Source of the DNA: an uncultured cyanobacterium
Lineage (GTDB): Bacteria; Cyanobacteriota; Cyanobacteriia; Cyanobacteriales; Cyanobacteriaceae
Direction: 5' to 3'
Assembly: GCA_963710605.1 (NCBI GenBank)
Contig: CAVQBA010000006.1
Coordinates: 544,001 to 608,000, forward strand
Length of the DNA: 64,000 bases
Positions 1 through 64,000 of this stretch are shown here, in pieces. Within the stretch, counting starts at the first letter, position 1. Each line of letters opens with the position of its first letter. Under the pieces are notes generated by a model. It worked only from the letters and a program-made list of their open reading frames with translations. It was not told the origin of the DNA and did no database searches. The position numbers were made by a program, and so were the translations under genes.

Positions 1-259
1 GTTGAGAAGAAAACTCAATTTCTACCCTTCCTGTAGGTTTAGATTCATCCCATTGGATATATTGAATATCAACTCCTCTATCCGCCAAAATATCAAATAT
101 TTCTTCTCCTAATTCATCCTCACCAATTTTAGTTAACAAAGCTACTTGTGCACCTAATTGTACTCCGTGAACCGCAAAATTTAAAGGTGCACCTCCTAAG
201 ACTTTTTGCTCAGGAAAATAGTCAAATAAAGCTTCACCAATGGACAAAATTTTAGTCAT
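1..259 (-). CDS. PfkB-family carbohydrate kinase (fructokinase-like), 5' part; runs off the window edge
   Basis: Manual translation MTKILSIGEALFDYFPEQKVLGGAPLNFAVHGVQLGAQVALLTKIGEDELG contains the PfkB GGAPxN and G.D..G motifs. Confidence 0.85.
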   Translation of the reverse strand, partial: MTKILSIGEALFDYFPEQKVLGGAPLNFAVHGVQLGAQVALLTKIGEDELGEEIFDILADRGVDIQYIQWDESKPTGRVEIEFSSQ

Positions 260-481
260 AATTGTTGATCATGATTCTCGTTGATATATAATAATGTTAT
301 TACTTTATAAATATATAAAACACGACAAATATATTATTTATTTTATGTCTATTAGGACAATTATATTAGATTATTCTCGCTTTCTGGAAAGTCAAAATAC
401 TAATTTATTAATTTTTTGTTTTAGTTAAATAGATAAAATTAATTAAATAATACTACATCTTATTTAGACAATAGTTACTAC

Positions 482-2421
482 TTGTTGTTTTCGACGCTAA
501 TGAATCAATCATTAATTTTAAGTTTAATTTTTTGTGGTGCTTTAACTATGTTATTAGGCATTATAGAAACAAATGTTATTTTTGAATATCTCCGTAGGAG
601 TAATTATCAACAATATTGGAAAAATCTAAGATATTTAATGATTTTCTTCCTTTTTGGTTATATTATTACTTTTGGTTTATTTATATTTGAACAATACGCT
701 ATTTTACTTCTATTAATGGGAGTTATTTTCTTTTTAGGAGCTTTATTTGTACTTTTTGTTGTCAAAATAAGTTTATTAAGCATGAAAGATTTAACTAAAT
801 CAATTTCACGCAGAGTAGAATTAGAGCAAGAAAAAGAAAAAATTAAAGCAGTTAACTATGAAAAATCGCTTTTTTTAGCAACTATGAGTCACGAAATTAG
901 GACTCCAATGAATGCTATTTTGGGAATGACTAATTTATTGTTACTAGATACTCAAATATCAGATGAACAAAAAGACTTATTAGAAATAGTTAAAACTAGT
1001 AGTGATAGTCTCTTAGTAATCATTAACGATATTCTCGATTTTTCAAGATTAGAATCAGGAACAATAACTATTCAAAAAACCTTTTTTAATTTACGTAATT
1101 GCGTAGAAAATATAATCGATCTGGTTAATATTCAAGTAGAAGAAAAACAACTATTATTATGCTTTAAAATAGATAAAAACGTTCCTGATTTAATTTGTAC
1201 TGATGAAAATCGTTTACGTCAAGTATTGTTAAATTTAATTAATAATGCCATTAAGTTTACCGAAAAAGGCGAAATTATTTTGCTAGTAAGTAAACAGTCA
1301 GATGAAAAGATTTTGTTTACTATTCAAGATACAGGTATTGGTATTTCAGAAGCAAGTTTATCTAAATTGTTTAAACCTTTTTCTCAAGTAGATTTTTCCG
1401 CTAATCGCAAATTTGAAGGTACTGGTTTAGGTTTAGCAATTAGTCAGAAACTAATTGAAATTTTAGAAGGTAAAATTTGGGTAGAAAGTCAATTTCAAAA
1501 AGGAACAATTTTTTATTTTAATATTGATGCTAAAACTACTTTTTCTACTTCTTTTGCCACAAAAAGTATCAAAAATAAAGCTACTCAATTTAAACATAAA
1601 AAAATATTAATTATTTGTCCCCCTAATGATTACTTTTATGATTTTATTATCCAACAATTATTAGATTGGGATATGTATATTATTCACTTACATTCTAGTA
1701 AAAAGGCTTTAAATAATTTAACTATTACTAAAACTCATTACGATACTGTCTTGATAAGTGAATATATTTATCGAATATCTAGCTGGGAAATTCAGCAAGA
1801 ATTACAACAGTGGCATCAGTCAACTCAAATTCCTTTTATTTTGGTAGCTAAAAGCCAAGCAAATGCTCATGATTTGGTCGATATTTTCCAAATCAATTAG
1901 TCTCTCCGATTAAACGAAAAAAATTTATGAATATTTTAGCTCAAAGTTTGAATATCAATGATGACAATCAGCAATATATTGATAAAAGTCTCAAAGATAA
2001 CTCAAATTTAAATGAAAATATTTTATCTTCTCTATTTCCTTTAAATATTTTGGTTGCTGAAGACAATAAGTTTAATCAAAAGTTAGCTAAGTTAGTATTT
2101 TTAAAATTAGGTTATTCAGTTGATATTGCCGATAATGGTTTAAATGTTTTAGAAAAAATGAAAGACAAAAACTATGATTTTGTTTTTATGGATATTTCGA
2201 TGCCCATAATGGATGGATTTGAAACTACTAGTTTGATTCTAGAACAAGAATACGATCGAAAACCAGTCATTGTTGCTATGACAGCTAATGTGATGAAAGA
2301 AGTTCAAAATAAATGTTTTAATGTCGGTATGAAAGACTTTATCCCTAAACCAATAAAACTTGAAGAAATTGAAAGAGTAATTCGTCAATGGGCAGGAGAA
2401 CAATTGACAATTGACAATTGA
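482..2421 (+). CDS. Membrane hybrid histidine kinase (TM-HisKA-HATPase-REC), split by a frameshift near 1885
   Basis: H-box MSHEIRTPMN, N-box NLINNAIKFT and GTGLGL in ORF 482-1900; receiver domain (AEDN...FMDISMP...KP) in 1927-2421; one extra T in the TTTT run joins them via NQLVSPIKRKKF. Confidence 0.85.
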
Positions 2422-2467
2422 CAGTTGACAATTAATATGGGCAAACTAGAAATATAAATATCGATCG

Positions 2468-2713
2468 ATGAAATTAATTCTTTATAGTAAACCGGGATGT
2501 CATTTATGTGAGGGATTAGAAGAAAAAATCAAGCAAATCGAAAATGTAGAATTAGAAATAAGAAATATCACGACTAACGACGATTGGTGGCAAAAATATC
2601 AGTACGAAATTCCTGTTTTATACAAAGTTACCTCAACACAACCAAGATTAATTCCTCGCTTATCTCCACGTATATCGGTTACTCAATTAAATAAAACACT
2701 ACAAAAATATTAA
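2468..2713 (+). CDS. Glutaredoxin-like protein (DUF836/NrdH-like)
   Basis: CHLC (CxxC) motif and YEIPVL. Confidence 0.85.
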   Translation: MKLILYSKPGCHLCEGLEEKIKQIENVELEIRNITTNDDWWQKYQYEIPVLYKVTSTQPRLIPRLSPRISVTQLNKTLQKY

Positions 2714-4125
2714 TTATTATTATTGTTTTCAATCGTTTCTAATCTTAATTGATTTCGACCGTTATTTTTAGCTTGATATAAAGCACTATCTGCTTTTTTA
2801 ATTAATAATTTGAGTAATAAGCTTTGATTAAGACTAGAAGTCGGAAAAATAGAAGTTAATCCCAAACTAAGAGTAATATGACTAGCAATAGAAGACTTTT
2901 GATGAGGAATATTAAGCGATTCAACTTGCTGACGCATTGTTTGAGCAATTTGTGTAGCATCTTCTAACGAAGCATTAGGTAAAATAATCGCAAACTCTTC
3001 ACCGCCATAACGAGCAGTTAGATGAGAATGACGTTGGGCTATACTATCTAATGTTTGAGCAATTTGAATTAAACATTCATCACCTTTTTGATGTCCATAA
3101 AAATCATTATAGTCTTTAAAAAAATCAACATCGCAAATAATTAATGATAAAGGCTGTTTTTGTCGGCTACATTTTTGCCATTGTTTTTTTAAAATTAAAT
3201 CGAAAGAATGTCGATTATAAACATTAGTCAAACTATCGGTAGTTGCTAGTTTATTTAGTTTTAATTCTAGTTGTTTTTTCTTGGTTATATCTCTAACCGT
3301 AATTGAAAAACCATCTCCTAATTTAACTACTATATAATGAAACCATTTACGCTTTTGTTTATAGTGATATTCTCTTTCTTCGTCTAAAGGTATTCCTGTT
3401 TCGACAACATCAATCAGTGCTGGAAATAATTGAGGATTGACTTTATTGATAAATTTTTTAACCACTAATCTACCTGTCAAATCTTCAGCTTCTCGTTCAA
3501 ATGTTTTGGCAATTATCGGATTGACAACTAAACAACGAAAATCTTCTATTTCACCTGTGATTGGATTTCTAACGGCTTCAACTGCGGCAATGGCATCTAA
3601 AGAAGAATTAAGTATGCTAGAAATAATTGCTCTTGATTGATATAAAATTGCTTCGGTTTCTTTTCTTTGTCTTATTTCTTGAATGAGAATTTTTTGCTCT
3701 TTTTCTAAAAGTTTTTTTTGTGATTGAATTGTTAATTGGCTATTAATTCTCGCTAACACTTCTTCTTCTTGAAAAGGTTTGGATACATAATCTATTCCAC
3801 CAACTTCAAATGCTTTTACTTTATCAAAAACATCATTTAAAGCACTAATAAATATTATGGGTATATTTTCAGTTTTCGGGTTAGATTTAAGGATACTACA
3901 GACTTCATAACCGTCCATATCAGGCATCATGATATCTAATAAAATCAAATCAGGAGGGCTTGATTGAGCGGCTAAAATAGCAGTCTCACCATCAATTGCT
4001 TTTTTTACTTTATAATTTTTTCCTTTTAACATTTGTGATAAGACTTTCAAGTTAGCTGGTTTATCATCAACTAACAAAATACTTTCTATGTTACTATTTT
4101 CTGAATTTAATTCTGATAAACTCAT
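2710..4125 (-). CDS. Response-regulator diguanylate cyclase (REC-PAS-GGDEF)
   Basis: N-terminal REC (LVDD, DIMMP, KP), PAS-like middle, DVDFFK and RYGGEEF. Confidence 0.92.
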   Translation of the reverse strand: MSLSELNSENSNIESILLVDDKPANLKVLSQMLKGKNYKVKKAIDGETAILAAQSSPPDLILLDIMMPDMDGYEVCSILKSNPKTENIPIIFISALNDVFDKVKAFEVGGIDYVSKPFQEEEVLARINSQLTIQSQKKLLEKEQKILIQEIRQRKETEAILYQSRAIISSILNSSLDAIAAVEAVRNPITGEIEDFRCLVVNPIIAKTFEREAEDLTGRLVVKKFINKVNPQLFPALIDVVETGIPLDEEREYHYKQKRKWFHYIVVKLGDGFSITVRDITKKKQLELKLNKLATTDSLTNVYNRHSFDLILKKQWQKCSRQKQPLSLIICDVDFFKDYNDFYGHQKGDECLIQIAQTLDSIAQRHSHLTARYGGEEFAIILPNASLEDATQIAQTMRQQVESLNIPHQKSSIASHITLSLGLTSIFPTSSLNQSLLLKLLIKKADSALYQAKNNGRNQLRLETIENNNNN

Positions 4126-4191
4126 TTTCTTTTAATTTTCCCTATCGAAATATCTTAGTAATTAATAATTATTTGATTTATCTGAGGCAAA

Positions 4192-6999
4192 CTATTCAAT
4201 CAACTTTCTAATTTTGACTAACTGAAAATTATTAACTAATTGTGTTAGTTGACTGGCTAAACCATCGTATTGTGTCGGAATTTGTTTAATTAATTCTAAA
4301 ATTAAATCATCATCTAAATCAATCGATGCTTGATAAAGTTGATTTAACCAAGACTTAGACATAATTTGCAAATCTTCTTTCGTAATAATTTGATTTGAGA
4401 CTAGATTATTTTGGGGCAATTTTTCTTGATATATATACTTTACTCCTAAATGCCTGCCCATGGCATCAAAAATCACAGATTCTTGAAAAGGTTTACGAAT
4501 AAAATCATCACATCCTGCTGAAAGTATGACTGCTTTTTCTTCTTCTAAAACACTAGCAGTTAGAGCAATAATGGCGGTGGCATTACCTTTAGTTGTACTT
4601 TTAATATATTGAGTTGCCTCATAACCATCCATTACAGGCATACGCATATCCATCCAGATTAAATGAGGTTTCCATTCCTGCCAAATATTAATTGCTTCTA
4701 CTCCATTTTCTGCTTCTTGAAGTTCAAAACCTAACGGTTTTAAGATTTTAACTAATAACAATCGATTGACACGACAATCGTCAACTATCAAAATACGATA
4801 GATAGGTTGTCCAGATTGTAAACCAATTACCCGACGAGATTTTGGCGACTCAGGTATGTTAATTTCTAATGATTCAACTATTGTAGCCGTAACATCAAAA
4901 GAAAAAGTTGAACCTTCTTCTAATTGACTTTCTACATTAATATCACCTCCCATCAACTGAACAAATTTACGACTAATTGCTAAACCTAAACCTGTCCCTT
5001 CACGGCTATTCCTACCTACTTCTGTTTGGGTAAATGCTTCAAATATTTTAGATATTTCTGATGGGGCAATTCCTACTCCTGTATCTTCGATTTTAAACAA
5101 CACTTTGATTTGATTTACCGATAAATTGTCATCGTTTTGTGAATTTTGATTCATCACTGTAACTGTGACACTAACTCCTCCTTGTTGGGTAAATTTAAGC
5201 CCATTGTTAATTAAATTAATCAATACTTGACGGATTTTGGTTTCGTCAGTATTAATATAACGAGGAACATCACTTGCTATGTAAAAATTAAGTTGTAATT
5301 GTTGAGTTTCGGCTTTAAGTCGGAGTAAGTTTTCTACTTCTTCAATCAGACTATAAAGATCAAAATCTTTGGCATTTCTGCTTATTTTTCCTGCTTCTAT
5401 TTTCGATAAATCGAGAATATTATTGATCAAATTAAGTAGATAATTACCACTACGATTAATGATACTCACGTTCTCTAAATGTTCTGCGGGTAAAATATTC
5501 GATCGCATCATAATTTGCGAGAAGCCTAAAATCGCATTCATCGGTGTACGTAATTCATGACTCATATTTGCTAAAAAAATACTTTTAGTTTTATTTGCTA
5601 CTTCTGCTTTTTCTTTAGCGACGGCTAATTCTTTGTTACCTTGCTCAAGTTGTGAGCTAGATTTTTCTAATGAGTCGATAACTTGATTATAATGACTAGC
5701 AATATAGCCAACTTCAGTAAATGGTTCAACTGGTACTCTTAAACTAAGATCTTGACTCGTCGCTTGTTGATTCATTGTCGTCAGTAAATCATACAAATCT
5801 GTTTTTGCCCCGTGCTCAGATATATTTAAACCGATTCTTTCGTCTTCTGCACAGACTCGAAAAGGGAGAAAACGATTAATGATTGATAAAATTAACCAAC
5901 TCACTCCAAAACCCCAAGCAACACTCACACCAATCCCTAATAACTGGACTAAGAATTGCTCAAACGAACTTAAACCAGTTGCTAGTTTTTCTGTAGGTAC
6001 GAATAAAGCTACGGCTAAAACACCCCACATTCCCGCTCCACCATGAACTGCGATCGCATCAACGGCATCATCAATATGCTTACGCTCTAAAAAATCTTTA
6101 CACCAAAGCATGATATAAGCACCAATCGAACCGATAACCACTGCTTGAGGTGTAGAAACTAAATGACAACAAGCGGTAATAGAAACTAAGCCTGCGATCG
6201 TACCATTAATTAATAATTCTACTTCAGGCAACTTATATCTGTGCCAACCAAAAGCACAACCACTAATCATTCCTGCTACACCAGACATAAGAGTATTTAC
6301 TAAAATTTTAGCAACTTGAGTCTCAAAAGAAAATGCACTACCACCATTAAAGCCAAACCAACCTATCCACAACAACATCACCCCTAATACCGATAATGAT
6401 AGATTAGAACCGTTCATTTTACGAGTATATCCTGTCACCGAAAAACGTCCTTGACGAGGTCCTATTATTAGTAATAATGCTAAAGCAATCCAAGCACCGA
6501 TCGAATGAACTACACTACACCCAGCAAAATCAATAAATCCTAATTTACCTAACCAACCACTAAAGGTGTAATCATCATTAAAACCTAACCCATTCCATAC
6601 CCAATGACCAAAAAAAGGATATATCAAACCCGAAGTGATGATCGAAATTATCACATAAGCACTAAACTTCAATCTTTCAGCTACCGCCCCTGAAACAATG
6701 GTGGTAGTAGTGCTACAAAACATCACCTGAAATAAGAAAAAAGCACCTAATTCAAAATCATCACCTATATCTAAAATAAAACCACTAAAACCAAACCATC
6801 CTTGCCAACTTAAACCAAACATGATTGCATAACCGAATGCCCAAAATAACATTACCGATATGCCAAAATCAGCTAAATTTTTAATAGCTACATTAATATT
6901 GTTTTTCGATCGAGTTAAACCAGATTCTAAACACATAAAACCCGGTTGCATCAGAAAAACTAATCCTGCACAGATTAATACCCACTGTAAATCATTCAT
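4192..6999 (-). CDS. Ammonium transporter (Amt) fused to a HAMP-like linker, histidine kinase and receiver domain
   Basis: Amt motifs LMQPGF, DFAGCSVVH, WFGFNGGS, DDAVDAIAVHG; MSHELRTP H-box; C-terminal REC (WMDMRMP). Confidence 0.92.
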   Translation of the reverse strand: MNDLQWVLICAGLVFLMQPGFMCLESGLTRSKNNINVAIKNLADFGISVMLFWAFGYAIMFGLSWQGWFGFSGFILDIGDDFELGAFFLFQVMFCSTTTTIVSGAVAERLKFSAYVIISIITSGLIYPFFGHWVWNGLGFNDDYTFSGWLGKLGFIDFAGCSVVHSIGAWIALALLLIIGPRQGRFSVTGYTRKMNGSNLSLSVLGVMLLWIGWFGFNGGSAFSFETQVAKILVNTLMSGVAGMISGCAFGWHRYKLPEVELLINGTIAGLVSITACCHLVSTPQAVVIGSIGAYIMLWCKDFLERKHIDDAVDAIAVHGGAGMWGVLAVALFVPTEKLATGLSSFEQFLVQLLGIGVSVAWGFGVSWLILSIINRFLPFRVCAEDERIGLNISEHGAKTDLYDLLTTMNQQATSQDLSLRVPVEPFTEVGYIASHYNQVIDSLEKSSSQLEQGNKELAVAKEKAEVANKTKSIFLANMSHELRTPMNAILGFSQIMMRSNILPAEHLENVSIINRSGNYLLNLINNILDLSKIEAGKISRNAKDFDLYSLIEEVENLLRLKAETQQLQLNFYIASDVPRYINTDETKIRQVLINLINNGLKFTQQGGVSVTVTVMNQNSQNDDNLSVNQIKVLFKIEDTGVGIAPSEISKIFEAFTQTEVGRNSREGTGLGLAISRKFVQLMGGDINVESQLEEGSTFSFDVTATIVESLEINIPESPKSRRVIGLQSGQPIYRILIVDDCRVNRLLLVKILKPLGFELQEAENGVEAINIWQEWKPHLIWMDMRMPVMDGYEATQYIKSTTKGNATAIIALTASVLEEEKAVILSAGCDDFIRKPFQESVIFDAMGRHLGVKYIYQEKLPQNNLVSNQIITKEDLQIMSKSWLNQLYQASIDLDDDLILELIKQIPTQYDGLASQLTQLVNNFQLVKIRKLIE

Positions 7000-7336
7000 G
7001 AGAAATAATTACTAAATGATCTCTTAAAATTTGTTGGTCAATCACGTTTATCAAAAATTAAAGGGCAAGGGGCAAAGGGCAAAGGGCAAAGGTAATTTTT
7101 TCACCGATACCTTTGTACGAGTGTCCATTATACGAGTGTCCTTCAATTGACGGTTCTAATTTGCCAAGAGATTTAATCTTTATAATAGCTAAAAAATAAA
7201 TAAGTCAAACCTTTTATTGATCACAAAAACAAAACAACTGAAAAGGAAAATCAAAAGTCTAATACTTTAAATTTAGGTAATTCTCAATTCTCAATATATA
7301 CTCTTAGTTATTAGTGAATTTATTTATATTGACAAG

Positions 7337-8716
7337 GTGAGCAAAAAACAAACTTGGAGCGATCGTTTTGAAACATCATTAAACCCAATTATTGCTGAAT
7401 TTAACGCCAGTATTGGTTTTGATATTGAATTAATTGAATATGATTTGACTGGTTCGACTGCCCACGCCAAAATGTTAGGGCATACAGGTATTATTACCAA
7501 AGAAGAAGCTGATACTTTAATTGAGGGTTTGGAAAAAATTCGTCAAGAATATCGCTCAGGTAATTTTAACCCCGGAATTGACCAAGAAGATGTCCATTTT
7601 GCAGTGGAAAGACGCTTAACCGAACTGGTTGGCGATGTCGGTAAAAAGCTCCATACAGCTCGTTCTCGCAATGATCAAGTAGGTACAGATATTCGCCTCT
7701 ATTTAAGAGATCAAATTCAACAAATTCAAGTCTTGTTAAAAGATTGGCAACAGGCTTTACTTACTCATGCCGAAAATCATGTCGAGACTTTAATTCCTGG
7801 TTATACACATCTACAACGGGCACAACCGATTAGTTTAGCCCATCACCTGATGGCTTATTGTCAGATGGCACAACGAGACTGGGAAAGATTAGAGCAAATA
7901 TACGATCGTACTAATATATCTCCTCTTGGTAGTGGTGCATTAGCAGGTACTACTTTTCCTATCGATCGTCATTTTACCGCAAAGGAGCTTGATTTTAGTT
8001 CTGTATATGAGAATAGCTTAGATGGTGTCAGCGATCGAGATTTTGCGATCGAATTTTTATGTGCCTCTAGTTTGATTATGGTACACTTAAGTCGTATCAG
8101 TGAAGAGCTTATTTTATGGGGTTCAAAGGAATTTAGTTTTATTACCTTAAAAGACAACTGCTCTACAGGTTCAAGCATTATGCCTCAGAAAAAAAACCCT
8201 GATATTCCTGAGCTAGTTAGAGGTAAAACAGGACGAGTTTTTGGGCATCTACAAGCTTTGTTAACCATAATGAAAGGTTTGCCCCTTGCCTACAACAAAG
8301 ATTTACAAGAAGATAAAGAAGGTATCTTTGATACGGTTAAAACTATCAAGGGTAGTTTGACGGCGATGACTATTTTATTTAATGAAGGATTAGAATTCAA
8401 GACTCAACGTTTAGAAGAAGCGGTTAATGAAGATTTTTCTAATGCAACAGATGTGGCTGATTATCTAGCAGGTAAAGGTGTACCTTTTAGAGAGGCTTAT
8501 AACTTAGTTGGTAAGGTAGTCAAAACTAGTTTGGCTGACGGTAAATTGCTTAAAGATTTAACATTGTCACAATGGCAAGAATTGCATCCTGCTTTTGAAA
8601 ATGACATTTATGAAGCGATCGCACCGAGACAGGTGGTGTCTGCTCGCAAAAGCTATGGTGGTACAGGATTTGAACCCGTTAGACAAGCGATCGCTAATTT
8701 GAAAAAGAAAATGTAG
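7337..8716 (+). CDS. argH: Argininosuccinate lyase
   Basis: [20 protein letters not shown] and [12 protein letters not shown] signatures. Confidence 0.97.
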
Positions 8717-8860
8717 TTTTAGCAATTGACAATTGATAATTGACAGTTGACAATTACTTTTTAATTATTATGTGGGGTGGGTAATGCCCACCATTTATTT
8801 TTGATTGTTAAAATGAATATATTTATTGGCTTTTAAAACACTTATTAATTAATCAAAATC

Positions 8861-10420
8861 ATGAATAAAAAATACTATTCTTGGTTTTATATTTTTGTCG
8901 GTATTGTTATTTGCTTGGGAATTTTTTTTCGAGTAGTAAATATTGATAAAAAAGTATATTGGCATGATGAGGTACATACTTCGATTCGAGTAGCGGGTTA
9001 TTCATCCGAAGAAGTTGCACCAGAGCTTTTTACTGGTAAAATTATCACAGTCAAACAATTATTAAAATATCAAAAAGTATCTTCAAATAAAAGTTTTAAT
9101 GATGCCATAAATGCTTTTGTTGAACATCCAGAGCATCCACCTTTATATTATATTTCACAACGATTTTGGCAACAATTATTTGGTAATTCGATCGTTTCTT
9201 ATCGTAGTCTGTCCGCTTTATTTGGTATTTTAATTTTGCCTGCTATTTATTGGTTTAGTTGGGAGTTATTCGGTTCGATTCAAATATCATTAATAGCTAC
9301 AACTTTGATAGCTGTTTCTCCATTACAGATACTTTATGCTCAAGAAGCAAGACAATATAGTTTATGGATATTACTAACTATTATCAATAGTTTATTTTTT
9401 ATTAAAGCTCTGAAAACTAAAAAAGTATTACCTTGGAGTTTTTATTTAGTAACTTCTATTTTTAGTTTTTATACTTCTTTATTATCAACTTTACTTTTAA
9501 TAGTTCAAGTAGTTTATTTAATTTTCAATCAAGATATTAAAAAATATAATAATTGGTTTAAGTTTATTATTTGTGCTTTAATTACAATAGTTTGTTTTAT
9601 TCCTTGGATACAAGTAATTATAATTAATTACGATAAAATGAAAGGGGCTACAGATTGGTTAAAACAAGATAAATCACTATTAGAATTAAACAATGGTTGG
9701 GGTGTTAATTTTGGTCGTCTTTTTGCCGATTTTAGTTTTGCTCAATACAATCGTTGGAGTGATTTAATTGTTATTTTTGCTTATATATTAATTATATTTA
9801 GTAGCTTTTATTTACTAAAAAATACGTCTAAAAATATATGGCTTTACTTAGTTTTACTGTTCGTAATTCCTTTTTTGACTTTAGCTATTCCTGATATTAT
9901 ATCTGGTAGTGTTCGATCGACTGTTACTAGATATTTAGTTGCTTATTACATCAGTATTCCTTTAATTATTAGTTACTGGTTGGCTAGTAATATTACCAAA
10001 AGTAAAAATCCTCGATCGTGGTTATTGATTTATATTTTTATTATCACTGTTGGTATTATGTCTAATCTTGATATTATGCAACAAGTAACTTGGTGGAATA
10101 AATCTCTAGGTTATCAAACTAATTATATTACTCACCAGATTAATCAATTAGACAAACCATTAATCATGATCGAGCAAAGAGGTATTAGTATTGGTATTAT
10201 TACATCGATCGCTCATACTCTCACGCCAACGACAAGTTTGTTACTTATAAATGGTGATACACAGTTAGAAACAGAAAAAAACTTTAATCATCTTTTCGTC
10301 ATTAATCCTTCATCAGAATTGATAACTAAGGTAGAAGATACTTATCAGAAAAAACTCAACAATAATTATAAGCAAGAATCTTTTGATAATCCTGCTGTCT
10401 ATTACCTTGAAATTAATTAA
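8861..10420 (+). CDS. Membrane glycosyltransferase (GT-C fold, family 39/PMT-like)
   Basis: YWHDE, HPPLYY, YAQEARQYSL and many TM helices. Confidence 0.82.
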   Translation: MNKKYYSWFYIFVGIVICLGIFFRVVNIDKKVYWHDEVHTSIRVAGYSSEEVAPELFTGKIITVKQLLKYQKVSSNKSFNDAINAFVEHPEHPPLYYISQRFWQQLFGNSIVSYRSLSALFGILILPAIYWFSWELFGSIQISLIATTLIAVSPLQILYAQEARQYSLWILLTIINSLFFIKALKTKKVLPWSFYLVTSIFSFYTSLLSTLLLIVQVVYLIFNQDIKKYNNWFKFIICALITIVCFIPWIQVIIINYDKMKGATDWLKQDKSLLELNNGWGVNFGRLFADFSFAQYNRWSDLIVIFAYILIIFSSFYLLKNTSKNIWLYLVLLFVIPFLTLAIPDIISGSVRSTVTRYLVAYYISIPLIISYWLASNITKSKNPRSWLLIYIFIITVGIMSNLDIMQQVTWWNKSLGYQTNYITHQINQLDKPLIMIEQRGISIGIITSIAHTLTPTTSLLLINGDTQLETEKNFNHLFVINPSSELITKVEDTYQKKLNNNYKQESFDNPAVYYLEIN

Positions 10421-10436
10421 TGTTTTGCCTATCAAT

Positions 10437-10702
10437 AAAATAAAGTCTAACTAGCTTGATTATTGCCTCTGAATCGTCACGAACACTATGGTATTACTAG
10501 ATGATTACGCATCTTGAGGGTCATAAATACGATCGATTTTTTACTTGTGAAGAAGTTGCGGTTAAAGAAGGCAACCAATCACAACTTACTCTTAATAACT
10601 GCCACCAAGAAAATAAAGTCTAACTAGCTTGATTATTACCTCTAAATCGTCACGAACACTATGGTATTACTAGATGATTACGCATCTTGAGGGTCATAAA
10701 TA
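10437..10702. repeat. 93-bp direct repeat, 2 copies (10437-10529 and 10610-10702)
   Basis: Copies differ at 2 positions; CGATCG follows copy 1 directly. Confidence 0.9.
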
Positions 10703-10809
10703 TCATAATCAAAATTAAGTAAAAAAATCCGACTATGAGAGATTAATTATTCAATTACAAAGTCAAAAATAATTTTAATTTTATCGGCTTGATTATTGAT
10801 ACATATAAT

Positions 10810-11631
10810 CTACTTATTGTCAACTTTCTTTAATTTAGCTTTAGCATTCTGCCATAATGATTCTAATTCATCGATCGAATATTCGTTTAAGGGGCGAGAG
10901 GCGAATTTCTCCATGACAGATATTCGTTGAGTAAATCTTTGATTTGTACCTTGTAAAGCAATATCGGGGTTGATGTCATACCATCTAGCAATATTAATGA
11001 CGGTAAAAAGTAAATCACCTAATTCTTCGGTGGCGTGTTGTTTATCTCCTTCTTCTATAGCTTCGGTTAACTCAGCTAATTCTTCTCTAAATTTTTCCCA
11101 GACTCCTTCTACTGTCTCCCATTCAAATCCAGCTTTCGCCGCTTGTTTAGATATTTTAAGACTAGCTGTTAAAGCAGGAAAGGTACGCTGATAATTTTTG
11201 AGTTTATCACTTAATCAATCGGGTATATTAGCTTCTGCTTTTTCGGCTTGTTTAATTTTTTCCCAATTTTGATTAATTTCTTTTTCGTCTTTTACTTCTA
11301 CATCACCAAACACATGAGGATGACGGCGAATCAATTTATCAGTAATACTTTGGGCAACATCTTCTAAATTAAAATCACCATTATCTTGAGCAACTTGGGC
11401 TTGCAAAACCACTTGTAATAACAAGTCACCTAATTCTTCGGCGATATGAGTTTGATTTTGGGAATTAAGGGCATCAACAACTTCGTAAGCTTCTTCTAAG
11501 ACGTAGGGAATTAAAGATTCTTGAGTTTGTTTCAAATCCCATGGGCAACCATTTTCAGGATTTCTTAGTTGGGTGACTACTTCAATTAAATTAGTTAAGG
11601 CGATTGATATTTTTTGCTGATTTGGATTCAT
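10810..11631 (-). CDS. mazG: Nucleoside triphosphate pyrophosphohydrolase MazG, with an in-frame TGA at 11215-11217
   Basis: GCPWDLKQT, EEAYE, EELGDLLLQ; the same frame continues after TGA with GFEW...EELGDLLF...TNQRF to TAG at 10810. Confidence 0.88.
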
Positions 11632-11669
11632 TGAGATACGATCGTTCATAATACAATTCAAGGCTAACC

Positions 11670-11866
11670 ATATTCACGAATAATGAGCGTCAGGAGTGGA
11701 CATTTTATGTGCGTCTAACGCATCTGAGCGGGCTTCCATCGCAACAAGTAATACCTCTTTGCTTAAGAAAAGGATTCAAGCTCAAAAATAGGTGAGTGTT
11801 TCTTTTCGCCTCAATGGCGAGGCTTTAACTTATTACTTATTATTTAAGTAAGCCCGAAGGGGTTTG
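11670..11866 (-). mobile_element. Non-autonomous IS200/IS605-type remnant (left end plus hairpins)
   Basis: Minus strand reads TTAC|CAAA...TAAAGCCTCGCCATTGAGGCGA, the same layout as the left end of the TnpB element at 40431; the left boundary is approximate. Confidence 0.55.
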
Positions 11867-11902
11867 GTAATAATTCATCTTCATACTTAACTATTGAGAT
11901 GT

Positions 11903-12109
11903 TCAATTATTGATTTCATCATTAATTACTTGAGCCATTAATTTAGGATAAATAATTAAAAAATAAACCCACCAAGCTGTAATAGCTATTGTAGCTAAAA
12001 TCGTGATAATAAGGTTATGTAATACTAGCCAGCTAAAGGTTATAATTGTTAAACCTGTGAGTATAATTGACCAAGGTTGACACCACCAAGGTTTATATTT
12101 CCAAACCAT
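11903..12109 (-). CDS. Small conserved cyanobacterial membrane protein
   Basis: WKYKPWWCQPWSI motif and two TM helices. Confidence 0.75.
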   Translation of the reverse strand: MVWKYKPWWCQPWSIILTGLTIITFSWLVLHNLIITILATIAITAWWVYFLIIYPKLMAQVINDEINN

Positions 12110-12221
12110 AAAAAATATTATTTTGCGATTAAATGTTATTACCAAATAATAGCAAAAAAAATAACTAATATATTTAAATCAACATAATTATTAACATAAA
12201 TAAAGAATAATTCTAGTTAAA

Positions 12222-12689
12222 ATGAAAATTGAAAAAGCAACTTTTGGCGGTGGCTGTTTTTGGGGAATAGAAGAAAGTTTCCGCACTGTTAAAGGAGTGA
12301 CCAAAACTTCTGTTGGTTATATGGGAGGTCATTTTGCTAACCCAAGTTATCTTGATGTATTATCAAGGATTACAGGACACGCAGAAGTTGCTCAAATAGA
12401 ATATGATTCTACCACGATCGAATACGACGAGTTGTTAGATATATTTTGGTCAATTCATGATCCAACTCAACTTAATCGTCAAGGTGCAGATAGAGGAGAA
12501 CAATATCGATCGATTATTTTTCATCATACTCCAGAACAAGCAAAACAAGCAGGGTTATCTAAATCAAGATTAACACTATCGCAGAAGTTTTCTCAATCGA
12601 TCGTTACTTTAATCGAACCTGCATCCGAATATTATTTAGCCTCGGATGAGCATCAACAATATTTATTTAAAGCTAAGGTAAAAAAATAA
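12222..12689 (+). CDS. msrA: Peptide methionine sulfoxide reductase A
   Basis: GGCFWG, GHAE, HDPTQLNRQG, QYRS. Confidence 0.93.
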   Translation: MKIEKATFGGGCFWGIEESFRTVKGVTKTSVGYMGGHFANPSYLDVLSRITGHAEVAQIEYDSTTIEYDELLDIFWSIHDPTQLNRQGADRGEQYRSIIFHHTPEQAKQAGLSKSRLTLSQKFSQSIVTLIEPASEYYLASDEHQQYLFKAKVKK

Positions 12690-12881
12690 TCACTCAATAC
12701 AGAAATAAAAACCATTCTGTCTCTCTTTTTAGCAACCCTAGACACCAACAAGTCAATCCTTCTGCGTAATTTCTGTATCTTTGCGGTTAAAAAAACCCCT
12801 TTTCTTTAAGCCAAAATGAAATGAGCTTGAGAAAGATTAGCTTACAATAAAAGAAAACAAATAAATTGAGAGTGAAAAGTA

Positions 12882-13043
12882 ATGATTGTCTCCACAACAG
12901 ATACGATCGAGAATCAAACAATCACAGAATACGTTGAAATTGTGACAGCGGAAGTCGTTTATGGCACAAATGCTCTCAAAGACTTTTTTGCGGGAATTAA
13001 AGATGTATTTGGTGGACGTACAGGAGGATACGGCAATAATTGA
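12882..13043 (+). pseudogene. Truncated YbjQ/UPF0145-family gene (53 aa)
   Basis: MIVSTTDTIENQTITEYVEIVTAEVVYGTNALKDFFAGIKDVFGGRTGGY then a stop inside the heptamer array; C-terminal half absent. Confidence 0.75.
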
Positions 13044-13107
13044 GAATTGAGAATTGAGAATTGAGAATTGAGAATTGAGAATTGAGAATTGAGAATTGAG
13101 AATTGAA
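13038..13107. repeat. Heptamer tandem repeat (AATTGAG)x9 plus 1 imperfect copy
   Basis: Read directly; cyanobacterial STRR type. Confidence 0.95.
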
Positions 13108-13156
13108 AGAGTGCCAAAATTACTGTTCCTTTTTTCTGTAAAATTGCCTTAACAAA

Positions 13157-13648
13157 ATGGTGAATCATATCGATCAAAACTACCGCATCAGAAGGTGGCA
13201 ACCAGCAGATAGAGAAACTGCCGCCCAAATTATTAAGCAAGTTTTAGCTGAGTACAATTTACCTTGGCAACCAACCACCGCTGATATAGATGTCTTAGAA
13301 GTAGAAAAATATTATCTTCAAGTTGGTGGTGAATTTTGGGTAGTTGAAGATACTATATCCCGAAAAATAGTCGCCACAGCCGCTTATTATCCCATCAGTA
13401 GAGGAATTAATGCCGTTGAAATTCGTAAAATGTATATTCTTCCTACTCATCGAGGCAAAGGTTTAGGTAAATACTTATTAACTCAATTAGAACAAACAAT
13501 TATCGATCGAGGTTATCAGCAAATTTGGATTGAAACTGCGAGTATTTTAACCCAAGCCGTTGCCTTATACGAAAAATATGATTATCAACCAACCGAAGGT
13601 GTAGAAACCGATCGTTGCGATCGAATTTATTATAAAAATCTTTCTTAG
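13157..13648 (+). CDS. GNAT-family N-acetyltransferase
   Basis: RGKGLG acetyl-CoA motif and AVALYEK. Confidence 0.9.
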   Translation: MVNHIDQNYRIRRWQPADRETAAQIIKQVLAEYNLPWQPTTADIDVLEVEKYYLQVGGEFWVVEDTISRKIVATAAYYPISRGINAVEIRKMYILPTHRGKGLGKYLLTQLEQTIIDRGYQQIWIETASILTQAVALYEKYDYQPTEGVETDRCDRIYYKNLS

Positions 13649-13753
13649 CCATTAAAAACGAAAGTTAGTAGTTATAGCGTTAATTTAAGGTGTTGTAGGG
13701 GTTGAATAATATTCAACCCAAAACCAAAATATTGAGATCTAATATCTAACCAT

Positions 13754-15334
13754 TTAACGTATTCTTGGCGGCTTAGTTGAAGTGTAAATTTTATTATTCA
13801 CTGGTTTTTTTTGTCGTAAAGCTCTTTTTTCATCTAACAAAGCATCAACATCAGCGTCGGATAATTTTTGAATATAATTAACTTTAACTTCTTCTAGTAA
13901 AGCAACTAACATATCTTCAATACGAGTAATCTCATATTCTGTCGCACTACTAAACTGAATAGTTTTGCTAAATTTAACAATAATTTGTTCCAAATGTTCA
14001 TCGAAAACAGGATCTTCTTCAAGTAGATTAGTTACACCATCTGAAAGTGTTTGATAAAGCTGAGTTGCTAAACTTGTACTTATTTTATGAGAAAAACCGT
14101 TTAACCCGGGCAAATTTTTGACATTTTTATAAACATCAGATTCACTGATACTTTTTTCAATCGTATAAACTAATAATTGTTCGACATCATCACGAATACC
14201 GGGTAATACTCTGTAAGCCATTAAGTTGATCAAAACTTTTGTAATTTCGGTAACTTCATTAGTATTATTAAGGTCAATATATTCTCTATCTTCTTTGGCA
14301 GGAGTGAGTAGTTTTTCGATTTGCCCTTCTTTAAAGACTGTTTGTAGTTGGTTGACTACTCTTAATACGACAACTTCGGTAACATCTTCGGCAATTCCGG
14401 CTACAAAACCTTGAGATACTTGTTTTTTAATACCACCAGATTGTAACAGTTTAGCTTCATCTAAACGAATGGTGACGGGAATAATTCTTAGCCAACGCCA
14501 AGTAGGTAAAAGAAAAATTAAATCATACCAACGCCATAAAATAGCATCAAAAAAGTTAACTCCGTTGTAACGATAGCTAATCCCCACACAACGAATCAGA
14601 AAGTCAACAAAAAGAATTAAAAAGAAAGGAAAATCAACTAAGCCGTAGTTGTCAATGTATTCTCCATTTTCGCCTAATGGGCGATAAAAATTAGTATTAA
14701 TTAAAGGACGAATTTCTCGATTAAAAAAAGTTAATTCATTTAAAGCTCTACCCTCCAAATGTGAGGTAGTCCAAAAATTGATAAAAGCTTGTCTTGCAGA
14801 GTCTCTTGGATTATCAAAATGAGGATCCATATGATCTCTTATTTTGTTTTTTATTTTTTCTAAATTACCACTTTTATTAGCTAATTCAAAGGGATTTTGT
14901 TCAATTATATCGACGGTTTCGGCTCTTAATGCTGATAATATTTCTCTAGTTAGATTGTTGTCTAAACCATAAGTGCGGATAGTAAGTATTAATTCATCTA
15001 CATCCTCTAAATATTGCTCTGTTTGCCGATATGGTTCAATTCCTTTAATCACGTCATAATTAGTAATTGTTTCACTCCAAGAATCGGGAAGAACTTTAAG
15101 GCGAATACCTTCGTATTCATAAGGCCCTACCTTAAAACTGGCAACAGTAACTCGACCATTTAACCAAATATCACGTAGCGGTATATAGCTTAAGTCAAAA
15201 GCGATAACACATAAGTTAGCAACAGAAATAAGAGCGATTATACGACTAATCCATAAACGATTGTAATACCAGTTACAACTAGAACCAAAAAGATTGAAAG
15301 TTCGTCTGATTGTCGAGAAGATTGGTCTTTTCAT
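13754..15334 (-). CDS. Conserved cyanobacterial membrane protein of unknown function
   Basis: 526-aa ORF with TM segments and WRWYD...WRWLRIIPV. Confidence 0.75.
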   Translation of the reverse strand: MKRPIFSTIRRTFNLFGSSCNWYYNRLWISRIIALISVANLCVIAFDLSYIPLRDIWLNGRVTVASFKVGPYEYEGIRLKVLPDSWSETITNYDVIKGIEPYRQTEQYLEDVDELILTIRTYGLDNNLTREILSALRAETVDIIEQNPFELANKSGNLEKIKNKIRDHMDPHFDNPRDSARQAFINFWTTSHLEGRALNELTFFNREIRPLINTNFYRPLGENGEYIDNYGLVDFPFFLILFVDFLIRCVGISYRYNGVNFFDAILWRWYDLIFLLPTWRWLRIIPVTIRLDEAKLLQSGGIKKQVSQGFVAGIAEDVTEVVVLRVVNQLQTVFKEGQIEKLLTPAKEDREYIDLNNTNEVTEITKVLINLMAYRVLPGIRDDVEQLLVYTIEKSISESDVYKNVKNLPGLNGFSHKISTSLATQLYQTLSDGVTNLLEEDPVFDEHLEQIIVKFSKTIQFSSATEYEITRIEDMLVALLEEVKVNYIQKLSDADVDALLDEKRALRQKKPVNNKIYTSTKPPRIR

Positions 15335-16536
15335 GAGTTGATATCAGTAAAGTATAGTGTATATTGATAAGTTTTCTGATCGATCGTATTTTCTGTTAAA
15401 AGGATAAGTGATTAATGCTTGATTAGTAAATAAGTATGATATTTTTTAAATATTACTATAGTATGCAACTTCAACCCTAATATTCTTGTTATTGGCTTTC
15501 TCTTCTATTTACTCGCTCGAGATTTATAACTAAACTAATATTCATCTGAGTAAAAGATAAGTTTTTTCTATCTACACATCTAGATTTTTTTGGTATAATT
15601 AGCTACAATATATTTTAAGGAAAAGTTAGAAACGATCGCTATTTAGTTGGAACAAATTACAATCTTGAAGTGAGTCACAACACTAACCAGAACTTAACTA
15701 AAAATAGTTATTAAATAACTGCTTAAGATAAAGTGAACTTCAGGTGTAACTACTCTTCATATCTGTTGTGTTCAACCTTGTTACCTAAAAGAAAAAGAAG
15801 ACAAATAAAAGTCTCAATCTCTCACTCTTAATTCGTCAATCATTTTGAATTGCGAACTTAATGTAAAGAAAATAGTTGCAATTTGTTATAAATTGTAATG
15901 TATATCTGTGTGAATCTTGCTACACTTGACAACATTCAGAATAATAAAAAAATCAAATTAAGTAATGTGATGCTGATGTTTTATTATTAGTTGACTTAAA
16001 AAGTTATCATCGATCGAAAGAAAGGTTAACAGGCGAATATGGTTGGTGTTCTTTTAAGAGTTAAAGTTTAACCGGTGGCTAGTTTCAGTTTTTTATCAAA
16101 CTGCCAATCATAGTAGAATTGGTTATGTTAAATCAAGACAAAGTTACGAACTAAACCCCAAGATAAGCCCCTTCGTTTCACTTGAAATTTAAACTTAAAA
16201 ACAATAATTAAGATAACTAATACTTAAGTAATTACAACTAATAATTTTGATTCGGTAAAAATTATTAGCTGAAGCTTTACAAATTTAAAAAGGTGTGTAA
16301 TACTTTAGCAGACTGTTTAATCATTAAGTATTTATTGATAATTAGTTCAGATGATCGATAGATAAAAATAATTAATTAAAAACATTAAAAAATTTGAAGT
16401 TTTTTTTTGATTTGATCACAAAAAACTATTATGCAATTATCATTTATAAAGCAAATTAGTGTAAACTTCAGGTAAAGTTCTGTAATTGTGCATATTTTGC
16501 TACCTACAAACAAGAAATATTCGAGGAGATAAATTA

Positions 16537-17202
16537 GTGACTATTTTGAGCAAATTAAAAGAGATGATTGGTGGCGGTCAAGAAAATTATTCTGATGGAG
16601 AGTATGAGTCTGAGAATCAGGATTTAGGACAAAGTTATCCAATGCAACAGGATGATAGTTATGGGTTATCTGAGCAGATGACGATTAGAGAAACGATCGT
16701 TCAACCCTCTAGTCAGACAACTAGTCGTATTTTTAGAAAAGAGCAATCTGTAAGCACAGAAGTACCTTCTTATCCTAATCTAAATAGTAGTTCAAACAAT
16801 TTTCCTGATAATGTAATTGGTATGCCAGGACCTAACAATATGATAAACGAAGTAGTTGTAATAGAGCCTCATTCTTTTGAAGAAATTCCTCAAGTAATTC
16901 AAACTCTAAAAGAACAAAGATCCGTTGTGTTAAACTTAAACGTAATGGAGCCTGATGAAGCACAAAGAGCGGTTGATTTTGTCGCAGGTGGTACTTATGC
17001 GATCGATGGTCATCAAGAAAGAATTGGTGAAAGTATCTTCTTATTTACTCCTCGTAATGTCAAAGTAAGTAATATTCCGGGTAAATCTTATAACAATAAT
17101 AGCTCTGAAACAGTTATTACTTATAATGATTTGAGTAATTCTTTTGCTGATGATATCTGGAGTGGTAACAATTCTCACGTAGAAAACATCAACATGGCAT
17201 AA
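16537..17202 (+). CDS. sepF: Cell division protein SepF
   Basis: [17 protein letters not shown]...FLFTP; GAGGAG RBS before GTG at 16537; lies upstream of proC. Confidence 0.92.
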
Positions 17203-17348
17203 TTAATCAATTTGATTATTAATACTATAGTAAAAATCAATTCAATGATTACTACTATTACTGATTACCGAAAATCTAACTAAATTATTACCAGTGTAGT
17301 TAGTGAAATGATTAGAAACTTAAACTGTTACTTGAGATTAAAATAAGC

Positions 17349-18152
17349 GTGGTTTTTAAATTAGGTGTTGTAGGCGGTGGAGTAATGGCTGAAGCTATTG
17401 TTTCCCGTCTGTTACAACAAAACATATACGATCGTTCTAATATTGCAATTAGTGAGCCTTCTGTTGAGCGTCGTCAATATTGGCAAAATGAATATCAAGT
17501 TACAACTATTAGTGATAATCAACAACTTTTAAATTCTTCAGAGGTTGTTCTTTTAGCTATTAAACCGCAAATTTTATCGATAGTTACATCTTCACTCTCG
17601 ATCGATACTCAGATTAATTCCCCTTTAATTTTATCAATTTTAGCAGGTGTTACCTTAGATAAACTCGCTCAAAATTTTCCTCAATTACCCATTATCCGTG
17701 TAATGCCGAATACACCTGCATTAGTCGGAGAAGGTATCAGTGCAATCACTCCTAATGCTTTAGTGAGTAAAGATCAATTATCGATCGCTAAATCGTTGTT
17801 AGAAGCAGTTGGTGAGGTGATTGAGGTAGAAGAGTATTTGATGGATGCCGTGACGGGTTTATCAGGTTCTGGACCTGCTTTTGTGGCGATTATGATTGAG
17901 GCTTTAGCCGATGGTGGTGTGGCTTCGGGCTTACCAAGAGCGATCGCTTTATCTTTAGCCACGCAAACTGTTTTAGGTACAGCTCAACTAGTTAAGCAAG
18001 AAAACTTACATCCTGCTTTATTAAAAGATCGAGTAACAAGCCCCGGTGGTACAACCATCTCAGGTGTAGCTCAATTGGAAGAAAAAGGATTTCGTAACGC
18101 AATTATTTCGGCGGTAAAAGCCGCTTATCAACGTTCTCAAGAATTGAGTTGA
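17349..18152 (+). CDS. proC: Pyrroline-5-carboxylate reductase
   Basis: GGGVMA, RVMPNTP, SGSGPA, VTSPGGTT. Confidence 0.96.
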   Translation: MVFKLGVVGGGVMAEAIVSRLLQQNIYDRSNIAISEPSVERRQYWQNEYQVTTISDNQQLLNSSEVVLLAIKPQILSIVTSSLSIDTQINSPLILSILAGVTLDKLAQNFPQLPIIRVMPNTPALVGEGISAITPNALVSKDQLSIAKSLLEAVGEVIEVEEYLMDAVTGLSGSGPAFVAIMIEALADGGVASGLPRAIALSLATQTVLGTAQLVKQENLHPALLKDRVTSPGGTTISGVAQLEEKGFRNAIISAVKAAYQRSQELS

Positions 18153-18397
18153 GTAATTAATTGTTGTGTGCTACTAGCTTGATGAGTATTACCATCTTCT
18201 ATTTCTTGCATCGCCTGTAATGTAATTTTGTTGGGCTGATTTATTTTTAACTCAAAAGGTATGCCACCGTGGTTGATTACCGCTTGAGCAAATAACTCGA
18301 TCGCTTGTGAAGGGCTTAAACCAGCTTTTTCGCAAATATTAGTGAATTGAATTTTTAAACTTGAATCAACTTTAGCACTAAGCAAATCTGTTGTCAT
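18137..18397 (-). CDS. RelB/DinJ-family antitoxin (orphan)
   Basis: GLSPSQAIELF...GGIPFEL..PNKITLQAMQE pattern; converges on and overlaps the proC end. Confidence 0.8.
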   Translation of the reverse strand: MTTDLLSAKVDSSLKIQFTNICEKAGLSPSQAIELFAQAVINHGGIPFELKINQPNKITLQAMQEIEDGNTHQASSTQQLITQLNS

Positions 18398-18494
18398 AAT
18401 ATAAACTGTATGATTATCTTTATTTTTTATTGTAATGTTTGCTTCGACAAAATTTAGCATTGAAAATATCGAAGGAAAAAACTAGCCTTGAACT

Positions 18495-18655
18495 TATAGT
18501 TATTTCAAAAAAGAATTAAGATAGTATTAATTATATCTAAAACTTGAATTTTTACCCCACCTTGTAATGAATTACAAGGCTAATAGATCCCGTTTAATAA
18601 ATTAAACTCAAATAAAATACCAAAAATTGTCTCATCGTTATTTTAAACAACTATA
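18495..18655. mobile_element. TATA-flanked MITE, family A (IS630-like ends)
   Basis: TATAGT...TGTCTCA...ACTATA ends; reverse-oriented homologue of 21015-21176 and 60545-60683. Confidence 0.65.
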
Positions 18656-18847
18656 AGTTCAAGGCTAACCATGTACGTTAACTAAAGTTAACTAAAAACC
18701 TAAAATTAAAAATGTGTCTTAGATTAAATCATACCTTGCTATAGGAAAACAAGAAACGATCGATTTAAAAATACTCGATATATCGTAGTTTTACATGAAG
18801 TAATGTAGTTTCGTGAACCCTACAAAAAAATATTTGTTTGAGTTGTT

Positions 18848-19634
18848 TTAGCGTTTAAATTGACTTTCTACAGCACTTACTAATAAATCTCTGGGCATAA
18901 ACCGAGGTAGATTAACGATAAATTTATTGCCTATACCACCAGTAACAACTGTCGATCGATTTTTAGCCAAAGCCTCAAGTGCATCACAAACAACTTGTTT
19001 TGAAGATGTGAGAGTATCATTTTTTTCTTGTCCACCGAAAGAATCAGGAAATTCCGCTCCTTTAAAAAAATTCGATTGAGTACGAACCAGGGCAAAGAGC
19101 TAAAATATTAACTTCAGAATCTTTATTTTCTGCCCATAATGCCTCAGTAAAACTCAGTACGAATGCTTTAGTAGCGGCATATACAGACATATAAGGTAAG
19201 GGTTGATACCCAGCAATAGAAGAAACATTAATAATTCCACCTTTTTTTCTTTGCTTCATTTCAGGTAAATACAATCGTGTCAACTCAGTTAAGACAGTAA
19301 TATTAAGTTGAATCATACTGATTTGTTTGTCTAAAGAGCGATCGTCAAAATTGCCATAATCACCGAAACCTGCATTATTAATTAATAAATCAATCGTCCA
19401 TCCTTGAGCTTTAATTTTGTCATAGACTAACTTTCCTGCCTTAGGCTCAGTCAAATCTTGAGGAATTACTAAGGTTTGAATTTGTTCTTGTTGTTCTAAT
19501 TCTGTGGCTAGTTGTTCTAGTTTATCTTGAGAACGAGCCACTAAAACCAAATTTTTCTTTTGTGACGCTAATTCTCTGGCAAAAGCTTCTCCTATTCCCG
19601 ATGATGCACCCGTAATTAAAGCTGTTTGACTCAT
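18848..19634 (-). CDS. Short-chain dehydrogenase/reductase, frameshift near 19083
   Basis: TGASSGIG, NNAG, YAATK; C-terminus TQSNFFKGAEF...FKR* continues in a shifted frame to 18848. Confidence 0.88.
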
Positions 19635-19828
19635 TGTTAATTCAATTCCTTTTGTTACAAATTGTAACGTATTTAATTTACGATCGACAAGAAGTAATAA
19701 TTAATAATCGCCTCTTTTAATTATTCTTTGAAATGACCTCACCCCCAACCCCTCTCCTGCGAGGAGAGGGGAGTTTTCAAAAAAAACTTATAGTAATTAC
19801 TCCTTAAATTTCCCCCTTACGAAGGGGA

Positions 19829-19869
19829 GGGGCTGTCACCTGAATTGATTTCAGGTGCTTGTAAGCCCC
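19829..19869. repeat. 41-bp nested-hairpin element GGGGCTGTCACCTGAA...TTCAGGTGCTTGTAAGCCCC (further copies at 22924-22964 and 44134-44174)
   Basis: Three copies, each inside a CCCCCTT..AAGGGG repeat. Confidence 0.85.
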
Positions 19870-19933
19870 GTGGCTAGGGGTAAGGGGGCTAGGGGGATTA
19901 ATCTGTATTTTATGAAACTGAGAAAGACTATAT

Positions 19934-20872
19934 TCAAGAATCAATTGTTTGACATTCAAGCACAAAAGAAACCTTTTCCATTTCGTCTTTATTTGGAAAA
20001 GAAGATTGAACACCTGTTTTACTCACCGATAAACTACTAGCAATCACACCATGTTTGACCGCTTCTTTTAAAGAATAACCCAAACTTAAACCCATAGTTA
20101 AACCACCATTAAAAGCATCTCCTGCCCCAACCGTATCTACTACTTTTAGCTTTGGTGCGGATACTAAAAATTGTTTTTGATTAGTTGCACAAAAAACTCC
20201 TTCGCTACCCATTGTAATAATTACTGTTTTTACCCCTTTATTTAATAACCACAAACTAGCTTTTTTAGCATCTTCAATATTATCAACAGTAAACCCAACT
20301 AACTGACTCACTTCGATCGTGTTAGGGGTAATAATATCTATTTTGGTATAAATATCTTCGGGTAGATCGACTACAGGAGCGGGATCTAAAATTACTTTAA
20401 CATTATATTGACGAGCTAAATCGATCGCTTTTATTACCGCCTCAAGAGGAATTTCTAATTGCAATAATAAGTAAGTGGATGTTGCTAAAACTTTTTCTAA
20501 ATTAGCTAAATCTGTATCATCAACATTACCATTAGCACCTGTAACGATAATAATCTGATTTTCGCCTGTTGTTTCTTCTACCGCAATCATTGCTATACCT
20601 GTAGATTGGTTAGTAGAGACTCGAACATTTTCAATATTGACTTGATTTTGTGCTAATTCATCTTTGAGTTGTTGCCCAAAACGATCGTTACCGACTCTAC
20701 CAATCAAACTTGTCGGGATACCTAAACGAGCAAGGGCGACTGCTTGATTCGCTCCTTTTCCTCCTCCTGTTGTCTGGAAAGAGTTTGCGGTTAATGTTTC
20801 TCCAGTTGTTGGTAAACGTTTAACTTGAACGGTTAAATCTAGATTGATGCTACCAAAGACGACTACGCTCAT
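19934..20872 (-). CDS. rbsK: Ribokinase
   Basis: GSINLD, GGKGANQA, DTVGAGDAF. Confidence 0.93.
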   Translation of the reverse strand: MSVVVFGSINLDLTVQVKRLPTTGETLTANSFQTTGGGKGANQAVALARLGIPTSLIGRVGNDRFGQQLKDELAQNQVNIENVRVSTNQSTGIAMIAVEETTGENQIIIVTGANGNVDDTDLANLEKVLATSTYLLLQLEIPLEAVIKAIDLARQYNVKVILDPAPVVDLPEDIYTKIDIITPNTIEVSQLVGFTVDNIEDAKKASLWLLNKGVKTVIITMGSEGVFCATNQKQFLVSAPKLKVVDTVGAGDAFNGGLTMGLSLGYSLKEAVKHGVIASSLSVSKTGVQSSFPNKDEMEKVSFVLECQTIDS

Positions 20873-21014
20873 AATTAATAATTAATAGTTCATACTTTAT
20901 ATAGTATTTGTTATGGTTAATTATCTACCAATCATAGGATGAGTAATAATACTATTCACCACAAACCTTAAAAAATTCATTCAGACTCAGTCGTAACCCA
21001 TCAAATTTCACATT

Positions 21015-21176
21015 TATAGTCTATCAAAATAAGAATGAGACAATTTAAAGATTCTTTCTTTGAGTTTAATTCATTAAACGTTATCTGTTAGCCTTGTCAA
21101 TTTATTGCAAGGCGGGTTTTATATTTTTCTTTCTACTATTCTTTATACTGTCTTAAAGTTAATTAAAACAACTATA
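21015..21176. mobile_element. TATA-flanked MITE, family A
   Basis: TATAGTCTATCAAAATAAGAATGAGACA...TGTCTTAAAG...ACTATA with an internal GCCTTG..CAAGGC hairpin. Confidence 0.65.
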
Positions 21177-21236
21177 TATTTTTTTGACATTAAATGTTGG
21201 GTTTCGCTTTTATTTTATCTATCGCTTGTATATTAA

Positions 21237-22016
21237 CTATTTGAAGGCTTAACCCAACCTACGAGTCTCGATCGCACTGATTCAGCTATTATTAGTCCGC
21301 ATACTACCATCAGGCATAATAGTTTCATAAAAAATGCAACCATTAAAGTAAGCACTTTTCCAATCTTTAGCTTCAATAAAATCCGTTCTAGTAAGGTTCG
21401 CACCATCGATAAAATCAGTTTGACCAATATAAGCTTTAACAAATTTGGCATCAGTCAAATTAGCTCCCCAAAAGTAAGCACCACTCAAATCAGCTCCCGT
21501 CAAGTCTGCCCCAGTAAGGTTAGCCCCTTGCAAATTACTTTGAGCCATGGAAACTTCTCTCAAGTTAGTAAAACTAAAATTGGTTTCATCCAAAGTCAAT
21601 TCGGACAAGTTAGACCTACTAAGGTTAGCATGGGTCAAATTACAACAATAGATAGGGTTGACAGAAAATTCGATTCCACTCAAATTGATTCCGCTGAGAT
21701 CGACTTCCATCAGTTCGCCAAACAGTTCTTCAATCCAAGAAAAATCTCGCTCCCCAGCAGCATATCTTCTGAGCAATTCTTCAACTTCCATAATTCAAAT
21801 TCTCAAATAATAAACCAACTTAATAATAAAGTAAATCGAATCTGGTCAACCCTTTTACCGCAAACCAACATCGACATCATCTATGAAATAAAAGACTTGC
21901 TTTCTGGACAACTAGCAGAAGTCACTATCACAGGTTTTGACAAAAATATCATATATACTAACTTTAACGTCGGCTGTTGGGTTTCGCTTTTGTTTTATGT
22001 ATCGTATGTATATTGA
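21237..22016 (+). other. Stop-free in-register antisense frame spanning pentapeptide gene 1 (possible fragment of a large exoprotein)
   Basis: No stop between TAA at 21234 and TGA at 22014; continues past the pentapeptide start as IWSTLLPQTNIDIIYEIKDLLSGQLAEVTITGFD. Confidence 0.6.
21282..21791 (-). CDS. Pentapeptide-repeat protein, cassette 1
   Basis: MEVEELLRRYAAGERDF N-cap, A(N/D)LxG repeats, TIMPDGS C-cap. Confidence 0.9.
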   Translation of the reverse strand: MEVEELLRRYAAGERDFSWIEELFGELMEVDLSGINLSGIEFSVNPIYCCNLTHANLSRSNLSELTLDETNFSFTNLREVSMAQSNLQGANLTGADLTGADLSGAYFWGANLTDAKFVKAYIGQTDFIDGANLTRTDFIEAKDWKSAYFNGCIFYETIMPDGSMRTNNS

Positions 22017-22874
22017 GATTTTCGTAGCTTCAACCGTTCCCTACAAAATCTCGATCGTACTGATTCAGCTATTATTAGTCCGCATACTACCATCAGGCAT
22101 AATAGTTTCGTAAAAAATACAATCTTCAAAACTAGCACTTTCCCAACCTTTAGCCCCAGTCAAATCAGCTCTCGTCAGATTAGCCCCATCAAGACTACAT
22201 TCAATGTAGGTGTTAATAAGTTTAGCATCGGTCAAGTTAGCATCCCAAAAATAAGCACCACCCAAATCAGCACCCGTCAAGTCTGCTCCAGTAAGGTTAG
22301 CCCCTTGCAAACTACTTTGAGCCATGGAAACTTCTCTCAAGTTAGTAAAACTAAAATTAGTTTCATCCAAAGTCAATTCGGACAAATTAGCTCCGCTGAG
22401 GTTAGCACGGGTAAAATTACAACAGCAGATAGGGTTGACATCAAATTCGAACTCAGTCAAATTAATTCCACTAAGATCGACTTCAATCAGTTCTCCAAAC
22501 AGTTCTTCAATCCAAGAAAAATCTCGCTCCCCAGCAGCATATCTTCTGAGCAATTCTTCAACTTCCATAATTCAAATCCTCAAATAATAAACCAACTTAA
22601 TAATAAAGTAAATCGAATCTGGTCAACCCTTTTACCTCAAACCAACATCGACATCACCTATGAAATAAAAGACTTACCATCTGGACGACTAGCGGAAGCC
22701 ACTACTATCACAGGTTTTGACAAAAATATCATATATACTAACTTTAACGTCGGCTGTTGGGTTTCGCTTTTATTTTATCTATCGTGTGTATATTGGGTTT
22801 TTCGTAGCTTAACCCAACCTATAAAATCTCGATCGTACTATTCATACCCTAATACCTCATACTCACAACCATGA
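22017..22874 (+). other. Stop-free in-register antisense frame spanning pentapeptide gene 2
   Basis: Same frame as 21237-22016, separated from it only by TGA 22014-16; continues as DLPSGRLAEATTITGFD. Confidence 0.6.
22065..22568 (-). CDS. Pentapeptide-repeat protein, cassette 2 (diverged paralogue)
   Basis: Same N- and C-caps as cassette 1, with variable repeat coils. Confidence 0.9.
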   Translation of the reverse strand: MEVEELLRRYAAGERDFSWIEELFGELIEVDLSGINLTEFEFDVNPICCCNFTRANLSGANLSELTLDETNFSFTNLREVSMAQSSLQGANLTGADLTGADLGGAYFWDANLTDAKLINTYIECSLDGANLTRADLTGAKGWESASFEDCIFYETIMPDGSMRTNNS

Positions 22875-23113
22875 CTACCATAATTATAACCACGAAGTGT
22901 TGTTCCCCCCTTCTGTAAGGGGAGGGGCTGTCATCTGAATTTACTTCAGATGCTTGTAAGCCCCGTGGGCTAGGGGGGATCGTTATTCCGATCGTCTCGA
23001 CAAGTAGATCCCCCTAAATCCCCCTTGTTTAAGGGGGACTTGAAATACTTAATGGTGACTTTGCGATCGGTAATAACACCATCCCTAATTACAGAAAAGA
23101 AGTAAATTAATTA

Positions 23114-23920
23114 TCAATTCTTACCATAGCTAAACTCAAACACATCTTCAATTACATCAACCCAACCTTGGGCTAAAGAAGCAAGAATACGATCGCCTTT
23201 TTCTTTACTTGCTACTGTTGCATCCCCTAATACACCAGTTTTACTTAAATCTTTGGTAATCCACGCAAAAGGTAGTTTTCCTTCCATCGATAACAAACTA
23301 TCATCACCGACTAAATCACGAGGATATTCTTTAACTGCCAAATCCATATTTACTCGATCGGGCAACAAAGCTAACATTAAACTAGTTTCCGCATCTCCTG
23401 CATGAATTCCTAATTCTTGTTCTTTTTCAGTTAACAATTCATTAGTAATATTCGGCACTCTCCAAGTAAAGAAAGGAAATACCGCCAATTCAGAAAACTG
23501 TTGGTGTAAATCTCTAGCGACAATTTCAATTATCTGTGGTTGCCCACCATGAGAATTCATTAAAATTAATTTCCGAAATCCTGCTTGATAAATACTAGTA
23601 GCTATTTCTGTGAGTAAAGAAAGTAGAGTTGTCGCCGATAAACTAATCGTACCAGGGAAGCCATCGTGTTCGTTCGATTTACCACAATAAAGTGTTGGTA
23701 AAGCAAATGCTGGTATTGTTTCGTCTAATAAACCTAAAGCTTTACCTAAAACACCCTGACTAATAGCCGAATCTACTACTAAAGGTAAATGATGACCGTG
23801 TTGTTCGATCGCACCAATAGGTTGAATAATAACTGTATTTTCTTTATCGGGCATGGTTTGGATTTGTTGCCATGTCAAATAAGCGTAATAACGATCGGGA
23901 GGAATAAAACCGTGAATCAT
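23114..23920 (-). CDS. Creatininase-family amidohydrolase
   Basis: GAIEQHGHHLP, NSHGG, HAGDAETS. Confidence 0.9.
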   Translation of the reverse strand: MIHGFIPPDRYYAYLTWQQIQTMPDKENTVIIQPIGAIEQHGHHLPLVVDSAISQGVLGKALGLLDETIPAFALPTLYCGKSNEHDGFPGTISLSATTLLSLLTEIATSIYQAGFRKLILMNSHGGQPQIIEIVARDLHQQFSELAVFPFFTWRVPNITNELLTEKEQELGIHAGDAETSLMLALLPDRVNMDLAVKEYPRDLVGDDSLLSMEGKLPFAWITKDLSKTGVLGDATVASKEKGDRILASLAQGWVDVIEDVFEFSYGKN

Positions 23921-24167
23921 GATAGTTATGAGTTAAGAGTTAAGAGTTAAGAGTTAAGAGTTAATAATGATTAACTATCAACTTAAAAGTAATTAAATTC
24001 GTTTTTTCAAGCTAACTATAATGATTAAACGAAAATTAACAATGTAATAAAATTGGCTGTATTCTTTTGTATTTTAAAAGTTGTAAAATTTTTACTCTGA
24101 TAAAAACTCTATTTTTGATTTTTGATTTTGTTATATTAATATATGTTAAATCAGAGGCGTAATAACT

Positions 24168-24833
24168 GTGGGACTATCAAATCATTTTATCGGCGATGGT
24201 ACTCAACTGCAAAAACTTACTAGTGAAGTAGCCCAAGATGTTTTAAGGATGGGGGCGTTAGTAGAAGAGTCTTTTCGTTACTCTCATCAAGCGTTAGTGC
24301 TAGGTCAGTTAGAAGCTGTTAATATTATTAATAATAAAGAAGAAGAAATCGATCGTTATTATCGACAGATTGAAAATAAATGTGCCAGTATCCTCACATT
24401 ACAATCCCCTGTCGCTCAAGACTTAAGAATACTAAGTGCATTTATGCAGTTAGTCAGAGATTTAGAAAGAATCGGTGATTATGCCCAAGATTTAGGAGAA
24501 ATAGCTTTAAAACTAATTGTCTATCCTTCTCATTCTTGTATGCCAGAATTAGCCCTAATGTCTAAACAAGCTCAAATGATGCTAGCTCAAGCAATGGTAG
24601 CATTAAGTGAATTAGATGGTGACGCAGGAGCAAGAATACATCAGCTTGACGATGTTGTCGATTCTGCTTACGAAAAACTGTACAATATTCTTGCTTATCA
24701 AAAAGACATTAAAGGACTTGCTGAGCCAACTATCTTACTCGCCTTAGCCATTAGACATATAGAAAGAATGGCAGATCATGCTACTAATATAGCCTATCGT
24801 GTTTCTTATATTGTTACAGGAGAACGAAAGTAG
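24168..24833 (+). CDS. phoU: Phosphate signalling protein PhoU
   Basis: PVAQDLR, DLERIGD, ERMADHATNIA. Confidence 0.94.
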   Translation: MGLSNHFIGDGTQLQKLTSEVAQDVLRMGALVEESFRYSHQALVLGQLEAVNIINNKEEEIDRYYRQIENKCASILTLQSPVAQDLRILSAFMQLVRDLERIGDYAQDLGEIALKLIVYPSHSCMPELALMSKQAQMMLAQAMVALSELDGDAGARIHQLDDVVDSAYEKLYNILAYQKDIKGLAEPTILLALAIRHIERMADHATNIAYRVSYIVTGERK

Positions 24834-24976
24834 AAGGTAAGAAATGGCAGGGGCAAAGGGCAAAGGGCAAAGAAGTTAGGTTTCCTTTTTTTAAGACAAG
24901 GATGAAAATGATGACTCAACCCGACCTGAAAAAGAAATTGACAAGACGACAATTGATAATTAACAATTAGTAATTT

Positions 24977-25016
24977 AACTATCAACTATCAACTATCAAC
25001 TATCAACTATCAACTA
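24977..25016. repeat. Heptamer tandem repeat (AACTATC)n
   Basis: Read directly; other short heptamer runs near 2400, 7062, 8724, 23930, 24850, 51054 and 63380. Confidence 0.85.
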
Positions 25017-25021
25017 AAAAA

Positions 25022-26014
25022 CTATTTCTTCATCCAGCTAAACATAGAGCGTAAATCTTTACCGACTTCTTCGATCGTTAATTCTGATTCACGACGACGC
25101 ATAGCGGTAAAACCGGGTTTTCCTGCTTGGTTTTCTAAGACAAATTCACGAGCAAATTGCCCTGATTGAATTTCTGAAAGAATTTTTTTCATTTCAGCAC
25201 GAGTCTCATCGGTAACCACTCTTGGTCCTCTGGTATAATCACCATATTCAGCAGTAGTCGAAATACTATCACGCATTTTTTCTAAACCACCTTCAACGAT
25301 TAAATCAACGATTAATTTAACTTCGTGTAAACATTCAAAATAAGCTAATTCAGGTTGATAACCAGCATCGACAAGGGTTTTAAATCCTGCTTTAATCAAT
25401 TCTGACAAACCACCACATAATACTGCTTGTTCGCCGAATAAGTCAGTTTCGGTTTCTTCTCTAAAAGATGTCTCTAAGATACCACCACGAGTACCACCAA
25501 TACCTTTAGCATAAGCCATAGCAAGATCACGTGCTTTACCTGAAGCGTCTTGATACACAGCGAATAATGCGGGTACACCTTGATCTTGTTGATAGGTACG
25601 TCTAACTAAATGACCAGGTCCTTTTGGTGCTACCATGACAACATCAATATCGTCAGGAGGTACAATTTGACCAAAATGAATATTAAAACCATGTGCAAAA
25701 GATAATACTTTTCCTGCACTCAAGTTAGGTAAGATTTCATTTTCATAGACAGTACGTTGTACTTCATCAGGTAATAAAATCATGATCCAATCAGCCTCAG
25801 CACAAGCATCACTAACAGTTTTTACGGTTAAACCTTCACCTTCTGCGATACTTTTCGATTTACTGCCTTCGTAAAGCCCGACAATAACTTTAAGACCACT
25901 TTCTTTGAGGTTTAGTGCGTGAGCGTGTCCTTGCGAACCATATCCAATAACTGCAACGGTTTTATTGCTAATAAGATCTAGATTAGCGTCATTATCATAA
26001 TACATCTGAGCCAT
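25022..26014 (-). CDS. ilvC: Ketol-acid reductoisomerase
   Basis: [29 protein letters not shown]. Confidence 0.97.
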
Positions 26015-26239
26015 GATAATTTTCCTCTATTATAAAAATTTAGTTTAATGACCAATCTACTATTCTATCTGAAGAAAGAGTCTTTGACGAGTTTTTTTTG
26101 CTAGAGATTGCACAATATTAATGATAGTTGTTTATCGGGAAATAAAAGGATTGGATTGGAGAGATGAAGTAATATGATTGTTAGTGAGGATAAACAATCG
26201 ATCGTTTTTTTCATTACTATAGACTCAATTAGGCATTTT

Positions 26240-26499
26240 ACTTTCTACTGAGCAATTGAAAGATTTACCACAATTTTTGGATGAAGATATTACCCGCTTT
26301 CGATCGTACTTGTCATCAAATATCTAATATCGAAACAGATGTTAAAGCAAATAAAGCAACAGCCACCGCTGATGTTGTCGCTAACCATTATCTAGATGAT
26401 TTATTTTGGCAGATTGTCGATGGCAAAATAGAATTATTTAGAGAATACTACGATCCGATCGTCTTTCAAAATGCTTTCGGTTTAACAAATAATAAGTAA
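26240..26499 (+). pseudogene. Chimeric remnant of SnoaL/NTF2-like genes
   Basis: LPAFDRTCHQISN...ANHYL joined to VDGKIELFREYYDP; no intact N-terminus. Confidence 0.5.
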
Positions 26500-26580
26500 C
26501 ATAATCCAACTAACACTAAATTTAAGAAATACGGTAACAAATCAATTTATCTACTCCTCGTGTTTCTCCCCTTAAAAGGG

Positions 26581-26745
26581 CAGGGCTGTTTCATGTCTTA
26601 TTTTTGTAATTTCTACAACGCCAGAAATATCAGTAAATTTAGCCATTTTTTTCTAATAATAAAAAGACAATGTGATCAAATCACTCGATCGTATAGTAAT
26701 AATAGCAGATAGCTATTTTCTTCTTCTGAGAATGAATCAGCCCTG
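26581..26745. mobile_element. ISAs1-family MITE (165 bp)
   Basis: Terminal inverted repeats CAGGGCTGTTTCAT / ATGAATCAGCCCTG resemble those of the adjacent IS. Confidence 0.85.
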
Positions 26746-26756
26746 CTTTATAAAGG

Positions 26757-27970
26757 CAGGGCTGTTTCATTCTAGACAGTAAAAAAGATTGGAAAGCCTT
26801 GCTGATAGCCACCTACGCCCTTTTGTTATTGAGGTAAAATTTAATAGTCTAAAAAGATTAATCCCGATAGTTTTTAATACCGATATATTTGAGGCGGCAT
26901 TTTTATTTTTAATTAATGATCGATCTTCTTCCATGACTACATCTTTTACCCAGTGTAGTTGATTTTCTATTTTCCAATGTCCTTGTATTTTTTCTAAAAC
27001 ACTTTCGGCTTTTTCTTTTTTACTACTAATATAATAAACTATTTGTTCATATTTTTTCTTTCCTCTTATTCCCTTTCTTTCTACTTTTATTAAACTTTTC
27101 ACCTTACTAAATTTATTAACGATCGTATCAGCTTGATTTTCTTGATTTTCCCAAACAGATACTTTTCTTTCTATTTTTCTTCCATGACTTTTATCAAAGG
27201 TAATAGCTTGGTCAAAACTCTTTTCTGTTTTACTTATATTTTCTAAATATTTATATAATGAACGTTGATTTTTTTTGACAGTAATTAGATAATCATTACC
27301 TTTTTCTATTATTTTTTTAGTCGTCTCTTTTTGGCAATGAAGTGCATCCAAGCTCAAAACTGAATTACGTATATTCGTTGTTTCTATTAGCTTCTGAGTT
27401 TTTTTAATCTCGGAACTTTTCTTATTTTCATAATCTTGTATTTTTAAAACTAAGCCAGTTTCTTGACAAAATAAAGAGATAAACACTAAAAAATTTTGCT
27501 GATAATTAAAAGTATTAGTTAATGTATTTCTGAGAGTTTTACCATCAATAGAGTAGAAATTATTTTGCTCACTATCTAAAATTAGTGACTCTGCCCATTG
27601 ATTAAAAACAGAGATTAAATTACTGGTATCTAAAGAGTTCATTACTCTTCTAATAGTAGAATAAGATGGCATTTTTGAATAACTAACTTTCAAAAGATTA
27701 TATAATTGTTTTTGATAAAAACAAGTAAAATCTCCCAAGGCACGATAACTATGAAAACCTAACATATTTCCTAATATAACTATGGTTAAAATAACCCATA
27801 GCTCATGTCTTTTCCCCTTATTTTGTCGATAATCTTTGACAGATTTTAGTTTAAGTATTAGACTGTTAATCATTATTTTTAGACTTTTGAGTAATAGCGA
27901 ACGATCGATTTAATTTTATCTTGATTGAACGCTATTTTTATTTCAAAAATTTAAGAATGAAACAGCCCTG
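26757..27970 (-). mobile_element. ISAs1-family insertion sequence
   Basis: TIR CAGGGCTGTTTCATTCT at both ends; direct repeat CTTTATAAAGG at 26746-56 and 27971-81. Confidence 0.93.
26767..27873 (-). CDS. ISAs1-family DDE transposase
   Basis: IDGKTLR, DALHCQ, VKKNQ, HWKIENQLHWVKDV. Confidence 0.95.
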   Translation of the reverse strand: MINSLILKLKSVKDYRQNKGKRHELWVILTIVILGNMLGFHSYRALGDFTCFYQKQLYNLLKVSYSKMPSYSTIRRVMNSLDTSNLISVFNQWAESLILDSEQNNFYSIDGKTLRNTLTNTFNYQQNFLVFISLFCQETGLVLKIQDYENKKSSEIKKTQKLIETTNIRNSVLSLDALHCQKETTKKIIEKGNDYLITVKKNQRSLYKYLENISKTEKSFDQAITFDKSHGRKIERKVSVWENQENQADTIVNKFSKVKSLIKVERKGIRGKKKYEQIVYYISSKKEKAESVLEKIQGHWKIENQLHWVKDVVMEEDRSLIKNKNAASNISVLKTIGINLFRLLNFTSITKGRRWLSARLSNLFYCLE

Positions 27971-28386
27971 CTTTATAAAGGGGGATGAGCGGGGGATCGA
28001 TATATACTTCGTAACACTAATAATTGCTATATACTGTTTTTCTTCCTTGCAAAAGTTGTCAGTTAAAATTGAACACCATCTAATTCAAAACTATTAACTC
28101 TTCAGCGTAAAGATATTAACTACTAAGATAAACGGAGAGATGAGCCTTAGTATAAAAGATTGTGGTGAGTAATATTCAAAGTTTGAAGTTTATATATTCT
28201 TCAAAAACAAAAACAAAAATAAATGATAAATAACGATCGTTGATTAATAAACTAATAATAAATAAGTAATAATCGTAACTGCCGAGGGAAAAAATTAGTT
28301 ATGACCTTAAACATAGCATTCTATAGATGAAAGAAGATAAAGTAAAAATATACACAAACTTATTCTCTAAGTAATTTATTAATAAT

Positions 28387-29910
28387 ATGTTTAATTGGTT
28401 TCGCCGTAAAAAAGAAAATAAAGAAGAAGAAAAAAACACTACCCCAGTAGTAGAAACTCAACCACAAGTAAAAGAAGAAGTAGTAGAAAAAACTAGTTCT
28501 ACCGATACTGTCGATAACCAAAAAGCTTTAGAATGGGCAAAGGCGGCAGCACTTAATATTAAAAAGCAAAAAGAACAACAAGCAACTAGTAGCCAACAAA
28601 CTACACAATCAATAACAGTTGAAGAATCTTCACCCTCATTACAAGCTCAAACTGATATAAAAGAACCAGCAGAAGAGACATTGTCAACAGAAAATGCAGT
28701 TGTAGAAGAGCAAGAGGAAAAAGTAGTTGAGACACAAGAGCAAAAAGAAGAAAATCAACAAGTTGAAAAACAAAAGCAAGAGCAAGAGCAAGAGCAAGAA
28801 GTAGTAGTAGCACAAACAAAAAAAACACCTGCTTGGATGCAAAAATCCGATCGATTAGAAGTATTAAAAGAAACTGCGATCGAAGAAGAGGTACAAGAAG
28901 AAGAGTTAGACGAAGACTTTGTTTGGTCGGCTAAAATACTAGCAGAGCAAGGAAGAAGCCCTGATGATGTTTCTGAGCAAGAATTTGCTTGGCTTAAAAA
29001 ATTACGTCAAGGTTTGGGTAAAACACGAATTAATGTCGTTAATCAATTAAAATCAGTTTTAGGACAAGGTCCTTTAAATGCTAATGCAGTTGAAGAAATT
29101 GAAGGTTTACTTTTAAGTGCCGATGTGGGTATAGAAGCGACTGATTATATTATTGAGACTTTACAAAATAAACTCAAAGAAGAAGCCTTACCTCCGAATG
29201 AAGCGATCGCTTATCTTAAACAAATTATCCAAAACTTATTAGACGAACCTCTCAAACAAGTTAAAAAACAGGGATTTGAACCTGAACCTGAAAAACTAAA
29301 CATTTGGTTACTCACCGGAGTTAATGGTGTCGGTAAAACAACCACGATCGGTAAACTTGCTCATCTAGCCCAAACATCTGGTTATCAATGTGTTATCGCC
29401 GCCGCTGATACTTTTCGTGCCGCCGCCGTTGAACAAGTTAAAGTTTGGGGAGAAAGAACGAATACCACCGTTATTTCTAACCAAGGAAAAAATACTGACC
29501 CCGCCGCTGTAGTCTTTGATGCTATTACTTCTGCTCAATCTAAAAATGCCGATATTTTGTTAGTTGATACCGCAGGAAGATTACAAAATAAAAAAAATCT
29601 AATGGCAGAATTATCTAAAATAAGACGAATTATTGATAAAAAAGCTGAAAACTCTCATATTGAGTCATTACTAGTGTTAGATGCCACTTTAGGACAAAAT
29701 GGACTCAGACAAGCTCAAGTTTTTGCTGAAGCCGCCCAACTGACAGGAGTGATTTTAACTAAATTAGACGGTACTGCTAAAGGAGGAGTTGCCCTCGCTA
29801 TTTCTCAACAACTTAATTTACCGATTCGTTTTATTGGTGCAGGAGAAGGAATAGAAGATTTACGTCCTTTTTCTAGTTATGAATTTGTCGAGGCGTTGTT
29901 GTCTAATTAA
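28387..29910 (+). CDS. ftsY: SRP receptor FtsY with a long acidic N-terminus
   Basis: GVNGVGKTTT, DTFRAAA, DTAGR, TKLDGTAKGG. Confidence 0.96.
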   Translation: MFNWFRRKKENKEEEKNTTPVVETQPQVKEEVVEKTSSTDTVDNQKALEWAKAAALNIKKQKEQQATSSQQTTQSITVEESSPSLQAQTDIKEPAEETLSTENAVVEEQEEKVVETQEQKEENQQVEKQKQEQEQEQEVVVAQTKKTPAWMQKSDRLEVLKETAIEEEVQEEELDEDFVWSAKILAEQGRSPDDVSEQEFAWLKKLRQGLGKTRINVVNQLKSVLGQGPLNANAVEEIEGLLLSADVGIEATDYIIETLQNKLKEEALPPNEAIAYLKQIIQNLLDEPLKQVKKQGFEPEPEKLNIWLLTGVNGVGKTTTIGKLAHLAQTSGYQCVIAAADTFRAAAVEQVKVWGERTNTTVISNQGKNTDPAAVVFDAITSAQSKNADILLVDTAGRLQNKKNLMAELSKIRRIIDKKAENSHIESLLVLDATLGQNGLRQAQVFAEAAQLTGVILTKLDGTAKGGVALAISQQLNLPIRFIGAGEGIEDLRPFSSYEFVEALLSN

Positions 29911-30244
29911 ATCGTTACCAATAATTATCATAATCTAAGGGCTTAGCCTGCACTAAGCCCCTACTAATATTTTTGTCTTCTTACGATTGGTTTTACCAAA
30001 TTAAAAGATAAATATTAATATTGCCTAACAAGAAACTATAGTTAGTTTGAGAGTCAAAATTATTGAATAATCTTCTTCAATACAATCAATAAAAAGCCGA
30101 AGCTAAAAAAAGTAACTAAATTTGAGCTACGATAATTAAGATTGTGGGAAATTGATATTTGTGATTATCAAATCTTTTATAAAAAATTGTTTCTCCTGAA
30201 AACTAATAGGAGAAAGTAATTAAATAATTTTATTACATAACAAA

Positions 30245-31307
30245 ATGCTTAATACTGAATCGATTCTTGAAGTTTTAAAACCAGTACAAGACCCAGAATT
30301 ACAAAAAAGTTTAGTTGAACTTAATATGATTCGTAACGTAGAAGTAGAAGACGGTAAGGTTAGTTTTACCCTTGTGCTTACTACTCCTGCTTGCCCATTA
30401 AGAGAGTTTATCGTTGAAGATTGCGAAAAGGCAGTCAAAACTTTAGATGGTGTTAAATCAGTTGAAGTAGAAGTAACTGCCGAAACTCCTGCACAACAAC
30501 CCTTACCCGATCGGCAATCTGTTGGTCAAGTGAAAAATATTATTGCTATATCTAGTGGTAAAGGTGGTGTAGGTAAAAGTACGATTTCTGTTAATGTCGC
30601 CGTTGCCCTCGCTCAAACAGGTGCAAAAGTCGGTTTGTTAGATGCTGATATTTATGGTCCGTAATGTGCCAACTATGCTAGGACTTAGTGATATACCGAT
30701 CGATGTCGAGAAAAGTCCAGACGGCGATATATTGCAACCTGCGTTTAATCATGGAGTCAAGATGGTATCAATGGGTTTTTTGATCGATCCAGATCAACCA
30801 GTTATGTGGCGTGGTCCAATGTTAAATAGTATGATTAGACAATTCCTCTACCAAGTAAATTGGGGTGAATTAGACTATCTTATCGTTGATATGCCCCCTG
30901 GTACTGGAGATGCTCAACTAACCTTAGGGCAAGCTGTGCCTTTAGCTGGGGCGGTAATTGTGACGACTCCTCAGACTGTTTCTTTACAAGATGCTCGTCG
31001 AGGTTTAAAAATGTTCGAGCAATTGGGAACTAAGATTTTGGGTATTATTGAAAACATGAGTTATTTTATTCCCCCAGATTTAGACGATCGTACTTATGAT
31101 CTATTTGGTTCGGGTGGAGGAGAAAAGACATCAAAAGAATTAGGTATTCCTTTACTCGGTTGTGTACCTTTAGAAATTGCTTTACGTGAAGGAGGAGATA
31201 AAGGTATTCCGATTACAGTATCAAATCCAGAATCAGCTTCAGCAGTCGCTTTAACTAATATTGCTAAACAGATTGCGGGCAAAGTTTCGATCGCTGCATT
31301 GACATAA
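30245..31307 (+). CDS. mrp: Mrp/ApbC Fe-S cluster carrier ATPase, frameshift at 30661
   Basis: [15 protein letters not shown][G][21 protein letters not shown]. Confidence 0.92.
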
Positions 31308-31339
31308 TAATTTGTAGGGGTGCAAGGCTTGCACCCTTA

Positions 31340-31503
31340 ATATAGCAAGGAATGATTTGATTAGGGCACTCATCGAATAATGTGATAACCGCAGAGTACG
31401 CAGAGTACGCAGAGTAAACACCGAGAATTGACTGGTTTGATTCTAAAGTTTCCGAAAAAGAAAGAGAAGGAGTATTTGTCCTAACTATCTCGTTTTGTGC
31501 TAA
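31340..31503. repeat. MITE-like dispersed repeat with a (CGCAGAGTA)x3 core; partial reverse homologue near 12716-12800
   Basis: TATAGC...TGTCCTAA ends; internal similarity to the 12.7-kb stretch. Confidence 0.5.
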
Positions 31504-31731
31504 GTAGGTAAGTAGAATTAATTGTGTGTTTTGATAATTATTTCACATTAATGAAACTATTACTGAATAACGGGTGTAAACCTTGCACCCCTACAAAAGA
31601 ATATTCAAATTATTTTACACAGGTACTTATATTGATATTTTTCTTTTTTACAAGAGAAGAAAGAGAAAATCGTTGAGAGAATATCCACCAATACAGCCTT
31701 GTACCCTCAACGTTAACACTAAATCATTATT

Positions 31732-33274
31732 TTATAAATTCGGCACAGTTAACGACGAATCTTGTTGTTTATCTTTTTGGGGAAAAATTCGTAAAGGAAT
31801 TTCTTGCTTATCTTGAGGCAAACCCCAATATTGTTCTAGAGTTGGACCATTTTTGACTCGTTTGTCACGAAAAAAGAAGGTACTCCACTCATGAAACAAT
31901 ACTCTTTTACCCATCCGAGTAAACCAATTCATACCATGTCGAGAAGCTTTATCTGGTTGTAAAAACGATCGCCACAACGCTTTTGGTCGAGCTTGTAGTA
32001 CCAATTCAATAAATTTCACCCACAAAAATATACGCCAAGGAGACATATTAACAGTTTTGAGAACTTGATGTTTATAATCCCAAAGACGTTGGTCTAATTG
32101 AACTATTTGTCTTTGTGAAGCCTGGCGATAATAACCTGTCCATCTGTGAGGGGTAACATACAAACTCATCAGTTGATCTGGATCGTACCAGAGTAATTGT
32201 TTTAAAGAACGAATAAAATCTCGATCTGTTACTTCTTCAAAATCAGCTACCCATGTTGCTAAAGAAAGAATACCATGTTTTCTTAACAAACGAATAGCTT
32301 CTCGATCGGTTTGAGTTGCTCCTCCTTTTTTGATTTTTGCTAAAGTCTCTTCGTCAGTATTCTCTATTCCTAATAAAAATCTTTCTATACCAGCTTTGCG
32401 ATATAAATGTAAAATATCCGCATCACGGACTATATCATCGGCACGAGTTGAACCGATAATTGTAATATCAATGTTTTCGGCAATAATCGCTTCGCAAAGT
32501 TGGATCCACAAAGCTTTATTAACGGTCGGATTCTCATCAGCTAAATTAATTAACTCAACCCCGTGAGTACGATGTAACCAAGCAATCTCTTTAGCAAATT
32601 TCTGCGGATTGCGATGTCGCCACATTGCCCAAAAGCCACGTTGACCGCAATAATTACATTTATGAGGACAACCTCTAGAAAACTGCATCACGACTGCTTG
32701 TTTGCCACCATAATAACTATAGCGTTTAGGATCAATTAATTCCCAACCAACACGATAATCATCCAAATTTCTAATCATCGGTGCAGGAGGTGTTTCAACT
32801 ATTTTGCCCTGATGACGAAAAGCAATACCTTCTATTTTACTCAAGTCATCATTAGCCTCGATCGCATTTACTAACTTAGTGACAGTTTCTTCTCCTTCTC
32901 CTCTGACGGTTATATCTATTTGTGGTTCGTGTTTGAGTATATCGAGATAATAATAAGTAGGGAAAACACCGCCATAAATAATTTTTAATTCGGGTAATTG
33001 TTCACGGAAACTACGGGTTAATTCCACCACAATCGGATGAGCAGATGTTGAACCAGAATGACCAACAATTAAAATTTCTGGATTATGATCAACTACTTGT
33101 TCGATAATTTTGGTATGAGGAAGAGGACCAAATTCAGCATCAAGAAGTGTCACGTCATGTCCTGCATCGATTAATCGGTCCTCCCACACAAAGAAGCCCC
33201 AGTGGTGGTAATTGTTCTTGAGGAATACGACTACCGATAGCAGGATGCGGTGGATTGAGGATGAGAATACGCAT
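31732..33274 (-). CDS. B12-binding radical SAM enzyme (BchE-like), frameshift near 33176
   Basis: True N-terminus MRILILNPPHPAIGSRIPQEQLPPLGLLCVGG lies in another frame; GGVFPT, RGEGE, SRGCPHKCNYC (CxxxCxxC). Confidence 0.85.
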
Positions 33275-33438
33275 AGCGATATTTTTCCTTTTGAAGTAGG
33301 GGAAAACTAATCAGGAAATTAATTTACTCTCAAATTAGCACATACCTCAAAATACGACAGCGATCGTCAAGTTTTATGTAATTTTTCTTAACAGAAGTAA
33401 TTTAATAAATTAAATAGTTATCATCTGTAAAAATAGCC

Positions 33439-33467
33439 GTAGGGACGTTGCAGTGCAACGTCCCTAC
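33439..33467. repeat. GTAG-family REP palindrome (related units near 8772, 13694, 29936, 31314, 31571, 35600, 37260, 46380 and 46518)
   Basis: GTAGGGACGTTGCAGTGCAACGTCCCTAC perfect hairpin. Confidence 0.85.
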
Positions 33468-33526
33468 AAATGATTGCTTAAATTGAGTTCGATCTACATT
33501 AATTCTCAATTCTCAATTCTCAATTC

Positions 33527-34966
33527 TTATCCTACACTACCTTCTAATTTGAGACTTAAAAGTTTATCAGCTTCGGCGGCGAATTCCATTGGTAATTCAT
33601 TAAGAACATCTTTACAAAAACCACTTACTAACATTGAGATAGCATCTTCTTCAGCGATACCTCTTTGAGCAAAATAAAATAATTGATCTTCACCTATTTT
33701 AGAAGTAGAAGCTTCATGCTCTAATTTAGCATTGTTGTTATCTACTTGAATATAAGGAAAAGTATTCGCCTCGGCAGTATCACCTATCAACATCGAATCA
33801 CATTGAGAGTAATTTCTTGCACCTTTGGCTTTGTTACCCATTTTGACTAAACCACGGTAACTATTTTTCGATTTACCAGCAGAGATACCTTTAGAAATAA
33901 TTGTGCTACGGGTATTTTTACCAATATGCACCATTTTTGTTCCTGTATCTGCTTGTTGCATATTATTAGTTAAAGCGATCGAATAAAATTCACCGACGGA
34001 ATTATCACCAACTAAAACACAACTAGGATATTTCCAAGTAATTGCACTTCCAGTTTCTACTTGTGTCCAAGAAATTTTGGAGTTAACACCTTTACATAAA
34101 CCACGTTTAGTAACGAAGTTGTAAATACCACCTTTACCATTTTCATCTCCTGCATACCAGTTTTGGACAGTAGAATATTTGATATCAGCATTATCCAAAG
34201 CAACTAGTTCGACAACCGCCGCGTGTAATTGATTGCTATCGTACATAGGTGCGGTGCAACCTTCAAGATAACTAACAGATGCACCTTCCTCAGCGACAAT
34301 CAAAGTACGCTCAAATTGTCCTGTATCACCATTATTAATCCGGAAATAAGTCGATAATTCCATGGGGCATTTAACACCTTTAGGAATAAAGACAAATGAG
34401 CCATCACTAAACACAGCCGCATTCAAAGCCGCAAAAAAGTTATCAGCAGTAGATACAACAGTGCCTAAATATTTTTGAATTAAATCTGGATGTTCTTGTA
34501 ATGCTTCAGAGATAGAGCAGAAAATAACACCTTCTTCAGCTAATTGTTTTTTAAAGGTAGTAGCCACAGAAACACTATCAAAAATAGCATCTACGGCAAC
34601 GTTACTTAATCTTTTTTGTTCGGATAAAGGAATACCTAATTTTTCAAAAGTATCGAGTAAAGTAGGATCAACTTCATCCAAACTTTCTAATTTTTTCTTT
34701 TCTTGTTTGGGTGCAGAGTAGTAAATAATATCTTGATAATCAATTTGAGGATAACCAACATGAGCCCATTCAGGTTCGGTCATTTTTAACCATTGCTGAT
34801 AGGCTTTGAGGCGAAACTCAAGCATAAATTCGGGTTCTTTTTTCTTCGCTGATATTAATCTAATTACGTCTTCGCTTAAGCCTTTGGCAATTGTATCGGA
34901 TTCAATATCGGTGACAAATCCGTATTTATAAGGCTGATTAACGAGAGTCTTTACACTACTACTCAT
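33527..34966 (-). CDS. sufB: Fe-S cluster assembly protein SufB
   Basis: YKYGF, FSDGSF, GQFERTL, EGCTAP, TWKYPSC, EHEASTS. Confidence 0.97.
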
Positions 34967-35009
34967 ATTAAGTTAACTATAGTATTTATTTCATATCTAT
35001 TTAGTTTAA

Positions 35010-35023
35010 CAACATTTTTGTTG
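35010..35023. promoter_or_regulatory. SufR operator (CAAC-N6-GTTG)
   Basis: CAACATTTTTGTTG about 45 bp upstream of sufB matches the known cyanobacterial SufR inverted repeat. Confidence 0.75.
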
Positions 35024-35213
35024 CTAAAGTCTATTGTAAGATATAACGATCTTTTTGTGGGGAAGAATAACTAGAGAATTGATATGAATCCCTTATCGAA
35101 GCACGTCTTCGGTGAGAATTAAGAATTGAGTCGGGATGAAGAGTGAAAGATAAAGAACAAGAAATCTTTTTCATTATACTTGTTCAGTATTATTATCTGT
35201 TCACTATTCACCG

Positions 35214-35426
35214 TTATTGTACATCCCACCAACCAAAAGCAGGACCGATAAAACGAATAGCAATCCAACCGAAAGCTAAGGCGGCGATACCTGCCCAAGC
35301 ACCACGGGTAGTTAATTCATAAGCCTTTTTGGCTTGAGTTTTACTTAACGGTAACCAAGAATAAAGACGCTCTTCTTTACCGTAGTCATCGCCTAATACT
35401 TCTTTTCTACGTTTTGCTTCTCCCAT
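35214..35426 (-). CDS. DUF2839-family protein
   Basis: MGEAKRRK...RFIGPAFGWW. Confidence 0.85.
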   Translation of the reverse strand: MGEAKRRKEVLGDDYGKEERLYSWLPLSKTQAKKAYELTTRGAWAGIAALAFGWIAIRFIGPAFGWWDVQ

Positions 35427-35628
35427 GTTCTTGTTATCTTCCTAAATCTTGATGATGTGTATGTATAATTTATTTTATTGTAGGTGAAATTTTGACCTAA
35501 TTATGACGATCGTTTGTCTGGATACATAATCTGTAATATCTGTTGTTTTATGTTTGAACAAATAGTTAGTAATTAGATTCCAATTAGAAATTATATATAA
35601 GGTGGGGAATACCCACCCTAAAACAAGA

Positions 35629-37104
35629 TTAACTATTCATTATCCAATTGACTAAAGTACGAACACCAAAACCTGTACCGCCTTCGTTGTTGATTGCACT
35701 AGGTTTATCTGCCCAAACAGCACCTGCTATATCTAAGTGAGCCCAAGGAGTTTTTTCGACAAATTGCTCTAAAAATAAAGCGGCAGTAATCGAACCACCT
35801 GCACGGCTACCTGTGTTTTTCATGTCCGCAATTTTAGATTTCATCACTTCAAAATAATTACTTTCCATCGGCATTTGCCAAAGTTTTTCCCCTGCACTTT
35901 CAGTTGAATTTAATAATTCGGTAGCCAAATTTTTGTCAGATGTCCATAAGCCAGCAATATTGTTACCTAAAGCTACAACACAAGCACCTGTCAAAGTAGC
36001 TAAATCAACCATCGCATCTACTTCTAATTTATCTGTATAAACTAAAGCATCAGCTAGAGTTAAACGCCCTTCTGCGTCGGTATTATTAACTTCGATCGTT
36101 TTACCATTAGAAGCAGTTAAAATATCACCAGGGTGCATTGCTTTACCGCTAATCATGTTTTCAGTTACCGCACTAATAAAGTGGACTTCAACATCGGGTT
36201 TTAGTTGAGCAATAGCTTTAGCAGTACCAAAGGTTGCCGCCGCACCACCCATATCCATTTTCATGGTTTCGATACCACTACCACCTGTTTTTAAATTCAA
36301 ACCACCTGAGTCGAAGGTTAAACCTTTACCAATAATTGCTAATTTACGTTTAGCTGTACCTTTTGGTTTATAGATTAAATGTAAAAATTGTGGCGGAATT
36401 TCGGAGGCTTGAGCAACACCTAAAAATGAACCCATTCCTAATTCTTCACATTCTGCTTGAGCTAATACTTTTAATTCTAAACCGTAATCATCAGCCATTT
36501 CCTTAACTAGTTTTGTCATGGCGATTGGATTGATATCATTAGCTGGTGAGTTGACTAATTCTCTGGCTAAGATTACTCCTGAAGCGATTTTTTCAGCTTT
36601 GCTAATTGCTTTATCATTAGCAGGTAATTCTAATAATTCAATCGTTTCTAGTTTGTTAGAATCATCGGCTTTAGATTTGAAACGATTATCTTTATGTAAA
36701 GCCAAAAGAATTCCTTCACAAATAACTTGAGCTAGAATATCACTTTCATAATTATCATTATTGAGCGCAATAGCTAAAGTTTTGACATTTGCAGTTGTTG
36801 CACTTCTGGCAATTTTACCTCCTGCTTGACGAAAACTATCTAAATTTAAGTCTTCTGCTTTTCCTAAACCGACTAAAATTATTTTACGAATAGGGTTTTT
36901 TCCGCCTATACGAGCAGTTGCGGTTGTACCTTGCTTTCCTTTAAATTCTGTTTCGCTAATTAATTCGGTAATGGTGCCGTCTAGTTGTTGATTTAACTTT
37001 TCTAATTCTCCTGTTAATTTAATCTCTTCATCAGCGGTAAAAGCGATCGCTAAAGCATCACCACTCCAATCTAATTTACTGCTATTACTGATTTTTATTT
37101 CCAT
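35629..37104 (-). CDS. pepA: Leucyl aminopeptidase (M17)
   Basis: [33 protein letters not shown]. Confidence 0.96.
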
Positions 37105-37345
37105 ATGCTCAAATATGCCTATCTATAATTACGATTTTCTGATGTTTACTCGTTATTTTATTATAGAATTTTTGCGTATGTTACAAAATATATCGATCGT
37201 ATTAATTAATATATTGCTCGTCAAAAATATTTTTGAGTATTTTAACTACTAACTTTGAAGGTGGGCATTGATTACCCACCCGACTATATCTCAATTTTCC
37301 TATTTTTTAAGTCGGAAAATGAGAAAAAAGTAAAGTAATAATTAA

Positions 37346-38332
37346 TTATCTACTTCGTCTTTTATATCTTGTATTTCCTTGGTTTGATAACAACCTTGAT
37401 ATTTTATTACGATAATAAATTTCGTTTGTGCCATCACCTTTGTAACCATTAGCTTGATTAACCTGTCTTTGTAAAGCTACAACTCTTTCCTCAGAATTAG
37501 GGTGAGTACTAAACAAACTAGGTTGATTTGAGCCTCCTTGCCCTAATTTACGCATAAAATCAACCATTGGTTGGGGTGCGTAACCTGCGGCTTTCAACAT
37601 CGCTAAACCTAAGTTGTCTGCTTCGTATTCATCACTTCTACTATGGGGTAAATCTGAAGCTAAGGTAACTCCTAGCTGTACTACTTGCGATCGTTCTAAT
37701 CCTGCTACGCTTAGTAATCCTTGAGTGACTGCTTGTTGACGCATTTGCTCTTGAGAATGTCTGCCGACTACATGACCAATTTCGTGGGCAACAACACTAG
37801 CTAATTCGGCTTCATTAGAGGCTGTTGTTAATAAACCTGTGTGGAGATAGATAAAACCCCCCATGGTAGCGAAGGCATTAACTTGAGGATTATCGACTAT
37901 TTCAAAACGATATGGTATATCTTGTCTGTCACTGACGGCTACTAATCTACGTCCAATATCATTAACATAACGATCAAGATTTTCGTCTCGATATAATTTT
38001 ACTTTACCTTGAGAAACTAATTGCTGACGAATTTGGCTACCTATTTGTACTTCTTGACAATCGCTCATCGTATTAATCTGTATCAACTGAATACCACGAA
38101 AAATTAATTCTTGCCAAGAAATTGCTTGACTCATGGAGATGTTGCCAAACAAAATACTAATTGAGACACCTAAAGCGAAAAATAAAGAGAGTAAAGGATG
38201 TTTAGATTTAAGCACTGTTCTTAAATTGTTATTTCTTTTAATAAAACTACTATTTAAATGATAAATTAGTTTTAGTGACGCTTGAAAATACCAGTTGTTC
38301 CAAAAACTACTCAATCTATCTTTTTTAATCAA
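37346..38332 (-). CDS. M48-family metallopeptidase (true start probably downstream of 38332)
   Basis: NAFATMGG, HEIGH, EYEAD, STHP. Confidence 0.9.
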   Translation of the reverse strand: MIKKDRLSSFWNNWYFQASLKLIYHLNSSFIKRNNNLRTVLKSKHPLLSLFFALGVSISILFGNISMSQAISWQELIFRGIQLIQINTMSDCQEVQIGSQIRQQLVSQGKVKLYRDENLDRYVNDIGRRLVAVSDRQDIPYRFEIVDNPQVNAFATMGGFIYLHTGLLTTASNEAELASVVAHEIGHVVGRHSQEQMRQQAVTQGLLSVAGLERSQVVQLGVTLASDLPHSRSDEYEADNLGLAMLKAAGYAPQPMVDFMRKLGQGGSNQPSLFSTHPNSEERVVALQRQVNQANGYKGDGTNEIYYRNKISRLLSNQGNTRYKRRSR

Positions 38333-38499
38333 TAGTGATAATCTACTTAATAATTATAATCTACTAAATAATTTATTCTGTTTAAAATATGTTTTACTTT
38401 TAATTAATTCTCAATATTTATTGAAGTCCAAAAAAAGATAAATTAACTATTAATAATATTATTATCTAATTAAATTTAGTTTCAACCCCCAAAAAAATT

Positions 38500-38955
38500 A
38501 TGACAACTTTTTTCGCATTTGAGCAAGATTTTGTGGATTCTTTACGTTGTATCCCTATGATAGTTAGATATAAGCTAGATACTTGTGGAGTTAAATTAAA
38601 ACTTAATCATTGGTTTGCTTTTGATCAAACACAAAAAGAATTATTAGTTAATAATCCTTGTCAAACACCAACTCAAATAGAAGAATATAGAAATAATTTA
38701 CAACAGTTAATTCATAATCAAACGGGCGAATATGCTAAAAGATTAACGATCGATTCTCACCCTTCATGGTTAAATAAACAACACATACCTGAGAGCGTAC
38801 AACAAAAAAGTCAAGAATTAAATCGACAATTAACATCAACGCAATGGCAAAACCTCGATGATTTACAAAGATTTGCACTAATTAAATTAAGCCGCTCTAA
38901 TCACGAAAATAAAAACTTTTTACCCGCATTAAAAGAGTTTAATTTAACCGATTAA
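38500..38955 (+). CDS. narM: Nitrate reductase-associated protein (NarM-like)
   Basis: FEQDFVDSLRCIPMIVRYKLDTCGVKLKL...QRFALIKLSR. Confidence 0.8.
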   Translation: MTTFFAFEQDFVDSLRCIPMIVRYKLDTCGVKLKLNHWFAFDQTQKELLVNNPCQTPTQIEEYRNNLQQLIHNQTGEYAKRLTIDSHPSWLNKQHIPESVQQKSQELNRQLTSTQWQNLDDLQRFALIKLSRSNHENKNFLPALKEFNLTD

Positions 38956-39042
38956 AAAATAGTAACTATGATTAATAGAATGAATTAGAAATTCTGAATT
39001 CGTTCGGTAGGAAAATAAAGACGAATTAGAAATAAAGAATAG

Positions 39043-40431
39043 TTGACACTCCTCTACCTGAAGGTAAGAGGATTCTTGGTTCATTGAGTCGTCTTACCTT
39101 GACAGGTGTTTCCACCAACCAAAATAGAGGACAATTCTCCCCAAGCGTTTAAATCTAAATTTTCAGATTTACTTCCCCAATGCCCTTGGGTAGCTTTTTT
39201 TAAAATATTCAATGATGCGTTGGTGTCCCGATCAGCTATATAACCACAACTACACAGGTGAGTTCTAGTAGATAGACTTTTCTTGACTCGTTGACCACAG
39301 TTGAAACAATCCTGTGAGGTATAAGCTGGATTAACAGCTATGGTTAGCTTTCGATATTTCAGACCAAAATACTCCAACCATTTGCGAAACTGACTCCAAC
39401 TGGCATCATTAATACTTTTAGATAACTTTTTATTTCTAACTAGATTTTTGACTCTTAAATCTTCGTAGGCTATCAAGTCGTTTGACTGAACTAAACGCAG
39501 TGCGGTTTTCTTCCCGAACTCCTCACGTTGCCTACTTACTTTTAAATGTGCTTTACTATAACGTTTTCTAGCTTTTAAATAGTTGTTACTAACTGGTTTC
39601 CCTTTTTTTAATTTTCTTGACTTCCATCGGTTAAGTTTATTTAATCTTGGTTCGGTTTTGCGATAAAATTTAGGGTTTTGAACAAAATTACCATTGCTAT
39701 CTGCATAAAAATATCGTATCCCCATATCTAACCCAATCATTTTCTTTGTTTGAGGTAGTTCTGGGGTTATATCTCTTACGTCTAGCTTCAAGCAAAACTG
39801 AGAATAATAGCCGTCGCTTCTCCTAACAATACGGACTCTTTGTATTTGGAATTCTTGGAAATAAAATAAATCTCTCGAACCAATTAACTTTAGAGTACCG
39901 ATATTGTTACCGTCTGTGAAGGTTATTCTTTTGTTGTCTCTATCTAACTTCCATCCTGACTTTTTCAACTCGATACTTCGTGTTCGCTTAGAAAACTGAG
40001 GATAACCCGCTTGGTGCGCGTTCCCTTGCGCCTGTCGGCGGCGCGGGATCGCATCCGCTTTCTTCCCTTTTATGTCTTTTTTACAATTATCATAAAATTT
40101 GGCAATTGCCGACCATGCTCTTTCTCCAGCTTGTTGACACGCTGTTGAATTTAATTGTTTGACAAAAGAAAACTCTTTTCTCAAATCTGTAGTATGACGA
40201 TAAATATCTTTTTTGCCTACTCCTCTTAAGTCCATCCATAAACGAATACATTTATTACGCACGAACTTTACGGTACGAATACCTTCGTCGATTGCTTTAA
40301 ATTGTTCTGGCTTTCCTTTTAATTTGTATTCTAATAAAAACATTTTACGCTTTTAACTACCGCATAAAACATTTTACCATACAATTAGAAAAGTCGTCTT
40401 GAAAGACGAGGCTTTATACCCAAAAGTTTTG
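39043..40431 (-). mobile_element. IS200/IS605-family element carrying tnpB only (IS1341-like) with IS608-type ends
   Basis: Left end TTAC|C...AAAG plus hairpin TCGTCTTTCAAGACGA; right end GAAT-CCTCT..AGAGG-AGTGTCAA. Confidence 0.88.
39081..40343 (-). CDS. tnpB: RNA-guided endonuclease TnpB
   Basis: RuvC residues GLDMG, YEDL, DRDTNA; zinc finger CFNC..CSC. Confidence 0.93.
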   Translation of the reverse strand: MFLLEYKLKGKPEQFKAIDEGIRTVKFVRNKCIRLWMDLRGVGKKDIYRHTTDLRKEFSFVKQLNSTACQQAGERAWSAIAKFYDNCKKDIKGKKADAIPRRRQAQGNAHQAGYPQFSKRTRSIELKKSGWKLDRDNKRITFTDGNNIGTLKLIGSRDLFYFQEFQIQRVRIVRRSDGYYSQFCLKLDVRDITPELPQTKKMIGLDMGIRYFYADSNGNFVQNPKFYRKTEPRLNKLNRWKSRKLKKGKPVSNNYLKARKRYSKAHLKVSRQREEFGKKTALRLVQSNDLIAYEDLRVKNLVRNKKLSKSINDASWSQFRKWLEYFGLKYRKLTIAVNPAYTSQDCFNCGQRVKKSLSTRTHLCSCGYIADRDTNASLNILKKATQGHWGSKSENLDLNAWGELSSILVGGNTCQGKTTQ

Positions 40432-40462
40432 GTAATAAATTAGGATTAATTATTAATTACTT

Positions 40463-40546
40463 TTTACTCTTTACTCCTTACTCCTTACTCCTTACTCCTT
40501 ACTCCTTACTCCTTACTCCTTACTCCTTACTCCTTACTCTTTACTC
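40463..40546. repeat. Heptamer tandem repeat (TTACTCC/TTACTCT), about 12 copies
   Basis: Read directly. Confidence 0.92.
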
Positions 40547-40548
40547 AT

Positions 40549-40803
40549 CTAAAGTTTTGCCCTCAGCATAAATTGATAATCTCCTCCTGCTTCTAATTCG
40601 TAATCGTATTTTTCTAAAAAACGACTCAAAGGCTCTTGGATTAAACTACGTCCAAGAGTAGGCTTGACTTGTAACTTACCCTGAGGAAAATACCAGTGAA
40701 AAAACCATTGATATTTACCTGCATTTACTTCACCGATTATTTCTCTTTTATACCAACATTGATTGGTTATTTTAACTTCGACAACAGTTCCTGAAAATGA
40801 CAT
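40549..40803 (-). CDS. DUF3146-family protein
   Basis: GEVNAGKYQWFFHWYF...PTLGRSLIQEPL.RFLE..DYELE.GGDY. Confidence 0.8.
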   Translation of the reverse strand: MSFSGTVVEVKITNQCWYKREIIGEVNAGKYQWFFHWYFPQGKLQVKPTLGRSLIQEPLSRFLEKYDYELEAGGDYQFMLRAKL

Positions 40804-41026
40804 TGTTCAGATAAAATTTTAGTTATGGTTATTAATTATAAGTTATTTATTAATCAAGGAAAAAACAATTATACCAATTAATTAGTCTTTCGTATTGAGA
40901 CGATCGTTATACAAGATTAGATCGTGGCACTAATGATAACTTTAACATTAATTCCTACTATCGGTAACTCCTAATCTCAACAAAAATATTTTATTGTCAC
41001 TTTCAATACTAAAAATAAAATTTAAG

Positions 41027-41818
41027 TTAAAAAGGAGAGAACAACTGGAAAATAAACGGTACAATAGAACTAACCGCTTGCACAAAACCCGGACTACCTT
41101 GATTGCCTTTACTATCTTTGTTGTTTTCGTAGTCTTCACGGGCTTCTACCATTTGAATAAAACGGGTAGATAATAGATAACCATCGGAGTTGTTTTGTGT
41201 TTCAAAAAGGTTTTGTGCTGTTTGAGCGTCGCTAACAGCATTTTCAACTTGTCCGTAACGAGATTTGATGATACCTCTGGCTAAATATGCCGGTGCAAGT
41301 TTTGGCTCTAATTCGATCGCTTGATTATAATATGTAAGAGCTTGTGTATAGTTACCTTCTTTGTCTTCTTGCATCGCCCAAAGATAAAATTGTTCCGCTG
41401 AAGCGATATTATTTGGCATACCGATAGCCCCCTCAACATAAGCTTTACTCAAATCAGTATTAGTAATGATGACATTAGAAAGATAACTATTTCTTAAATC
41501 AGTATTGTTAAAAATTGCACCAGTCAAGTTTGCACCGGTTAAGTTTGCCCCGAAAAGCGATGTATTAGTTAAATTTGCCCCTGATAAATCTGCCCCTGTC
41601 AAATCCGCTCGACTCAAATTCGCACCTACAAGATTAGCACCTCGTAAATTCGCACTTTTTAAATTTATCATCACCAAACCTGCGTGACTTAAATCACAAT
41701 TTTCACAGTCTTTGGTTTGTAATACTTGATTCAAATGCTCAATATTTTCAGCTTTAGTGTAGCTAGGAAAGACTAAACTTAAAGACAATGACAAGCCGAT
41801 AAATGCTAATTTTTTCAT
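41027..41818 (-). CDS. Exported pentapeptide-repeat/TPR protein
   Basis: Signal peptide, CENC, ANL repeats, TPR YYNQAIELEP. Confidence 0.88.
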   Translation of the reverse strand: MKKLAFIGLSLSLSLVFPSYTKAENIEHLNQVLQTKDCENCDLSHAGLVMINLKSANLRGANLVGANLSRADLTGADLSGANLTNTSLFGANLTGANLTGAIFNNTDLRNSYLSNVIITNTDLSKAYVEGAIGMPNNIASAEQFYLWAMQEDKEGNYTQALTYYNQAIELEPKLAPAYLARGIIKSRYGQVENAVSDAQTAQNLFETQNNSDGYLLSTRFIQMVEAREDYENNKDSKGNQGSPGFVQAVSSIVPFIFQLFSPF

Positions 41819-42184
41819 AATATTAAATTTAAATTTAAAAATGAACGATCGAATTAGAAATCTTCAACAATTATGAATCAGACTTACTTTTTGTATAATA
41901 CTTTAATTTATAAAATAATGATCCTGAATCAATAAATCAACAGTACTACGTACGATCGTTATATCTGAAGAATAAAGAAAAAAATAAATCGTTCAATTTC
42001 AATTCTCAAGTTTCAATTCACGACTAAAAGCAATAACCTACCTGAATTTACTGGCAAAGTAAGTCGTATTCACTATCAGCACAAATGACATTATTATAAG
42101 TAAAGGTAATGTCTTTGACAAAAATAACTGTCCAAAAAGTGTAGTAATAATATGCTAAAGTAATCCTAAATTACAAAACAACAT

Positions 42185-42493
42185 ATGTCAATCGCAGTAG
42201 GAATGATCGAAACTCTGGGTTTCCCCGCAGTTGTGGAAGCCGCAGATGCAATGGTAAAAGCTGCACGAGTAACTTTAGTCGGTTACGAAAAAATAGGTAG
42301 TGGTCGTGTTACTGTTATCGTCAGAGGTAATGTCTCTGAGGTACAGGCTTCTGTCGCCGCTGGAATTGAAAATGCTCAACGAGTTAGTGGTGGACAAGTT
42401 TTATCTACTCATATTATTGCTCGTCCTCACGAAAACCTCGAATATGTTTTACCTATTCGTTATACCGAAGAAGTAGAACAATTCTTGAACTAA
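42185..42493 (+). CDS. ccmK: Carboxysome shell hexamer CcmK (K1/K2-type), stand-alone copy
   Basis: [40 protein letters not shown]...[12 protein letters not shown]. Confidence 0.95.
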
Positions 42494-42662
42494 AGCACGA
42501 GTATATAGAATCGTTTTAGTCATCTAAATATAGGTTGAGCTATCAAAACTTTGCTTAACCTTATATAAGTATTTAACACAAAACTCTTGCTCTACACAAA
42601 AGTATATTCACTCTTCAATTTACAGCGAAAGACAAATAAAAAGAATTGAGAATTAATCTTTA

Positions 42663-43229
42663 TTGCCACTCATGGTTAATTACAATCAAAAGAAGATTAG
42701 TAAAATAAAGACATCACCTGATCAGATTAAGTTAATTATATTAGGATTAATTAGTCTAATTTTAGTGTTCACTTTAAATAGTTGTAGCCAAATTGTCATC
42801 AATGAATATAATGTATTCGCTGTCACTACTCATACTTGGCGAGTTGAATATTTTATTAGTCGTAACGAAAAACAACCGAGAATCGAAGAATTTACTTCTA
42901 TCTCTTTAACAAATGTTAATGGCGAAAAACCAGAAGAAGCTTTTGGCGAAATAGATGACAAAGGATTGTGGTGGCCAAAAATTCCTCCTAAACCTAGTTT
43001 GGATGAAATTGAAGAATTAGAAGAAATAGGAGAACAACATTCTCGCCCTGAAATTTTACGAACAGTTAAGTATAGTATTATTTATGGACAAGGAGATAAC
43101 AAAACTACTTTACCAACTAACTATTCAGTTTACCGACAAGGAGTTAAAGCGATATCACAAGGGCAATCTTTAAAACTGACTTTAGGAATTAATGATCAAT
43201 CTGTAGAAAAAGCTGAGCCAACACCATAG
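42663..43229 (+). CDS. Hypothetical lipoprotein
   Basis: Hydrophobic segment ending in an LNSC lipobox-like motif. Confidence 0.7.
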   Translation: MPLMVNYNQKKISKIKTSPDQIKLIILGLISLILVFTLNSCSQIVINEYNVFAVTTHTWRVEYFISRNEKQPRIEEFTSISLTNVNGEKPEEAFGEIDDKGLWWPKIPPKPSLDEIEELEEIGEQHSRPEILRTVKYSIIYGQGDNKTTLPTNYSVYRQGVKAISQGQSLKLTLGINDQSVEKAEPTP

Positions 43230-43337
43230 CACTCATGTAAAGGTAACACTCTTAGATGATAGAGCTTTCTTTCTTATATCATGTTTTAATCAACTCGTTC
43301 TGTGGTATTAAAAAAATCAAACAAGCTAATGAAGACT

Positions 43338-43363
43338 CTCCGACTCAGGAATAAAAGTCGGAG
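43338..43363. terminator. Hairpin between convergent genes
   Basis: CTCCGACT-N10-AGTCGGAG. Confidence 0.45.
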
Positions 43364-43380
43364 TTGATTGAGTTATTTGA

Positions 43381-43950
43381 TCAAAGTCTTGATAATAACT
43401 CTTTTTTCTTAGCCTCAAATTCTTCTTGTGATAAGATACCTTGAGCTTTTAATTTACCTAACTTCTCTAAAGCTTGATAAACGTCTGCCGCATCATCTTC
43501 TTGTTCGTCTAAATCAGAGACGTAACTTTTACCTCTTTCATAAGCCTCTTGATAAGCTTGTTTAACACTCTCCATATTCATATCTAAATCTAATAATGCA
43601 CCGCCATTAGTGGAAAATAGATTAATAGCTACTTGCCCTACTGCATAAGTAGAAGCACCTGACATGACAGACATAGAAGCACCACCTAAAGCTGTACCTA
43701 TACCAGGGATTGCTTTGAGCATACTGGCACCGATACGGGCAATAGTTGTACCTGTAAGGGCAGAAACAAAGGTTTTTCCTATATTTTGAGTGTAGGTAAC
43801 TTGATAAAGAGTGGCTAATTGTTGTAACATTTCTAATTGAATTGCGGTAACCGCAGCAAAGTCAACCAGAGGAATGGGGATTAATCCTCCTCCCATTGCC
43901 CAAAGCACGTGTGAACGAATAATTTTTTCAGCTTCTAATTTTTTACTCAT
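43381..43950 (-). CDS. DUF697-family protein with C-terminal SHOCT domain
   Basis: GLIPIPLVD..QLEML; LEKLGKLKAQGILSQEEFEAKKKELL. Confidence 0.85.
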   Translation of the reverse strand: MSKKLEAEKIIRSHVLWAMGGGLIPIPLVDFAAVTAIQLEMLQQLATLYQVTYTQNIGKTFVSALTGTTIARIGASMLKAIPGIGTALGGASMSVMSGASTYAVGQVAINLFSTNGGALLDLDMNMESVKQAYQEAYERGKSYVSDLDEQEDDAADVYQALEKLGKLKAQGILSQEEFEAKKKELLSRL

Positions 43951-44069
43951 TATTTTATCTTTTTCACTTGTACAGAATACTTTTTTTAATTATATGTATC
44001 AAAAATAAACTTCATACTATATATTTGTTAAAAATCGTAAACGTTATTTTGGTGATAGTGAAGATTAGA

Positions 44070-44270
44070 TATAGCAATTATTAGTATTATGAATTACATA
44101 TCGATCCCCCTAAATCCCCATCCCACTTGCCACGGGGCTTACAAGCACCTGAAATCAATTCAGGTGACAGCCCCTCCCCTTCGTAAGGGGGAAATTTAAA
44201 GATGCTTCGCTTTTGTTTCTGGGGGACTTACAAATACAAACTGTACCTCATAAAGATGGGAAACGCTATA
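44070..44270. mobile_element. TATA-flanked MITE, family B (other copies 46913-47021 and half-copy 27971-28031)
   Basis: Ends TATAGCAATTATTAGTATTATGAATTACA / TGTACCTCATAAAGATGGGAAACGCTATA; internal CCCCCTAAATCCCC repeat. Confidence 0.65.
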
Positions 44271-44618
44271 TAAATAATCAAGAAATTTTAATAGTGATTA
44301 GTTATCCTCTTAAAAATATGTATTGATAAATTCATTCGCTTTTCATCACTGATAGTTGATAACGGATAAGTAGCTTAAACTAATAAAAAAAAATTTGTAG
44401 TTACCCCCAATAAAGGTTCAAAACGTTTTTAAGATAATGGCACTTGCCATCACTACAAACAAATACTATTTATCGTTTGATTAAGTGAAGTTGCTTAGCT
44501 AATAGCTTATAACTAAATTTAAAAATAACGAATTATCAACAACAACTTAAATAGTCATTAAAAGCTGACTATAATAAATAATTAGAATCATTTGCTCATT
44601 AGTGAAGTTTAATCTTTA

Positions 44619-46294
44619 ATGTCCAACGCTACCATCTACGGAAATTTAAAAGGTCTTAAGCCCAGTCAACTTAAACAATTACGTAAATTATACGAGCAAA
44701 ATGTCCAAAACGATCGTTTAACGACGGCAGATTTAGCCCAAAGAATAGCCATAATCAGTACCGAACTTAAAAAGCCTGTCAGCATCTATTTAAATCGTCG
44801 TGGTCAAGTGATTAGAGTCGGTGTCGGTACTCCTAGCCAAACACAGATTCCTCCTTTAGAATTACCTCGTTATGGTGCAAAACGCTTATCAGGGATTCGT
44901 TGTTTAGCAACTAATTTAAAAGGTAATCCACCTAGTGAAGCTAGTTTGACAGCGATGGTAAAACAAAGATTAGACGCTTTAATCATGTTTACCTTAACAG
45001 GTCAAGGTGTGATGCGTAAAGGCGGTGGTGCAAGCGGTTTTGTGCAGTCTGGATATTTAGCTAATTTATCACCGATACAAGATAGTCAAGAATATTGGCA
45101 AGTATCTCCAGCCCAAGAATTAGATGATATTGCAGAACAAGACTTTTTAGATTTAGTTAATAGTTTAGAAGCCGAATTTAGCCGAGAATATATCGCCCAA
45201 GAAGTCGGTGATGATCAAGAAAGAGTATTGTTAGTTGGTTTGATTGTTGATGGCATCGATGAAAAACAATTTGCTCAAACTTTACAGGAGTTAAATTTAT
45301 TGGTTGATAGTGCAGGAGGAAAAGTATTGGGTACATTAGAACAAAAACGCCCTCGCCCTCATCCACAAACTTTAGTTGGTGCTGGTAAAGTAGAAGAAAT
45401 TGCTCTACAGGTACAAACTTTAGGGGTTTCTCTTGTTGTTTTCGATCGAGAGTTGTCTCCTGCTCAAGTACGTAATTTAGAAACACAATTGGGGGTAAAA
45501 GTAGTCGATCGAACTGAGGTAATATTAGATATATTCGCTCAAAGGGCTCAATCTAGAGCTGGTAAATTACAAGTTGAATTAGCTCAACTAGAGTATCTGT
45601 TACCTCGCTTAACAGGTAGAGGGGCGGCAATGTCTCGTTTAGGTGGTGGTATCGGTACAAGGGGCCGGGGGAAACTAAGCTAGAAACCGAAAGAAGGGCG
45701 ATTCAGAAAAGAATTACTCGCTTACAACAAGAAGTAAATCAGTTACAATCTCATCGCTCTCGACTAAGACATCAACGTCAAAAACAAGAAATACCAACAG
45801 TAGCGATCGTCGGTTATACTAATGCTGGTAAATCAACATTGATCAATACTTTAACTAACGCTGAAGTTTATACAGCGAATCAACTTTTTGCTACTTTAGA
45901 TCCTACCACTCGCCGACTCTCGATTACAAATCAGGAAACAGGGGAATTTCGTACCCTTTTATTAACTGATACTGTGGGTTTTATTCATGAATTACCACCT
46001 CAGTTAGTCGATGCTTTTCGGGCAACTTTAGAAGAAGTAAGCGAAGCTGATGCTTTGTTACACGTGGTTGATTTATCTAATTCTTCATGGGAAAACCAAA
46101 TCAAATCGGTAAAAACTATTTTGGCAGATATGCCATTAGCACCAAATCAAGAATTAATTGTCTTTAATAAAATTGATGTTGCTGAAAGTGAAAATTTAGA
46201 AACTGCTAAAAATGAATATTCTCAAGCTATTTTTATTTCTGCTAGCGAACGTTTGGGTTTAGAGAATCTTCGTAGTCGTTTGATTAGTTGTTAA
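44619..46294 (+). CDS. hflX: GTPase HflX (long cyanobacterial form), frameshift near 45662
   Basis: ILDIFAQRA, GGGIGTRG[P]GETKLE, GYTNAGKST, LFATLDPT, DTVGFI, NKID. Confidence 0.93.
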
Positions 46295-46592
46295 ATCGAT
46301 CGTTTTTGTAGTTAAAACTTTCAACAATTTAAAATCTATATAGAGGCATTTAGGTTAAATTTTTCGCCAAAAAACATTAGTAGGTTGGGTAGAAGAATGA
46401 AACCCAACACCAAAAAATTCTAATCAGCCTAAAGTTGTTTCAATAAATTTATCATCACGGTAGTTACGGTTTAAAAATTTTCATTTTAGTTAAAACTCGA
46501 TCGAAATGATGATAATTGTTGGGTTGCACTCTGTTTAACCCAACCTACATTTTTTATCAACCACTTTAATTAAGCTTTTATTATTTTTGAAG

Positions 46593-46880
46593 TTAAAAAT
46601 ATCCTAAGTCAACTGGAAATTTTATAGATTTGCCTTGATAAAAATCACTAAGTAATCGATTAAAAACTTTCATCTGCCTCAAATTTTCCATTAATAATTG
46701 TACTAATTTATTGGGAGTAAAGTCTTGAGGCTCTCTATGGAATGGAAAAGCGATTATACCATCTTGATTATAGACATCAATTTGGTAATTTTCTATAATG
46801 TCATTCACAGATACAAATAAATAAAGTTTAGTATTTGTTTTGTCACGTTCAATATTAGTGATGACTATTCGTTTTTTCAC
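46593..46880 (-). CDS. Hypothetical protein
   Basis: 95-aa ORF between a REP pair and a MITE. Confidence 0.6.
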   Translation of the reverse strand: MKKRIVITNIERDKTNTKLYLFVSVNDIIENYQIDVYNQDGIIAFPFHREPQDFTPNKLVQLLMENLRQMKVFNRLLSDFYQGKSIKFPVDLGYF

Positions 46881-46912
46881 GATCGTATTTTGATTGATTA
46901 TTGTTTAAATAC

Positions 46913-47021
46913 TATAGCCTTTCCCATGTTTACGAGGTAGAATAAAAAATGGTAAGTCCCCCTTACTAAGGGGGATTTAGGGGGATCGAGAATGTACTTG
47001 ATAATGGTTAAAATTGCTATA
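46913..47021. mobile_element. TATA-flanked MITE, family B
   Basis: Inverted homologue of 44070-44270. Confidence 0.65.
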
Positions 47022-47063
47022 TCGTTTCCATTCTATATCCTAACTATCAACTATCAACTATTA

Positions 47064-48665
47064 TTAATACGCTTGAAGCTCATCAAATAAAGGCACTTCG
47101 GTTAAATTATCTCCTTGATAAATGATAAAAGTTTCTACAGTTTCTCCAGAGCGAACGATCGGTATCGTAGTAACATATTGCCAATCGGTAAAATAAGGGC
47201 TATAGTCATGATCAGAATATTGATCTTGAGCAAAAGTTGCTGAGGTAATATAAATCCCTCGTTTACCAATTAATTTATCCATCGGATACCAATACAAAAA
47301 ACCACGACTATCATAACCAAAACAAGTAATCGGTATTTGAGAAATCGGGGCAAGTGCCATCCCTATATATCCACCCAAAAAATATTGATTAGTAAAAATA
47401 AAATCTGCATCCTTTAACGCCTCAATAAATTCAGGTGAAGATTCTAATCGATTTCTCAACTGCCTCACATCAATCAATTCTGTAGAAGGATCATTTTTAG
47501 GATTAATTATGCCTGAAAAGAACAAATTTTGATTCGGTTTTTGCAGTATAGCTAAATTCAAATGTAAAAGAACTATCAGTATAGTTGTATTGATAATTAA
47601 ACCAGATAACAAAAACCAACGTTGAATAAATTTTGGCGATAAATGAGCTTTGTCAATATAATTACCTAAGATTAAACTCAAACCCCAAAACCCCGGCATT
47701 GCCCAAGTTGGTAAAATTTGAGCCACTGCACCTAAAAGAGTAAAACCAACAGTTAAAGGTAAAGATAGCCAGAGAATTAGACGATAACGATAATTGGGTT
47801 TATTAACTATTTCTCGCCAAAGACTTTTACCACTTATCCACCACAAAGGAAAACCAAAACTAGGAAACAAATAACTACTGCCGACTAAGGCGACGATGAT
47901 AATTTGTAAAGGATTAATAGACAAACTTTTTTCTTCAGGAGACTGAAAACGCCCTGATAACTGAAAAGTAAATGAAATCCATTCATGTTGCGAATTCCAA
48001 TACAAAAGCGGGAAAAGAGTAATGATAAAAGCAATTACACTCCAAAATAACCAATGAGAAGTAAAGACACGACGATAAGGCTGATTAAATAAACAAAAGC
48101 CAATTAATCCTAACCCCAAAATAAAACCGTGATATTTACTCAAACAAGCTAAACCAACACCAATACAGATAAAAATAAGGCGATAACTAGGTTCGTATTT
48201 TTGCTCAGGTAAATCAATAAAAAACTCATCAACGGCAAACCATAAAGTTAATGTCCAAAAAAAAATTAACGGTACATCTGGTAAGGTAAGCACTCCAAAA
48301 GCAACTGAAAAGATAGGGATTAGAGAGCAAATAATTAAGGTAAATAAGGCACTTCGATGATTAAATAATTTTTTGCCTGTAAGGTAAAGTAAATAAAGAC
48401 TTAAAGTGAATAATATTAAAGTACCTATCCTGATGGTAAATTGATTAACGATACCTGTTATCCAAACACCAAAACCCGTAGTAAGAGAAACCATTAAAGG
48501 ATGATCGAAATAACTCCAATCTAAATTTTGGCTATAAAGATAATAATAAGCTTCGTCATATCCTGGATATAAATTGAGAGCGATTAAAATTCGGATAATT
48601 AGTCCAACTAAAAGAGTTATAATTACCGAGTGTGGTGAATCCAGCCAGTTTTGTTTGAAAATCAT
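47064..48665 (-). CDS. ArnT/GT39-like membrane glycosyltransferase
   Basis: DEAYY, YFDHP, LSKY and many TM helices. Confidence 0.85.
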   Translation of the reverse strand: MIFKQNWLDSPHSVIITLLVGLIIRILIALNLYPGYDEAYYYLYSQNLDWSYFDHPLMVSLTTGFGVWITGIVNQFTIRIGTLILFTLSLYLLYLTGKKLFNHRSALFTLIICSLIPIFSVAFGVLTLPDVPLIFFWTLTLWFAVDEFFIDLPEQKYEPSYRLIFICIGVGLACLSKYHGFILGLGLIGFCLFNQPYRRVFTSHWLFWSVIAFIITLFPLLYWNSQHEWISFTFQLSGRFQSPEEKSLSINPLQIIIVALVGSSYLFPSFGFPLWWISGKSLWREIVNKPNYRYRLILWLSLPLTVGFTLLGAVAQILPTWAMPGFWGLSLILGNYIDKAHLSPKFIQRWFLLSGLIINTTILIVLLHLNLAILQKPNQNLFFSGIINPKNDPSTELIDVRQLRNRLESSPEFIEALKDADFIFTNQYFLGGYIGMALAPISQIPITCFGYDSRGFLYWYPMDKLIGKRGIYITSATFAQDQYSDHDYSPYFTDWQYVTTIPIVRSGETVETFIIYQGDNLTEVPLFDELQAY

Positions 48666-48900
48666 TAATTATTAACTAAATCAGGCTAATATATAGCAAT
48701 TGGCAATTGACGATCGACGGTTGACAATAAATTCGATGGTAATTTAGTCTTCTGTGAGTAAAAGCCAAAAATAATTATAGCAACTAATTATGGTTTTTTT
48801 AAGTCTATCTAAATTGATAAATGCTTTATTTTTTGCGACAATTATTGTATTAGTTAGGTAGTTTTTATTATTGGTAAGTTAATCTATTATTTTAAATCGA

Positions 48901-50034
48901 ATGCGTTTTTTTAAACTATCTATCTTCGATATTTATTTAATCAAAGAGTTAGTCCCAATCTTTATTTTTAGTGTTGCTATTTTTTCGAGTTTGGGAGTTT
49001 CGATTGCTACTTTATCAGATTTAAGTTACAAAATAACCAATTCTAACTTACCTTTTATTTATGCTCTTGAAATATTTCTGTTGAAAATTCCCGAATACAT
49101 TGCTTATGCTTTACCTATTTCGGTTTTATTAACTACTTTAATCACTTATAGTCGTTTGAGTAAAGATAGCGAATTAATTGCTTTTCGTAGTTGTGGTTTA
49201 AGTCTTAAAAGAATAATTATTCCTGCCTTGTTTTTAAGCATCTTAGTGATGATAATCACTTTTCTTTTTAATGAGCAAATCGTACCTCGGACTAATTATC
49301 AGGCGACTAAAATATTAGTAGCACAGATCAAAGAAGAAAGAACTTTCATGCTCAAAAGTGATATTTTTTATCCTGAATATGTCGAAATAAAAGAGGACAA
49401 TGGGCAAAATGTCAAGCAATTGAAAAGATTATTTTATGCTCAAGAATTTGATGGCTCAAATATGCAGTCTCTGACAATTTTAGATACTAAAAAATCAGGA
49501 TTAAACAAAGTAATTATCTCTGAAAAAGGTTCGTGGAATAACAAAAATAAAGTTTGGGATTTATTTAATGGTTTTGTTTATAATATCAGTGACGATCGAC
49601 TTGAGGCTGAGGGTTCGGCTTTTACCAAAATTCAAGTCGCTTTTCCTAAAACACCTTTAGATTTAGCTGTTAATAGTCGTGATCCTTATGAGATGAATAT
49701 AGCACAATCACAAGAGTATATTAAGCTTTTAAAATTACTTGGTGATGAAAAAACTATCTTAATGTTTGAAGTACGCACCGCTCAAAAAATATCTTTTCCT
49801 TTTGTCTGTATCATTTTTGGTTTAATTGGCTCATCTTTTGGTTGTCAACCTAATAATGCGAGTAAAGCAACTAGTTTTGGTTTGTGTGTAGCGATCGTTT
49901 TTGCTTATTATTTAAGTAGCTTTATTGTTGGTGGCTTTGGTTTAATCGGTGTAATCTCTCCTTGGATGGCGGCATGGATTCCTAATTTAGCTGGTTTGGT
50001 TATCAGTGGATATTTACTTAGTAAACCCGAATAA
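48901..50034 (+). CDS. LptF/LptG (YjgP/YjgQ) family permease
   Basis: DSELIAFRSCGLS, AAWIPN, TM layout. Confidence 0.9.
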   Translation: MRFFKLSIFDIYLIKELVPIFIFSVAIFSSLGVSIATLSDLSYKITNSNLPFIYALEIFLLKIPEYIAYALPISVLLTTLITYSRLSKDSELIAFRSCGLSLKRIIIPALFLSILVMIITFLFNEQIVPRTNYQATKILVAQIKEERTFMLKSDIFYPEYVEIKEDNGQNVKQLKRLFYAQEFDGSNMQSLTILDTKKSGLNKVIISEKGSWNNKNKVWDLFNGFVYNISDDRLEAEGSAFTKIQVAFPKTPLDLAVNSRDPYEMNIAQSQEYIKLLKLLGDEKTILMFEVRTAQKISFPFVCIIFGLIGSSFGCQPNNASKATSFGLCVAIVFAYYLSSFIVGGFGLIGVISPWMAAWIPNLAGLVISGYLLSKPE

Positions 50035-50128
50035 GGCTGTGAGTGAAGACACCTCGATATCGAAAATGACCAGTTAATTTTGTCGTTATAACCTATACTT
50101 TTTTTATTAATTAAATTCGATTACTAAC

Positions 50129-51040
50129 ATGATTAAAAAAACTTTACAGTTAAATGTTTTAGAAAACCCAGTTAGCTTAATTTTTGCTAGACATGAAACT
50201 TTTCATCCTCGTTGGGGATGGTTAAAAAAAGGTTTTGAAATGAGTAGTGTAGATTCTCATATATTTTTAGCTGACAACGCTCCAGTAAAATTGGGTGTAG
50301 GCAAAAATATGGTACGATTGCTCCGTTATTGGTGTCAGGCGTTTAAAATTACTAATAATGATGATACTCCCACTGAGTTTTCTAATAATTTACTAGGTGA
50401 TAATGGTTGGGATACTTATTTAGAAAATCCTGCTTCTTTATGGTTGTTACATTGGAATTTGCTTAAGCCTACTTGTACGGCTACTTCGTGGTATTACACA
50501 TTTAATCTTTTCAATGAAAATGAATTTAAAAAAGAGGATTTACATCGAGGTTTAGACAACTATCAACAAAAATTAGGTAAAGATGTGGCTCAATCTTCCT
50601 TAGATAAAGATGTAAGTTGCATTTTACGAATGTATGTAGAATCAAATAGTGATAGTCGTAATTTTATTGAGGATTCGATTGATTGTCCTTTTGTTGAGTT
50701 AGGATTAATTTATCAACCGAGTAATTCTAATTATTATTATTTTCAGGTAGGTAAAAAAACCAGTTTACCCGCAGAAATTATTGTCGCAACTTGTTTAGAA
50801 TATGCTAGTTGGGTAAGTGAGAGAGAAACAACTATTAGTGTTGCTAGATTGCTTTATGATAATAATAGCCCTGGTGTAGTTTTTAAATTATCACAAGAGG
50901 CTTTATATGAAGCTATAGAAATTGTTTGTCGCCGCTATCAAAATCTTGATTTAGCTGATACGGCTGGTTTGATTCAGTTGTCTTTTCCCGAAAAACCCGA
51001 ACATTTAGCTCAAAAAATTATTACCGATTACTATCAATAA
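50129..51040 (+). CDS. sspB: DUF4007 protein, SspB-like nickase
   Basis: FARHETFHPRWGWLKKG, LGVGKNMV, WLLHW, DTAGL; first gene of the ssp cluster. Confidence 0.85.
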   Translation: MIKKTLQLNVLENPVSLIFARHETFHPRWGWLKKGFEMSSVDSHIFLADNAPVKLGVGKNMVRLLRYWCQAFKITNNDDTPTEFSNNLLGDNGWDTYLENPASLWLLHWNLLKPTCTATSWYYTFNLFNENEFKKEDLHRGLDNYQQKLGKDVAQSSLDKDVSCILRMYVESNSDSRNFIEDSIDCPFVELGLIYQPSNSNYYYFQVGKKTSLPAEIIVATCLEYASWVSERETTISVARLLYDNNSPGVVFKLSQEALYEAIEIVCRRYQNLDLADTAGLIQLSFPEKPEHLAQKIITDYYQ

Positions 51041-51148
51041 CTAGGAATGAGTAATGATAATTGATAATTGATAATTGATAACTAAGAATTTAACTCTTGC
51101 ATTTTGCCTCTTGCCCCTTTGCCCTTTTAACTTTCAGTTTATTTGTTT

Positions 51149-54100
51149 ATGACTAATTTTCAATTATCTCATTATTTTAGTTTAGATAGACGTTACAATA
51201 GATCGATTAATTTAGAAAGAGATATAGATGATTTATCAGCTTTAGATGGTTATATTTTAACTGATAAAGCGATCGATGTTTTAGGTAGAATTAGTAAAGG
51301 ATTGACAGAAGAAAATCAAAATAACTGTTGGACTTTAACAGGAGTATATGGTACGGGAAAATCAGCTTTTACACATTACTTGGTTTCTTTATTAGCACCA
51401 CAACAAAGCGATTTGAAGCAAGAAGCTGTTGCTATTACTAACAAGACTTTTTCTGCCGATATTTCTGAGGATAATTCATATAATAAACTGATTCATACAC
51501 TATCACAAAGAAATCTATTTAGAGCAGTTGTAGTCGGACAAAGAGAGCCGATTACTTATACAATTATTAGAGCTTTAATTAACGGTTATAATTATTTTTG
51601 GCAAGAAGATAAAAATCATAAAAAAAATAAATTATTTAAGCAAATTAAACAGTTAGAAAAAAAGATAGATAGTCGAGAAAGAATAGAGAATATTCAAGTA
51701 ATTTCTTTAGTTGAAGATATTATAAAACAGACTCAATTAGATCTTATTTTAGTCTTTGATGAATTAGGTAAAAATTTTGAATATGCAGTTTACGATCGAG
51801 GAGCAGAAGATTTATATTTACTACAACAATTAGCTGAATTAAAACTAGTTGATAATCATCGAGTTTATATTTTAGGTATTCTTCACCAAGCTTTTTCTGA
51901 ATATGGGCAAAGATTAGCGAAAGTACAACGTAATGAATGGGAAAAAATTCGGGGAAGATTTGAAGACATTGCTTTTACTCAATCTGCCGAACAAATGATG
52001 CGTTTGATGGGAGAAGCGATTAATAGTCAAAATACCGATGCCATCGCTGTTAGTGTTAATAATCATACTGAAGAATGGTTCGATCGTTTACAAAAGATTT
52101 TATCGATCGAAAGTATTGATAAATCTGTCTTAAAAAGCATTTATCCACTTCATCCAATAACCGCTTTAATTTTACCCACTTTATGTACTCGTTACGCTCA
52201 AAACGATCGTTCTTTATTTACCTTTTTAACATCAAGTGAGCCTTTTTCGTTACGTAATTTTTTAGAAGAAACAGAAATTGTAGGAGATACTTTACCTACT
52301 TTAAAACTCGATCGAGTTTATGATTATTTTATTGAAGCTACAGGGCTGAATTTAGCTTCTCGCCCTAACTTACAAAGATGGATTGAAATTCATGATTTGA
52401 TTGCTGATGCTAAAAGGTTAGATGAAGACAGCATAAAAATATTAAAAACGATCGGTATTCTTAATTTAGTCACGATTACAGGAGAAGCAAAAGCAACTCG
52501 TGATTTAGTCACCTCTAGTTTATGCGACTCTCCCGATGAAAATACAATTAATTATTGGCAAGACAAAATTAATACTTTAATTAAACAAGGTTTAATCACT
52601 GAAATCAAAGCCTTAAATGAATTAAGAATCTGGCAAGGATCGGATTTTAATGTCGATCTTCAATTAGAATATTATCTAGATCGAGAACAATCTAGTTTAG
52701 TTACGCTACTAACTCAACTACGTCCTTTAAAACCGATCGTTGCTCAACGTCATAGTTATAAAACAGGTACATTACGTTACTTTGAAAGACATTATCTTGA
52801 TTCATCAGATGATTTGAATCAGCTTCAATGCGACAGTGAAAGTGCCGACGGTTATTTAGCCTATTGGTTAGATGATGAAATACCCTCTTGTTTTCCCACC
52901 CAAACTCGATCGGGATTACCTGTAATAATAATTGCGGTTAGTAATTTATCAACTATACTTTTATGGGCAAGAGAATTTTCTGCCTTAACTCGCTTGAATA
53001 AAGAAGCTAAAGAATTGCAGTCTGATGGAGTTGCCAGAAGAGAAGTTCGTTATCGCCTAGTAGAAACAGAAAAACATTTAAACGAAACCTTAGATAATGC
53101 TTTTGATTTGAATGGTGGTAATAAATCTTGGATTCAGGGAGAATTAGTTAATCTTACTTCGGCTAGTAAATTAAATCTACAATTATCTCGTCTGTGCGAA
53201 CAAGTTTTTTACCAAAGTCCGATTCTTTGGAATGAACTAATCAACCGTCGTAACCTAACATCTCAAGGTACAAAAGCAAGAAGAGAGTTAATCTCTGCCA
53301 TGATTAATAATCAAGAACAAGCTAAACTAGGTTTAACGGGATACGGTCCTGAAGTGACTATGTATTATTCTCTTTTACAAGAAACTCAAATTCATCGTCA
53401 TCAAACCGCTGATTTACAAACAGAAGAAGAAAGTGGATGGAGTTTTTATCCACCAAAAACTGAGAATAAAACTAACCCTAGTATAGAAGGATTATGGAAA
53501 GCGATCGAGGATTTTTGTCTATCTGCTACAGAAAAACCACAAACCTTAGATAAACTGTATCAGCAATTATCCGCACCACCTTTAGGGGTTAAAGAAGGAA
53601 TAATACCCGTACTTTTATGTGCCGTGCTACTCTATCATCGTGATGATGTTGGTATTTATCAAGATGGTACGTTTGTTCCTGTATTAGGGGATCATCATTT
53701 TGAATTATTGGTAAAAAATCCTGAGCGTTACGCAGTTAAGTATTTTGCGATTGAAGGATTGAGAGCAGAAGTTTTTCAAGAATTAGAAGCGATTTTGCGT
53801 AACCCGAAAGTAAAAACAAAGGAAAATATTCGCAATGCTACTTTATTAACTGTAGTGACACCTCTATATCAATTTGTCAAACAGCTACCTCGTTATACTT
53901 TACAAACCGATCGATTGAGTAAGGAAGCAACAAAAGTATTAAAGGCTTTACAAAAAACAATTGAGCCTGATGAATTATTATTTGAAGATTTACCCTCTGC
54001 GTTTAATCTACCATCGATCGGTACAGGAGAAGGTGATGATGGTGTTACGGCAAAAACTTTAAAAACTCAGTTAATCAATGCCTTAAGAGAAATTAACCGT

Positions 54101-54628
54101 GCTTATGAGACTCTTTTAAATGAGTGTCAATCCTTACTGAAAGATGCTTTTGCGGTGAGTATTGAAGAGAAAAAACTCAGAGAAGATTTACAAACAAGGG
54201 CTAATTATTTAACAGATAAATGTGTCGAACCGATTTTAAAGCGTTTTACTCAAGCTGTAGTTGATGAATCTAAAAACGATCGGCAATGGTTAGAATCTTT
54301 AGTGATGATTATAGCTGATAAACCATCCGAATCTTGGACAGATGAAGATTTTAGTATCTTTGAACTCAATTTAGCTGATGTTGCCCGTCGCTTTGAGAAT
54401 TTAGAAGTATTACAAAAAGAAGTTAAAGTCGATAATAACAGTATCTCTGCCCGACGTATTACCGTAACCCGCCCCGATGGTCAAGAAACAAATAGGATGG
54501 TGTGGATAGACAAAGAAAGAGATTCGCAAGCAGAAGAATTAGTTAATGAAATATTACAAAAATTACCAAAAGACCAACAGTTAAGAGAAACAATCCTCGC
54601 TAAACTCACAGAGCGACTTTTCCTGTAG
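51149..54628 (+). CDS. sspC: Large P-loop ATPase, SspC-like
   Basis: RSINLERD, Walker A GVYGTGKS, Walker B VFDELGK, YPLHP, QNDRSLF. Confidence 0.82.
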   Translation: MTNFQLSHYFSLDRRYNRSINLERDIDDLSALDGYILTDKAIDVLGRISKGLTEENQNNCWTLTGVYGTGKSAFTHYLVSLLAPQQSDLKQEAVAITNKTFSADISEDNSYNKLIHTLSQRNLFRAVVVGQREPITYTIIRALINGYNYFWQEDKNHKKNKLFKQIKQLEKKIDSRERIENIQVISLVEDIIKQTQLDLILVFDELGKNFEYAVYDRGAEDLYLLQQLAELKLVDNHRVYILGILHQAFSEYGQRLAKVQRNEWEKIRGRFEDIAFTQSAEQMMRLMGEAINSQNTDAIAVSVNNHTEEWFDRLQKILSIESIDKSVLKSIYPLHPITALILPTLCTRYAQNDRSLFTFLTSSEPFSLRNFLEETEIVGDTLPTLKLDRVYDYFIEATGLNLASRPNLQRWIEIHDLIADAKRLDEDSIKILKTIGILNLVTITGEAKATRDLVTSSLCDSPDENTINYWQDKINTLIKQGLITEIKALNELRIWQGSDFNVDLQLEYYLDREQSSLVTLLTQLRPLKPIVAQRHSYKTGTLRYFERHYLDSSDDLNQLQCDSESADGYLAYWLDDEIPSCFPTQTRSGLPVIIIAVSNLSTILLWAREFSALTRLNKEAKELQSDGVARREVRYRLVETEKHLNETLDNAFDLNGGNKSWIQGELVNLTSASKLNLQLSRLCEQVFYQSPILWNELINRRNLTSQGTKARRELISAMINNQEQAKLGLTGYGPEVTMYYSLLQETQIHRHQTADLQTEEESGWSFYPPKTENKTNPSIEGLWKAIEDFCLSATEKPQTLDKLYQQLSAPPLGVKEGIIPVLLCAVLLYHRDDVGIYQDGTFVPVLGDHHFELLVKNPERYAVKYFAIEGLRAEVFQELEAILRNPKVKTKENIRNATLLTVVTPLYQFVKQLPRYTLQTDRLSKEATKVLKALQKTIEPDELLFEDLPSAFNLPSIGTGEGDDGVTAKTLKTQLINALREINRAYETLLNECQSLLKDAFAVSIEEKKLREDLQTRANYLTDKCVEPILKRFTQAVVDESKNDRQWLESLVMIIADKPSESWTDEDFSIFELNLADVARRFENLEVLQKEVKVDNNSISARRITVTRPDGQETNRMVWIDKERDSQAEELVNEILQKLPKDQQLRETILAKLTERLFL

Positions 54629-54642
54629 GGCGATGCACTGCC
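54625..54642 (+). repeat. REP unit; perfect 18-bp inverted partner at 60524-60541
   Basis: GTAGGGCGATGCACTGCC versus GGCAGTGCATCGCCCTAC. Confidence 0.9.
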
Positions 54643-54792
54643 GAGCAAATAAACTGAGCAAGAAATTCTGTTAGTAAATTAAACAGTCAATACTCACTCT
54701 ACCAAGATTCAAATTATTCTCATAATTAATTTTGCTATGATTAAATTTAGATAAAAACTAATGAATAAAGACTAGATTTTAATCATTATGAT

Positions 54793-55101
54793 ATGCACTT
54801 AATTTCTGCTGGTAAACTTAAACAAATAGCATCGAAATACCCTGATGTAACGAAAAATATTCAGGCTTTTTGTAAAACTATCAAAAAAGCTCAGTGGAAG
54901 AATTTACTCGATACACAAAAAATATATCGAGATGCCGAAGCAGTGGAAAATTTTACTGTGTTTAATATAAAAGGTAATAAATACCGTTTAATTATCGATA
55001 TTGATTATGAAGAACAAATCGCATATTTTAAATATTTTTTAACTCATTCAGAATACGATCGGGAGAAATGGAAAAATGACCCTTATTTTAAATCAAAGTA
55101 A
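54793..55101 (+). CDS. higB: HigB-family mRNA interferase toxin
   Basis: VFNIKGNKYRLI...FLTHSEYD. Confidence 0.9.
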   Translation: MHLISAGKLKQIASKYPDVTKNIQAFCKTIKKAQWKNLLDTQKIYRDAEAVENFTVFNIKGNKYRLIIDIDYEEQIAYFKYFLTHSEYDREKWKNDPYFKSK

Positions 55102-55495
55102 TTATTTTAAGCTATTAGAAGAAACACAAATCATTCCTAAAATAATTGAAAATGAAGAAGAATATGAAAAATATTTGAGAGTAGCAGAAAAATTAATTGC
55201 TAAAAAAAATAATAGAACTTTAGAAGAGACTATTTTGTTAAGATTAGTCGTTAAACTAATTGAGGATTACGAAGAGAGTATCTATTCTATTTCAGATTGG
55301 TGTAATCTTTCAGCCCACGATATTTTAGAACATTTAATAGAATCTAGTGGAATTAAGGAACAAGATTTAGTAGGTATTATCGGCTCACAAAAAACAGTTG
55401 ACGAATTTATTAATAACCGAAAAAAACTCAGCCAAATTGAAGCACAAGCATTAGGAAACTATTTTCAAGTTTGTCCTAGCTTATTTCAAGATTAA
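55076..55495 (+). CDS. higA: HigA-family HTH antitoxin
   Basis: PKIIENEEEYE, LIEDYE, C-terminal HTH; overlaps higB. Confidence 0.88.
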   Translation: MTLILNQSNYFKLLEETQIIPKIIENEEEYEKYLRVAEKLIAKKNNRTLEETILLRLVVKLIEDYEESIYSISDWCNLSAHDILEHLIESSGIKEQDLVGIIGSQKTVDEFINNRKKLSQIEAQALGNYFQVCPSLFQD

Positions 55496-55670
55496 GAGCA
55501 ATTATTTTCAACTAAAGTATAATCATTGATTTTCTACGATCGTTAAGATAATTATCGACAATATTTTACTTTGTATTGAAAGTCAATTAACATTTTTTCT
55601 TCCAACTCCTCTGCTCAGAATCTTGGTATCATACAAAAAGTAATAAAAAATTATCAAGTAAAACTCTTTC

Positions 55671-56471
55671 ATGAAAAGAAAGAAAACAAGACACGTTTTA
55701 GGCTTGAGTGGCGGAAAAGACAGTACAGCTTTAGCAATTTTATTACACAAAGAAATTCCTGAGATGGAATATTTTTTTTGTGATACCCATAAAGAATTGC
55801 AAGAAACTTATGACTATCTCGATCGTATTAAAGCTCGTTTGGGTATTAAAATTCATTATCTGTCTCCAGAAAGAGGATTCGATCATTGGTTAGCAATACA
55901 TGATGGTTTGTTACCTTCTTCTCAAATGCGATGGTGTACTGTCAAAATGAAAATTAAACCATTTGAAAAATTTGTGGGTGATGACAAGGCTATTAGTTAT
56001 ATCGGTATTCGTGCCGATGAAAATCGTGAGGGTTATATTTCGACTAAACCAAATATTAAGCCTGTATTCCCTTTTAAAGAAAGAGGTTTAGTTAAAGCAG
56101 ATATTCTACGACTATTAGAAGATAGTGGTATTGGTTTACCTGATTATTATCGTTGGCGAAGTCGCTCAGGTTGTTTTTTCTGTTTCTTTCAACGTAAGTA
56201 TGAATGGGTGATGTTAGCACAAGAGCATCCTGATTTGTTTGCTCAAGCCGTTGAATATGAGTCTAATCATAGAGATGGTAGAACTTATACTTGGACAGAA
56301 GGAGAGACATTATTGGAGCTTTTAGAGCGGAAAGATGAAATCATAACACATCATGAAAAAGCAATGTCTCGTAATCAAAAAGTATTACCGAATCGTCCTT
56401 TATCTGAATCATTGGAAGATGTTTTAAGTGAAGAAGATTCAGATTTACCTTGTTTAGTTTGCAATATATAG
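55671..56471 (+). CDS. sspD: PAPS-reductase-domain protein, SspD-like
   Basis: SGGKDS, RWCT, GIRADE, RSGCFFC, C-terminal CxxC. Confidence 0.85.
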   Translation: MKRKKTRHVLGLSGGKDSTALAILLHKEIPEMEYFFCDTHKELQETYDYLDRIKARLGIKIHYLSPERGFDHWLAIHDGLLPSSQMRWCTVKMKIKPFEKFVGDDKAISYIGIRADENREGYISTKPNIKPVFPFKERGLVKADILRLLEDSGIGLPDYYRWRSRSGCFFCFFQRKYEWVMLAQEHPDLFAQAVEYESNHRDGRTYTWTEGETLLELLERKDEIITHHEKAMSRNQKVLPNRPLSESLEDVLSEEDSDLPCLVCNI

Positions 56472-56503
56472 AAGTTTAATAATTCAACAAAAACTACAAA
56501 GAT

Positions 56504-58813
56504 ATGGTAGATATTTCAACTGCTTTTAATACATCTAGCGAAAAAGTTTCAGATTTTTTTAGAAGACCAGGAATCAGCTTTTATATTCCTTTGTATCAAA
56601 GAGAGTACAGCTGGGATAAAGAAAATATAGATCAATTGATAGAAGATATTTGTTCTGGTGTAGAATCTGTTTTAGATAATGACGGAACGATTCATTTTTT
56701 AGGTGCAATTATACTTGTTACAGAAAAAAATGCCAAAGTAAATATTAATCCAAGAGATAATCGTGCGTTACCTCCAAGAATCGATAATGTTATTGATGGA
56801 CAACAACGTATTTCAACAATTGCTTTACTTTCTTGTTTACTTTATCAAAAACTTTACGAAAACAGACAAAAATTAATTAAAGATGATAGATATAGTGGTT
56901 TTATTGAAGCTATTGACGAATATCTAAGAACTATTATCGAAGTTTTTTCTGTTGATTTGAATCGTGGTACACCAACGAGAAAACCAATTATCATAAGAGC
57001 CTCAATCGATGGTTGGACTTTTGATGGTGATGATAGTAACTATCAATCGGATATTTCTTCATTTATTGCTAGTTTTATAAGAGCTATTGAAGAAAAATTA
57101 AAATTTCCTAAGCCTCCAAATAATTCTTTGGTCGGAACAAATTTAAAAAAAATTAATTCTTTACTCAAAGAAGTTGAAAAAGCCTACGAAATAGAGCGAG
57201 ATAGTTTTCCACCTGCTTGGAAAATTTTGGAAAGCATATCTCAAGATGACTTGTGGAATTATGAAAGACCAGAATTAAAATCATTAATTAAAGAATGTCA
57301 ACACAAAATTGAATCTAAACAAAATATTTCCAATAAAGATAAAATAGCCTGTTCGCTAGTTCAAATTTTTGCGTTTTGTCATTATCTTTTAGAACGTTGT
57401 TGTTTAACGTTAATTGAACCTTCTTCCGAAGAGTGGGCATTTGATATGTTTCAGTCACTTAATGCAACAGGAACTCCTCTCACAGCATTAGAAACATTTA
57501 GACCATTGATTGTTAATTTTGTAGATTCCACTGGTGATAGTCAAAAGTTTAAAGGTTCAAAATCCAAAGAATATTTTTCTAACGTAGAAAAACTTTTTAG
57601 TCCTTTACTTAGTGCATCCAAGAAAAACAAATTGACAAATGATTACCTAACTTTATTTGGTACAACTTATGATGGGGGGAAAAAACCATCCAAACAATTT
57701 ACAGCACAGAGAAAATGGTTAATAGATAAATATAAAAACTGTAATACTTATGAAGAAAAAGAAGAATTTATAAGAAGAATGAGCGACTTAACTTTATATT
57801 GGGAAAATGTTATTAACTTTACCCCCCAAACATCTAATTGTATAAAAGGTACAGAATATATAGATGAACAAAATAAAAAAATAGCCGCTTTGTGTGTACT
57901 TTATCTTCAGGATGCAAATCATAAAATGGCTCATACGATATTAAGTCGATTCTATAGCTTAATACTAAGATGCTCATCCGAACATGAAGATAAGAATTTA
58001 GCTCAAAAATTTGTATCTGCCACAAAAAAAGTTACAGCCTTTTTTACTCTCTGGCGTTCTGCATTGCCAAATACAGGTTTAGATGAAATGTACAGAAGGT
58101 TACTACGTGAAAGTATGTCGTGGGAAAAAGGAAATTCTCAATTGAATGAAGAAGAACTGAAAAAATACTTCCAAAAGGTACTCGAAGAGAAAGGAATAGG
58201 AACAAAAGATGAGTGGAAAAACAAGGCAATTAACTATTTGAGGTACGACAATGCTAAAGCGATATGTAAATTTACACTATTAGTTACGGCACAGGACACT
58301 ATATGCGATCCTGATGAGCTTGGCTTGATTAAAAAAGGTATTGACGGTTCTTCTCCATTGTATTTAGAATCCAACAAATGGACTTCACAAGATCTTAATA
58401 GCATTGAACATATAGCTCCAAGAGAAAAAAAAGATGGAAAAGACTGGGATAATGCTCTCTATACTGCTAAAGAAGATTACCATCAAATTGGAAATTTAAC
58501 TTTGTTACCTACCGAAATTAATAGTTCTGCAAGTAATAAGGGATGGATTGAAAAACTTATTTATTATCAACACTTGGCAGAAAATGATCCAGATAAATTA
58601 TCTGCATTAAAGCAAAAAGCAGTTGAAAATGGAATTGAGTTAAGGGATTCTACAATCAATCTACTCACTAACGCATCATATCAACACCATATTAAACCTA
58701 TAGTTAAATTAGGAGAGCAAGGAAAATGGGATAAAATATTTGTAGAAAAAAGAACAGAAAGAATTTGCGACATTTTGTGGGAAAAAATGTATCAATGGTT
58801 CAATCAAAAATAG
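56504..58813 (+). CDS. sspE: DUF262-DUF1524(HNH) effector, SspE-like
   Basis: IPLYQREYSW, DGQQR, FQSLNATG, SIEHIAP...IGNLTLL..IN. Confidence 0.85.
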   Translation: MVDISTAFNTSSEKVSDFFRRPGISFYIPLYQREYSWDKENIDQLIEDICSGVESVLDNDGTIHFLGAIILVTEKNAKVNINPRDNRALPPRIDNVIDGQQRISTIALLSCLLYQKLYENRQKLIKDDRYSGFIEAIDEYLRTIIEVFSVDLNRGTPTRKPIIIRASIDGWTFDGDDSNYQSDISSFIASFIRAIEEKLKFPKPPNNSLVGTNLKKINSLLKEVEKAYEIERDSFPPAWKILESISQDDLWNYERPELKSLIKECQHKIESKQNISNKDKIACSLVQIFAFCHYLLERCCLTLIEPSSEEWAFDMFQSLNATGTPLTALETFRPLIVNFVDSTGDSQKFKGSKSKEYFSNVEKLFSPLLSASKKNKLTNDYLTLFGTTYDGGKKPSKQFTAQRKWLIDKYKNCNTYEEKEEFIRRMSDLTLYWENVINFTPQTSNCIKGTEYIDEQNKKIAALCVLYLQDANHKMAHTILSRFYSLILRCSSEHEDKNLAQKFVSATKKVTAFFTLWRSALPNTGLDEMYRRLLRESMSWEKGNSQLNEEELKKYFQKVLEEKGIGTKDEWKNKAINYLRYDNAKAICKFTLLVTAQDTICDPDELGLIKKGIDGSSPLYLESNKWTSQDLNSIEHIAPREKKDGKDWDNALYTAKEDYHQIGNLTLLPTEINSSASNKGWIEKLIYYQHLAENDPDKLSALKQKAVENGIELRDSTINLLTNASYQHHIKPIVKLGEQGKWDKIFVEKRTERICDILWEKMYQWFNQK

Positions 58814-58830
58814 TGAGCAACACAAAAACT

Positions 58831-59217
58831 ATGGATGTAATTACTTATACTCAAGCGAGAAAAAACTTTACTAATGTAATGAATCGAGTGTGTGAAGATC
58901 GTGTACCAATTATTATTACTCGTCAATCTCAAAAGCCAGTAGTCATGATGTCCTTAGAAGATTATAATGCGATCACGCAGTGCCAGCCTGAGCTGATCGA
59001 AGAAACATTATATTTATTACGTAGCCCTAAGAATGCCCAACGTCTTTACAAAGCCTTAGATGAATTAAAACAAGGAAAATATGAACAATATGAATTAATT
59101 GAATCTCAATCTAGTCAGCCTATTTCAGGACGTTTACGAGGACAATTCACTGTTAGTGATGATTTTTATCAGCCTGATGAGGAGTTAATCAAATTGTTTG
59201 AAGGAAAAGAAAGTTAA
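58831..59217 (+). CDS. Phd/YefM antitoxin with an 8-aa insertion and a fused VapB-like tail
   Basis: TYTQARKNF...IITR...SLEDY..EETLYLLRSPKNA; tail GRLRGQFTVSDDF. Confidence 0.8.
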   Translation: MDVITYTQARKNFTNVMNRVCEDRVPIIITRQSQKPVVMMSLEDYNAITQCQPELIEETLYLLRSPKNAQRLYKALDELKQGKYEQYELIESQSSQPISGRLRGQFTVSDDFYQPDEELIKLFEGKES

Positions 59218-59225
59218 AATTGTTT

Positions 59226-59369
59226 CATGCACTTCAAGCATCAAACCTAACTTTACATCATAAAGATCCTTTCGATCGTATGTTAATCGCACAAAGTCAA
59301 TTAGAAACAATGACTATCTTAACTAACGATAATGCTTTTAACTCTTATCAAGTATAAATATTATGGTAG
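59226..59369 (+). pseudogene. C-terminal remnant of a PIN/VapC toxin
   Basis: HALQASNLTLHHKDPFDRMLIAQS...TND.AF..YQV*ILW*. Confidence 0.8.
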
Positions 59370-60511
59370 CGAATACACATCCTATTTATCTGGACTATCA
59401 TTCAACAACCCCCGTCGATCGTCGTGTAGCCGAAAAAGTATATGATTGTATGGTGAATCATTTCGGTAATGCTAGTAGTATCGACCATATTTTTGGCGAT
59501 AAAGCAAGACTTGCAGTCAAAAAAGCAGAGCAACAAATTGCCGATCTAATTCACTGTCATTCCTCAGAAATTATCTTCACCTCTGGGGCAACAGAAAGCA
59601 TTAACTTAGTAATTCAAGGATTATTACCCGATCGTATTATCGTCTCACCCGTCGAACATAAAGCTGTTATCGATACCTGTCAGATGTTAGAAAAAAAGGG
59701 TTTAAGTGAAATAGTCTGGTTAAAAGTAGATGAAAAAGCCAGAATCGACTTGAATCATTTAGAAGAGGTGTGCTGTGAAGGTGCAGATTTGTTATGTCTC
59801 ATGGCGGCTAATAACGAAGTAGGTAATATTTATCCGCTAGAAAAAATTGGTCAAATAGCTCAAAAATATCAAATTCCTTGGTTATGCGATGCTTCTCAAG
59901 CCGTCGGTAAAATACCGATCGATTTTCACGATTTAGGAATAACTTTTTTAACCTTTTCAGGACACAAACTATATGCACCCCTAGGAATCGGTACTTTAAT
60001 CCTCAATAAAAAAGTAGCTTTAAATTCTTTAATCTATGGTGGAGGTCATCAAAGAGGTTTACGATCGGGAACTCTTAATTTACCGAGTATTGTTGGTTTA
60101 GGAGAGGCTTGTTATTTACGTCAATTAGAAATGGAAGAAGATGAAAAAACGATCGCTTTATTGCGAGATCGATTACGATCGTTATTGCAAGCTCAAATTC
60201 CTAATTTAGTTGTTAACGGTGATTTAGATCATAAATTAGCAGGAAATTTACATATCTCTATCCCTAACATTCCTAATACTGCGGTTATTGCTCGAATTAG
60301 AGATAAATTAGCTATTTCTACAGGTTCGGCTTGTTCGTCACAGACGTTTTCTCCAAGTCATGTTTTAAGAGCAATGAATTTAGAAGATGAGTTAATCGAA
60401 AGTGCTTTAAGAATTGGAATTGGTAAATTTACAACTCAACCAGAAATTATCCAAACAGCAAATATTTTAGTTAATACATTTAGTGATATCTTGAAATTGA
60501 TTGAAGATTAA
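59363..60511 (+). CDS. sspA: Cysteine desulfurase (IscS/DndA/SspA-like)
   Basis: YLDYHSTTP, TSGATE, SGHK, STGSACSS; last gene of the ssp cluster. Confidence 0.88.
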   Translation: MVANTHPIYLDYHSTTPVDRRVAEKVYDCMVNHFGNASSIDHIFGDKARLAVKKAEQQIADLIHCHSSEIIFTSGATESINLVIQGLLPDRIIVSPVEHKAVIDTCQMLEKKGLSEIVWLKVDEKARIDLNHLEEVCCEGADLLCLMAANNEVGNIYPLEKIGQIAQKYQIPWLCDASQAVGKIPIDFHDLGITFLTFSGHKLYAPLGIGTLILNKKVALNSLIYGGGHQRGLRSGTLNLPSIVGLGEACYLRQLEMEEDEKTIALLRDRLRSLLQAQIPNLVVNGDLDHKLAGNLHISIPNIPNTAVIARIRDKLAISTGSACSSQTFSPSHVLRAMNLEDELIESALRIGIGKFTTQPEIIQTANILVNTFSDILKLIED

Positions 60512-60544
60512 ATTTTGATGGTGGGCAGTGCATCGCCCTACTAT

Positions 60545-60683
60545 GATAGTTAATTACAATCAGAATGAGACAATTTGGAGATTTTGTCTTTGAGTTTAAT
60601 TTATTAAACGGTATCTATTAGCGTAATGGAGATTTATTGCAAAGCGAGTTTTATACTGTCTCAAACTTAATTTAAACAACTAT
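60545..60683. mobile_element. MITE, family A
   Basis: AGAATGAGACA...TGTCTCA..AACAACTAT; homologous to 21015-21176. Confidence 0.65.
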
Positions 60684-60982
60684 TAATTATTAATTACCAA
60701 CAAATCTTTTCCTAACTGAAATATTTCTTCAATCGCTAACATCTGTCCATCTGTGGTCATCATTTTATGATCGCTTGTTGCCCGTATTGTTTTACCGTCT
60801 TCTAACTCGTATTCAAAAACTTCTTGTTGACCTCGATCGTGCCATTGAGCTACTTTTTGAGTATAAACAAAACCATGACGATCGACACTATAAACTTCAC
60901 AATCTAATTTTTCGGTAACTATTTTACCGATCGCAATTGCTCCATATTCCACCGTCAACACTTGCGTATCGTAACTCAGACA
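60683..60982 (-). other. Split intein N-fragment (DnaE-N intein, 99 aa)
   Basis: [14 protein letters not shown]...IRATSDHKM (blocks A and B). Confidence 0.95.
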
Positions 60983-63308
60983 ATATTCTGCAAACTTAAT
61001 CATCTGCTCGAACAAATCTTCTGCTGTAAGTTGAGGCACACCATTTTTCATCGAACCATCAATAAAAATTTCTTGGTGTTTTTGCATCTCTGAGATTTTT
61101 TTCTTACCCATTGCTCGTCTGAGTAAATCGGCTTCTCCTAAAGAATAACCAGCCAAATCCTGAGCCATTTTCATAATTTGCTCTTGATAAACCAAAACGC
61201 CATAAGTCTCGTTTAAGATCGGTTTGAGTAGCTCATGTTGATACTCTATTTCTTCTCTACCGTGTTTACGATCGATAAAAATAGGAATTAAACCAGCATC
61301 TAATGCGACCAGGGCGATATAAAGCTAAAATAGAAGATATATCCTCAATTCCTGAAGGTTTCAAATCTTTAACAATCTGTTTCATCCCGTCAGATTCTAA
61401 CTGAAAAATACCTTCTAAATTACCGCTTTCAAGCAACTTGTGAGTTTCAGCCACATCAGGGGGTAACTTTTTACTCGTGCCTTTAGCCAAAATTTCTAAT
61501 GCTCTTCTTTCTCCTAAGGGTAATCGATCGACATCGATCGTAATATTCTGATTCATCTGAATTAAATCGGCTGTTTTTTGGATTGTGGTTAAATTTCTCA
61601 AACCTAAAAAGTCCATTTTTAGCAAACCTAAAGAATCAAGATCTTCCATATAATATTGCGTAATGATAGAACCATCATTATTTTTTTGTAAAGGTACAAT
61701 TTCGTCTAAAGGTTGACTAGAAATTACCACCCCTGCGGCGTGAACACCAAAAGTTTTATTCATTCCTTCAATCCGCATCGCCATATCTAACCATCGCTTG
61801 ACATGAGGCTCATTGTCGTATCTTTCTTTAAATTCAGGCGAGGGGCTATCATCAGAAATCATTACCTTGAGTTTGGCGGGTTTACCACGGGCTACAGGAA
61901 TCATTTTCGCCATCATATCCGACTCAGAATAAGGCACACCGATAACTCTGGCTACATCTTTAAGTACGGCTTTAGAAGTCATACGGTTAAAGGTGATAAT
62001 TTGAGCAACTTTTTCTTTGCCATATGTGTCGGTGACATATTGGATCATTTGATCTCTTTTGTCGATACAAAAATCAGTATCAACGTCAGGCATTGATTTA
62101 CGTTCGGGGTTCAAAAATCTCTCGAAGAGTAAACCATGATAAACTGGATCGATATTAGTAATTCCTAAAGCATAAGCTACTAATGAACCTGCGGCTGAAC
62201 CTCTACCGGGCCCTACTGGTATATTATTATCACGAGCATATTTAATATAATCCCAGACAACTAAAAAATAAGTACAAAAACCCATTTGTTCAATCATCTT
62301 CAATTCGTATTCTAATCGTTCTCGGTATTCGGAGGTGATTTCGTTTTTTTGTTGACAATTAAATCGATCGAGTAAACCTAACCACGTCACTTCCTCTACA
62401 TAACTTTCAGCAGTATGCCCTGCGGGTATATCAAAATCAGGTATTCTTGGTTCACCTAAAACATTGTAAGGTTTAATTTTATCGGCAACTTCTAAGGTAT
62501 TTGCTAAGGCTTGTTCGATCGTTTCTGGTTCTAAATGATCTTGAAATAACGATCGCATCTCTTCTGCTGATTTGAGATATTCTGTCCCTGAGTATCTTAA
62601 TCTTTTGATTTCGGAGATGTCTTTTTTGGTTTGAATACAAATCAAAGCATCATGGGCTTCTACGTCGTTACAAGATATAAAATGAGAATCGTTAGTCGCA
62701 ATTATTTTGATTCCTAGTTTTTGACTGATATTGACTATTTCGAGGTTGACAATTCGGTCTTCTTGTGAGCCATGATCTTGTATTTCTAAATAAAAATCAT
62801 CACCAAATAATTTTTTATACCATTTAGCGGTGTCTCTGGCTTCTTTAAAATCTCCTTTAAGTATGTACTGCGGAATTTCTCCACCCAAACAACCACTAGT
62901 AACGATTAAACCTTCGTGATATTCGGTTAGTAATTCTTTGTTGATGCAAGGACGAGAAAAGATACCTGCACCTTGTACACCTTCTAATTGAGAGATGGTA
63001 GTGAGTTTGACTAAATTTTGATAACCTTTTTTGTCTTTAGCTAAAACAACTTGATGGTATTTACGAATTTTTTTGTGTTTAACGCCAATGTCTCCATTAA
63101 TGACATACATCTCGTTACCGATGATCGGTTTGATACCTTTATTCATACAGTTTTTGATCAGTTGAATCGCCCCATACATGACTCCGTGGTCAGTAATGGC
63201 GATCGCTGGCATTTCTAGTTCGATCGCTCTATTGACTAGATCAGGAATTTGAGATGCTCCATCTAGAAGGCTGTAATCGGTATGAACGTGTAAACCTACA
63301 AAAGACAT
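60683..63308 (-). CDS. dnaE: DNA polymerase III alpha, N-terminal split part (DnaE-N) with N-intein; frameshift at 61306
   Basis: [26 protein letters not shown]; ends FAEY-CLSY intein-N. Confidence 0.95.
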
Positions 63309-63400
63309 TCGTACTTTTTGATAATAATAATGTACTCTTATTTTATCAAATCGATCGAGAAAAAACTCAATAATTAATAATTGTTGTTAATTGTTAATTG

Positions 63401-64000
63401 TTAGCCTTGTTTAACTTCTTGACGATTCATTAATGCCGAATAATTAAATTGAGGTACTTTTTGCTGTAAGACAGTAAGTAAATCAGAGAATTTAATGGGT
63501 TTGCGTACAAAACCTGTAACTATATCTAAATCTTCTATATATGTTTCGACATCTGATTTTACTGAAGCAGTAACAACAATAATGGCAATCTCATTTGGCT
63601 TATAGTTAGATCTAATTAAGGAAATCAGCTCTTCTCCTGACATAACGGGCATTTTCAAATCCAGAAAGATCAAATCTGGTTTTTCTTCCTCAATCAATTC
63701 CCATCCTTGTTGACCATTTTCGGCAGTAACAATTTCACAATCAACTTTGGCAAAAAACTTAATCAGTAATTCTTGATTATCCAGAACATCATCAATAATT
63801 AAAATTCTTTCTAGGGGTGATTTATCCTTTTGAGCGATATTATTTGGTACAAGATAATTTTTTTGGACGGCTGAGTCTTGTTCGGGAGAGTTTAGTTTGA
63901 TCTGGGAAAAAATTAAACCAAACTCTGAGCCTTGATTTAATTGGCTTTTTAATTCTACTTTTCCACCTAACATACTCGTCAAACGTTTTGTGATTGTTAA
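63401..64000 (-). CDS. Hybrid histidine kinase, 3' part (end of HATPase plus REC); starts beyond the window
   Basis: MLGGKVELKSQLNQGSEF; IIDD...FLDLKMP...RKP. Confidence 0.85.
   Translation of the reverse strand, partial: LTITKRLTSMLGGKVELKSQLNQGSEFGLIFSQIKLNSPEQDSAVQKNYLVPNNIAQKDKSPLERILIIDDVLDNQELLIKFFAKVDCEIVTAENGQQGWELIEEEKPDLIFLDLKMPVMSGEELISLIRSNYKPNEIAIIVVTASVKSDVETYIEDLDIVTGFVRKPIKFSDLLTVLQQKVPQFNYSALMNRQEVKQG

Follow-up and report, generated by a model that had tools for sequence, protein, structure and literature searches.

Whether bacteria have long antisense overlapping genes is still a matter of dispute, and such genes are discarded by annotation pipelines. The question arises here for two pentapeptide-repeat protein (PRP) genes that lie in tandem in a 64,000-nucleotide stretch of DNA from an uncultured cyanobacterium (the whole stretch is called the window below): do they share their DNA, codon for codon, with a second protein encoded on the opposite strand? 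A sequence-only reading of the window had proposed that they are complete genes hidden on the antisense strand of fragments of a larger gene. Our comparative analysis suggests that one DNA stretch does appear to code on both strands, and that the arrangement is found intact and conserved among other cyanobacteria. The explanation that we consider probable overall is that the window holds orphan copies of a nested PRP/exoprotein cassette, with the PRP as an immunity-type partner.

Two intact PRP genes lie opposite an open plus-strand frame

PRP-A and PRP-B (Table 1) are members of Pfam family PF00805, with scores of 95.7 and 90.9 bits (cut-off 20.2). The best NCBIfam models for PRP-A are HetL (NF047416) and the Alr5209 family (NF052603); the window PRPs score 88.6 bits versus a cut-off of 260 and 81.2 versus 125, respectively, and are therefore not members of these equivalogs. 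PRP-A has 18 Leu codons (TTG 11, CTT 3, CTC 2, CTG 2) and 14 Ser codons, PRP-B has 20 Leu and 13 Ser codons, and TTA, CTA and TCA are absent from both, as had been read from the sequence. As a result, the in-register plus frame runs from 21237 to 22871 with a single stop, the TGA at 22014-22016 inside element copy 2; the homologous triplet in the next unit is TGG (22794-22796). The single frame that had been described thus consists of two open parts flanking this TGA. It has 1 stop in 546 codons, against 8.5% stops expected among in-register codons. Besides the antisense of PRP-A, plus open frame 1 takes in tail A and most of element copy 2, and it matches no Pfam family at E <= 0.1. The ordinary PRP gene that served as in-window control has 14 TTA, 1 CTA and 3 TCA codons, and hence 18 stops in its in-register antisense frame. 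The length differences between the repeated segments had been taken to be multiples of 3. Four of the five direct-repeat families in the window conform (spacings of 777, 783, 780 and 780), and the 22-nt family D5 (778) does not.

The promoter-like consensus upstream of each PRP gene gives no evidence of function (3 sites found versus 5.4 expected in shuffles), and the region 20900-23100 contains no known RNA family at E <= 1. No sign of a diversity-generating retroelement or of an invertible segment came up.

Table 1. Features of the locus and of the control gene, in window coordinates.
Feature	Position	Strand	Description
PRP-A	21282-21791	-	Complete PRP gene, 169 aa (ORF; PF00805, E 1.1e-27); N-terminus MEVEELLRRYAAGERDF, C-terminus ..TIMPDGSMRTNNS
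PRP-B	22065-22568	-	Complete PRP gene, 167 aa, tandem paralogue of PRP-A (PF00805, E 3.3e-26)
Plus open frame 1	21237-22013	+	259 codons, codon register shared with PRP-A
Plus open frame 2	22017-22871	+	285 codons, in register with PRP-B; spans tail B and element copy 3
Tail A	21792-21945	+	Remnant of the first ~50 codons of an exoprotein HExxH domain (NSNSQIINQLNNKVNRIWSTLLPQTNIDIIYEIKDLLSGQLAEVTITGFD)
Tail B	22569-22725	+	Second remnant of an HExxH-domain start (..IWSTLLPQTNIDITYEIKDLPSGRLAEATTITGFD)
Promoter-like site	21807-21835	-	TTTACT-17-TATTAT upstream of the PRP-A start; consensus match only
Twin promoter-like site	22584-22612		Upstream of PRP-B
Element copy 1	21196-21258		63-nt inverted repeat (GTTGGGTTTCGC ... 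AACCCAAC), repeat family D3
Element copy 2	21975-22041		Degenerate right arm, 72% identical to copy 1; family D3
Element copy 3	22756-22818		Third copy of the inverted repeat
Control PRP gene	41027-41818	-	Ordinary PRP gene, 263 aa, signal-peptide-like N-terminus

The plus-strand tails are the edge of an exoprotein domain

The resemblance to giant secreted cyanobacterial proteins, which had been suggested from a motif, is borne out: large cyanobacterial exoproteins have an HExxH domain, for which 188 plus-frame homologues were found, and the tail of the plus frame (..IWSTLLPQT..EIKDLPSGQLAEATITGFD) is the N-terminal edge of this domain. The DNA of tail A, which on the minus strand is the region upstream of PRP-A, is 70-83% identical to at least 20 further sites in this genome and is continuous with full HExxH-domain frames at two of its loci (C6:183405 and C7:498661). 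The frame on C6 has 817 codons and reads from the antisense of a PRP through the HExxH domain into Big_9/cadherin domains. H112, E113 and H116 of the motif are invariant in 45 sequences. The HExxH part has no Pfam or NCBIfam match, and its structural model (mean pLDDT 58) has leishmanolysin (1lml) as best PDB match (E 3.3e-3, TM 0.32), with none at E <= 0.001. Within the order, the domain was located in 31 of 401 genomes and in 13 of 142 genera.

The nested arrangement is intact in other cyanobacteria

The proposal that the window carries pieces of a larger plus-strand gene with a complete gene antisense to it is upheld by other genomes. In a set of six intact loci, the exoprotein frame crosses a complete antisense PRP in the same codon register every time, and a tblastn/HMM scan found a complete, in-register antisense PRP directly upstream of the HExxH domain in 26 of 29 loci; as the loci are mutually related, these counts do not represent independent events. 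The intact form is one plus frame that encodes, in this order, an Endonuclease_NS domain, a linker of ~120-190 codons, the HExxH (possibly leishmanolysin-like) domain and Ig/cadherin/PKD repeats. Opposite the linker, codon for codon, lies a complete gene for a cytoplasmic acidic HetL-like PRP with its own ATG and stop; the usual position of the nested PRP is between the Endonuclease_NS and HExxH domains. The frames that run through nested PRPs reach 6632, 8564, 10641 and 10783 codons. The first ATG of the 6632-codon frame is codon 293, and no conserved plus-frame start codon was found among single-unit loci. Cys is almost absent: exoprotein frames of 5897, 4673 and 6632 aa contain 0, 1 and 1 Cys, respectively.

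Antisense stops are missing from 23 of 24 nested PRPs (26 loci less L053 and L062, where the start-codon pattern was not matched), though TTA and CTA make up 17-52% of Leu in those loci (per-locus probability of zero stops 6e-9 to 2e-2). Both frames are thus open beyond chance, in the window as in other genomes. We consider nested dual coding in the intact loci very likely. Our search for a published description of a PRP nested antisense in an exoprotein gene, which covered openly accessible literature, found none.

A nuclease domain precedes the PRP

In one giant frame (L035) Endonuclease_NS (PF01223) is matched twice (E 2.4e-37 and 1.4e-28), and each domain ends ~55-100 nt ahead of a nested PRP. 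The G-H of the nuclease DRGH motif is invariant in 12 sequences, and nuclease homology is found upstream of the PRP in 16 of 24 loci. Seen from the nuclease side, 22 of the best 30 loci have a PRP within 1.5 kb downstream (10 nested, 10 convergent and 2 on the same strand). The eight without a PRP comprise one frame of 655 codons and seven of 264-447 codons. At one PRP (G101 PRP#1) the nuclease domain comes before and no HExxH domain follows.

Partner genes in polymorphic toxin systems usually lie on the same strand as the toxin. Large secreted multi-domain proteins with an intact-motif nuclease, as in Tox-NucA systems, occur in the other genomes and not in the window or its genome. A small gene directly downstream is likewise present, with only 2 of the 22 PRPs on the same strand. 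From gene neighbourhood, it is an even call whether the PRP is the immunity partner of the adjacent nuclease domain. As such it might plausibly act as a DNA-mimic inhibitor; the PRPs have pI values of 4.05-5.02, which is weak support since most of the proteins analysed are acidic, the nuclease segments (pI 4.2-6.1) included. Complex prediction with a nuclease segment (A2) and a PRP (A1) scored 0.33, 0.01 and 0.45 in three runs, and 0.23 in a control with an unrelated chain 1; these scores weigh neither way on binding. No published account of a PRP as nuclease immunity protein was found in the same literature.

HetL-type PRPs have regulatory roles in heterocyst formation. PRPs also serve as accessory proteins of type VI secretion effectors, according to work cited in PMC10933656. 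On these precedents the PRP might instead be a regulator, a chaperone or a secretion adaptor of the exoprotein, or an unrelated overprinted gene. We judge these alternatives unlikely as a group, though they retain real weight. What speaks against them is that the PRP lies directly 3' of the nuclease domain in those 22 of the 30 best loci whatever comes next, and does so in three layouts, whereas none of the seven NucA-like loci of 264-447 codons has a PRP downstream. Moreover, many diverse PRP copies without an exoprotein nuclease, as in this genome, are the usual picture of orphan immunity genes.

The window probably holds orphan cassettes

With good confidence, we interpret the window as two tandem ~780-bp orphan copies of the cassette, in which the PRP genes are intact, the exoprotein is truncated and the plus frames are relics. 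The plus frames of the window contain no nuclease domain, and only ~50 codons of the HExxH domain, without its core. Neither an intact giant exoprotein gene nor an exoprotein nuclease domain was found in this genome; the longest frame is the 817-codon one, and the sole Endonuclease_NS match is a standalone 253-aa NucA-like gene. With a completeness of 84.9%, the assembly may have missed an intact giant gene.

The 63-nt inverted-repeat element accompanies these cassettes. Copy 1 lies 23 nt past the PRP-A stop; an exact pattern match finds 27 copies in the whole genome (0 for the reversed control pattern), and 9 of 19 PRP paralogues have an element arm no more than 400 nt 3' of their stop, versus 0.008 expected. 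These 19 genes (3237 codons) remained from 25 matches after the removal of six without an ATG-initiated ORF of 90 aa or more close to where the gene should start. By consensus, integron attC sites have R'' (RYYYAAC) as their 5' box and R' (GTTRRRY) as their 3' box. With 5'-GTTGGGT...ACCCAAC-3' on either strand, the element has the two boxes in reverse order and is thus not an attC site of an integron gene cassette. A role as a stable terminator is not supported either (fold z-scores +0.16 to -2.66; the terminator scan is empty there).

Could the orphan cassettes still serve the exoprotein? Like the orphan toxin/immunity modules of Rhs or CDI loci, they might be silent donors that are kept stop-free to recombine into an expressed giant gene through their flanks. 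The 70-83% DNA identity of those flanks would suit such exchange, as would the cassette arrays at C6:258-260 kb, at C7:498-500 kb and in the window, and the incomplete assembly could have missed the recipient. Eleven of the 19 orphan PRPs have no antisense stop and seven more have one, in a genome of 33% GC; this fits either recent breakage or some continuing constraint. However, neither recipient gene nor nuclease was found, several orphans already carry one or two antisense stops, the window frame itself contains its TGA, and flank conservation would also be expected from a former coding role and from the PRP promoter region. We consider silent donors improbable. The wider proposal, that a nuclease-toxin immunity protein is encoded antisense to the linker of the toxin polyprotein itself and that stop-free orphans are still exchangeable with an expressed giant gene, is doubtful. 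Ongoing selection against antisense stops since the duplication in the window is not supported by the PRP-A/PRP-B pair alone, as it has no purine transitions at two-fold third positions, so that missing TTG-to-TTA changes are uninformative.

Codon avoidance is confined to nested PRPs

Against a background of 1613 ATG-initiated ORFs of at least 250 aa (3.93-Mb genome, 33% GC), TTA accounts for 58.4% and CTA for 9.1% of Leu, TCA for 18.3% of Ser, and the three together for 8.5% of codons; TTA is indeed dominant in this genome. Only 1 of 3488 consecutive 170-codon windows is free of them. The 19 divergent PRP paralogues show the same depletion as the two window genes for TCA (0 observed/43 expected), TTA (6/192) and CTA (3/30), and in addition for GCA (5/60) and ACA (9/63), while GCT, ACT, TTG and GGA are enriched. 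Their two-fold codons follow host usage (AAT 230/226, GAA 171/167, AAA 67/67). Among the 45 PRP-like ORFs of the genome, TTA and CTA make up 3 of 212 Leu codons in the 13 with a recognizable tail and 654 of 1124 in the other 32.

PRPs that adjoin exoprotein-type genes without overlap provide a control in other genomes. Twelve such non-nested PRPs of the same family use TTA (94 observed/77 expected), CTA (54/47), GCA (59/77) and ACA (31/33) at about the expected rates, versus 0/44, 0/25, 3/44 and 0/19, and 0/15 for TCA, in 10 nested PRPs. Antisense stops at the expected rate are therefore a property of the non-nested genes only.

These counts bear on whether the open antisense frame is a by-product of codon usage, inherited from a donor genome or from the founder of the repeat unit, or set by translational preference in PRPs, with the plus frame unselected. 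Since only Leu and Ser codons give in-register antisense stops, PRPs are predisposed to long antisense frames, and in such internally repetitive genes a founder unit, e.g. GCT-AAT-TTG-ACT-GGA, could spread its codons, four of which are the enriched ones. Nevertheless, we regard this reading as highly improbable. Foreign donor bias, which had been named as a possible cause, is ruled out by two-fold codons that match the host exactly; in ordinary PRPs of this genome about half of the Leu codons are TTA; non-nested members of the family lack the signature; and the other depleted codons are exactly those that read as Cys or Tyr in the plus frame of exoproteins that are nearly Cys-free. Avoidance of N-Y-A codons through tRNAs with U34, an idea based on the modified-U34 tRNA set of E. 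coli, was likewise rejected, since these codons are in normal use in non-nested members of the family.

The plus frame over the PRP varies freely, yet without stops, with hardly any Cys and few Tyr. A nested PRP must therefore avoid TTA, CTA and TCA (stops), GCA and ACA (Cys), and GTA and ATA (Tyr).

Substitutions fall mostly on third positions of the PRP frame

PRP-A and PRP-B differ at codon positions 1/2/3 by 14/15/38, and 22 of the differing codons are synonymous in the PRP frame versus 4 in the plus frame. Orthologous nested pairs give the same picture (12/9/33, 16/12/46 and 18/12/40), with 30-37 synonymous codon differences in the PRP frame versus 7-8 in the plus frame. As the substitutions are mostly on PRP third positions, the PRP is the conserved protein. 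Selection is therefore visible on both frames in the intact loci, as an excess of third-position and synonymous changes in the PRP and as avoidance of stop, Cys and Tyr codons of the plus frame in nested PRPs only.

That the plus strand alone is real and the PRP-like ORF the shadow of an exoprotein repeat of five-residue period, (Q/K)(I/V)S.., is scarcely credible: although A(D/N)LXX is five-periodic in antisense too and gene callers annotate the long plus ORF (e.g. the 788-aa P0003), most differences are silent in the PRP but change the plus-frame residue, the PRP ATG and stop positions are conserved, its non-repeat end motifs EELLxRYAAGERDF and TIMPDG are common to free-standing PRPs, the Pfam match (E 1e-27) is in the PRP frame with nothing in the plus frame, and the plus segment is neither conserved nor modelled with secondary structure.

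The alignment of the plus-frame linker has 25% mean column identity and no invariant column. AlphaFold2 models it without secondary structure at a mean pLDDT of 39.5, a low confidence that is compatible with disorder and is no proof of it; the same model supports no fold for the linker, a second beta-helix included. The plus frame over the PRP looks like a translated linker of almost free sequence.

Discussion

We suggest the following course of events for the nested PRP/exoprotein cassette. The nesting may have arisen when an exoprotein frame ran on across a convergent PRP gene and into the following unit. The linker would be translated as an unstructured exoprotein spacer and, as such, would have to stay open and Cys-free, with the PRP as the putative immunity-type partner of the nuclease domain ahead of it. 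In the present genome the exoprotein frames were probably broken up, partly at copies of the 63-nt element, and what remains would be intact PRP genes with relic open antisense frames, as orphan immunity-like cassettes.

If the linker of a toxin does carry the toxin's immunity gene in antisense, toxin module and antidote could never be separated by recombination, and, with convergent transcription, a cell would express either the toxin or the immunity protein at a high level. The evidence for the case is comparative alone, but it is unusually clean: a gene of a known family is nested in giant genes in at least 13 genera, its non-nested relatives are a built-in control, and the codon signature shows what the second frame needs, namely no stops and no Cys. 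The system is tractable for asking how two proteins use one DNA stretch. Such nested PRP genes are probably missed by gene callers wherever the giant ORF is called, and the nested PRPs may point to an undescribed partner family for cyanobacterial NucA-type nuclease toxins.

Comparison with known systems

Long antisense overlapping genes have been described as olg1 and olg2 in Pseudomonas aeruginosa and as pop, asa and nog1 in E. coli O157:H7 (PMC8850804, PMC7103648, PMC9927249; these and the sources below are cited for the parts relevant here). The nested PRPs share with them an ORF wholly embedded opposite another protein-coding gene, and stop depletion in the second frame as signature. In those cases the embedded ORF is described as evolutionarily recent, without a known family, and conservation lies with the mother gene (PMC8850804, PMC7103648, PMC9927249). 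Here, in contrast, the nested gene belongs to an old family and is the better conserved frame, its host is a nearly unconstrained linker in a giant gene, conservation of the pair spans many genera, and avoidance of Cys in the second frame is part of the signature.

The exoproteins resemble the Tox-NucA polymorphic toxins (Zhang et al., 2012; PMC3482391) in being large multi-domain secreted proteins with repeats, peptidase and NucA-type nuclease domains, and in having a small gene directly 3' of the toxin-coding part that also occurs in orphan cassettes and arrays. The partners given for Tox-NucA in the cited parts of that work are Imm36, Imm-SUKH and Imm-NTF2; cyanobacteria are not listed there for Tox-NucA, and pentapeptide proteins have no occurrence. 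Unlike in those systems, the small gene here is a PRP, often on the opposite strand and with a putative immunity role, and the toxin frame continues past the nuclease domain, through the partner gene, into a further unit.

A PRP next to a His-Me-finger toxin nuclease that lacks an annotated immunity gene has a parallel in the YjbI-like PRPs beside GH-E nucleases (PMC5714182). That case concerns another nuclease clade and other phyla, and the passages cited report no gene overlap and propose no immunity role for the PRP. The matches to HetL and Alr5209 (Nostoc sp. PCC 7120) include the N-terminal non-repeat part (HetL model positions 1-138); the Alr5209 paper gives no nuclease context, the word 'nuclease' having no occurrence in it (PMC7337050).

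MfpA, Qnr and AlbG are, like the PRPs described here, acidic; they are right-handed beta-helix proteins proposed to mimic DNA and to protect a DNA-handling enzyme, and so are a precedent for a PRP that blocks a DNA-binding site (PMC7980463, PMC8145042). Against the Qnr and MfpA models, the scores of the window PRPs are far under the cut-offs, and the target in those systems is gyrase (PMC7980463, PMC8145042), whereas the partner suggested here is a nuclease.

The cassette pair and its open antisense frame

Two units of ~780 bp stand in tandem at 21196-22840, each composed of one copy of the 63-nt inverted-repeat element, a gene for a pentapeptide-repeat protein (PRP) and a tail of ~155 nt that precedes the start codon of PRP.

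Features of the cassette region, with the control PRP gene
Feature	Position	Strand	Remarks
Inverted-repeat element	21196-21258		63 nt, GTTGGGTTTCGC...AACCCAAC
Inverted-repeat element	21975-22041		degenerate copy
Inverted-repeat element	22756-22818		63 nt, same pattern
PRP-A	21282-21791	-	169 aa, complete; Pfam PF00805, E 1.1e-27
PRP-B	22065-22568	-	167 aa, complete; Pfam PF00805, E 3.3e-26
Flanking gene	19934-20872	-	borders the units on one side; presumably sugar-kinase-like (translation, by eye)
Flanking gene	23114-23920	-	borders the units on the other side
Spacer before next gene	22875-23080		short G/C-rich palindromes (e.g. CCCCTTCTGTAAGGGGAGGGG, CCCCCTTGTTTAAGGGGGAC), conspicuous against its AT-rich rest
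Control PRP	41027-41818	-	ordinary PRP gene

The sequence-only reading had claimed that both PRP genes are devoid of TTA, CTA and TCA, that the control PRP uses TTA freely and that the plus-strand frame in PRP codon register (the plus frame) is broken by a single TGA. The counts agree: PRP-A (18 Leu, 14 Ser codons) and PRP-B (20 Leu, 13 Ser) hold none of the three codons, the control PRP has 14 TTA, 1 CTA and 3 TCA (18 antisense stops), and the plus frame is open at 21237-22013 and 22017-22871, its sole interruption (TGA, 22014-22016) being TGG at the same place in the next unit. Measured against 1613 long ORFs of the 3.93-Mb genome (33% GC; TTA 58.4% and CTA 9.1% of Leu, TCA 18.3% of Ser) the absence is far beyond chance; all three codons are missing from 1 of 3488 consecutive 170-codon windows.

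The depletion is real and family-wide. Tail, first PRP codons and element recur at many sites of the genome (70-83% identity), and 19 PRP ORFs were recovered that share their ends (M..EELLRRYxAGERDF ... TIMPDGS) and differ strongly in their middles. In-register antisense stops number zero in eleven of them, one in seven and two in the remaining ORF. Pooled (3237 codons), observed/expected counts are 0/43 for TCA, 6/192 for TTA and 3/30 for CTA, with GCA (5/60), ACA (9/63), GTA (5/37) and ATA (16/44) depleted too. Codon bias inherited from a foreign donor genome is excluded as the source, since the two-fold codons of the 19 paralogues all agree with genome usage. Among 45 PRP-like ORFs, TTA and CTA supply 3/212 Leu codons in the 13 with a recognisable tail and 654/1124 in the other 32, a group that still holds some family members with decayed tails.

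The exoprotein and its nested PRP genes

The plus frame had also been proposed to be a protein-like fragment of a larger gene, and this is borne out elsewhere in the same genome (G000). Antisense to a PRP paralogue (C6:183405-183938), a frame open for 817 codons runs from the PRP overlap through tail sequence into ..DLPSGQLAEATITGFDSQGKPNAGIIKIDHDANGAGWFID...HEAAHLYGF.. (the HExxH domain) and a Big_9/cadherin domain. Its post-overlap part has 188 homologues (E <= 1e-3) among 2664 candidates; all named ones are cyanobacterial, and many are multi-domain proteins with PKD, cadherin or Endonuclease_NS (PF01223) domains. H112, E113 and H116 of the HExxH motif are invariant in a 45-sequence alignment. 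The best match of the AlphaFold2 model of this domain (mean pLDDT 58) is leishmanolysin, a weak one (E 3.3e-3), with none at E <= 0.001. Of nine foreign homologues, five (P0009, P0017, P0024, P0032, P0051) show, N-terminally or internally, long stretches with a (Q/K/E)(I/V)S five-residue period, as antisense PRP does; three (P0007, P0033, P0081) share at minimum ..SFSSSI.S.QF..H, which corresponds to the N-terminus of PRP read antisense; and P0045 begins downstream of this motif.

The HExxH domain occurs in 5/301 genomes sampled across the phylum and in 31/401 sampled in the order (13/142 genera), and was not found in the remaining 19 genomes of the family to which G000 belongs. A PRP ORF lies within the exoprotein frame, on the opposite strand and in the same codon register (hereafter nested), in 6/6 of the first-fetched loci and in 26/29 of a larger set, the exceptions being L058, L064 (a partial match) and L059 (G424:C49; 62% GC). 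L059, which carries the HExxH domain in a 13403-codon open frame with no antisense PRP upstream of it, represents a relative that lacks the nested gene. The PRP ATG lies 31-35 codons ahead of the DLPxGQLAEA motif. Antisense stops are absent from 23/24 evaluated nested PRPs, even though TTA and CTA account for 17-52% of the Leu codons in the exoprotein portion of those loci. Frames through PRPs reach 8564 codons in G101 (two nested PRPs within the 5897 codons read), 6632 in G582, at least 4832 and 3811 in G380, and 10641 and 10783 elsewhere. The open frame in G582 (C1:3865393-3885288) starts within a stretch antisense to a truncated PRP remnant; its first ATG is codon 293. In G166 (C27), a 318-aa nested ORF (L024/L037; L024:2068-3021) consists of two tandem PRP modules, each with an EELLxRY..GER.F start motif and a TIMPDG-like end of its own; neither has antisense stops.

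Selection on the two frames

PRP-A and PRP-B differ at PRP codon positions 1/2/3 by 14/15/38, with 22 differing codons synonymous for PRP and 4 for the plus frame. Three orthologous PRP pairs from another genus, one PRP of which is nested in the 6632-codon frame, gave 12/9/33, 16/12/46 and 18/12/40, with 30-37 PRP-synonymous versus 7-8 plus-frame-synonymous differences. PRP is thus the frame that is conserved at protein level. Plus-frame linker segments (the antisense of PRP) align poorly, with a mean column identity of 25% and not one invariant column, and the AlphaFold2 model of the linker has no secondary structure (pLDDT 39.5).

Codon counts (observed/expected) in 12 same-family PRPs beside nuclease exoprotein genes without overlap and in 10 nested PRPs; some loci within each group are close kin
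Codon	Non-nested	Nested
TTA	94/77	0/44
CTA	54/47	0/25
TCA	9/27	0/15
GCA	59/77	3/44
ACA	31/33	0/19
GTA	12/22	7/18
ATA	22/17	6/18

GCA and ACA in PRP correspond to plus-frame Cys codons, and the giant exoprotein frames of L035 (G101), L036 (G260), L097+L098 (G582) and L099+L100 (G380) contain almost no Cys (0 in 5897 aa, 1 in 4673, 1 in 6632, 3 in 4832, 2 in 3811). Nested PRPs are thus under a constraint to leave the opposite strand without stops and without Cys, which is hard to explain unless translation of the exoprotein runs through that strand. Tyr amounts to ~3% of the giant frames outside the linkers and 0.3-1.1% inside.

The nuclease neighbour

In L035, an Endonuclease_NS domain ends ~100 nt and ~55 nt ahead of the two nested PRPs. 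The region after the first of these is not the HExxH domain; thus, the constant neighbour of PRP is the nuclease. In the plus frame upstream of PRP, nuclease homology is found in 16/24 loci, among them every one of the 12 in which 300 or more open codons are available there; G-H of the DRGH motif does not vary across 12 nuclease segments. The nuclease profile matches in 117/301 genomes of the order. Among the best 30 nuclease loci, PRP is nested, the nuclease frame continuing through it, in 10, convergent and non-overlapping 630-1150 nt downstream in 10, downstream on the same strand in 2 and absent from 8 (one frame of 655 codons, and seven of 264-447 codons resembling stand-alone NucA genes). 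Such a neighbourhood is typical of toxin domains and their immunity genes, from which we infer a putative immunity role for PRP. Nested PRPs are acidic (pI 4.05-5.02); DNA mimicry has been proposed for other PRPs (PMC7980463).

The two window units contain no nuclease remnant, and no exoprotein-type nuclease domain was found in the G000 assembly, which is 84.9% complete. Its single PF01223 match is a free-standing 253-aa NucA-like gene (C5:276186-276791, L066) whose product has a lipoprotein-type signal peptide. Nearby on the other strand is a small acidic ORF that we take, by eye from its translation, to be NuiA-inhibitor-like.

The inverted-repeat element and the origin of the window copies

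The 63-nt element has 8-bp inverted repeats at its termini (GTTGGGTT...AACCCAAC), an AT-rich centre and 27 exact-pattern copies in the genome, and is like a miniature mobile element. It has no Rfam match and folds weakly. We tie it to the cassette borders because an arm lies <=400 nt 3' of the stop codon in 9/19 PRP paralogues versus 0.008 expected. Its G166 counterpart has a short loop and, in one frame, reads MLGFVPQPNLQ.

Both window units retain only ~50 codons of the HExxH domain, beyond which the element replaces the homology. Upstream of the 817-codon frame (L021 3771-5317, G000:C6) lie a 444-codon beta-propeller piece and a stop-interrupted cadherin-like piece, which indicates that broken exoprotein genes are more widespread in G000. 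Fragmentation is the most economical reading of the window units: giant multi-unit exoprotein genes would have been broken up in this lineage, leaving PRP genes intact and antisense frames open as relics, which would make the units orphan immunity-like cassettes. That so many orphans in an AT-rich genome are stop-free could mean that the genes broke up recently, or that the cassettes are still in use and exchangeable.

Relation to known systems

The finding is real, and the interpretation offered from sequence largely holds: a larger exoprotein gene does carry PRP on its antisense strand, and toxin and immunity roles are suggested by the neighbourhood. It is akin to two known kinds of system, antisense overlapping genes and toxin-immunity modules, and no description of the arrangement was found in searches of openly accessible article text. 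The account of Tox-NucA polymorphic toxins by Zhang et al. (2012; PMC3482391) gives Imm36, Imm-SUKH and Imm-NTF2 as partners, does not list cyanobacteria for Tox-NucA and never mentions pentapeptide proteins. According to PMC5714182, YjbI-like PRP genes adjoin nuclease toxins of the GH-E type for which no immunity gene is annotated, an independent parallel to the PRP/nuclease pairing here. Embedded antisense genes have been reported in Escherichia coli and Pseudomonas aeruginosa, where they are described as novel ORFs within conserved genes (PMC7103648, PMC9927249, PMC8850804); compared with those accounts, the relation here is reversed and the arrangement is conserved across genera.
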